From NCBI RefSeq assembly GCF_004346265.1, contig NZ_SMAP01000004.1, positions 134,056-174,055 of the forward strand: a stretch of DNA of 40,000 nucleotides. The letters are read 5' to 3'. Origin of the DNA: Thermomonas haemolytica (GTDB lineage: Bacteria > Pseudomonadota > Gammaproteobacteria > Xanthomonadales > Xanthomonadaceae). Both the position numbers and the translations under genes were made by a program. Below the pieces are notes generated by a model, which did no database searches, was not told where the DNA came from, and worked only from the letters and a program-made list of their open reading frames with translations. Shown one piece after another: positions 1 through 40,000 of this stretch (its first letter is position 1; the number at the start of each line of letters is the position of its first letter).

Positions 1-1
1 C

Positions 2-106
2 AAGCGCGCGATCGTGCCCCGCGCCAACGCGCCCAAGTCGGGCCACTACAAGGACATGCAGGTGGTCGCGGTGGAGCGCCTGGCGGAGGCGCTGGAGCAG
101 GCCTGA
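2..106 (+). CDS. 3' end of a gene starting upstream of the window (last 34 codons; product not assignable)
   Basis: The frame is open from the window edge: ...KRAIVPRANAPKSGHYKDMQVVAVERLAEALEQA, with TGA at 104-106. Third codon positions are almost all G/C, as in the confirmed genes. It is too short to name. Confidence 0.45.
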   Translation, partial: KRAIVPRANAPKSGHYKDMQVVAVERLAEALEQA

Positions 107-125
107 CGCCCGCGCCTGGACGCGC

Positions 126-1103
126 TCAGGGGCGCAGCAGGACCTTGCCGGGGCGCCCCGGGCGCAGGCTGGCGGCCGCCGCTTGGGCGATGTCGGCGAG
201 GTCGTAAATCGCATCCACCGGCAGCCGCAGTTCGCCGGCCAGGGTGCGCTGCAGCAGTTCGCCCACCAGCCGGCGGCGGTCCTCGGCGGACAGGGCCTGG
301 CTCGCCTTGCTGCCCCAGAATCCCTTCACGACGGCCTGCTTGAAGATCAGGTCGGCGGGCGAGAGCTGCATCGGTTCCCCGGTCAGCGCGCCGAACGACA
401 CCAGCACCCCGTTGTTGCCGAGCAGTGCCAGCAGCGCGCCGCTGGCGCGGCCGCCGACCGAGTCGATCGCCGCCTGCGCCAGCCCCGGCCCGGTGATCTC
501 GCGCACCTGCTGCATCCAGCCGGACTGCGTGCTGCAGACCACGTGCGTGATGCCCAGCGCGCCGAGTTCGGCTACGCCTTCCTCGCGGCGCACGATGTTG
601 ACCACCCGCAGGCCGCGCGCGCCGGCCAGCATCGCCAGCGCCTTGCCGACCGCGCCGTTGGCCGCGTTCTGCACGATCCACGCGCCGGCCGGCAGCGCCA
701 GCGTCTCCAACAGCATCAGCGCGCTCAGCGGCATCGCCATCAGCTGCGCCGCGGTCTCGTCGGGGATGCCATCCGGCAGCGGCACCGTCATCCGCGCCGG
801 CGCGATGAAGTATTCGGCCCAGGTGCCGCGCCCGGCCGGGGTGGCCACGCGCTGGCCGACCGCCAGGCCTTCCACGCCTTCGCCCAGCGCGTCCACGATG
901 CCGACCGCCTCGCTGCCGCCGATCACCGGCAGCGCGGGCTTGTAGCCGTACTGGCCGCGCACCGTGAGCAGGTCGTGGTTGTGGATCGGCGCCAGCAGGG
1001 TGCGGATGCGCACCTCGCCCGCCTGCGGCTGCGGCATCGGCGCATCGGCTAGGGCCAGCACCTGGGTGGGGTCGCCGAAGCTCTGGTAGAGGGCGCTGCG
1101 CAT
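126..1103 (-). CDS. Medium-chain dehydrogenase/reductase superfamily, NADPH:quinone oxidoreductase / enoyl reductase-like
   Basis: ORF 126..1145 shows an MDR-type pattern (VRIRTLLAPIHNHDLLTVRGQYGYKP, IGGSEAVGIVDALGEGV) and the nucleotide-binding stretch NAANGAVGKAL. The start was moved to ATG 1103 (MRSALYQ...), which has GGAG about 8 nt upstream. Confidence 0.85.
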   Translation of the reverse strand: MRSALYQSFGDPTQVLALADAPMPQPQAGEVRIRTLLAPIHNHDLLTVRGQYGYKPALPVIGGSEAVGIVDALGEGVEGLAVGQRVATPAGRGTWAEYFIAPARMTVPLPDGIPDETAAQLMAMPLSALMLLETLALPAGAWIVQNAANGAVGKALAMLAGARGLRVVNIVRREEGVAELGALGITHVVCSTQSGWMQQVREITGPGLAQAAIDSVGGRASGALLALLGNNGVLVSFGALTGEPMQLSPADLIFKQAVVKGFWGSKASQALSAEDRRRLVGELLQRTLAGELRLPVDAIYDLADIAQAAAASLRPGRPGKVLLRP

Positions 1104-1141
1104 GCGTGGGGCTCCTGGGGAAGTTGGACAGGGGATGGCGG

Positions 1142-2737
1142 TCAATGCCCGCCGGCCGCGGCGCCGCCGACCTTGGCCGCGAACGGCGGCCTGGCCAGCC
1201 AGACGAACGCGATCACCAGCAGGAAGATGATGCCCAGCAGGTGGAAGATCTCGTTGAAGCCGATCTGCGCGGCCTGGTTGGCGATCATCCGGTCGAGCAT
1301 GAACGCGCCGCGCTGGAGGTCGCCGCCGCCGAGGCGGGTGGCGGTGTCCAGCATGGCCGGATCATACGCGCCGATGTGCTCGGTCAGGTGCGCGTGGTGC
1401 AGGGTGCCGCGCTCGGTCCAGGCGTAGGTGGTCAGCGAGGCGGCGAAGCTGCCGCCCAGGGTGCGCATGAAGGTGGCCAGGCCGGAACCGGCGGCGATCT
1501 CGTGCGGCTCCAGGTCGGACAGCAGGATCTGCAGCACCGGCATGAAGAACAGCGCCACGCCCAGGCCCTGGAACAGCTGCACCAGCGCCACGTGCTGGAA
1601 GTCCACGTCGAGGTTGAAGTGCGAGCGCGCGAAGCTGGTCAGCGACATCGCCACGAACGCGAAGCTGGCCAGCATGCGCAGGTCGAAGCGGTGCGCGTAC
1701 TTGCCCACGAACGGGGTGAGCAGCACCGGCAGGATGCCGATCGGCGCGGTCGCGAAGCCGGCCCAGATCGCGGTGTAGCCGAGGTTGCGCTGCAGCCACA
1801 GCGGCACCAGGATGCCGACGCTGAAGAACGCCGCATAGGCCACCACCATCGCCGCGGTGCCGGCGCTGAAGTTGCGGTGGCGGAACAGCCGCAGGTTCAC
1901 GATCGGGTCCTTGTCGGTCAGCTCCCAGATCACGAACACCACCAGCGCGACCGCGGCCACGATCGCCAGCACCACGATGGTGGTGGAGTTGAACCAGTCC
2001 TCGTCGTTGCCGAGGTCGAGCAGGATCTGCAGCGCGCCAACGCCCAGCACCAGCGTGGCCAGGCCGATGTAGTCCATCTTCGGCTTCTCCAGCCGCTCCG
2101 GGCGGCCCTTCAGCTGGCGGCCCACCACCACGCTGGAGAAGATGCCGATCGGCACGTTGATGAAGAAGATCCATTCCCAGCTGTAGTTGTCGGTGATCCA
2201 GCCGCCGAGGATCGGCCCGGCGATCGGCGCCACCACCGTCACCATCGCCAGCAGGGCGATGGCCTGCCCGCGCTTGGCGGGCGGGTAGATCGAGATCAGC
2301 AGGGCCTGGGTCACCGGGTACATCGGCCCGGCCACGAAGCCCTGCAGCGCGCGCGCGGTCACCAGCAGGCCCATCGAGTGGGCGATGCCGCACAGGAACG
2401 AAGCCATCACGAACGCCAGCGTGGACCACATGAACAGCTTGCGCTCGCCGTACTTGCGGGTGAGCCAGCCGGTCAGCGGCAGCGCGATGGCGTTGCTGAC
2501 CGCGAACGAGGTGATCACCCAGGTCGCCTGGTTGGCGCTCCCGCCGAGGTTGCCCGAGATGGTGGGCAGCGAGACGTTGGCGATCGTGGTGTCCAGCACC
2601 TGCATGAAGCTGGCCAGCGCCAGTCCCAGCGTGGTCAGGGCCACGTTGGGCGGGCGGAAATCGGAGGGCTTCGCCGTGGCCTCGGTGCCGGGCGGCAGGC
2701 CCATCGATTCTTCTTCCTGGGCGATGGAGTTGGCCAT
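1142..2737 (-). CDS. emrB: MFS (DHA2, 14-TM) multidrug efflux permease, EmrB/QacA family
   Basis: 531-aa ORF that is highly hydrophobic throughout. The N-terminus (LGLALASFMQVLDTTIANVSLPTISGNLG) is typical of EmrB. It is the last gene of a MarR-OMP-EmrA-EmrB operon. Confidence 0.9.
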   Translation of the reverse strand: MANSIAQEEESMGLPPGTEATAKPSDFRPPNVALTTLGLALASFMQVLDTTIANVSLPTISGNLGGSANQATWVITSFAVSNAIALPLTGWLTRKYGERKLFMWSTLAFVMASFLCGIAHSMGLLVTARALQGFVAGPMYPVTQALLISIYPPAKRGQAIALLAMVTVVAPIAGPILGGWITDNYSWEWIFFINVPIGIFSSVVVGRQLKGRPERLEKPKMDYIGLATLVLGVGALQILLDLGNDEDWFNSTTIVVLAIVAAVALVVFVIWELTDKDPIVNLRLFRHRNFSAGTAAMVVAYAAFFSVGILVPLWLQRNLGYTAIWAGFATAPIGILPVLLTPFVGKYAHRFDLRMLASFAFVAMSLTSFARSHFNLDVDFQHVALVQLFQGLGVALFFMPVLQILLSDLEPHEIAAGSGLATFMRTLGGSFAASLTTYAWTERGTLHHAHLTEHIGAYDPAMLDTATRLGGGDLQRGAFMLDRMIANQAAQIGFNEIFHLLGIIFLLVIAFVWLARPPFAAKVGGAAAGGH

Positions 2738-2862
2738 GGGTCGGTGCTTGCGGGAGAAGGTGCAGGAGCGGCGGCATGGTGGCCGCCGGCATCGGGACGC
2801 CCGTCACCCGGAGGGGGAGGGGAGGTGGCGCAGCGCCCCGGCGCGACTCCTGCGTAAAGGGG

Positions 2863-4083
2863 TCAGGACGCGTGGCCCTGCGGCAGGTTGCGGGCGATCA
2901 CGGCGTCGATCAGCGCATCCGCCTCGTGCAGCTGGCGGCCATAGGCATCGGTGGTCAGCACCGGCTTGTCGGCGACGGTCGCCGGCAGCACCGGGCCGCC
3001 CTGGTCGTGCACGTCCACGATCACGTTCATGCTCATGCCCAGCCGCAGCGGGTGCTGGCGCAGCTGCTCGCGGTCGAGCTCCACCCGCACCGGGATGCGC
3101 TGCACGATCTTGATCCAGTTGCCGCTGGCGTTCTGCGCCGGCAGCAGGGCGAAGGCGCTGCCGGTGCCCATGCCGAGGCTGGCCAGGCGGCCCTTGAACT
3201 CCACCGCGTCGCCATACATGTCGGCGGTCAGGGTCACCGGCTGCCCCAGGCGCATGTCGTGCAGCTGGGTTTCCTTGAAGTTGGCATCCACCCACACCTC
3301 ATCCAGCGGCACCACCGTCATCAGCGGGGTGCCGGGCTGCACGCGCTGGCCCAGTTGTACGCTGCGCTTGGCGACGAAGCCGTCCACCGGCGCCACGATC
3401 GCCGCGCGCTGCAGGTTCAGGTAGGCCTGGCGCAGCTGGGCGGCCGCGGCCTGCACCTGCGGCTGGCTGGCCACGGTGGTGGCATCCACCAGCGCACGGC
3501 TGCGCGAGAGCTGCCCGCGCGCGGCCGACAGCGCGGCCTCGGCCGCCTGCAGCTGGGCCTGCGCATGCGCCAGTTCCTCGGGCGAGACCGCGCCGCTGGC
3601 GACCAGGTCGCGGCGGCGGGCCACGTCGGCGCGCGCCTGCTGCAGCGCCACTTCGCGCGCGGCGATGTCGGCCTGCGCGCTGTCCGCGCTGCTGTACAGG
3701 CCGCGCACCTGGCGCACGGTGGCGGCGAGGTTGGCCTCGGCCTGCGCCAGCGCGACCTTGGCGTCGTTCGGGTCCAGCTGCACCAGCACCTGGCCGGCCT
3801 TCACCCGCATGCCGTCGTCGGCGTTGATCGCCACCACCGTGCCCATGGTCTGCGGGGTGATGCTGACGATGTTGCCCTGCACGTAGGCGTCGTCGGTGTC
3901 CTGGCGCCAGCGCGCCACCAGCAGGTAGTAGGCCAGCCAGGCGATGCCGGCGATGACCAGCACGGCCAGCACCACCAGCAGCGCGCGCCGGCGCTTGCCG
4001 TTGCCGGGAGTGGCGGGGGACTGCGACGGCGGCAGCGTGGCGGCCGGGCCGGCGGACGAGTTCGGCGTGGTTTCGGTGGTCAT
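2863..4083 (-). CDS. emrA: HlyD-family membrane fusion (periplasmic adaptor) protein, EmrA-like
   Basis: This is the C-terminal 406 aa of track ORF 2863..5109, starting at ATG 4083 (MTTETTPNSS...). It has a single N-terminal TM (ALLVVLAVLVIAGIAWLAYYLLV), a long Ala/Gln-rich coiled coil, and a beta-barrel region (IVAPVDGFVAKRSVQLGQRV). Confidence 0.9.
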   Translation of the reverse strand: MTTETTPNSSAGPAATLPPSQSPATPGNGKRRRALLVVLAVLVIAGIAWLAYYLLVARWRQDTDDAYVQGNIVSITPQTMGTVVAINADDGMRVKAGQVLVQLDPNDAKVALAQAEANLAATVRQVRGLYSSADSAQADIAAREVALQQARADVARRRDLVASGAVSPEELAHAQAQLQAAEAALSAARGQLSRSRALVDATTVASQPQVQAAAAQLRQAYLNLQRAAIVAPVDGFVAKRSVQLGQRVQPGTPLMTVVPLDEVWVDANFKETQLHDMRLGQPVTLTADMYGDAVEFKGRLASLGMGTGSAFALLPAQNASGNWIKIVQRIPVRVELDREQLRQHPLRLGMSMNVIVDVHDQGGPVLPATVADKPVLTTDAYGRQLHEADALIDAVIARNLPQGHAS

Positions 4084-4091
4084 GGCGGGGG

Positions 4092-5534
4092 TCAGTCGGA
4101 GACGGTGGAATCGGGGGAGCGCACGGCGATGCCGCCGCCGAGCGCCTGTTCGAGGTCGACCGCGGCGATCCGGCGCTGCGCGCGCAGCGCCGCCAGTTGC
4201 TGGTCGAGTTGCAGCAGCGGGCGCTGCGCGGCGAGCACGTCGAGCTGGGTGGCGATGCCGGCGCGCTGGCGCTGGAGCACCAGCGCGTGGGCCTTGCCGG
4301 CGGCCTCGCGGGCGGCGCGCGCCTCCGCGATCTGCGCATCCAGCGTGCGTGCCGCCTGCACGGCGTCGGCCACTTCGCGGATCGCGCCCAGCAGGGTCTG
4401 GTTGTAGCTGGCCACCGCCAGGTCGTAGTCGGCGGTGCTGCCGCGCAGCTGCGCCCGCAGGCGGCCGCCCTCGAAGATCGGCAGGCTCAGCGCGGGACCG
4501 CCGTACAGCAGCAGGGACTTGCTGCCGAACAGGTCGCCGAGGTTGCCGGCGGCCACCCCCGCCAGCGCGGACAGGTTGATGGTGGGATAGAACGCGGCCT
4601 TGCTGGAGTCGATGCCGCGACGGGCGGCGTCGACCCGCCAGCGCGCGGCGGCCACGTCCGGGCGGTGCGCCAGCAGGTCGCTGGGCAGGATCGAGGGCGG
4701 CGCCACGTCCGGCAACTGCAGCTGCGGGCGGGTGATCGCCAGGCCACGGTCGGGGCCGGCCCCGGCCAGCGCCGCCAGCGCGTTGCGCAGGGCGTCGATC
4801 TGCTGCTGCGCGGCCTGCGCCTGCTGGCGTGCGGCGCGCGCGCTGCCGCGGTTCTGTTCCAGCGCGATGCCGTTGTCCAGCCCGGCGCGCACGCGCTGCT
4901 CGCCCAGCGCCACCAGCGCATCGGCGCGCGCGGCCTCGGCCTCGGCGGCCTCGCGCGCATCGAAGGCCTGTGCCAGCGCGATGTAGGTGCGGGTGACGTT
5001 CGCCGCCAGGGTCAGGCGCGCGGCCTGGGCCTCGATCTCGGCGGCGCGGGCATTGCCCACCGCGGCCTGCCATTTGGCGCGCGATTCGCCCCAGAAATCG
5101 GGGTTCCACGCCGCGTCCACGGTCAGCACCTGGGCCAGGTTGAACTTGCCGCCGATCGGTGCCGGAGCCAGGGTCTGCGGCAATTCCAGCCCCTGCACCT
5201 GGGCGCCCAGGCCCACGATCGGAGTGCGTGCGGCGTCGGCCAGCGCAGCCTGCGCCTGCGCCTTGCGCGCGCGGGCATCGGCGATCTCCAGCGAGGGGGC
5301 ACCGGCCAGGGCTTCATCCACCAGCGCGTCCAACTGCGGGTCGCCAAAGTCGCGCCACCACTGCAGCGATGGCCAGTGGGCGGAAGGAGTGGAAGCACCG
5401 GCCAGGCTGCGCCCGGCGGCGAGCGCGGCGGGCTCCCGCAGGTGCGCCTGCGGCGTGATCCCGGCGGTGGAGGCGCAGCCGGCCGCCAGCAAGGCGCCGG
5501 CCAGCGCGGCGGCGAGGGGAAGGGGTCGGGACAT
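4092..5534 (-). CDS. Outer-membrane efflux lipoprotein, NodT/OprM (OEP) family
   Basis: 480-aa ORF with a lipoprotein signal and lipobox (LLAAGC). The internally duplicated helical OEP architecture is evident from Ala/Gln/Arg-rich repeats. It lies 8 nt upstream of emrA. Confidence 0.9.
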   Translation of the reverse strand: MSRPLPLAAALAGALLAAGCASTAGITPQAHLREPAALAAGRSLAGASTPSAHWPSLQWWRDFGDPQLDALVDEALAGAPSLEIADARARKAQAQAALADAARTPIVGLGAQVQGLELPQTLAPAPIGGKFNLAQVLTVDAAWNPDFWGESRAKWQAAVGNARAAEIEAQAARLTLAANVTRTYIALAQAFDAREAAEAEAARADALVALGEQRVRAGLDNGIALEQNRGSARAARQQAQAAQQQIDALRNALAALAGAGPDRGLAITRPQLQLPDVAPPSILPSDLLAHRPDVAAARWRVDAARRGIDSSKAAFYPTINLSALAGVAAGNLGDLFGSKSLLLYGGPALSLPIFEGGRLRAQLRGSTADYDLAVASYNQTLLGAIREVADAVQAARTLDAQIAEARAAREAAGKAHALVLQRQRAGIATQLDVLAAQRPLLQLDQQLAALRAQRRIAAVDLEQALGGGIAVRSPDSTVSD

Positions 5535-5537
5535 CGG

Positions 5538-5999
5538 TCAGTCCGTGGCGAGGAGGTTGTCGCGGGCCTGCTCCAGCAGGCGGGTGAGCTGGGTGCGGGT
5601 GGCTTCGTCCATGCCGCGCAGGGCGCGCTCGCGCACGCGCCGGCCGCACTGGTCCACGTCGCTCCACAGGGCGCGGCCGGCTTCGGTCAGGTGGATGTGC
5701 AGGGCGCGGCGGTCGTTCGGGTCGGCCGATCGCGCCAGCAGGCCGCGTGCTTCGAGCTTGTCCAGCAACCGGGTCATGGCCCCGGGGTTGAGGTCGGCGG
5801 CGCGCGCGAGGTCGGTGACGCTGGCGCTGCCGTCGCTGGCCAGCTGCTTGATGGCGATGTACTGGCTGAAGGTCAGTTCATGACCGGCCGCGGCCAGTTC
5901 GCGCTCCATGCGCGCCCACATGGCGTCGCGCACCTGCCGGAACAGCAGGCCGAGGGCGGAGCCGGTGCAGGCTTCGACGGGGGTGGCGGGGGTCATCAT
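5538..5999 (-). CDS. MarR-family transcriptional regulator (EmrR-like) of the efflux operon
   Basis: Track ORF 5538..6026, with a winged-helix region (FSQYIAIKQLASDGSASVTDLARAADLNPGAMTRLLDKLEARGLL). Codon 6026 is TTG, so ATG-ATG at 5999/5996 is preferred as the start. It ends 3 nt before the OMP gene. Confidence 0.85.
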   Translation of the reverse strand: MMTPATPVEACTGSALGLLFRQVRDAMWARMERELAAAGHELTFSQYIAIKQLASDGSASVTDLARAADLNPGAMTRLLDKLEARGLLARSADPNDRRALHIHLTEAGRALWSDVDQCGRRVRERALRGMDEATRTQLTRLLEQARDNLLATD

Positions 6000-6007
6000 G
6001 GGCGCGC

Positions 6008-6036
6008 AGTCTGCTAGCCCATGCAATAGTTGTCAA
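6008..6036 (-). promoter_or_regulatory. Candidate sigma70 promoter of the marR-emr operon (TTGACA-N17-CAGACT)
   Basis: On the minus strand there is a perfect -35 TTGACA (6036..6031), a 17-nt spacer, and CAGACT (6013..6008). This is the only AT-richer patch in the neighbourhood. The predicted start is about 6000, so the marR mRNA would be nearly leaderless if ATG 5999 is used. The call rests on pattern matching only. Confidence 0.25.
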
Positions 6037-6078
6037 GGCAAATATTCGATCTGCAAACGTATCCAGCCGGCCCGCGGC

Positions 6079-6870
6079 TCAGCCGGGGCGGCGCAGGACC
6101 AGCTCCAGCACGAACTTGCTGCCGAAGAAGGCCAGCACCAGCAGCGCCATCGCCGCCAGCGTCCAGCGCACCGCGGTGGCGCCGCGCCAGCCGCGCCGCC
6201 AGCGCCCCAGCAGCAGGGCGCCGAACGCCAGCCACGACAGCACGCTGAGCACGGTCTTGTGCACCAGGTGCTGGGCCAGCAGGTTCTCGACGAACAGCAC
6301 GCCGGTCAGCAGGGTGGCGCTGAGCAGCACGAAGCCCACCGCGATGCTGCGGAACAGCAGGGTCTCGAGTTCGGTCAGCGGCGGCAGCGCGCGCAGCCAG
6401 GCGTGGAACTCGCGCCGGCGCAGCGCGCGCTCCTGCGCCCACAGGAAGATCGCCAGCACCGCCGCCAGCGCCAGGGTGGCGTAGGCCAGCAGCGCCAGCC
6501 AGGCGTGCAGCTGCAGGCGCCAGTCGAGCCGGCTGGCGGCATCGGCATGCCCGTACAGCACGTAGCCCAGCAGGGCCAGCGTGGCCAGCGGGAACACCAC
6601 GATGCCCAGCGCCGGCATGCGCCCGCTGGCGCCGTAGGCGGTGGTCAGCGCGGCCATCCCGATCCCCACCAGCGACAGCGCGGCGAAGAAGTGCATATCC
6701 GGCCCCTGCAGCAGGCGCCAGGCCTCGACGTGGGTCTCGGCGTGGAACAGCAGCGCCAGCGCCGCCACCGGCACCCAGCCGCGCGCCTGCGCATGGCTGC
6801 CGGCCGCCGCGCGCCACAGCAGGGCGGTCGCGACCAGGTACAGGGCGATGGCAATCATGGGCATCAGCAT
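6079..6870 (-). CDS. Inner-membrane cytochrome c assembly family protein (CcsA/YpjD-like)
   Basis: This is the C-terminal 263 aa of track ORF 6079..8928, starting at ATG 6870 (MLMPMIAIALYLV...). It has about 8 hydrophobic segments and is divergent from ffh, the conserved ypjD-ffh arrangement of Gammaproteobacteria. Confidence 0.8.
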   Translation of the reverse strand: MLMPMIAIALYLVATALLWRAAAGSHAQARGWVPVAALALLFHAETHVEAWRLLQGPDMHFFAALSLVGIGMAALTTAYGASGRMPALGIVVFPLATLALLGYVLYGHADAASRLDWRLQLHAWLALLAYATLALAAVLAIFLWAQERALRRREFHAWLRALPPLTELETLLFRSIAVGFVLLSATLLTGVLFVENLLAQHLVHKTVLSVLSWLAFGALLLGRWRRGWRGATAVRWTLAAMALLVLAFFGSKFVLELVLRRPG

Positions 6871-6945
6871 CCGCGGAAGTGTCGCACAGCCGGCGCGGGC
6901 GATGCCGCCGGTATACTGCGCGCCCCGTTCCAGGCCGTCCCCGCC

Positions 6946-8313
6946 ATGTTCGAATCCCTCACCCAACGCCTGTCCGGCACCATCGAGCGCCTGCGCGGCC
7001 GCGGCCGCCTGACCGAATCCAACATCAGCGAGGCCGTGCGCGAGGTGCGCATCGCCCTGCTGGAGGCGGACGTGGCGTTGCCGGTGGTGCAGGCCCTGAT
7101 CCAGCGCATCAAGGTGCGCGCGGTGGGCCAGGAGGTGATGCGCTCGCTGACCCCGGGCCAGGTGCTGGTGCGGATCGTGCGCGACGAGCTGGCCGCGGTG
7201 ATGGGCGCGCAGGCGTCCGACTTGAACCTGAACGTGCAGCCGCCGGCGGTGATCCTGATGGCCGGCCTGCAGGGCGCGGGCAAGACCACCACCGTGGGCA
7301 AGCTGGCCAAGCACCTGAAGGACAAGCGCAAGAAGAAGGTGATGGTGGTTTCGGCCGACGTGTACCGCCCGGCCGCGATCGAGCAGCTGCAGACCCTGGC
7401 CGGGCAGGTGGGTGCGATCTTCTTCCCGTCCGACCCGGCGCAGAAGCCGGAGGCCATCGTCAAGGCCGCGATCGAGGAAGCCCGCCGCACCTACGTGGAC
7501 GTGCTGATCGTGGATACCGCCGGCCGCACCAGCATCGACGACGCGATGATGGCCGAGATCAAGGCCCTCCACGCCGCGGTGAACCCAGTCGAGACCCTGT
7601 TCGTGGTCGATGCCATGACCGGCCAGGACGCCGCGGTCACCGCCAAGCACTTTGGCGAGGCGCTGCCGCTGACCGGCGTGGTGCTGACCAAGACCGACGG
7701 CGACGCCCGCGGCGGCGCGGCGCTGTCGGTGCGCTACATCACCGGCAAGCCGATCAAGTTCGTCGGCGTCGGCGAGAAGCCGGACGGGCTGGACGTGTTC
7801 CATCCCGACCGCGCCGCCGGTCGCATCCTCGACATGGGCGACGTGCTGTCGCTGGTGGAGCAGGTCGAGGCTCAGGTGGACAAGGACAAGGCCGCCAAGC
7901 TGGCCGAGAAGGTCGCCAAGGGCAAGAAGTTCGACCTCAACGACATGCGCGACCAGCTGGAGCAGATGCAGGCCATGGGCGGCTTGCACGGGCTGATGGA
8001 CAAGCTGCCGGGCATCGGCCAGCTGCCGGAGGCGGTGAAGCAGCAGGTCACCGGCAAGGAAGTGCCGCGCATGATCGCGATCATCAACTCGATGACCAAG
8101 AAGGAGCGCCGCAACCCCGACCTGCTCAACGGCTCGCGGCGCGCCCGCGTGGCCCGCGGCGCCGGCCTGACCCCGGCCGACGTCAACAAGGTGCTCAAGC
8201 AGTACCAGCAGATGGAAAAGATGATGGGCAAGCTCGGCCGCGGCGGCATGAAGGGCATGATGCGCGGCCTGTCCGGGATGATGGGCGGGCGCGGCGGGCT
8301 GCCGTTCCGCTGA
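6946..8313 (+). CDS. ffh: Signal recognition particle protein Ffh
   Basis: Starts at ATG 6946 ([24 protein letters not shown]). It carries the GTPase motifs [15 protein letters not shown] and TKTDGD, and a Met-rich M domain at the C-terminus. Confidence 0.97.
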
Positions 8314-8344
8314 CCGGCGCGGCCGCCTTCGCGCGGCGGAAAAC

Positions 8345-8373
8345 TTGCAATCCGGGGCGTTGCCGGCTATCGT
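8345..8373 (+). promoter_or_regulatory. Candidate sigma70 promoter for the rimP-nusA-infB leader (TTGCAA-N17-TATCGT)
   Basis: TTGCAA at 8345-8350, a 17-nt spacer, and TATCGT at 8368-8373. It sits about 320 nt upstream of the rimP start. The call rests on pattern matching only. Confidence 0.3.
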
Positions 8374-8506
8374 GCCGGCCTCGCGATGTGGTGCGGCGCC
8401 GGGCATTCGGCATCCACCCCGCCACCAGTTTGGATGCCGTGGATGCGGCAGCGGACTCGGGCTCGCGGACGCCGCCTGCGGCATCCGCACTCCAGCGTCA
8501 TCGGAC

Positions 8507-8529
8507 AAGGGCCCAGCGGGTCCTTTTTT
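8507..8529 (+). terminator. Intrinsic terminator-like hairpin inside the ffh-rimP spacer (possible leader attenuator or sRNA 3' end)
   Basis: aagggccc-agc-gggtcctt forms an 8-bp stem (one G-U pair) with a 3-nt loop, followed by four more T (run tcctttttt through 8529). Confidence 0.5.
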
Positions 8530-8695
8530 CGTTTCCGGGCGTCCGTTTTTCCGGGCGTTGTGCGTCCCGGGCCGTGGCCGGCAAGACCGCCGGCCATGCC
8601 GGTCCGCCATTCGCACCGTCCATTCGAGAGCAAATAGAGCAAGGGTTGCCTGGGATGCCCCAGGCGGGTTTCCCCGGGATTCCGACAGGCAAGAC

Positions 8696-9307
8696 GTGAC
8701 TGACAAGGCCGACGACATCGCCGCGCTGCTTTCCCCCACCGTCGCCGCGATGGGGCTGGAGCTGCTCGGCATCGAATACCTGCCCGCGCCGGGCGGCGCC
8801 ACCCTGCGCCTGTACATCGACGTGCCGGCCGCCGAGGCCGCCACCCGCATGGTGGGCATCGAGGACTGCGAGGCGGTGAGCCGCGAGGTGTCCGCGCAGC
8901 TGGACGTGGAAGACCCGATCAGCGGCAACTACACCCTCGAGGTGTCCTCGCCCGGCATCGACCGCCCGCTGTTCGGCGCCGCGCAGTTCGCGCGCTTCGT
9001 CGGCGAGACCGCCAAGGTCACGCTGAAGCTGCCGCAGGACGGCCGCCGCCGGCTGCAGGGCGGCATCCTGCGGGTCGAGGGCGACACCGTGGTGTTCGCG
9101 CTGGACGGTGCCGAATTCGCGGTGGCCGCGGCCAACATCGACAAGGCGCGGCTGGTGCCCGACTGGGTGGCCCTGGGGCTGGCGCCGGCGCAGGACAAAT
9201 CCGGGCGCGACCTGCGCCCGGGCAAGCAGAAGAAGGCCGCCGGCAAGGCGTCCAAGGCACATCCAACCAACAAGGCGGCGACCACCGGGTCGTCCGATGC
9301 GGAGTAA
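8696..9307 (+). CDS. rimP: Ribosome maturation factor RimP
   Basis: The GTG start at 8696 gives [28 protein letters not shown]..., which aligns by eye residue-for-residue with the E. coli RimP N-terminus. The [12 protein letters not shown] motif is present, followed by a Lys/Ala-rich C-terminal tail. Confidence 0.9.
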
Positions 9308-9313
9308 GCGGGC

Positions 9314-10801
9314 ATGAGCAAGGAACTGTTGCTGGTCGTTGATGCGGTGGCTGCCGAGAAGGGCGTGCCGGAATCGGTGATCCTGGAGGCGATCGAGGCG
9401 GCGCTGGCGTCGGCGGCGAAGAAGCGGTATGTCGATCAGGACGTGCTGGTGCGCGTGCAGATCGATCCCAAGGACGGCAGCTACGAGACCTTCCGCCGCT
9501 GGGAAGTGGTGGCCGACGACGTGGTGATGGAATCGCCCGACCGCCAGATCCGCCTGATGGACGCCATCGAGGAAGCCGAAGGCGTGGAGGTCGGCGACTA
9601 CATCGAGGAACAGATCGAGAACCCCGAGTTCGGCCGGATCGCGGCGCAGGCCGCCAAGCAGGTGATCGTGCAGCGCGTGCGCGAGGCCGAGCGCCAGCAG
9701 GTGGTGGATGCGTGGAAGGACCGCGTGGGCGAGCTGGTGACCGGCGTGGTCAAGCGCGTGGAGCGTGGCAACGTGTACGTGGACCTGGGCGGCAACGCCG
9801 AGGCCATCATCCCCAAGGACAAGGGCATCCCGCGCGACGTGCTGCGCACCGGCGACCGCGTGCGCGGCTACCTGTACGACGTGCGCAGCGAGCCGCGCGG
9901 GCCGCAGCTGTTCATCAGCCGCGCCGCGCCGGAATTCATGATGGAGCTGTTCAAGCTCGAGGTGCCGGAAGTCGGCCAGGGCCTGGTCTCGATCATGGCC
10001 TGCGCGCGCGATCCCGGCGACCGCGCCAAGATCGCGGTGCTGGCGCACGACAACCGCACCGATCCGATCGGCGCCTGCATCGGCATGCGCGGCTCGCGCG
10101 TGCAGGCGGTGACCAACGAGCTCAACGGCGAGCGCGTGGACATCGTGCTGTGGAGCGACAACCCCGCCCAGTTCGTCATCAACGCGATGGCGCCGGCCGA
10201 GGTGCAGTCGATCATCGTCGACGAGGACAAGCACTCGATGGATATCGCGGTCGCCGAGGAAAACCTGGCCAAGGCGATCGGGCGCGGCGGCCAGAACGTG
10301 CGCCTGGCCAGCCGCCTGACCGGCTGGCAGCTCAACGTGATGACCGCCGACCAGGTGCAGGCCAAGTCCGAGGCCGAACAGGCCGCCGCCCGCCAGCTGT
10401 TCATGGACAAGCTGGAAGTGGACGAGGAGATCGCCGGCATCCTGGTCAGCGAGGGCTTTGGCACCGTGGAGGAAATCGCCTACGTGCCGGTGGCCGAGCT
10501 GCTGGCGGTGGAGGGCTTCGACGAGGACATCGTGGAGGAGCTGCGCTCGCGCGCCCGCGACGCCTTGCTGAACGAGGCGCTGGCCGCCGAGGAAACCCTG
10601 GAAGAGCACCAGCCGGCCGAAGACCTGCTCTCGCTGGAGGGCATGGACGAGGCCACCGCCTACGCGCTCGCCGAGCGCGGCGTGCGCACCCGCGAGGACC
10701 TGGCCGAAGCCGCCACCGACGAGATCGCGGACATCGACGGCCTGGGCGAGCAGCGCGCCGCCGCGCTGATCATGGAAGCGCGCAAGCACTGGTTCGAGTA
10801 A
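9314..10801 (+). CDS. nusA: Transcription termination/antitermination factor NusA
   Basis: 495-aa ORF with a canonical N-terminus (MSKELLLVVDAVAAEKGVPESVILEAIEAALASAAKKRY), S1 and KH regions (GIGMRGSRVQAVTNELNGERVDIV; AIGRGGQNVRLASRLTGWQLNV), and an acidic C-terminal repeat domain. Confidence 0.97.
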   Translation: MSKELLLVVDAVAAEKGVPESVILEAIEAALASAAKKRYVDQDVLVRVQIDPKDGSYETFRRWEVVADDVVMESPDRQIRLMDAIEEAEGVEVGDYIEEQIENPEFGRIAAQAAKQVIVQRVREAERQQVVDAWKDRVGELVTGVVKRVERGNVYVDLGGNAEAIIPKDKGIPRDVLRTGDRVRGYLYDVRSEPRGPQLFISRAAPEFMMELFKLEVPEVGQGLVSIMACARDPGDRAKIAVLAHDNRTDPIGACIGMRGSRVQAVTNELNGERVDIVLWSDNPAQFVINAMAPAEVQSIIVDEDKHSMDIAVAEENLAKAIGRGGQNVRLASRLTGWQLNVMTADQVQAKSEAEQAAARQLFMDKLEVDEEIAGILVSEGFGTVEEIAYVPVAELLAVEGFDEDIVEELRSRARDALLNEALAAEETLEEHQPAEDLLSLEGMDEATAYALAERGVRTREDLAEAATDEIADIDGLGEQRAAALIMEARKHWFE

Positions 10802-10900
10802 GCGGTGCCGGCCCGGGCGCCGGCAACCGGCGGGGCCTGCCCCGTCCTACAATCGCCACATCCGGCCGCCCGCGCGGCGGCCAATGACACCGGAAACCGA

Positions 10901-13498
10901 ATGTCGCAGCAAACCACCATCCGCAAGCTGGCCGAACTGGTGAATACCCCGGTCGAGAAACTGCTGGAACAGCTGGCCGAGGCCGGCATGAAGTTCAGCG
11001 GCCCCGACCAGGTCATCACCAGCGCCGAGAAACTCAAGCTGCACGGCTTCCTGCGCCGTGCGCACGGCAAGGCCGACAAGCCTGTCGACGAGGTCATCGC
11101 GCCGGGCAAGATCACCCTCAGCCGCAGCCGCAAGCAGGAGATCACCGTCGGCGGAAGCGGCAAGGCCGGACGTGGCGCCAGCACCGTCGAAGTGGTGACC
11201 CGCAAGAAGATCACGCTCAAGCCCGCGCAGGAACGCGCGCCAACGGCGCAGGAAACGCTGGACGCCGAGCGCCTGGACGCGCTGCGCAAGCTGGAGGAGT
11301 CGCGCGCGCGCAACCTTGCCGAGCAGCAGGCGCTGGCCGAGAAGGACCGCCGGCGCGCCGAGGAGCTGGCCGAGATCCGCCGCCGCGAGCAGGAGGAGGC
11401 CGAACGTGCCGCCGCCGAGGCCGCGGCCGCCGCCGAGGCGGCGCTGGAGGACGGCGGCAAGGCGAAGGCGCACGGCCATGGCCATCCGAAGCCGGCCGCG
11501 CCCGCGCGTGAAGCCGACAAGGGTGCCGCGCACAAACCCAAGCCGCACCGTGGCTCGCACGCGATGCAGGCGGGGGTCGAGGACGACGAGACCACCGCGC
11601 GCTTCGCCGGCCAGTTGCACCTGTCCGCGTCCGATCGCGCCCGCCGCAGCAGCGCCCCGCGCGGGCGCGCGAAGCCGGCCAAGCGCGGGCTCGACCAGTC
11701 GCGTACCGGCAGCGGCTTCAACAAGCCCACCGCCCCGGTGGTGCGCGAAGTGGCGATCGGAGATGCCATCACCGTCGCAGACCTCGCGCAGAAGCTCGCG
11801 ATGAAGGGCGGCGACGTGGTCAAGGCGCTGTTCAAGATGGGCGTGATGGCCACCATCACCCAGACCATCGACCATGACACCGCCGTGCTGGTCACCGAGG
11901 AACTCGGCCACAAGGCGGTGGCCGCGAACGCCAATGACGCGGAATCCGAGCTGCTGGCGCACGTCGAAGAGGTACAGGGCGAGAAGGTCCCGCGACCGCC
12001 GGTGGTCACCATCATGGGCCACGTCGACCACGGCAAGACCTCGCTGCTGGACTACATCCGCCGCACCAAGGTCGCCAGCGGCGAGGCCGGCGGCATCACC
12101 CAGCACATCGGTGCCTACCACGTCACCACCCCGAAGGGCGTGATCAGCTTCCTCGACACTCCCGGCCATGCGGCGTTCACCCAGATGCGCCAGCGCGGCG
12201 CCAGGCTCACCGACATCGTGGTGCTGGTGGTCGCGGCCGACGACGGCGTGATGCCGCAGACGGTGGAGGCGATCCAGCACGCGCGCGCGGCCAAGGTCCC
12301 GCTGATCGTGGCGATCAACAAGATCGACAAGTCCGACGCCGATCCGTCGCGGGTCAAGAACGACCTGCTGGCGCACGACGTGGTCGCCGAGGAGTTCGGC
12401 GGCGACGTGCAGATGGTGGAGCTGTCGGCCAAGACCGGCCTCGGCGTGGACGACCTGCTCGACGCGATCTCGCTGCAGGCCGAAGTGCTCGACCTGCGGG
12501 CGGTGTCGGAAGGCCGTGCCACCGGCGTGGTGATCGAGTCCGCGCTGGACAAGGGCCGTGGCCCGATCGCCACCGTGCTGGTGCAGCAGGGCCGCCTGGC
12601 CAAGGGCGACTACCTGGTGTGCGGCATCCAGTACGGCCGCGTGCGCGCGCTGTTCGACGAGAACGGCCGCCAGGTGCAGGACGCCGGCCCGTCGATCCCG
12701 GTGCAGATCCTCGGCCTGTCCGGCGTGCCGGAGGCGGGCGACGACTTCGTGGTGGTGGCCGACGAGCGCCTGGCCAAGGACGTGGCCCAGCAGCGCGATA
12801 CCAAGCGCCGCGAGCTGCGGCTGGTGGCCTCCGCGGGCAACCGCATGGAGGACATCATGGCGCAGATGGGCGAGGGCAGCACCCAGCAGACCCTCAACCT
12901 GGTGGTGAAGGCCGACGTGCACGGCACCATGCAGGCGCTGCGCGAGGCGCTGACCGGGCTGTCCAACGACCAGATCCGGATCAACGTGATCGGCTCCGGC
13001 GTGGGCGGCATCACCGAGTCCGACGCCCAGCTGGCGGTGACCTCCAAGGCCACCGTGATCGGCTTCAACGTGCGCGCCGACGCCTCCGCGCGCAAGGTGA
13101 TCGAGGGCAATGGCGTCGACCTGCGCTACTTCTCGATCATCTACGACGTGATCGACCAGGTGAAGCAGGTCGCGTCGAACGTGCTCGGCAAGGAAGTGCG
13201 CGAGGAGATCATCGGCATCGCCGAGGTCCGCGACGTGTTCCGCAGCTCCAAGTTCGGCGCGGTCGCCGGCTGCATGGTGGTCGAGGGCGTGGTCAAGAAG
13301 TCCAAGCCGATCCGCGTGCTGCGCGACAACACGGTCATCTTCGAGGGCGAGCTGGAATCGCTGCGCCGCTTCAAGGAGAACGTGGACGAGGTGCGCGTGA
13401 ACACCGAATGCGGCATCGGCGTGAAGGCGTACAACGACGTCAAGCCGGGCGACCAGATCGAGTGCTTCGAGCGCATCGAGGTGCAGCGCACGCTGTAA
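10901..13498 (+). CDS. infB: Translation initiation factor IF-2
   Basis: Starts at ATG 10901 ([30 protein letters not shown]). It has the G-domain motifs [17 protein letters not shown] and NKIDK. Confidence 0.97.
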
Positions 13499-13514
13499 GG
13501 CGTGCGTCCCCGCC

Positions 13515-13886
13515 ATGGCGCAGAAATCCTTCCACCGTACCGACCGCGTCTCCGCCCAGCTCCGCCGCGAGCTGGGCACGCTGGTGCATGCCTTCGTGCG
13601 CGAGCACGGCCTGGCGTCGGCCAGCGTGTCCGACGTCGAGGTGACCCGCGACATGGCGCATGCCAAGGTGTTCGTCACCGTGCTCCAGCCCGAACGCGCG
13701 GCGGAGACGCTGAAGGCGCTGAAGGCGCTGGCGCCGGAGATCCGCTACCAGCTGGCGCACGCGGTGCGGATGCGGCACGTGCCCGAGCTGCATTTCCATT
13801 ACGACGAATCGGTCGATCGCGGCGAGCGCATCGACAACCTGTTGCGCGACCTGCCCGACGTCAACGGCAGTGGCGACGCCGACTGA
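13515..13886 (+). CDS. rbfA: Ribosome-binding factor A
   Basis: 123-aa ORF ([24 protein letters not shown]...) in the conserved position between infB and truB. Confidence 0.95.
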
Positions 13887-14880
13887 CCCGCGCGAGCGCC
13901 GTCCGCGCACCGTGTTCCGCCGCCTGGACGGCATCCTGCTGCTGGACAAGCCGCAGGGGCTGTCGTCCAACCAGGCCCTGCAGCGCGTGCGCCACCTGTT
14001 CCGCGCCGAGAAGGGCGGGCACACCGGCAGCCTCGACCCGCTGGCCACCGGCTTGCTGCCGGTCTGCTTCGGGGAGGCCACCAAGATCGCCGGCGGCCTG
14101 CTGGGCGCGCGCAAGGCCTACGAGACCGTGGCCCGCCTCGGCATCACCACCGACACCGACGACGCCGAGGGCCAGGCCCTGCGCGAGCGCCCGGTGCCGG
14201 TGCTCACGATCGATGCCATCGATGCCGCCCTGCGCCGGCTGACCGGCCGCATCCGCCAGCGCCCGCCGATCTATTCCGCGCTCAAGCGTGGCGGCGAGCC
14301 GCTGTATGCCAAGGCGCGCCGCGGGGAGACGATCGCGGTGGAGGAGCGCGAGGTCGAGGTGCATGCCTTCGACCTGCTCAGCGCCGCCGATTTGCTGGAC
14401 GGCGGCGAGCCGCTGCTGCGCCTGAACGTGGAGTGCGGCTCCGGCACCTACGTGCGTAGCCTGGTCCGCGACCTCGGCGAACTGCTCGGCTGCGGCGCGC
14501 ACGTGGCCGAGCTGCGCCGGCTATGGGTGGACCCGTTCCGCGATCCGCGCATGTGGACGCTGGACGGCCTGGAGCAGCTGCGCGAGCACGCCGGCGAGCG
14601 CGTGCTGGATGCCTGCCTGCTGCCGATCGAGGCCGGCATGGCCTCCTGGCCCGAGGTGCGGGTGAACGCGGTGCAGGCACAGCGGCTGGGCCGCGGGCAG
14701 GGCCTGCGCGGGCCGTATCCGCCGCGTGGCCGGCAGGTGGCGATTCTGGACGAGCAGGGGCGCGGCCTGGGTCTGGGCGAGGTGGATGCCGAGGGCGGCC
14801 TGCGCCCGGTCCGGCTGTTTCGCTGGGCGGCCGTCGCCGGCGCGGCCGAGGCCCGCGCGGACGCCCCGCGTTGCCCGTGA
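13870..14880 (+). CDS. truB: tRNA pseudouridine(55) synthase TruB
   Basis: GTG start overlapping the rbfA end by 17 nt. Contains the motif [17 protein letters not shown]...[23 protein letters not shown] with the catalytic Asp. Confidence 0.95.
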
Positions 14881-14900
14881 CCCCCGCCGCGGGCTATACT
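14871..14900 (+). promoter_or_regulatory. Candidate rpsO promoter (TTGCCC-N18-TATACT)
   Basis: TTGCCC at 14871-14876 and TATACT at 14895-14900 overlap the truB stop, the same position as the E. coli rpsO promoter. The call rests on pattern matching only. Confidence 0.3.
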
Positions 14901-15013
14901 CTCGCTGCTCTCAAGGGCACACCAACATCCTTTCCGCATCATCACGGCGAGCCGTGCGGTGCGGGCGAGCGTTTTCCGCCCGTTCCTGCCGGCCACGCGA
15001 CTACGAGGCAACC

Positions 15014-15274
15014 ATGTCCATCGATACCCAGAAAGTCATCAACGAACACAAGCGCGGCGACAACGACACCGGCTCGCCGGAAGTCCAGGTCGCCCTGCTC
15101 ACGGCGCGCATCGAGCAGCTGACCGAGCACTTCAAGACCCACAAGCAGGACCACCACAGCCGTCGTGGCCTGCTGATGATGGTCAACCGCCGCCGCAGCC
15201 TGCTCGACTACCTGCACCGCAAGGATGCAGAGCGCTACAAGGCGCTGATCGGCAAGCTCGGTCTGCGTCGCTGA
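15014..15274 (+). CDS. rpsO: 30S ribosomal protein S15
   Basis: 86 aa ([54 protein letters not shown]...), with GAGG 5 nt upstream of the ATG. Confidence 0.97.
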
Positions 15275-15284
15275 CCGACCCCCC

Positions 15285-15318
15285 ACCGCGGCGCAGGAAT
15301 GCGCCGCGGTTCGTTTGT
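15285..15318 (+). terminator. rpsO terminator / attenuator hairpin ahead of the pnp leader
   Basis: Perfect 10-bp stem accgcggcgc / gcgccgcggt with loop aggaat, followed by tcgtttgtg. Confidence 0.6.
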
Positions 15319-15432
15319 GCGGTACCCGTTCCACCCGCCGCGGCCTCGCCGCATTCCCGCATCGCCCGGGGCGATGCAGCGCAGCAAGCGGGGCTTGCCT
15401 GCGTCGACGTTCAAGACATCAAGGATTCCCAA

Positions 15433-17538
<2,106 letters not shown>

Positions 17539-17561
17539 TCGCCGCGTCCCGGCCGGACACG

Positions 17562-17588
17562 AAAAAGCGGGCCTTGCGCCCGCTTTTT
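17562..17588. terminator. Bidirectional intrinsic terminator between convergent pnp and the 3-HAO gene
   Basis: aaaaagcgggc-cttgc-gcccgcttttt: a GC stem flanked by an A-run and a T-run, so it reads as a terminator on both strands. Confidence 0.8.
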
Positions 17589-17637
17589 CGTTGCACGCCG
17601 TTTCCGGCTGCCTGGCCGTGCAGGCAGGGAACGGGGC

Positions 17638-18183
17638 TTATTCCGCCGGCTGCTCGTAGCGGCCCGGCCGCGGGTTGAGGGTGCCGCACTGCGCGCAGGT
17701 GCGCAGGTGGTCGTCGCGGTAGAAGCGCTCGAACACGCGCAGGAAATCCTGCTCGATGTCCACCAGGTGGAAGAACTCCTGGTAGAGCTTGTGGTTGCAG
17801 TTCACGCAGAACCACTGCAGCCCGTCGTTTTCATGTGGCAGGCGCTTGCGTTCGATCACCAGCCCGACAGAGTCCGGCATCCGCTGCGGCGAATGCGGCA
17901 CCCGCGGCGGCAGGTAGAACACCTCGCCGGCGCGGATCGGGATGTCGCGCACGCGGCCGCGTTCGCCGTCGAAGTCCTCCTGCACGCGCAGCACCATCTC
18001 GCCTTCCAGCTGGAAGAACCACTCCGGGCCTTCCTCGAAGTGGTAGTCGGTGCGCGCGTTCGGGCCGCCGACCACCATCACGATGAAATCCTCCTGCACG
18101 ATGCACTTGTTGCCCACGGGCGGCTTGAGCAGGTGGCGGTGTTCCTCGATCCAGGCGTGCAGGTTGAAGGCGGCGGGCAGCAT
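17638..18183 (-). CDS. 3-hydroxyanthranilate 3,4-dioxygenase (cupin)
   Basis: Starts at ATG 18183 ([29 protein letters not shown]...[22 protein letters not shown]...[16 protein letters not shown]). It ends in a C-terminal rubredoxin-like Cys cluster (CVNCNHK...CAQCG). The match is full length to the bacterial HAO family as I remember it. Confidence 0.9.
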
Positions 18184-18188
18184 GGCGT

Positions 18189-18614
18189 TCAGTCCTCGAG
18201 GCGGGCGATGCACTTGAGTTCGATGGCGATCGGCGTGGGCAGCGCGGTGATGCCCAGCGTGGTACGGCAGGGCGCCAGCGCGGGGTCGGGGAAATACTCG
18301 GCCCACACGGCGTTGTAGGCCGTGAAATCGCGCGCCATGTCGGTGAGATAGACCGTCACGTCCACCAGGTCTTCCCAGCGTGCGCCGCTGGCCTCCAGCA
18401 CCGCACGCACGTTGGCAAGCACCGCGTGCGTCTGCGCTTTTATGTCATAGGCGATGAGGCGCCCCTCGGCATCGTAGCGGTTGCCGGGAATGGCATCGGT
18501 GGCCGGATCGCGCGGGCCGATGCCGGAGAGGAACAGCAGGTTGCCCACCCGGCGCGCGTGCGGGTAGTGGCCCACCGCCTTCGGCGCCGCGCCGGCGTGG
18601 ATGCCGGTGTTCAC
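18189..18614 (-). CDS. RidA/YjgF-family enamine/imine deaminase (2-aminomuconate deaminase-like)
   Basis: 141 aa from GTG 18614 ([36 protein letters not shown]...[21 protein letters not shown]). The start overlaps the stop of the carbonic anhydrase gene (GTGA). The specific substrate is inferred from neighbours only. Confidence 0.8.
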
Positions 18615-19276
18615 GCGCGGCCCCGGCGGCGCTGGCCGACCCCGGCGATCGCCGCGGCCTGCACCTGCTCCAGGGCTTCCGCGGAATCCACGTCCATGCC
18701 CAACTCGCGCACGCGGCCGTCGGCCAGGCTGTACACCCAGCCGTGCACGGCCAGCGGCTGGCCGCGCGCCCAGGCATCGGCGATCACCGTGGTCTGGCAC
18801 ACGTTCACCGCCTGCTCGATCGCGTTCAGCTCGCACAGCGCGTCGTGGCGTTCCTCCATGGGCAGGCTCTCCAGCAGCGCGGCGTGTTTTTGCGCGACAT
18901 CTGCCACGTGGCGGATCCAGTTGTCGGCCAGCCCCAGCCGGGTGCCGTGCAGCGCGGCGCCCACGCCGCCGCAGCCGTAATGGCCCACCACCAGGATGTG
19001 CTTGACCTTCAGCACATCCACCGAGAACTGCAGCACCGACAGGCAGTTGAGATCGGTATGCACGACCACGTTGGCGATGTTGCGATGGACGAACACCTCG
19101 CCCGGCAGCAGGTCCACCACCTGGTTGGCCGGCACCCGCGAGTCGGAGCAGCCGATCCACAGGTATTCGGGGGTCTGCTGGCGCGACAGGCGGTCGAAGA
19201 AGGTGGGGTCCTCGCGCGTCACGCGCGCGGCCCATTCGCGGTTGTTGCCCAGCAGGGTGTCGAGTTGGTTCTTCAT
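18611..19276 (-). CDS. can: Beta-class carbonic anhydrase
   Basis: 221 aa, closely collinear by eye with E. coli Can. The motifs CSDSRVP, HRNIANVV and VVGHYGCGGV are present. Confidence 0.92.
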   Translation of the reverse strand: MKNQLDTLLGNNREWAARVTREDPTFFDRLSRQQTPEYLWIGCSDSRVPANQVVDLLPGEVFVHRNIANVVVHTDLNCLSVLQFSVDVLKVKHILVVGHYGCGGVGAALHGTRLGLADNWIRHVADVAQKHAALLESLPMEERHDALCELNAIEQAVNVCQTTVIADAWARGQPLAVHGWVYSLADGRVRELGMDVDSAEALEQVQAAAIAGVGQRRRGRA

Positions 19277-19289
19277 CGGGATAGGCGGC

Positions 19290-20726
19290 TCAGGGAAGGA
19301 AAGTCAGGGCGATGCCCACGTTGCGCGGCTCGGTGAAGAACCGCATGGCCTCCAGCCCGCCCTCTCGGCCGAGGCCGGAGGCGCCGGTACCGCCGAAGGG
19401 CGTGCGCAGGTCGCGCAGCAGCCAGGTATTGATCCACACGATGCCGACCCGCAGCTGCGCGCCGAAGCGGTGTGCGCGGGCCAGGTCGCGCGTCCACACG
19501 CTGGCGGACAGGCCGTAGTCGGAGGCGTTGGCCAGCATCAGCGCGTCGTCGTCGGACTCGAAGGCTTGCAGCGTGACCACCGGGCCGAAGATCTCCTCGC
19601 GGTTGGTGGCGCAGTCCGGCCCCAGGCCTTCGATCACCGTGGGTGCGATGAACCAGCCCGCGCGCGCGATCGCCTCGCCGCCACACAGCACGCGGCCGCC
19701 CTCGGCGCGTGCGCGTGCGATCGCCGCCATCACCTTGTCGAAGTGGGCCTGCGACACCATCGGCCCCAGCTGCACGCCGTCCTCCAGCGGGCCGCCGATG
19801 CGCAGCGCGCGGGCGCGCGCGACGAAGGCATCGCGGAATTCGGGGTAGATCGCACGCTCGATGAGAATCCGCGAGCCGCACAGGCAGATCTGCCCGCTGT
19901 TCTGGAACGCGCTGCGCACCAGCGTATCGAGATGGGCGCGCCAGTCGCTGTCGGCGAACACCAGCGTGGCGTTCTTGCCGCCCAGCTCCAGCGACACCTT
20001 CTTCAGCTGCGGCCCGGCGATGCCGGCGATGCGGCGGCCCACCGCGGTGCTGCCGGTGAACGAGATCGCCTTGACCTGCGGGTGCGCCACCAGCGGCTCG
20101 CCGACCTCGGAGCCGAGACCGTGCACGATGTTGAGCACGCCCGGCGGCAGGCCGATCTCCAGCGCCAGCTCGCCCAGCAGCGTGGCGGTGGCGGGGGTGA
20201 TCTCCGATGGCTTGGCGACCACCGTGTTGCCGGCGGCCAGCGCCGGCGCGATCTTCCAGGTGAACAGGTACAGCGGCAGGTTCCACGGGCTGATGCAGCC
20301 CACCACGCCCAGCGGCAGGCGCAGGGTGTAGTTGAGGCCGGCCTCGCCGTGATGGGATTCGCTGGCGAACTGGGTGGCCGCATGCGCGAAGAAGCGCAGG
20401 TTGGAGATCGCGCGCGGGATCTCGACCTCGCGCGCCAGCGCCAGCGGCTTGCCGGCGTCGATCGCCTCGGCGCGGGCGAAGGCGTCCAGGCGTGCTTCCA
20501 GCGCGTCCGCCAGCCGTTCCAGATGGCGCGCGCGTTCGCTGTTGCGCAGGGCGGCCCAGCCGGGCGCGGCGGCCGAGGCGGCTTCGACCGCAGCCTCGAC
20601 GCTGGTAGCGTCGCCGGCGGCCACGTCCGCATACGGGTGCGCATGGGCGGGATCGAACACCGGCATCCAGCGCGTGCTGGTCGCTTCGCCGCAGGCGGCG
20701 CCGATCACGTGTCCGAAGCGTGGCAT
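19290..20726 (-). CDS. NAD(P)-dependent aldehyde dehydrogenase, (amino/hydroxy)muconate-semialdehyde dehydrogenase-like
   Basis: 478 aa with ALDH motifs (VGCISPWNLPL, SLELGGKNA) and the catalytic Cys context GQICLCGSR. The substrate assignment is inferred from adjacency to the 3-HAO and RidA-like genes. Confidence 0.85.
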   Translation of the reverse strand: MPRFGHVIGAACGEATSTRWMPVFDPAHAHPYADVAAGDATSVEAAVEAASAAAPGWAALRNSERARHLERLADALEARLDAFARAEAIDAGKPLALAREVEIPRAISNLRFFAHAATQFASESHHGEAGLNYTLRLPLGVVGCISPWNLPLYLFTWKIAPALAAGNTVVAKPSEITPATATLLGELALEIGLPPGVLNIVHGLGSEVGEPLVAHPQVKAISFTGSTAVGRRIAGIAGPQLKKVSLELGGKNATLVFADSDWRAHLDTLVRSAFQNSGQICLCGSRILIERAIYPEFRDAFVARARALRIGGPLEDGVQLGPMVSQAHFDKVMAAIARARAEGGRVLCGGEAIARAGWFIAPTVIEGLGPDCATNREEIFGPVVTLQAFESDDDALMLANASDYGLSASVWTRDLARAHRFGAQLRVGIVWINTWLLRDLRTPFGGTGASGLGREGGLEAMRFFTEPRNVGIALTFLP

Positions 20727-20735
20727 CCGCCAAGC

Positions 20736-21557
20736 TTACCAGCGGCGCGGCTGGCAGCGTGGGCACAGGAACAGCGGCCGCGATTGGCTGGCGATGCGTT
20801 CGAGCGGCGTGCCACAGCGCTCGCAGGGCGCGCCTTCGCGCTGGAACACGCGGAAACGGAACGCCTCGCCCTCGCGCGCGAGGTAGTCGGCGCGCATGCG
20901 GCGGGTGGGTTCGATGCCGCGGGTGGCATAGCTGCGGCGCGGGATCGCCAGCAGCGCCTCGGCCAGGCGCGCGGTCTGCGTCGCATCCAGGTCGCGCGGG
21001 CACAGGCTGGGATGCAGGCCCGCGTCGAACAGCACCTCCGCGCGCAGATAGTTGCCCATGCCGGCGAGGAAACCCTGGTCCAGCAGCAGCGCGCCCAACG
21101 CACGGCCGCGGAACGCGGGCGACTGCAGGCGCGCGGCCACGGTGGCGGCATCCAGCCTCGGGTCCAGCACGTCCGGGCCGAGCCGCTGCAGGAACGGGTG
21201 CGCTTCGATCTCGTCGCTGCACCAGAGTTCGACGTCGGAGGCGGAGTAGAGCAGGATCGATGCACGCGCGGTGTCGAGTGCGACACGCAGGCTACGCGCA
21301 GTGGCGGGGCGCTCGCCCGGGCCGACCACGTGCCACACCCCGTAGAGCTGGTTATGCGTGTACAGCGTCCAGCCGTTGTCGAACGCGGTCAGCAGCGCCT
21401 TGCCGCGTGGTGTGATCGACAGGATGCGGCTGCCCGGCAACGTGCGTTCGAAGCGCTTGAGCGCCGGGAATGCGAACTGCGCGCGCAGCAGCGGCTGCCC
21501 GACCACGGCGGCGGCCAGGCGGTCGGCGGCGCGGCGGATCTCGGGGCCTTCGGGCAT
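20736..21557 (-). CDS. nei: Endonuclease VIII (Fpg/Nei-family DNA glycosylase/AP lyase)
   Basis: Starts at ATG 21557 with the catalytic N-terminus MPEGPEI. It has an H2TH region and a C-terminal zinc finger (CERCGTPLERIASQSRPLFLCPRCQ). Confidence 0.9.
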   Translation of the reverse strand: MPEGPEIRRAADRLAAAVVGQPLLRAQFAFPALKRFERTLPGSRILSITPRGKALLTAFDNGWTLYTHNQLYGVWHVVGPGERPATARSLRVALDTARASILLYSASDVELWCSDEIEAHPFLQRLGPDVLDPRLDAATVAARLQSPAFRGRALGALLLDQGFLAGMGNYLRAEVLFDAGLHPSLCPRDLDATQTARLAEALLAIPRRSYATRGIEPTRRMRADYLAREGEAFRFRVFQREGAPCERCGTPLERIASQSRPLFLCPRCQPRRW

Positions 21558-21561
21558 GCGC

Positions 21562-22347
21562 TCAGATCGACTGCATGCGGCCGCCATCCACCGCGATCGA
21601 CTGGCCGTTGATGTAGGCGGCGGCGGGGCTGCACAGGAAGGCGATCAGGCTGGCCGGCTCGTGTGCCTCGGCGAAGCGCCCGGCGGGAACGCTGGCCAGC
21701 ATCGCCTGCGCCACGTCCTCCTTGGATTTGCCGGTGGCGGCGCTGCGCTCGGCCAGGATTTGCTCCAGCCGGCGGGTGCGGGTGTAGCCCGGCAGCACGT
21801 TGTTCACGGTGATGCCGTCGCCGCCGAGCTCGCGCGAGAGCGTCTTCGCCCAGCTCGCCACCGCGCCGCGGATGGTGTTGGAGACGCCGAGGTTGGGGAT
21901 CGGCTCGTACACCGAGGTCGAGATCACGTTGACGATGCGTCCCCAGCGCGCCGCGTGCATGCCCGGCAGCAGCGCCTGCACCAGCGTCTGCGCGGCGATC
22001 AAATGCGTCTGGAATGCCTGTAGATAGGCTGTTGCCGGTGCGGTGTGCGCGGGGCCGCCCGGCGGGCCGCCGCTGTTGTTGACGAGGATGTGCACCGGCG
22101 CGCGGGTCGCCAGCGCGCGCGCTGCATCCGCGAGGGCCTCGGCATCGGCCAGGTCGACGGCCAGCAGGCCATGCGCCTGGTCGCGTGTGTGCGGCAGGCT
22201 GGCGACGACTGCGCGCAGCGCGTCCTCGCGCCGCGCCAGCACGGTGACGTGGGCGCCGAGGGTGGCCAGTTCCAGCGCGGCGGCGCGGCCGATGCCTTCC
22301 GATGCGCCGCAGACCAGCGCGTGTTTCCCAGTCAGATCCAGATCCAT
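21562..22347 (-). CDS. Short-chain dehydrogenase/reductase family protein
   Basis: Starts at ATG 22347 (MDLDLTGKHALVCGASEGIGRAAALELA...). It has a Rossmann GxxxGxG-type motif and NNSG. A classical YxxxK is not obvious by eye in the expected region (SNTIRGAVASWAK), so the substrate is unknown and the chemistry may be atypical. Confidence 0.8.
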   Translation of the reverse strand: MDLDLTGKHALVCGASEGIGRAAALELATLGAHVTVLARREDALRAVVASLPHTRDQAHGLLAVDLADAEALADAARALATRAPVHILVNNSGGPPGGPAHTAPATAYLQAFQTHLIAAQTLVQALLPGMHAARWGRIVNVISTSVYEPIPNLGVSNTIRGAVASWAKTLSRELGGDGITVNNVLPGYTRTRRLEQILAERSAATGKSKEDVAQAMLASVPAGRFAEAHEPASLIAFLCSPAAAYINGQSIAVDGGRMQSI

Positions 22348-22393
22348 GCGGACGTCCTGCAAGTGGAGCGCCCGATTGTAAGCCGCGCCGCGT

Positions 22394-22957
22394 TCAGGCC
22401 ATGCCGCCGACCATGCCGCCCAGGCCTGCGGCCAGCCACAGCGAGGCACCGGCGAGGGTGCCGCCGATGGCGGTCGCCGCCAGCACGTCGCTGGGGTAGT
22501 GCAGGCCAAGCACCACCCGCGAGGCCGCCACGCTCACCGTGAACGGCACCAGCAGCCACGCCAGCGCCGGATAGTGCGCCACCGCGACCACGCTGAAGGC
22601 GACCGCGTGCAGGGTATGCCCGGACGGAAAGCTGAACTCGTCCAGCGGCGCCACCCACGCGCGGATGCGGCCATCGCGCGCGAACGGCCGCGGGCGCCGG
22701 GTCCAGCGCTTCAGGCGCGTGTACAGCAGCAGCGCCGCCAGCCCGGTCAGCGCCAGGTGCAGGCTGGCGCGCAGCCCGTCCAGCCCGTCGATCGCCACCA
22801 GCAGCGCCATCAGCGCGTACCAGAACACCCCATCGCCCAGGCGGCTGACCGCGGCGAAGTAGTGCAGCGGCCAGCGCCGCGCGCACAGCGCATTGGCATG
22901 CAGGCACCAGCGGTGCTCGGCCGCCAGCAGGCGCTCAGGAGAGGACGGACGCGGCAT
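22394..22957 (-). CDS. PAP2-superfamily (type 2 phosphatidic acid/undecaprenyl-PP-like) membrane phosphatase
   Basis: 187 aa from ATG 22957. All three PAP2 motifs are present: KRWTRRPRP, PSGHT and SRVVLGLHYPSD. It has several TM segments and overlaps the 3' end of the glycosyltransferase gene by 23 nt. Confidence 0.8.
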   Translation of the reverse strand: MPRPSSPERLLAAEHRWCLHANALCARRWPLHYFAAVSRLGDGVFWYALMALLVAIDGLDGLRASLHLALTGLAALLLYTRLKRWTRRPRPFARDGRIRAWVAPLDEFSFPSGHTLHAVAFSVVAVAHYPALAWLLVPFTVSVAASRVVLGLHYPSDVLAATAIGGTLAGASLWLAAGLGGMVGGMA

Positions 22958-24083
22958 GGGCAGGGCTCCCGATGGCGAGGGATCGCAACAGCTGGTCGAA
23001 ATCCTCGGCCACCCGCGCCGGGCGCAGCGCGGCGACCGCTTCGCGGCAGGCGGTGCGCATCGCCTCGCGCAGGGCGTCGTTCGCGCCCAGGCGCAGGGTG
23101 GCGGCGATGAAGCCGGCCTCGTCGTCGCAGGCCACCGCCGCGCCGTGCACGCCATCGCGCACCAGCTCGCGGGTGGCGCCGTAGTCGAAGGCCACCAGCG
23201 GCACGCCGCTGGCCAGTGATTCCAGCACGACGTTGCCGAAGGTCTCGCTGTGGCTGGGGAACAGGAACAGGTCGCCGCTGGCGAAGTGGCGGGCCAGCGC
23301 CTCGCCGCGCTGCACGCCGCAGAAGATGAAGTCGGGGTGCTCGCGCTGCAGGGCCTCGCGCGCCGGGCCATCGCCGACCCACACGAAGCGCGCGTCCGGC
23401 CGGATGCGCTGCAGTTCGCGGAAGGCGCGCACCGCCAGCGGCAGGTTCTTCTCCGGTGCGATCCGGCCCACGTACAGCACCGCCAGCGCGTGCGCATCCA
23501 GCCCCCAGGACGCACGCAGCGCGGCATCGCGCTGGTCGGGATGGAAGGCGCGGGTATCCACCGCGCGCGGCAGCAGCACGACGTTGCGGAAGCCGTGGCC
23601 CGTAAGGAAGGCCTGCAGTTCGCGGGTGGGCACCAGCGTGGCCTGCGCGCCGTTGTGGAAACGCCGCATCCAGCGCAGCGCGGTGCCCTGCAGCCAGGGC
23701 GCGCCGTAGCTGCGCATGTAATCGTCGAAGCGGGTGTGGAAGCCGGTGGCCGCCGGGATCCCCAGCTGGCGCGCCGCGCGCAGCGCCGACCAGCCCAGCG
23801 GGCCTTCGGTCGCCACGTAGATCGCATCCGGCCGCGCCTGCTGCCAGCGCTGGCGCAGCGCGCGCGTGGCGGGCAGGCCGAAGCGCAGCCCCGGATAGCG
23901 CGGCAACGCTGCCCCGCGCACCAGCAGGGTTGCATCTGTCGTCGCGGCATCCGTCGGTTGGCGCGGGCGTACCAGCTCCACCGCATGCCCGCGCTCGCGC
24001 AAGCCCAGTTCCAGCCCCTGCACGGTCAGCGCCACGCCGTTGACTTCCGGCGGGTAGGTCTCGGTGATGATGCCGTAGCGCAT
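22935..24083 (-). CDS. GT-B fold glycosyltransferase, family 4 (group 1)
   Basis: 382 aa from ATG 24083 (MRYGIITETYPPEVNGVALTV...). It has the C-terminal EX7E-type motif (FPSHSETFGNVVLESLASGVPLVA). Confidence 0.85.
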   Translation of the reverse strand: MRYGIITETYPPEVNGVALTVQGLELGLRERGHAVELVRPRQPTDAATTDATLLVRGAALPRYPGLRFGLPATRALRQRWQQARPDAIYVATEGPLGWSALRAARQLGIPAATGFHTRFDDYMRSYGAPWLQGTALRWMRRFHNGAQATLVPTRELQAFLTGHGFRNVVLLPRAVDTRAFHPDQRDAALRASWGLDAHALAVLYVGRIAPEKNLPLAVRAFRELQRIRPDARFVWVGDGPAREALQREHPDFIFCGVQRGEALARHFASGDLFLFPSHSETFGNVVLESLASGVPLVAFDYGATRELVRDGVHGAAVACDDEAGFIAATLRLGANDALREAMRTACREAVAALRPARVAEDFDQLLRSLAIGSPAHAASVLS

Positions 24084-24216
24084 GCGCGCCCCGTCGCCCC
24101 TGGCTTGCGTTCTGGCAAGCCTGGCGGTCGCCGGTGACCCGGCCATTGCGCCGGGATGACGCCCCGGTGACGGGCGTGCCCGGGCGTGGGCTGGGCGGCG
24201 AATCCGCGCGACGAAG

Positions 24217-24572
24217 GTGCCGGTGCTGGCCGACGCGATCAAGGCCATGTGCGCGCGCTGGAAGATCGGCCCGCACGGTGTGGCTGACGACGCCATATTC
24301 GCCAAGACCGGTAGCGGTGCCGGCTGCATCGCGGATGAGTTCGCGCGTGAGGGCGTCTACTTCGACCCTGCGCAGAAGGGTGGCCGGGTAAGTGGATGGC
24401 AGCGTATGCGCCGCCTGCTGTCCGACGCCGGCAAGCCCGACCGCCCCGGCTTGTACTTGAACCGGGCATGTCGCTACTGGTGGCATACGGCGCCCTATGC
24501 GGGGCGCGACCTTAAGCGACCGGGGACGTAGACAGCAGCGGGGCAGATCACGCGCTCGATGCCATGCGGTAA
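24217..24572 (+). pseudogene. Phage terminase large-subunit C-terminal (nuclease domain) remnant, frameshifted and truncated
   Basis: Frame A (24217-24531) reads ...VADDAIFAKTGSGAGCIADEFAREGVYFDPAQKGGRVSGWQRMRRLLSDAGKPDRPGLYLNRACRYWWHTAP. After a frameshift near 24515-24525, frame B reads GDVDSSGADHALDAMR followed by TAA at 24570-24572. Together these reproduce the terminal motif series of TerL proteins (ADP.IF, IAEEF...G..F.PA.KG.R..GW, P.L.I...C, DVDT...DH..DA.RY), with a stop where the final Tyr is expected. The ATPase domain is absent. Confidence 0.7.
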
Positions 24573-24700
24573 GGCACGCAGCGCATCGCGTGGGCAACGG
24601 AGTTCAACGTGACTTGGCCGTCGTAGGACTGCGCGGGCTGCGCTTCTCGGCCATGGGGAGCGCAGTTCGCACGGTGCCACTTGTGATGGGGCGGCGGGGG

Positions 24701-24727
24701 TGGCCACGTTCTAAGGGCGCGTGGCCA
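24701..24727. other. Perfect 8-bp hairpin 10 nt downstream of the membrane-protein ORF stop
   Basis: tggccacg-ttctaagggcg-cgtggcca. On the plus strand it is followed a few nt later by caattttta, and on the minus strand by a C-rich run with no U-tract. It may be a terminator for either strand, but the function is unproven. Confidence 0.3.
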
Positions 24728-24736
24728 GCCCAATTT

Positions 24737-25237
24737 TTACGCGGCGCGCGCGTTCGCTACTTGGAGAAGGATGAAGACAATTGGCATTAGCGAAATGAGG
24801 ATCATCAGTAGCGACGAAGCAATGAGGTAAATGACGATACTAGCTACCGTGGTACTGACTGCACTGGTCAACATCACCATGGAAAAGACAAACGCCGCAA
24901 TCAGCACCAGCATAGTCAAGCTAATCAGCCAGAGTTGAACTACAAGGTTTCCGTCGCGTCTATAAGACTCGAAAGGCGTGGTGTGCGAAACCGCGACAAA
25001 GATCGCGAGGAATGCAGCCAAGAAGCCTAGCATTGAGAAGCTATAGGAGGCGGCGGTTCCGGCGAACTGATCAGGCTTTTCGACCAGTTTTCTTAGTAGC
25101 TCGCTTCCCACCAGCCCCAGCTTTGGTAGCCACAGGTTGCGCAGCCACAGTAGCGGTAGCGGAAGGATATTTCCGATCAATGCCAAGATCAGGAAGACCT
25201 TTATCTTTCTTGAGGTTGGCATCGGATTTGAACTCAT
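24737..25237 (-). CDS. Small integral membrane protein with four predicted TM helices, no recognisable family (cassette gene 2)
   Basis: 166-aa ORF in the low-GC segment. Hydrophobic spans fall at about aa 13-32 (KVFLILALIGNILPLPLLWL), 62-83 (AASYSFSMLGFLAAFLAIFVAV), 98-123 (LVVQLWLISLTMLVLIAAFVFSMVML) and 130-159 (TVASIVIYLIASSLLMILISLMPIVFILLQ). Only ATG 25237 or ATG 25222 can include TM1. No good SD is visible. Confidence 0.75.
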   Translation of the reverse strand: MSSNPMPTSRKIKVFLILALIGNILPLPLLWLRNLWLPKLGLVGSELLRKLVEKPDQFAGTAASYSFSMLGFLAAFLAIFVAVSHTTPFESYRRDGNLVVQLWLISLTMLVLIAAFVFSMVMLTSAVSTTVASIVIYLIASSLLMILISLMPIVFILLQVANARAA

Positions 25238-26075
25238 TGACTTTGGCCTGCAACTTCGTATTCGCGGCGGTCTTGCTAGGAATTAATGACTTGAGATCGC
25301 CTTCCTTTTTAAAAGGCAGGAACTCGCGGATCGCGCCCTCGCCAACAATGTACACGTCCCGCACTTGATCCGCAGCTTCAACTTTGGCGCGGGCTTCAAG
25401 CGAAATAAGTTCGTTATCGGCCATGTTTTTCGATATGGCTGCTAGATCGTCTTTGAGGCTCTTCTTTCCTTTGCGAACGGGGCGAATGACAATCTTGATA
25501 CTGCCAATGTCGTGCAGAGTTTCTGGTGGTCTGTTTGTAAGCTGTTTGAGAAGGTTCTGGGTAAGCGTGCTAGCAGTATTCATTTCGACAGTTACTGCGC
25601 CCACATGCGTGAGTTTCTGAACTTCGTCTTTCGGCAGGTTCTCGGTGAGCAGCGTCGGAAGGAACACGTAGTCAAGCCCGCCGTATCCACGAACAACCTG
25701 CGTCATCATTTCGCAGAACGGTGTAATGCGTGGCGAAAGGACGCGGGATGCTATTCCCAAGTAGCCGTTCTCCATTGACAGGTAGGAAGCAAACCCGACT
25801 GTTTCGCTTTTCTGTAACTTGTCCTTGATGTCCTTTACGTCGAGCGTCTTGCCTTCAATCGCCTTGATAATTTCGTTCGCACGGGTCTGGACAAACAAGT
25901 AAATCCCGGTGCTGAAAGGCAGTAGGTAAAGATGATCGCCGTGATAGGTGATCGACGATTTGAACGACTGGCTCGTGCTGGCCACGAACTTCTTCGTGAG
26001 GTCGCGCAAGTCAACGAGATACTTCTTTCCGCTTGGTACGTGCTGCAGGCAGTACCCGTAGTAACAAATCCGCAT
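25071..26075 (-). CDS. 334-aa soluble protein of unknown family (cassette gene 1)
   Basis: This is the longest ORF in the low-GC segment, and ATG 26075 is preceded by aGGGGGAGtc. It has no TM segments and no Walker A, HTH or nuclease motif that I can recognise with confidence. The last roughly 55 codons (EFKSDANLKKDKG...AGAGGKRATKKTGRKA) are low-complexity and lie inside the overlap with gene 2, so the true C-terminus is uncertain. Confidence 0.8.
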   Translation of the reverse strand: MRICYYGYCLQHVPSGKKYLVDLRDLTKKFVASTSQSFKSSITYHGDHLYLLPFSTGIYLFVQTRANEIIKAIEGKTLDVKDIKDKLQKSETVGFASYLSMENGYLGIASRVLSPRITPFCEMMTQVVRGYGGLDYVFLPTLLTENLPKDEVQKLTHVGAVTVEMNTASTLTQNLLKQLTNRPPETLHDIGSIKIVIRPVRKGKKSLKDDLAAISKNMADNELISLEARAKVEAADQVRDVYIVGEGAIREFLPFKKEGDLKSLIPSKTAANTKLQAKVNEFKSDANLKKDKGLPDLGIDRKYPSATATVAAQPVATKAGAGGKRATKKTGRKA

Positions 26076-26136
26076 GACTCCCCCTGTGCTTTAGGTCTGC
26101 AACCAGGAGGCTCCCCGTCCGTGGCTGCTCAGAGTC

Positions 26137-26165
26137 AGCCTAGGCCGTCTCATGCGGGGCGACAA
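26137..26165 (-). promoter_or_regulatory. Candidate promoter for the cassette (TTGTCG-N17-TAGGCT on the minus strand)
   Basis: The reverse complement of 26160-26165 is TTGTCG, followed by a 17-nt spacer, and the reverse complement of 26137-26142 is TAGGCT. It sits about 60 nt upstream of ATG 26075. This is a weak, pattern-only call. Confidence 0.2.
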
Positions 26166-26398
26166 GAGGCAAGTCCCGGCGCCGGTGCATCGCGGACGTT
26201 CGACCGGACATCCCTGCAGAGGGTGTAGTGGCCTAGGCGCCGGGGCGCTGCCAGCGTGCCCCCTGCATCCTGTGGCTGCCAGCAGCGGCAGCCGGCGCGT
26301 GCGGTAGGAAAGCGCCCCAGCCGAGCGTAAGGCGGCGCCATACCAGCCTCGCCGCGATTCGGCCATCATTCGGCCACAGCGCAAGGGTCACAAAGGAT

Positions 26399-26432
26399 AA
26401 GGGCCTAGCCTTTCGGCTAAGCCCTTGTTTTT
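26399..26432. terminator. Hairpin abutting the 3' end of tRNA-Leu (tRNA terminator / bidirectional terminator)
   Basis: aagggcctagcc-tttc-ggctaagccctt forms a 12-bp stem with one G-U pair. On the plus strand it is followed by gttttt, and on the minus strand it directly follows the tRNA CCA end. Confidence 0.45.
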
Positions 26433-26434
26433 AC

Positions 26435-26521
26435 TGGTGCCGGAAGTGGGACTCGAACCCACACGCTTTTAAGGGCGGCGGATTTTGAGTCCGCTGCGTC
26501 TACCGATTCCGCCATTCCGGC
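26435..26521 (-). tRNA. tRNA-Leu (anticodon CAA), CCA encoded
   Basis: The reverse complement reads GCCGGAATGGCGGAATCGGTAGACGCAGCGGACTCAAAATCCGCCGCCCTTAAAAGCGTGTGGGTTCGAGTCCCACTTCCGGCACCA. The acceptor stem is GCCGGAA/TTCCGGC and the anticodon stem is GCGGA/TCCGC with loop CTCAAAA. It has a long variable arm (class II) and a T-arm GTGGG-TTCGAGT-CCCAC. Confidence 0.95.
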
Positions 26522-26551
26522 GCGGACGGCGAGTATAGCCGAGCGTGGCGG

Positions 26552-27706
26552 TCAGGCCACCTTGCCGGGGTCGCGGGCGGAGCAGGGCAGGGCGCCGAGG
26601 AAGCCGGCCATGGCGGGGGCGAAGCGCGCTTCGTCCACCAGGAAGGCGTCGTGGCCCTGCGGCGAGGGCATCGCCAGGAAGCGCGTCTCGCAGCCGGCCT
26701 GGCGCAGCCCGGCGGCGATCTCCTCCTGCTGCTGGATCGGGAACAGGATGTCGGTGCGCACCCCGATCACCAGCGCCTGCCGCACCCCGGTGAGCGCGGC
26801 CAGCCCGGCCGCGGTGTCGCCGCCGTGGGCTTCGCCGAGGTCGAACCAGTCCATCGAACGGCTCAGGTAGAGGTAGCTGTTGGGATCGAAGGCATGCACG
26901 AAGCGGCGCGCGTGCGCCTCGAGGTAGCGTTCGACCTCGAACTCCAGCCCGAACGGGTCCTCGTCGTCGCGGCGCTCGGCGTCCAGCCGCACGCGGCCGA
27001 AGCGGCCGTCCCATTCCAGCGCCGAGCGGTAGGTGATGACGCCCAGCTTGCGCGCCATGCGCATGCCGTTTTCCGGATAGGTGCCGGCGGCCTCGTAGTC
27101 GCCGTCGCGCCACTCCGGATCGCGCCGGATCGCCTCGCGCTGCAGCGAGCGGATGGCGATCGAGAACGGCAGCGCGCGCGCCGCACCGCAGATGTTGATA
27201 TGGCTGCGGGCGATGCCGGGATGGCGCGCCAGCAGCGCCAGCGTGCTCATGCCGCCCATCGAGTTGCCGACCACGCAGGCCAGCTGCGCGATGCCCAGCC
27301 CGCGCACCAGCGCGGCCGCGGCATCGGCCCCGTCCTCGATCGACAGCGCCGGGAACCCGAGCCGGTAGGGTGCGCCGGTGGCCGGATCGATCGACGCCGG
27401 GCCGGTGCTGCCCTTGCAGCTGCCGAGCGCGTTCACGCAGATCACGAACCAGCGGCGGGTGTCGATCGGCTTGCCGGGCCCGACCATCCATTCCCACCAG
27501 CCGGGTGCCGGGTTGTCGGCGTGGCTGGCGGCGTGCGCGTCCGGCGACATCCCGGTGAGGATGAGGATGGCATTGCCACCCGCCGCGTCCAGCCGCCCCC
27601 AGGTCTCGTAGGCCAGGCGCGCGCCGTGCAGCGCGCCGCCGCGCTTCATCGGGAACGGCGACGGCAGCGCGAACCAGCGGGTGCCGGGGGGAATGAATTC
27701 GGCCAT
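26552..27706 (-). CDS. metX: Homoserine O-acyltransferase (MetX family, alpha/beta hydrolase)
   Basis: 384 aa with the nucleophile elbow GNSMGG, collinear with MetX (ILILTGMSPDAHAA...WWEWMVGPGKPIDT...FVICVNALGSCKGSTGP). The acetyl versus succinyl specificity cannot be read from the sequence. Confidence 0.92.
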   Translation of the reverse strand: MAEFIPPGTRWFALPSPFPMKRGGALHGARLAYETWGRLDAAGGNAILILTGMSPDAHAASHADNPAPGWWEWMVGPGKPIDTRRWFVICVNALGSCKGSTGPASIDPATGAPYRLGFPALSIEDGADAAAALVRGLGIAQLACVVGNSMGGMSTLALLARHPGIARSHINICGAARALPFSIAIRSLQREAIRRDPEWRDGDYEAAGTYPENGMRMARKLGVITYRSALEWDGRFGRVRLDAERRDDEDPFGLEFEVERYLEAHARRFVHAFDPNSYLYLSRSMDWFDLGEAHGGDTAAGLAALTGVRQALVIGVRTDILFPIQQQEEIAAGLRQAGCETRFLAMPSPQGHDAFLVDEARFAPAMAGFLGALPCSARDPGKVA

Positions 27707-27831
27707 GGCGGGGGTGGCGGGAGAGCGGGAACCGATGCGCCATCATGCTCCCGCCGGGGTGAAGGCATCATGTCGGTTGGGAATACCGGCATGAACGATC
27801 CGCCGGCGGCGGCCTGCATCCGGATCCGGGA

Positions 27832-27849
27832 CCCGCGCGTAGGCGCGGG
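27832..27849 (-). terminator. GC hairpin immediately after the ccmI stop (possible operon terminator, no U-tract)
   Basis: cccgcgc-gtag-gcgcggg, a 7-bp perfect stem lying 3 nt downstream of the ccmI stop on the minus strand. Confidence 0.3.
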
Positions 27850-27852
27850 CCT

Positions 27853-28848
27853 TCAGTGCGCCGGAATCACCAGCGTGATGGGCTTGTTGGCCGGTAGCGC
27901 CACCCGCACCGGTGCCGACTCGAGGTCGCCGTCCTGGCGCATGGCCTGGCCGCTGGCCGACAGCCGTGCCACCAGTTCCACCGCGCGCAGCTGCGACAGC
28001 TTGAGCGTGGGCATCGGGCTGTCGGCATCGCTCAGTTTGACTTCCAGCGGCAGCGCGCTGGCCGGGTGCTTCTGCACCGCCACCGGCATCGGCGGCCCGC
28101 CGACCTGGCGGGCGATCACGAACACGCTGGCCTGCGGCGACTGGCGCAGGCGCGCGGCCAGCGCCGGGTCCAGCCGGACCTGCGCCACCAGCAGCGGCGC
28201 CGGGGCGGCGGCCTCTGCCAGCGGCGGCAGCCCGGCCTGCTGGCGGGCGGCGTTGATCTCGGGGCGCAGGCGGGCGGCGGTGACGGCGTCCACCTGCGCC
28301 AGCAGCGGCTCCCAGGTGGCGGCGGCCTGCGCGTTTTCGCCACGTTGACGCTGCGCCACGCCGAGGAACCAGCGCGCGCGCTGGTGCGCGGGATTGGCCT
28401 TCAGCGCGGCGTCCAGCCAGGCGCGCGCGCGCGCATCGAAGCCGTGCTCCGGCGCCGCCAGGGCGCGCGCCTGCGCGGCTTCGGTGAGGATGTCAGGGTC
28501 GTTCGGTGCCAGCGCGGCGGCGCGCGCCAGCGCATCCGCGGCCTGCGCCGGCCGGTCCATGTGCAGGTAGGCCTGCCCGAGCAGCGCCCAGCCTTCCGGC
28601 TGTCGCGGATCGCGCGCCAGCGCCGCCTGCAGTTGGGTGACCGCATCCTCCAGCGTGGCCGGGGCCTGGCGCGCGGCGGCATCCAGCGCCTGCGGCGTGC
28701 CCAGCAGGCGGTACAGCAGCGCGGCGGAGGCCAGCACCACCAGGCCGATGCCCAGCGCCACCCCGCGCGCCTGCGGCCACAGCGGCCGCAGCAGGGTGGC
28801 CAGCACCAGCAGGCCTAGCACCAGCGAGAGGGCGATGAAGACGGCCAT
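27853..28848 (-). CDS. ccmI: Cytochrome c-type biogenesis protein CcmI (TPR-containing)
   Basis: 331 aa from ATG 28848. It has two N-terminal TM segments and a TPR-like Ala-rich region (GWALLGQAYLHMDRPAQAADALARAAALAPNDP). It is the last gene of the ccm operon, and its start overlaps the ccmH stop (TGATG). Confidence 0.85.
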   Translation of the reverse strand: MAVFIALSLVLGLLVLATLLRPLWPQARGVALGIGLVVLASAALLYRLLGTPQALDAAARQAPATLEDAVTQLQAALARDPRQPEGWALLGQAYLHMDRPAQAADALARAAALAPNDPDILTEAAQARALAAPEHGFDARARAWLDAALKANPAHQRARWFLGVAQRQRGENAQAAATWEPLLAQVDAVTAARLRPEINAARQQAGLPPLAEAAAPAPLLVAQVRLDPALAARLRQSPQASVFVIARQVGGPPMPVAVQKHPASALPLEVKLSDADSPMPTLKLSQLRAVELVARLSASGQAMRQDGDLESAPVRVALPANKPITLVIPAH

Positions 28849-29480
28849 CACCACTCCTGCCCGTCGTCGGCGGTGGGTGCGGGGGCGGCGTCCTTGCGCC
28901 GGCGCACCCGCGCGACCACCACTGCGGCACCGGCCAGCAGCACCAGCACCGGTCCGGCCCACAGCAGCAGGGTGGCCGGCTCCAGCCGCGGGGTGTACAG
29001 CACGAATTCGCCGTAGCGCTGCACCAGGTAGTCCTTGATCGCCGCGTCGCTCTTGCCCTGGCGCATCAGGTCCAGCACCTCGCGCCGCAGCTGCAGGGCG
29101 ATCAATGCGTTGGAATCGGCCAGCGACTGGTTCTGGCACATCACGCAGCGCAGCTGCACGGTGAGCGCGTGGAAGCGCGCTTCCTCGGCGGCATCGCGGA
29201 ACTGCAGCGGCGCGGCGTCGGCCTGCTGGTTGGCCTGGGCGAAGGCGGGCAGCTCGATGGGCGTGAGCAGCAGGCAGACGAACAGCAGGATGCTTTTGAC
29301 GTCATTCCCGCGCAGGCGGGAATCGCTCTTCGTGTTGGCATCCCGCGCTCCGGACAGGAGCGATTCCCGCCTGCGCGGGAATGACGGGCACAGGCGGCGC
29401 GCGAAGGCGGGCAGGCCGAAGTGCCACGGGTGGAGCCGCGTACCGGGGGATCGCATGGAGAAGCGGTGGCGCGTACTCAT
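28848..29480 (-). CDS. ccmH: Cytochrome c-type biogenesis protein CcmH, with a repeat-derived 60-codon N-terminal extension (start uncertain)
   Basis: The core region has a signal/anchor ILLFVCLLLTPIELPAFA, the LRCVMCQNQSLADSNA (LRCxxC) motif, and a C-terminal TM. The only canonical in-frame starts are ATG 29480 (ATGA overlap with the ccmG stop) and ATG 29456. Both require reading through the palindromic element at 29301-29385. Confidence 0.8.
   Translation of the reverse strand: MSTRHRFSMRSPGTRLHPWHFGLPAFARRLCPSFPRRRESLLSGARDANTKSDSRLRGNDVKSILLFVCLLLTPIELPAFAQANQQADAAPLQFRDAAEEARFHALTVQLRCVMCQNQSLADSNALIALQLRREVLDLMRQGKSDAAIKDYLVQRYGEFVLYTPRLEPATLLLWAGPVLVLLAGAAVVVARVRRRKDAAPAPTADDGQEW
29301..29385. 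repeat. REP/MITE-like palindromic doublet (two 28-bp arms in perfect inverted orientation, 29-bp spacer)
   Basis: Left arm gtcattcccgcgcaggcgggaatcgctc (29301-29328) and right arm gagcgattcccgcctgcgcgggaatgac (29358-29385). Each arm is itself a hairpin (attcccgc-gcag-gcgggaat). It translates to the FPRRRES / IPAQAGI-type peptides typical of this widespread repeat class. Confidence 0.85.
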
Positions 29481-30022
29481 CGCCCGGCCTCGATCTTGGC
29501 CAGCAGCGGCAGCAGCTGCTGCGCGATGACCGCATCGTCCAGCGGGCCGACATGCTTCCAGCGCACGATGCCCTTGCCATCCACCAGGAAGGTTTCCGGC
29601 GCGCCGTACACGCCCCAGTCCAGCGCGGTGCGGCCATCCTGGTCGGCCAGCACCACCATGTACGGGTTGCCGAACTGCTCCAGCCAGCGCAGCGCGTCGC
29701 CGCGTTCGTCCTTCCAGTTGTAGCCGACCACGCGCACGCGCTTGCTCTCGGCGAACTTCGTCAGCACCGGGTGCTCGACCCGGCACTCCACGCACCAGCT
29801 GCCCCACACGTTGAGCAGGAAGGGCTGGCCGCGCAGGTCCGAGAGCTTCACGACATAGCCGGGATCGTGCAGCACTGGCAGCGCGAAATCGGGTGCCGGC
29901 TTGCCGATCAGGGGCGAGGGCAGGGCGTCGCGGTCGGGCTTGCGGCTCATCCACACCCCGGCGGCAAGCAGCGCCGCGAGCAGCGCGAAGACGGCCAGTG
30001 GCAGCCAGCGCGAGGCTTTCAT
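29477..30022 (-). CDS. ccmG: Thiol:disulfide oxidoreductase CcmG/DsbE
   Basis: 181 aa with an N-terminal anchor and the thioredoxin motif GSWCVECRVEHP. ATGA overlap with the ccmF stop. Confidence 0.92.
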   Translation of the reverse strand: MKASRWLPLAVFALLAALLAAGVWMSRKPDRDALPSPLIGKPAPDFALPVLHDPGYVVKLSDLRGQPFLLNVWGSWCVECRVEHPVLTKFAESKRVRVVGYNWKDERGDALRWLEQFGNPYMVVLADQDGRTALDWGVYGAPETFLVDGKGIVRWKHVGPLDDAVIAQQLLPLLAKIEAGR

Positions 30023-31950
30023 GCGCGGTCCTCCATCGGGGAATCACTGCGGGCGTTGCGGAAGCGACGGTCGAACGCGGTGACCGCCGCTCCCAGCGCC
30101 ATCAGCAGCGCGCCGGCCCAGATCCAGCGCACGAAGGGCTTGACGTACAGGCGCATCGCCCAGGCGTCATCGCCCAGCGGTTCGCCGATCGCCACGTAGG
30201 CATCGCCCAGCAGCCCGCCGGCGATCCCGGTTTCGGTCATCACCTGGCCGCCGGCGCGGTAGCGGCGCTTCTCCGGATGCAGGGTGGCGATGGCGCGGCC
30301 GTCCCGCAGCACCTGCACGGTGGCGTAGTCGGCGCTGTAGTTGGGCCCCTGCGCCGGGCGGATGCCGTCGAAGCGGAAGGCATAGCGGCCCAGCGTCACG
30401 CTGTCGCCGGCCTTCATCGCCAGTTCGCGCTGCTGGCCCAGCCCTTCCACCAGCAGGGCACCGACCAGGAACACCGCGATCCCGAAGTGGGCCAGGCTCA
30501 TGCCCCACATCTCCCGGGTCAGGCGGCCGCTGGCGCGCAGCCGCGTCCACACGAAGCGCAGCGTGCCGGCCGCCACCCAGGCCGCGCCGAGCAGGCCGGC
30601 GGCGGTCTTCCAGCGGCCCTGCGGGGCCAGCACGAATGCGATCACGCCCAGCACCAGCGCCAGCGCCGCCCACGGCGCCAGCAGGCGCAGCGGGGTGGCC
30701 ATGTCCTCGCGCTGCCAGCGGGTCAGCGGGCCCAGCGGCAGCAGCGCCACCAGCGGCGCCATCAGCAGCACGAACATCGCCGCGAAATACGGTGGCCCCA
30801 CCGAGATCTTGCCCAGCTCCAATGCATCCGCCAGCAGCGGGTACAACGTGCCCAGCAGCACCATCGCGCAGGCGCTGGCCAGCAGCAGGTTGTTGATGAG
30901 CAGCAAGGTTTCGCGTGAGCCGGCGGCGAACGGCTTGCCCTCGTTATCGGGCGCGCGCAGTGCGTACAGCAGCAGCGAGCCGCCGACCACGAGGCCGAGG
31001 AAGACCAGCACGAACAGGCCGCGCCCGGGGTCGGCCGCGAACGCGTGCACGCTGGTCAGCACGCCGGAGCGCACCAGGAAGGTGCCCAGCAGCGACAGCG
31101 AGAACGCGGCGATCGCCAGCAGCAGCGTCCAGCCGCCGAAGCTGCCGCGCTTCTCGGTCACCGCCTGCGAATGCAGGAGTGCCGCCCCGGCCAGCCACGG
31201 CATGAAGCTGGCGTTCTCCACCGGGTCCCAGAACCACCAGCCGCCCCAGCCCAGCTCGTAGTAGGCCCACCAGCTGCCGATGGCGATGCCCACGGTCAAA
31301 AACGCCCAGGCGGCGTTGGTCCACGGCCGCGTCCAGCGCAGCCACTGCGCGTCGATGCGGCCTTCCAGCAGCGCCGCGATGGCGAACGCGAACGGCACCG
31401 CGAAGCCGACGTAGCCGGCATACAGCATCGGCGGGTGGATGATCAGCCCCGGGTCCTGCAACAGCGGGTTGAGGTCGCGGCCTTCCGCCGGCATCGGCAG
31501 CAGCCGCGCGAACGGGTTGCTGGTGAAGATCAGGAAGGCCAGGAAGCCGGTCGCTACGATCCCCAGCACGCCCAGCACGCGCGCCACCACCGGCATCGGC
31601 AGCGCCGTGGAGAAGCGTGCCAACGCGGCTGTCCACAGCGCCAGCACCAGCGCCCACAGCAGCAGCGAACCCTCGTGCGCGCCCCACACCGCGGTGTAGC
31701 GGTACACCAGCGGCAGCAGCGAATTGGAGTTCTCGGCCACGTAGCGCACCGAGAAGTCGCCGGTGACGAACGCATGCGTGAGCAGCACGAACGCCAGCCC
31801 CACCAGCAGCAGCTGCATGTAGGCGGCCGGCCGCGCCACCGCCATCAGCGCCGGCTGCGCGCGCCACGCGCCCAGCAGCGGCAGCAGCGCCTGCAGCGCG
31901 GCCACCAGTAGCGCCAGCACCAGCGCCACCTGCCCCAATTCGGGCAGCAT
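30019..31950 (-). CDS. ccmF: Cytochrome c heme lyase subunit CcmF
   Basis: 643 aa from ATG 31950 ([20 protein letters not shown]...). It is polytopic and carries the WWD motif WGGWWFWDPVEN. Confidence 0.95.
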   Translation of the reverse strand: MLPELGQVALVLALLVAALQALLPLLGAWRAQPALMAVARPAAYMQLLLVGLAFVLLTHAFVTGDFSVRYVAENSNSLLPLVYRYTAVWGAHEGSLLLWALVLALWTAALARFSTALPMPVVARVLGVLGIVATGFLAFLIFTSNPFARLLPMPAEGRDLNPLLQDPGLIIHPPMLYAGYVGFAVPFAFAIAALLEGRIDAQWLRWTRPWTNAAWAFLTVGIAIGSWWAYYELGWGGWWFWDPVENASFMPWLAGAALLHSQAVTEKRGSFGGWTLLLAIAAFSLSLLGTFLVRSGVLTSVHAFAADPGRGLFVLVFLGLVVGGSLLLYALRAPDNEGKPFAAGSRETLLLINNLLLASACAMVLLGTLYPLLADALELGKISVGPPYFAAMFVLLMAPLVALLPLGPLTRWQREDMATPLRLLAPWAALALVLGVIAFVLAPQGRWKTAAGLLGAAWVAAGTLRFVWTRLRASGRLTREMWGMSLAHFGIAVFLVGALLVEGLGQQRELAMKAGDSVTLGRYAFRFDGIRPAQGPNYSADYATVQVLRDGRAIATLHPEKRRYRAGGQVMTETGIAGGLLGDAYVAIGEPLGDDAWAMRLYVKPFVRWIWAGALLMALGAAVTAFDRRFRNARSDSPMEDRA

Positions 31951-32438
31951 CAGGGCGTGCTCCCGGCGGGCGTGGCCGGCGCGTCCTGCACCTGGTGCTT
32001 GCGGTGCGCCGCGCCCATCTTGTCGGCCACTTCCTTGGGCATGTAGGTCTCGTCGTGCTTGGCCAGTACCTGCTCGGCCACGAACACGTCGCCACGCATG
32101 CGGCCGGTGGCGATCACCGACTGCTTCTCGCGGAACAGGTCGGGCAGGATGCCGGTATAGACCACCGGCAGGCGGGCATCGCCGTCGTCCACCGCGAAGT
32201 GCGCTTCCATCGAACCGGGCGCGCGCTGGAACGAGCCGGCCGCCACCATCCCGCCGAGCCGGAAGGTGGCGCGGCCGTCGCGCACCTCGCGCCCGGCGCT
32301 GCCGTCCAGCACTTCGTGCGGGGTGTAGAGGTAGGCGACGTTGCGCTGCAGGGCCAGCGCGATCAGGGTGGTGGCGAGGCCGGCGGCGGCGACCAGTGCC
32401 AGCACCAGCCACAGGCGGCGTTTGCGGGTGGGGTTCAT
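31950..32438 (-). CDS. ccmE: Heme chaperone CcmE
   Basis: 162 aa from ATG 32438 ([21 protein letters not shown]...). It has an N-terminal anchor and the heme-binding His context [14 protein letters not shown]. Confidence 0.93.
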
Positions 32439-32599
32439 CGTTGCAGCTCGGTAGGGGCGGGGCGCGCGTCTTGGCGTGCCAGCCGCCGGCGCACGGCGCG
32501 CAGCGCGGCGCGCACCTGCAGGGCCGGGGCCAGCGCGTCCCACAGCAGGAACACGGCGAACACCGCGTAGGCGGCGATGACGTACTCGCGGTAGCTCAT
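32435..32599 (-). CDS. ccmD: Heme exporter protein CcmD (small single-TM protein; not in the ORF track because <60 aa)
   Basis: My hand translation gives [54 protein letters not shown] (54 aa). The ATG overlaps the ccmC stop (ATGA) and the stop overlaps the ccmE ATG (ATGA). The position and size are canonical. Confidence 0.75.
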
Positions 32600-33351
32600 C
32601 CGGCCCGTCCCGTGGTGGCGAGCCTGGCCACCCAGTCCTTGCCGGCCTCGCGGCGCAGGTTATCGGCGCGCGCCCGCGCCAGCAGCGAACCCAGGAACCA
32701 CAATTTGGTGCCGACGAGCATCCACACCAGCGGCGGCAGCATGCTCGCATCCATGCTGGAGGGGCCGAACAGGCGGATGGTCTGGCCCTGGTGCAGCGAG
32801 TTCCACCACACCACCGACCAGCGGATGACCGGCAGCAGGGCGACGCCGACGATGGCCAGCAGCCCGGCGGCGCGCGCGGCGTTGCGGCGGTCGTCGATCG
32901 CGGCGTACAGGCCGATCACGCCCAGGTACAGGAACAGCAGGATCAGCTCAGTGGTCAGGCGCGGGTCCCAGTCCCACCAGGTGCCCCACATCGGCTTGCC
33001 CCAGATCGCGCCGGTGAGCAGGGTCACTGCAGTGAAGCCGGCGCCGGCCGGTGCGCAGGCCATCGCCAGGATCTCGCACAGCTTGATCCGCCAGATGAGC
33101 GCGATCGCGGAATAGAGGGCCATCAGCGCGAACACCGCCATGCTCATCCAGGCCGCCGGCACGTGGATGTAGAGGATGCGGAAGCTGTCGCCCTGCTGGT
33201 AGTCGGCCGGCACCTGGTACAGCGCGCCGTAGGCGCCGACCAGGATGGCCAGCAGCCCCAGCCCGTAGCCCCACGGCGCCCAGCGCGCGGCGAAGCGGTC
33301 GAAGTAGGGGGGCGAGCCGAGGAGGTGGAACCAGCGGATCAGCGGGTGCAT
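32596..33351 (-). CDS. ccmC: Heme exporter protein CcmC
   Basis: 251 aa from ATG 33351 ([20 protein letters not shown]...), collinear with E. coli CcmC ([24 protein letters not shown]), with the WWD motif [12 protein letters not shown]. Confidence 0.93.
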
Positions 33352-33518
33352 CGTGGCCTGTGCGGAAGCGGCGCGCATCGGGCCGCGGACGATCCGGGCA
33401 AGGATACCAGTCCGCGGCAAGACGGGCCGGAGAGGGAGTGGGGTCTGGCCGGCATGCGCATATTGTCCGCCCAGCGCCTGCGGGCCTGCCTTGATCCAGC
33501 GCAAGCCCGGCCGCGAGT

Positions 33519-34190
33519 TCAGGAATGCGCGATGCGCAGCGCGGCGGCCGCGGTCGCGGGCGCCAGCGCCAGCGCCAGCACCAGCCCGGCGCCCAGCAGC
33601 AGCAGCGCGCCCACCGCATCCAGCCCCTGCGCCTGCGCCGCCACCGCGCCGGCCCCGAATACCAGCACCGGCACGTACAGCGGCAGCGCCAGCAGCGCCA
33701 GCAGGATGCCGGCGCGGCGCATGCCCACGGTCAGCGCCGCGACCACCGCGCCCAGCAGGCTGAGGATGGGCGTGCCCAGCAGCAGCGAGGCCAGCAGCAC
33801 CGGCAGCTGCGCGTGCGGCAGGTGCAGCAGCTCGCCCAGCAGCGGCACCGCCACGATCACCGGCAGCGCGGTGGTGGCCCAGTGCATCAGGGTGCGTACC
33901 AGCACCAGCCACCACAGCGGCACCGGCGCCAGCATCCACTGTTCCAGCGAGCCGTCCTCGGCATCGCCGCGGAACAGGGTGTCCAGCGCCAGCAGCCCGG
34001 CCAGCAGCACCGCCAGCCACAGTACCGCCGCGGCCACCGGCGCCAGCGCGCGCGCCTCGCCGCCGAGGCCGAGCGCGAACAGCACCACCGTCAGCAGCGC
34101 GAACAGCGCCGGCTGCAGGGCGTCGCCGCGGCGCGCCCACAAAAGGCGCAGGTCGCGCAGCATCAGCGCGCGCGCGGCCTGCCACATCAT
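33519..34190 (-). CDS. ccmB: Heme exporter permease CcmB
   Basis: 223-aa polytopic ORF with ATGA overlap to the ccmA stop, in the conserved position. Confidence 0.92.
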
Positions 34191-34846
34191 GCCGGCACTC
34201 CCGCCGGCAGCGGCTTGCCCAGCTCGAGCAGGCGCGTGCGCACCGGGGGCGCGGCATAGGCGCCGTGGGTGGTGATCAGCGCCGCGCCGCCTGCGCGCAG
34301 ATGGGCTTCCACCATGCGGTTCACCAGCTGGATGCCTTCCAGATCGAGATTGGCATACGGCTCATCCAGCAGCCACAGCGGCGCCGGCGACAGCCACAGC
34401 CGCGCCAGGCCCAGGCGCTTCTTCTGCCCGGCCGACAGTGTGCGTAGCGGGGCGTCCTCGAAACCGGCCAGGCCGACGATCGCCAGCGCCTGCTCCAGTC
34501 CGAGACCGGGACGCTGCCCGTGCAGGCCGCACAGGGAGTCGAGGTTGTGCAGGGCCGACAGATCGGCCTTCAGGCCGGGCAGGTGGCCGAGGTAGGCCAT
34601 GTGCCGCGCGCGCGCCCGCGGCTGCGCCGGGATGCCCGCGATCTCCACCGCGCCGGAGTCCGCGCGCAGCAGCCCGGCCAGCACCCGCAGCAGGGTGGTC
34701 TTGCCGACGCCATTGCCACCCTGCACCAGCAGCGCTTCGCCGGCGTCCACCGCGAAATCCAGTGGCCCGAACACCGGCAGCTCGTCGCGCGAGAACGCCA
34801 GCGCGCGCACGGCAAGCAGGGGGCTGGCGGGAAGGGCGGCGGGCAT
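34187..34846 (-). CDS. ccmA: Heme exporter ATP-binding protein CcmA
   Basis: 219 aa with Walker [16 protein letters not shown] signature LSAGQKKR, and Walker B LWLLDEP. Confidence 0.92.
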
Positions 34847-34947
34847 GGGCCGCCAATTCTACGGGAGAAGCTTGCGGGGCACGCCCGGCCTGGGTGGCCC
34901 GCGCATCCGGCCGCGGGCGGATTCCGTACACTGGAATGCCCGCTTGA

Positions 34948-36108
34948 ATGGCTTTACGCATGCATCTCGACAGCAAACTGCCGCAGGTCGGCACCACCAT
35001 CTTCACCGTGATGTCGCAGCTGGCGGCCGAGCACGGTGCGGTCAACCTCGGCCAGGGCTTCCCCGATTTCCCGGTGCCGTCGCGCCTGGTGGACGCGCTC
35101 AGCCATGCCATGCAGGCCGGCCACAACCAGTACGCGCCGATGACCGGCATCCCCGCGCTGCGCCAGGCCATCGCCGCCAAGACCGAACGCTGCTACGGCT
35201 GGCGCCCTGATGCCGATGCCGAGATCACCGTGACCAGCGGCGCCACCGAGGCGATCTTCAACGCCATCCACGCGGTGGTGCGCGCCGGCGAGGAAGTGAT
35301 CGTCCTCGACCCCTGCTACGACTGCTACGAGCCGGCCATCGACCTCGCCGGCGCCAGGGCCGTGCACGTGCCGCTGGACCCGGCCAGCTTTGCCCCCGAC
35401 TGGGACGCGGTGCGCGCCGCCATCACCCCACGCACGCGCCTGCTGATCATCAACAGCCCGCACAACCCGTCGGGCGCGATGTTCACCGCCGCCGACATGC
35501 AGGCCCTGCAGGACCTTCTGCATGGCACCGACATCCTGCTGCTCAGCGACGAGGTATACGAGCACATCGTGTTCGACGGCGCCCGCCACGAATCCGTGCT
35601 GCGGTATCCGCAGCTGCGCGCGCGCGCGTTCGTCATCTCCAGCTTCGGCAAGACCTACCACTGCACCGGCTGGAAGCTGGGCTACTGCATCGCGCCGCCG
35701 GCGCTGTCCGCGGAGTTCCGCAAGGTGCACCAGTACAACGTGTTCTGCAGCTTCAACCCGGCGCAGCACGCGTTTGCCGAGATGATCGCGGCCGAGCCGG
35801 AGCACTACGAAACGCTGGGCGCGTTCTACCAGGCCAAGCGCGACCGCTTCCGCGCGCAGCTGGCGAGCACCCGGCTCAAGCCGCTGCCGGTGCCGGGCGG
35901 CTATTTCCAGCTGGTGGATTACTCGGCAGTCAGCGACCTGCCGGACGTGGAGTTCGCGCGCTGGCTGACGCTGGAGCACGGCGTCACCGGTATCCCGCTG
36001 TCGCCCTTCTACGCCGCGCCGCCCGCAGGCCAACGCCTGCTGCGGCTGTGCTTCGCCAAGAACGACGACACCATGAACCTTGCGATGCAGCGCTTGTCCA
36101 AGCTGTGA
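34948..36108 (+). CDS. Class I PLP-dependent aminotransferase, YbdL (methionine/glutamine transaminase)-like
   Basis: 386 aa, collinear with E. coli YbdL from SKLPQVGTTIFTVMSQLAAEHGAVNLGQGFPDF onward, with the PLP-lysine context SSFGKTYHCTGWKLGY. The start may instead be ATG 34960. Confidence 0.9.
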   Translation: MALRMHLDSKLPQVGTTIFTVMSQLAAEHGAVNLGQGFPDFPVPSRLVDALSHAMQAGHNQYAPMTGIPALRQAIAAKTERCYGWRPDADAEITVTSGATEAIFNAIHAVVRAGEEVIVLDPCYDCYEPAIDLAGARAVHVPLDPASFAPDWDAVRAAITPRTRLLIINSPHNPSGAMFTAADMQALQDLLHGTDILLLSDEVYEHIVFDGARHESVLRYPQLRARAFVISSFGKTYHCTGWKLGYCIAPPALSAEFRKVHQYNVFCSFNPAQHAFAEMIAAEPEHYETLGAFYQAKRDRFRAQLASTRLKPLPVPGGYFQLVDYSAVSDLPDVEFARWLTLEHGVTGIPLSPFYAAPPAGQRLLRLCFAKNDDTMNLAMQRLSKL

Positions 36109-36163
36109 AGACCGGGCGAGCCGCAGCTGCGGCGGCCTGCCCATTCCCATGCCGGAGGTTGCC

Positions 36164-37516
36164 ATGACGATCGAAAAGACCATCGCGATGCTGCTGGCCC
36201 TGATGCTGGGCGGCGCGCTGGCGGCATTCGGTTGGCGGGCGCTGCAGGCGCGCCCGGCGACTTCCCCGGCATCCACGGCACCCACGATCGGAGGCACCCC
36301 GATGGACGGTACGCATCTGCAAGACATCTATTTCGGCATGGGCTGCTTCTGGGGCGCGGAGAAGCGCCTGCGCGCCGTGCCCGGCGTGGTCGCGGTGGAG
36401 GTGGGCTATGCCGGCGGCGATGCCCAGAAAGTCGGCTACGAGGACGTGCTGCGCGAGGAACGCCTGATCCGCATGGGGCGCAGCCATGCCCGCAACCATG
36501 CCGAGGTGGTGCGGGTGCGCTACGACCCGCGCCGGCTCGACCTGATGAAGCTGCTCGCCGCGTTCTGGGAGAACCACGACCCCACCCAGGTGGGCGGGCA
36601 GGGCAACGACATCGGCAGCAACTACCGCAGCGCGATCTATTACACCAGCGAGGCGCAGAAGGTGGTGGCCGAGCAGAGCCGCGACATCTACCAGAAGAAC
36701 CTGGCCCGCGCCGGCTTCGGGCCGATCACCACCGAGATCCTGCCGGTGCGCCACTACAACCGTGCCGAGGACTACCATCAGGACTACCTGGTCAAGAATC
36801 CGGATGGCTACTGCGGGCTGGGCGGCACCGGGGTGAAGTTCGGGCTGGATGCCGAGGTGGGCGCCACTCCGCCGCCGGACGGCGCGGCCCTGCACGCCGA
36901 CCGCCAGCTGGTGGTGTACGAGGCCGAGGACTGTCCGTACTGCGAGAAATTCGAGGCCGACGTGCTCTCCACCTGGAAGGCCGACGTGCCGTTCGTGCGT
37001 ACCCGCGCGCAGAAGGCCCCGACCGGCTGGACCCTGGCTGGCCCGCTGCTGGGCACGCCCACCATCGTATTGTTTACGCACGGCAAGGAGACCGCGCGCT
37101 TCACTGGCTACGCCGGCGACCCGAAGAAGTTCTGGCAGTGGCTGGGGTTCTACCTGCTGAGCCCGGAGCAGCAGCGGATCGCGTTCGAGAACGGCACCGA
37201 GCGGCCCGGCACCGGCGCACATCTGTACGAGTCGCGCCCCGGCACGTATTACGACCCGGTGAGCGGGGCGGCGCTGTTCCGCAGCGATGCCAAGTTCGAC
37301 AGCAGCTGCGGTTGGCCAAGCTTCTTCGAGCCGATGCCGGGCGCACTGCAGTTCCTGGCCGACGACAGCCACGGCATGCACCGCATCGAGGTCCGTAGCG
37401 CCAGCTCCGGCATCCACCTCGGGCACGTGTTCGACGACGGCCCGCCGCCCACCGGCAAGCGCTACTGCATCAATGGCAACGTGCTGAGGTTCGTACCGGA
37501 TCCACCCAAGGCCTGA
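36164..37516 (+). CDS. Membrane-anchored tri-domain methionine sulfoxide reductase: MsrA - thioredoxin-fold (CPYC) - MsrB
   Basis: Starts at ATG 36164 with GGAGG upstream. There is a TM/signal anchor at aa 5-24. The MsrA domain carries GMGCFWGAE (Cys61). The central thioredoxin-fold domain has CPYC (aa 257-260) and the cis-Pro context GTPT. The MsrB domain has CGWPSF (Cys382), [10 protein letters not shown] and RYCING (Cys435). Confidence 0.9.
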
Positions 37517-37596
37517 GCGCGGATTCCCTCCCGATTTCCTTCCGCGCGCGCAGGTGGAACAATCCTGCGCTGAGGATTTTCCCGGAGCGCATCCTG

Positions 37597-38409
37597 ATGC
37601 CTGCCACACTGCCCGACCTGCGCGTCTCCCTCGTTCAGGGCGATACCCGCTGGCACGACCCGCAGGGCAACCGCGACTATTACGGGGAATTGATCGCCCC
37701 GCTGCACGGGCTGACCGACCTGGTGGTGCTGCCGGAGACCTTCACCAGCGGTTTCTCGAACGAGGCGATCGCGCGCGCCGAAGGCATGGACGGCCCGACC
37801 GTGGCCTGGCTGCGCCAGCAGGCGCAGGCGCTGGGCGCGGCCATTGCTGGCAGCGTGCAGATCCGCACCGAGGCAGGCGTCTTCAACCGCATGCTCTTCG
37901 CCACCCCGGACGGCGCGCTGGTGCATTACGACAAGCGCCACCTGTTCACCTTCGCCCGCGAACACGAGCGCTACGCGCCCGGGCGCGAACGCGTGGTGGT
38001 GGAGTGGAAGGGCTGGCGGATCCTGCTGCAGGTCTGCTACGACCTACGCTTCCCGGTGTTCTCGCGCAACCGCTTCGACCCGACGCGCGCCGGCCAGGCC
38101 GACTACGACCTGGCGCTGTACGTCGCCAACTGGCCGTCGGCGCGCGCCTATCCGTGGAAGACCCTGCTGCGCGCGCGTGCAATCGAGAACCTGTGCTTTG
38201 TCGTCGGCGTGAACCGGGTCGGCAGCGACGGCAACGGCCTGCACTACAGCGGCGACAGCGCGGTGATCGACTTCCTCGGGCATCCGGTCAGCGAATGCAT
38301 GGACGAGCCGGTGGTGGTCACCACCACCTTGCAGGCCGCCGAACTGCTGGCCCATCGCCAGCGCTTCCCGGCGCTGCAGGACGCCGACGGGTTCGAGCTG
38401 CGCGATTGA
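37597..38409 (+). CDS. Nitrilase-superfamily amidohydrolase, omega-amidase (YafV)-like
   Basis: 270 aa with the catalytic Glu-Lys-Cys contexts VVLPETF, YDKRHLF and [10 protein letters not shown]. Confidence 0.88.
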
Positions 38410-38558
38410 GTTGCTCGCGCTGCATCCGCGCGGGCATCCCTGCACGTAGCGGAAACCCGGATGCCGTCAGCATGCCGCTGCCGTTTCCGAGCCTTGCCTC
38501 CGCGGCTGTGCGCGCGGAAGCGTCCTTTCCATTCCTCCCCAACCCCCAGGAGTCCCGC

Positions 38559-39059
38559 ATGTCCAGCGTCACCCTCAAAGGCAACCCGGTCCGCGTCGGC
38601 GGCCAGCTCCCGGCCGTCGGCAGCAAGGCCCCGGCGTTCTCGCTGGTCGGCACCGACCTGGCCGATCGCTCGCTGGCGGACTTCGCCGGCAAGCGCAAGC
38701 TGCTCAACATCTTCCCCAGCGTCGATACCGGCGTGTGTGCCGCGTCGGTGCGGCATTTCAACCAGGACGCCGCCAAGCTGGCCGATACCGTGGTGCTGTG
38801 CATCTCCGCCGACCTGCCGTTCGCGCAGGCGCGCTTCTGCGGCGCGGAGGGCATCGACAACGTGGTGATGCTGTCCACCCTGCGCGGTAGCGCGTTCCTG
38901 CGCGACTACGGCGTGGCGCTGGAGGATGGGCCGCTGGCCGGGCTGGCGGCACGCGCGGTCATCGTGCTGGATGCCGACGACACGGTCCGCCACGTGCAGC
39001 TGGTGCCGGAAATCACCCAGGAACCGGACTACGCCGCCGCGTTGGCCGCGCTGGGCTGA
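38559..39059 (+). CDS. tpx: Thiol peroxidase Tpx (atypical 2-Cys peroxiredoxin)
   Basis: 166 aa from ATG 38559 ([18 protein letters not shown]...), with the peroxidatic Cys in [10 protein letters not shown] and the resolving Cys in ARFCGAEG. Confidence 0.95.
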
Positions 39060-39087
39060 CGCCGGGGCGGGGCTTCCCCGTTTGCGG

Positions 39088-39238
39088 TGGGCCGATCCAT
39101 TCGTCGTTTGCCTGCGATGCCTGGTCCACCCTGAGGCCCCTCGCCTGCGATGGCCCGTCCACCCGTTCGTCCTGAGCCTGTCGAAGGATGAGCGGGGCGG
39201 CGGGCCCAACCGCGGTTCGACAGGCTCACCGCGAACGG
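39088..39238. repeat. Intergenic repeat cluster: about three degenerate ~33-bp tandem units ending in an imperfect 23-bp inverted repeat
   Basis: The tandem units start near 39088, 39121 and 39153, with shared cores gtccaccc and gcctgcgatg. The inverted repeat is ccgttcgtcctgagcctgtcgaa (39163-39185) against ttcgacaggctcaccgcgaacgg (39216-39238), matching 20 of 23 positions. It translates to LSLSKDE / SFDRLRTNG-type peptides, a known signature of a widespread GC-rich REP family. Confidence 0.7.
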
Positions 39239-39288
39239 GCTTGGGCACCAGCACCAACGGGAGCCGCAACCCGCGCGGCCGTGGAGCG

Positions 39289-40000
39289 TCAGGAGGCGAG
39301 GATGCCGAAGCGGCCGCTGTTGAAGTCGGCGATGGCCTGCAGGATTTCCTGCTGGCTGTTCATCACGAACGGGCCGTAGCCGACCACCGGCTCGTCGATC
39401 GGCTCGCCGGCGAGCAGCAGCAGCTTGGCCTCGCTGTGGGTCTCGATCGTGACGCCGGTGCCCGCGGTGGACAGCGTGGCCATCTGCGCCGGGCGCAGCA
39501 CCTGCGCGCCGTTCAGCTGGATGGTGCCGTCCAGCACCACCAGCAGCGTGGTCCAGCCCTCTGGCTGCGGCAGTTCCACCGTCTTGCCGGCGGCCAGGCG
39601 CAAGTCCCACACGTTCATCGGGGTAAAGGTGCGCGCGGGGCCGCGCTGGCCTGCGTATTCGCCGGCGATGATGCGCGCGGTGCCGGCGCCATCCGCCAGT
39701 GCGACCGCCGGGATCTGCGCGGCGAGGATGCCCTGGTAGCCGGCCGGGCCGAGCTTGTCCTTGGCCGGCAGGTTCACCCACAGCTGCACCATCTCGAACG
39801 GCCCGCCCTTCGCGGCGTACGCGGTGGAGTGGAACTCCTCGTGCAGGATGCCGCCGGCGGCGGTCATCCACTGCACGTCGCCCGGGCCGATCACGCCGCC
39901 GTTGCCGGCGGAGTCGCGGTGCTCCACTTCGCCCGCGTACACGATGGTCACGGTCTCGAACCCGCGGTGCGGGTGCTGGCCGACGCCGCGGCGCTCGCGG
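39289..40000 (-). CDS. Pirin-family protein (N-terminus outside the window)
   Basis: The frame is open to the window edge. It contains the pirin cupin motif QHPHRGFETVTIVYAGEVEHRDSAGNGG and the C-terminal cupin-like half. Confidence 0.9.
   Translation of the reverse strand, partial: RERRGVGQHPHRGFETVTIVYAGEVEHRDSAGNGGVIGPGDVQWMTAAGGILHEEFHSTAYAAKGGPFEMVQLWVNLPAKDKLGPAGYQGILAAQIPAVALADGAGTARIIAGEYAGQRGPARTFTPMNVWDLRLAAGKTVELPQPEGWTTLLVVLDGTIQLNGAQVLRPAQMATLSTAGTGVTIETHSEAKLLLLAGEPIDEPVVGYGPFVMNSQQEILQAIADFNSGRFGILAS

What the first reader, a model, noticed from the sequence alone, without database searches (positions are those of the whole stretch)
24737..26075. Low-GC two-gene cassette (334-aa soluble protein + 166-aa four-TM protein) at tRNA-Leu: candidate undescribed membrane-coupled phage-exclusion/defence module
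Seen in sequence: three hand-counted 60-nt samples inside 24780-25920 gave 43-50% G+C, against 68% in a flanking sample at 24001-24060. Codon third positions here are A/T-rich, whereas every neighbouring gene is G/C-locked. The segment lies between a broken phage terminase gene and tRNA-Leu(CAA), a classic landing site for accessory DNA. Gene 1 has no TM segment and no motif I can assign. Gene 2 is a compact four-TM protein with very short loops. Established knowledge: a soluble protein followed by a small four-TM partner is the layout of lambda RexA/RexB (same gene order). A four-TM protein plus a soluble DUF4868 protein is the layout of Kiwa KwaA/KwaB (opposite order). Inference: this may be a Rex-like or Kiwa-like two-component system, or a new family with the same logic. 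I cannot show sequence homology to either.
Basis: partly seen in the sequence, partly recalled or inferred. Interest (0 to 1): 0.85.

Follow-up and report, generated by a model that had tools for sequence, protein, structure and literature searches.

The report
RexA/RexB phage-exclusion cassette, overlapping genes
The low-GC two-gene cassette is a true relative of phage lambda's RexA/RexB exclusion system, left at a tRNA-Leu hotspot in a Thermomonas chromosome; it is a known kind of system, and its one unusual trait is that the membrane gene starts about 150 bases inside the sensor gene, so gene finders usually miss or shorten it.

Summary
Window 24737-26075 is the only low-GC patch in the 40 kb (about 0.51 against 0.64-0.77). 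It carries two minus-strand genes between tRNA-Leu(CAA) and a roughly 100-aa fragment of a phage terminase large subunit.

The "undescribed family" reading does not hold.
- Gene 1 matches Pfam RexA over the whole profile (E 6.5e-55). It also matches lambda RexA directly (PDB 8TWQ, E 1.9e-11), and its AlphaFold model finds only 8TWQ.
- Gene 2 matches the PADLOC RexB model (E 2e-9). A profile of its clade aligns to lambda RexB over all four TM helices (hhalign 95%).
- Nothing matches Kiwa.

So this is a RexAB homologue, probably from Thermomonas haemolytica. It has no repressor, integrase or att repeat nearby.

One feature goes beyond lambda. rexB starts 152-167 nt inside rexA, in the +1 frame. 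All 21 distinct "long RexA" loci I examined have this overlap (77-167 nt); lambda-type phages do not. In every public gene-call set I inspected, rexB was absent or cut short. This may explain some reported "orphan" RexA genes.

Function is inferred from lambda: RexA senses infection and RexB collapses membrane energy. Verdict: new member of a known kind, modest interest.

The parts
25071..26075 (-). rexA homologue, 334 aa. A soluble two-domain protein with a C-terminal extension of about 50 aa beyond lambda RexA; residues 308-334 are a disordered basic tail.
   Evidence: Pfam PF15969 RexA at E 6.5e-55, profile 1-235/235. PADLOC RexA at 3.6e-39. PHROG 12654 at 1.9e-16. phmmer against PDB 8TWQ at 1.9e-11. 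AF2 model pLDDT 72.6, with 308-334 below 50. Foldseek against 8TWQ at E 8.9e-12. Lambda's DNA-binding R219-A-K221 is conserved as R229-A-K231.
24737..25237 (-). rexB homologue, 166 aa from the ATG at 25237, or 161 aa from the ATG at 25222, where homology to relatives begins. A four-TM inner-membrane protein.
   Evidence: PADLOC RexB at 2.1e-9. Pfam RexB scores only 14.1 bits, below the gathering cut-off of 27. hhalign of clade profile A3 against lambda RexB gives 95.4%, E 1.7e-8, residues 10-147 against 2-130. The HMM alignment starts at 25222.
25071..25237 (-). rexA/rexB overlap, with rexB in the +1 frame relative to rexA. It encodes RexB TM1 and, in the other frame, the RexA C-terminal extension.
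   Evidence: The overlap is conserved at 77-167 nt, always in frame +1, in all 21 distinct long-type loci. Within the overlap, codon-position variability follows the RexB frame: 0.204 at RexB position 3 against 0.036 at RexA position 3. Lambda-type loci have a 15-24 nt gap instead.
26076..26190 (-). Conserved leader and probable promoter region upstream of rexA, with a strong Shine-Dalgarno sequence (cagggggag) before the ATG and a candidate TTGTCG-N17-TAGGCT.
   Evidence: About 100 nt are shared with L028 and L030, the closest relatives, while sequence further upstream differs. SD conservation is shown. The consensus promoter scan found nothing, and the RNA fold is not significant (z = -0.56). 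The promoter assignment is inference only.
24217..24531 (+). Remnant of a phage terminase large-subunit gene (C-terminal ~100 aa), convergent with rexB.
   Evidence: tblastn against phage TerL genes gives E 4e-7 to 7e-4 at 34-39% identity. There is no Pfam or PHROG hit. The part from 24310 onward is co-linear with rexAB in an unrelated context, L028 and L029.
24310..26190 (-). Core of the transferred segment: leader, rexA, rexB and part of the TerL remnant.
   Evidence: It shares 83% nucleotide identity over 1884 columns with metagenome contigs L028 and L029, whose flanks differ.
26435..26521 (-). tRNA-Leu(CAA). Its 3' end is the synteny breakpoint, so this is an integration hotspot.
   Evidence: Called by ARAGORN and by Rfam at 60.9 bits. 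Homology with Thermomonas alba and Thermomonas sp. stops at 26434/26435. No att-like repeat of the tRNA was found elsewhere.
24697..24731 (-). GC-rich hairpin just after the rexB stop codon. It may be a terminator, but it has no T-run.
   Evidence: Inverted repeat I14: 12-nt arms, 92% complementary, 11-nt loop. The terminator scan did not call it.

Best explanation
The cassette is a genuine homologue of the phage lambda RexA/RexB exclusion system. It was acquired horizontally and now sits as a repressor-less prophage relic at the tRNA-Leu(CAA) hotspot of a Thermomonas chromosome, probably T. haemolytica.

**Shown here**
- Gene 1 is a RexA-family protein with the lambda RexA fold and its DNA-contact residues.
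- Gene 2 is a RexB-family four-TM membrane protein.
- Both genes have evolved under purifying selection.
- rexB starts 152-167 nt inside rexA in the +1 frame. This arrangement is shared by the whole "long RexA" clade and is absent from lambda-type phages.

**Inferred from lambda genetics (established knowledge, not tested here)**
- Cytoplasmic RexA dimers sense a product of phage infection, classically proposed to be a phage DNA-protein or replication/recombination intermediate.
- Activated RexA engages RexB in the inner membrane. RexB then dissipates membrane potential and ATP, which aborts the infection.
- No cI/Cro switch is present in this locus for RexA to modulate. The host-beneficial exclusion activity is therefore the most likely reason the pair is kept intact.

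**Further inference**
- The overlap ties rexB initiation to translation of the rexA 3' end. That would keep RexB low relative to RexA. In lambda, this ratio decides whether Rex fires.
For: **Homology.** RexA matches, and its fold matches 8TWQ. RexB matches.

**Layout.** Gene order and strand are as in lambda. The motif R229-A-K231 corresponds to lambda R219-A-K221, which is required for DNA binding and exclusion (PMC11077077).

**Selection.** Variability is highest at third codon positions in both non-overlapping parts: 0.375 against 0.029-0.099 in rexA, and 0.414 against 0.023-0.126 in rexB.

**Foreign origin.**
- GC is 0.51 against 0.70, and GC3 is 0.63 against 0.90 or more.
- The synteny break lies at the tRNA 3' end.
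- A TerL remnant is adjacent.
- Relatives sit in Mu-like prophages, one with an S24 repressor directly upstream as in lambda's cI-rexA-rexB. Another lies beside an integrase.

**Overlap.** It is conserved in all 21 distinct long-type loci. TM1 inside the overlap aligns to lambda RexB TM1.
Against: - No function was tested. Even for lambda, the molecular trigger and the channel activity of RexB remain models. Adams et al. 2024 caution that exclusion may be a by-product of Rex effects on host energetics (PMC11077077).
- The window's RexB does not reach Pfam's gathering score (14.1 against 27 bits). BLASTP against lambda RexB is not significant. RexB membership therefore rests on profile-level evidence plus synteny.
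- No promoter was detected by the consensus scan.
- The purifying selection measured may date from the cassette's time in a phage rather than in this chromosome.
- The stoichiometry role of the overlap is an inference. A synonymous-codon simulation shows only weak to moderate evidence that the RexA frame is kept open longer than chance (P 0.01-0.14 in nine of the thirteen loci tested, not significant in four).
Confidence: 0.85

Rival explanations
1. The cassette is a decaying, functionless relic. It is leftover prophage DNA that no longer does anything for the cell, and the intact ORFs reflect recent acquisition rather than current selection.
For: No integrase, repressor, att repeat or other phage gene remains apart from a TerL stub of about 100 aa. 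No consensus promoter was found. A decayed copy exists elsewhere: in L009 from Pseudomonas entomophila, rexA is truncated at 222 aa and there is no rexB. GC has not ameliorated.
Against: Both ORFs are intact, including the fragile overlap. The same cassette, with its conserved leader of about 100 nt and its SD, persists at 82-83% nucleotide identity in two other genomic contexts, with a third-position-dominated substitution pattern. Stand-alone rexAB pairs recur in chromosomal contexts in several lineages. That recurrence is typical of domesticated defence genes.
Confidence: 0.12
2. The main selected role is not abortive infection. Like lambda RexA, the protein could act as a DNA-binding modulator of a lysis-lysogeny switch, or RexB could act as an inhibitor of ClpXP/ClpAP proteolysis and an anti-death factor. 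These activities might work in trans on other prophages or on toxin-antitoxin systems in the cell.
For: Lambda RexA biases the CI/Cro switch independently of RexB, and RexB inhibits Clp-dependent degradation of lambda O, Phd and MazE (PMC11077077). In one relative, rexA lies directly after an S24 repressor in a Mu-like phage. The DNA-contact residues are conserved.
Against: There is no repressor or Cro partner in or near the island. Strict co-conservation of rexA with rexB, physically interlocked by the overlap in 21 loci, argues that the pair acts together, as in exclusion.
Confidence: 0.15
3. The cassette is a Kiwa-like system or a new two-component membrane defence family that is only analogous to Rex.
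For: Only the generic layout supports it: a soluble protein plus a small four-TM protein, in a low-GC island.
Against: Full-length RexA homology at E 6.5e-55 and a direct hit to lambda RexA. RexB homology at profile level. No KwaA, KwaB or DUF4868 match.
Confidence: 0.01
4. The overlap serves programmed +1 (or -2) ribosomal frameshifting. Part of the RexA pool would then be made as a membrane-anchored RexA-RexB fusion.
For: The frame relation is always +1. One natural in-frame RexA-RexB fusion of 431 aa exists in a marine metagenome contig (P0057/L040). This shows the fused topology is at least encodable.
Against: I saw no conserved slippery sequence or stimulatory structure in the overlap by eye; this was not systematically tested. 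rexB has its own conserved ATG or GTG at the homologous position in every locus. The single fusion could be a sequencing indel or a lineage-specific mutation.
Confidence: 0.05

Closest known systems
Phage lambda RexA/RexB (Pfam PF15969/PF15968; PADLOC RexAB; RexA structure PDB 8TWQ)
   Same: The proteins are homologous: RexA by direct sequence and fold match, RexB by profile. Gene order (rexA then rexB) and strand are the same. RexB has four TM helices and a similar size (161-166 aa against 144 aa). The RexA R-A-K DNA-contact motif is conserved. Both have a temperate-phage origin.
   Different: RexA identity to lambda is only about 22-25%. RexA is 334 aa against 279 aa, with a C-terminal extension ending in a disordered basic tail. 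rexB starts 152-167 nt inside rexA in the +1 frame, whereas lambda has a 15-nt gap. No cI, cro or operator neighbourhood is present. The cassette lies in a chromosome at a tRNA-Leu, not in an intact prophage.
Long-RexA clade in Mu-like prophages and stand-alone chromosomal cassettes of Lysobacterales, Pseudomonas, Acinetobacter and uncultured bacteria
   Same: RexA length is similar (308-339 aa) and the +1 overlap is the same (77-167 nt). RexB is 152-166 aa. GC is lower than the host's in most loci. RexA identity to the window protein runs from 92% down to 25%.
   Different: Some members are still inside recognisable phages. L032 is Mu-like, with transposase, Mu gp27, Mu F and TerL. L036 has an S24 repressor directly upstream. 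L035 lies beside an integrase. The window copy keeps only a TerL stub.
Actinobacteriophage Rex-like systems (Sbash gp30/31, CarolAnn gp44, Toast gp42)
   Same: These are RexA homologues that are longer than lambda's (337-372 aa). They pair with a membrane partner, and exclusion has been demonstrated experimentally. They bind DNA non-specifically (PMC11077077).
   Different: I did not compare them at the sequence level here. Their hosts are Gram-positive actinobacteria. Whether their genes overlap was not examined.
Kiwa (KwaA four-TM protein plus KwaB DUF4868)
   Same: Only the generic pairing of a soluble protein with a small multi-TM protein.
   Different: The gene order is opposite, and no sequence match to KwaA, KwaB or DUF4868 was found.

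Membership tests
RexA (Pfam PF15969) | Full-length match to the family HMM above the curated cut-off | tested here: met
   186.7 bits against a cut-off of 25; E 6.5e-55; profile 1-235/235 on residues 1-238. PADLOC RexA at 3.6e-39.
RexA (Pfam PF15969) | Direct similarity to the type protein, lambda RexA | tested here: met
   phmmer against PDB 8TWQ chain A gives E 1.9e-11, residues 45-249 against 40-239. tblastn against lambda genomes gives E 3e-5.
RexA (Pfam PF15969) | Two-domain RexA fold: a split globular domain plus a dimerisation domain | tested here: met
   The AF2 model (pLDDT 72.6) finds 8TWQ as the only hit with E <= 0.001 (8.9e-12, probability 1.00). TM-score is only 0.39-0.46, which is consistent with a different inter-domain angle.
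RexA (Pfam PF15969) | Conserved DNA-contact residues (lambda R219/K221) | tested here: met
   R229-A230-K231 aligns with lambda R219-A220-K221. A230 is invariant and R229 nearly invariant in the clade.
RexA (Pfam PF15969) | Dimerisation and non-specific DNA binding in vitro | not testable with these tools
   This needs purified protein, with SEC and EMSA as in PMC11077077.
RexB (Pfam PF15968) | Match to the family HMM above the curated cut-off | tested here: not met
   The window protein scores 14.1 bits against a cut-off of 27 (E 0.065). Eight of 12 clade members hit the model at E <= 0.1, the best at 2e-4.
RexB (Pfam PF15968) | Profile-level homology to lambda RexB across the TM helices | tested here: met
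   PADLOC RexB HMM at E 2.1e-9. Six clade members score 8e-6 to 1.5e-12, several over the full length. hhalign of the clade profile against lambda RexB gives 95.4%, E 1.7e-8, over 129 columns. BLASTP alone is not significant.
RexB (Pfam PF15968) | Small (about 145-165 aa) four-TM protein encoded immediately 3' of rexA on the same strand | tested here: met
Lambda-type Rex immunity-region module | Co-transcription with a cI-like repressor inside a prophage immunity region | tested here: not met
   No repressor, Cro or operator region lies within or next to the island. The upstream neighbour is tRNA-Leu followed by MetX. The arrangement is present in relative L036 and in Hafnia and Salmonella phages.
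Lambda-type Rex immunity-region module | Exclusion of superinfecting phage (e.g. T4 rII) with loss of membrane potential | not testable with these tools
   This needs plaque and EOP assays and membrane-potential assays.
Kiwa (KwaA/KwaB) | KwaB DUF4868 domain and a KwaA match | tested here: not met
   No such hit in PADLOC or Pfam at E <= 1.

The most novel reading that the evidence does not exclude
The long +1 overlap of rexB on rexA may be a functional device of the dominant RexAB clade. It is conserved in all 21 distinct loci examined, from 30% to 70% GC hosts, and absent in lambda. It could set the RexA:RexB ratio, or occasionally produce a fusion. Because gene callers cannot call such an overlap, RexB would be systematically missing from protein databases. 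Many RexA genes reported as "orphans" without RexB in bacterial genomes (Adams et al. 2024) would then be complete, hidden RexAB systems.
Probability: 0.4. Interest if true: 0.45.

Novelty: new member of a known kind. Interest (0 to 1): 0.3.

Why it matters
For the finding as posed, the result lowers its importance. The "undescribed defence module" is RexAB, one of the oldest known phage-exclusion systems, and Pfam and PADLOC models already recognise it.

Two modest points remain useful.

1. **Where RexAB occurs.** RexAB-type modules occur well outside enterobacterial lambdoid phages. They are found in Mu-like phages, and as stripped-down chromosomal cassettes in high-GC Lysobacterales with no repressor attached. 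Such a cassette is a natural test of whether exclusion, rather than switch modulation, is the selected function.

2. **Annotation.** In this clade rexB begins 77-167 nt inside rexA. In all nine public gene-call sets I inspected, rexB was absent or truncated. A search of 5.8 billion proteins returned only one full-length relative. The truncated form scores only 18 bits on the PADLOC RexB model. Defence-system censuses that need both genes will therefore undercount RexAB. Conclusions drawn from "orphan" RexA genes should be rechecked with six-frame searches.

Tried and rejected
- **att sites.** I looked for a direct repeat of the tRNA-Leu 3' half at the far end of the island and anywhere in the window. 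Only chance-level matches of 11-17 nt turned up. No integrase remnant was found in 26076-26434.
- **tRNA-Cys at 26184-26263.** ARAGORN calls it, but Rfam does not support it at the gathering score or at E <= 1. I treat it as a false positive in GC-rich palindromic sequence.
- **Kiwa or a new family.** Rejected, as set out above.
- **The 98-aa public gene call as the true RexB.** Rejected. The upstream 55-68 residues encode TM1, are conserved in all relatives, and align to the lambda RexB N-terminus.
- **Structured 5' leader or riboswitch upstream of rexA.** The fold is not better than shuffles (z = -0.56) and there is no Rfam hit.
- **Promoter and terminator scan.** No sigma-70 consensus promoter was found. 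Three terminator-like sites were found (shuffles give 2.6); the one in an intergenic position is the hairpin after tRNA-Leu.
- **Is the RexA frame kept open by selection?** The synonymous-codon simulation gave mixed results: P 0.01-0.14 in nine of thirteen loci, not significant in four. The RexA tail beyond the LG(I/L)D motif may be largely a by-product of overprinting.
- **RexB structure prediction.** Only a 3-sequence alignment was permitted, and confidence was low (pLDDT 58). I used it only for helix positions.
- **First related-loci run.** It failed because the alignment included lambda and was too divergent. I repeated it without lambda.
Full report
**1. The observation**

The window is about 70% G+C throughout. 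The only low-GC patch is 24600-26100. There, 300-nt windows give 0.48-0.53 against 0.69-0.75 on both sides. No other 500-nt bin in the 40 kb drops below 0.636, apart from the bin that takes in the 3' part of rexB.

Two minus-strand ORFs occupy the reported coordinates: 26075..25071 (334 aa) and 25237..24737 (166 aa). Their GC3 is 0.63-0.64, against 0.90-0.94 in the neighbouring genes. The codon-position contrast is real, but "A/T-rich" overstates it.

tRNA-Leu(CAA) lies at 26435-26521 on the minus strand.

The "broken terminase" claim is also supported. ORF 24217-24531 (+) has no Pfam or PHROG hit. By tblastn, however, it matches the C-terminal part of terminase large subunits of several phages (E 4e-7 to 7e-4, 34-39% identity).

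An 80-nt "tRNA-Cys" called by ARAGORN at 26184-26263 is not supported by Rfam at any threshold. I regard it as a false positive.

**2. What the genes are**

*Gene 1 is a RexA.*
- It matches Pfam PF15969 (RexA) over the entire profile at E 6.5e-55 (186.7 bits; cut-off 25).
- It matches PADLOC RexA at 3.6e-39 and PHROG 12654 "RexA-like exclusion protein" at 1.9e-16.
- It matches lambda RexA itself, PDB 8TWQ, at E 1.9e-11 by plain phmmer.
- An AlphaFold model built on 16 homologues has pLDDT 72.6. It finds 8TWQ as the only significant PDB match (Foldseek E 8.9e-12, probability 1.0). The low TM-score (0.39-0.46) is what a hinged two-domain protein modelled in a different opening angle would give.
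- Lambda residues R219 and K221 are needed for DNA binding and for T4 rII exclusion (PMC11077077). They align to R229 and K231 in an R-A-K motif that is almost invariant in the clade.

*Gene 2 is a RexB, on weaker but consistent evidence.*
- It scores E 2.1e-9 on the PADLOC RexB model.
- It scores only 14.1 bits on the Pfam model, below the cut-off of 27.
- It is not significant by BLASTP against lambda RexB.
- A 12-sequence profile of its clade aligns to lambda RexB with 95.4% probability (E 1.7e-8). The alignment covers residues 10-147 against 2-130, that is, all four TM helices.

*Kiwa is excluded.* Nothing resembling KwaA, KwaB or DUF4868 appears.

**3. Where it sits**

The exact RexA protein is encoded in GCA_003350065.1 (contig QLKV01000012.1) and in several other assemblies with the same neighbourhood. 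In the direction of rexA transcription that neighbourhood runs: ccm operon, MetX, tRNA-Leu, rexA, rexB, TerL stub, GT4 glycosyltransferase, PAP2, SDR, Fpg.

A truncated copy of RexB is annotated "hypothetical protein [Thermomonas haemolytica]". MetX relatives are all from Thermomonas and Luteimonas.

Two other Thermomonas genomes were compared. Homology to the window stops exactly at the 3' end of tRNA-Leu (window 26434/26435). In one of them it resumes 7.15 kb away, at the carbonic-anhydrase gene.

No duplicated tRNA segment, integrase or repressor remains.

The low-GC core plus part of the TerL stub (window 24310-26190) recurs at 83% nucleotide identity in metagenome contigs with different flanks. 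This segment of about 1.9 kb, including a conserved leader of about 100 nt with a strong Shine-Dalgarno sequence, behaves as a unit.

**4. Relatives and their contexts**

RexA homologues are rare. There were 25 clusters in the 5.8-billion-protein search. In the 1.84-billion-representative library, 280 clusters reached E <= 1e-3, and nearly all were 300-337 aa long.

Contexts are of three kinds:
- Mu-like prophages: L032 has transposase, Mu gp27, Mu F and TerL; L036 has an S24 repressor immediately upstream of rexA, mirroring lambda's cI-rexA-rexB.
- The edge of an integrase-bearing element: L035.
- Stand-alone pairs among housekeeping or variable chromosomal genes: L002, L031, L034.

In most loci the cassette is lower in GC than its host DNA. 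Among 50,697 isolated phage genomes only lambda-type RexA genes match, at 27% identity or less. The window's clade is essentially known only from prophages and metagenomes.

**5. The overlap**

In lambda, in Hafnia phage yong1 and in a P22-like Salmonella phage, rexA (279-281 aa) ends 15-24 nt before rexB starts.

In every long-type locus with enough sequence, RexB-homologous coding begins 77-167 nt before the rexA stop. This holds for 21 distinct sequences, with RexA identity to the window from 92% down to 25% and host GC from 30% to 70%. The offset is always the +1 frame.

The overlapped part encodes RexB TM1. TM1 is conserved and aligns to the lambda RexB N-terminus. The overlap is therefore not a start-codon artefact.

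Lambda RexA's C-terminus aligns to the point where rexB's ATG lies. The extra 25-55 residues of long RexA are thus overprinted on the 5' end of rexB.

Among close relatives, per-site variability by region is as follows:

| Region | Site class | Variability |
|---|---|---|
| rexA-only part | RexA 3rd position | 0.375 |
| Overlap | RexB 3rd position (= RexA 1st) | 0.204 |
| Overlap | RexA 3rd position | 0.036 |
| rexB-only part | RexB 3rd position | 0.414 |

RexB's frame therefore dominates selection in the overlap. The halved rate at RexB third positions suggests some extra constraint from RexA.

A synonymous-codon simulation gives only mixed support for active maintenance of the open RexA frame (P 0.01-0.14 in nine of the thirteen loci tested, not significant in four).

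The RexA tail carries a semi-conserved LG(I/L)D(R/W) motif. It ends in a disordered stretch with 7 K/R and no D/E.

One marine metagenome contig encodes an in-frame RexA-RexB fusion of 431 aa. This could be a real Rosetta-stone fusion or an indel.

**6. An annotation consequence**

In all nine independent public gene-call sets I saw, rexB was either absent or truncated:
- Absent: L002, L028, L031, L034, L036.
- Truncated to a start after the rexA stop or only slightly inside rexA: 98, 120, 124 or 74 aa.

A search of 5.8 billion proteins with the full RexB found only one full-length relative, from a 579-nt contig (presumably too short to hold a complete rexA), plus one 94-aa truncation.

The 98-aa form scores only 18.3 bits (E 5.6e-4) on the PADLOC RexB model, against 35.9 bits for the full protein.

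From my own knowledge, common gene callers such as Prodigal limit same-strand overlaps to about 60 nt, which would explain this.

Adams et al. 2024 mention "orphan RexA homologs ... without an adjacent RexB partner" in bacterial genomes (PMC11077077). Some of these may be this artefact. I could not fetch those genomes to check.

**7. How it most likely works**

*Shown here:*
- Both proteins are homologous to lambda RexA and RexB.
- The RexA DNA-contact motif is conserved.
- RexB has four TM helices.
- Both genes have evolved under purifying selection.
- The two genes are physically interlocked.

*Inferred from lambda (established genetics, not tested here):*
- RexA dimers sense an infection-specific signal.
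- They engage RexB in the inner membrane.
- The cell then loses membrane potential and ATP, and the infection aborts.

The window copy has no cI/Cro partner for the switch-modulating role of RexA. Exclusion is therefore the most plausible selected function.

*Inference:* starting rexB inside an actively translated rexA would keep RexB synthesis low and coupled to RexA. This fits lambda's known sensitivity to the RexA:RexB ratio.

*Rivals:*

| Rival | Probability |
|---|---|
| Neutral relic | about 0.12 |
| Non-defence role (switch modulation or Clp inhibition in trans) | about 0.15 |
| Frameshift fusion | about 0.05 |
| Kiwa or a new family | about 0.01 |

**8. Verdict**

The conserved +1 overlap and the resulting invisibility of rexB to annotation pipelines are the only points of wider interest. 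Overall interest is 0.3.

Noticed in passing
window 26184-26263 (+): ARAGORN calls an 80-nt tRNA-Cys(GCA) with the anticodon at position 33. Rfam's tRNA model does not find it at the gathering score or at E <= 1. It lies in GC-rich sequence with GGCGCC palindromes, right at the upstream edge (26190) of the segment shared with L028. It is probably a false positive.
   Followed up: partly
L040 507-1802 (protein P0057, GOS marine metagenome contig GOS2248_10068383): A single ORF of 431 aa encodes RexA (1-288) fused in frame to a RexB-like four-TM region. This is either a natural RexA-RexB fusion or an indel in the assembly. Only one contig carries it.
   Followed up: partly
window 19281-26434, compared with L039 6271-6360 and L038: Synteny among Thermomonas genomes breaks exactly at the tRNA-Leu(CAA) 3' end. 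Relative to Thermomonas sp. (L039), the window carries 7.15 kb of extra DNA, most of it at native GC: aldehyde dehydrogenase, Fpg, SDR, PAP2 and GT4. T. alba has different genes there. The site is a variable hotspot well beyond rexAB.
   Followed up: partly
window 22935-24083 (-): The GT4 glycosyltransferase next to the island passes the Pfam cut-off for PF20706, "Family 4 glycosyltransferase in conflict systems" (30.2 bits against 26). It matches the generic GT1 and GT4 families far better. Whether it relates to defence is unknown.
   Followed up: no
L028 208-483 (+): In the closest relative (RexA 92% identical), an extra low-GC 91-aa ORF (MAKPLIVSYDLRQQGQNYKC...) lies directly upstream of the rexA leader. 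It is absent from the window. Its function is unknown and I did not search it.
   Followed up: no
L009 10001-10669 (Pseudomonas entomophila WZ006): rexA is truncated at 222 aa and no RexB-like ORF follows it. This looks like a decayed copy of the system.
   Followed up: no
L013 2393-2478 (-): A second, distantly related rexAB locus (37% RexA identity) also lies next to a tRNA-Leu(CAA), this time downstream of rexB. This hints at recurrent use of that tRNA as an attachment site by the carrier elements.
   Followed up: no
L002 7381-9633 (+): A 750-aa protein with two AAA+ ATPase domains lies immediately upstream of a stand-alone rexAB in a Lysobacterales-type MAG, and also in two Logan contigs. 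It may be a co-travelling accessory or defence gene.
   Followed up: no
window 24697-24731: A 12-bp GC-rich hairpin (GGGCTGGCCACG...CGTGGCCACCCC on the minus strand) begins 6 nt after the rexB stop codon and has no T-run. It may be a terminator or a repeat element.
   Followed up: no
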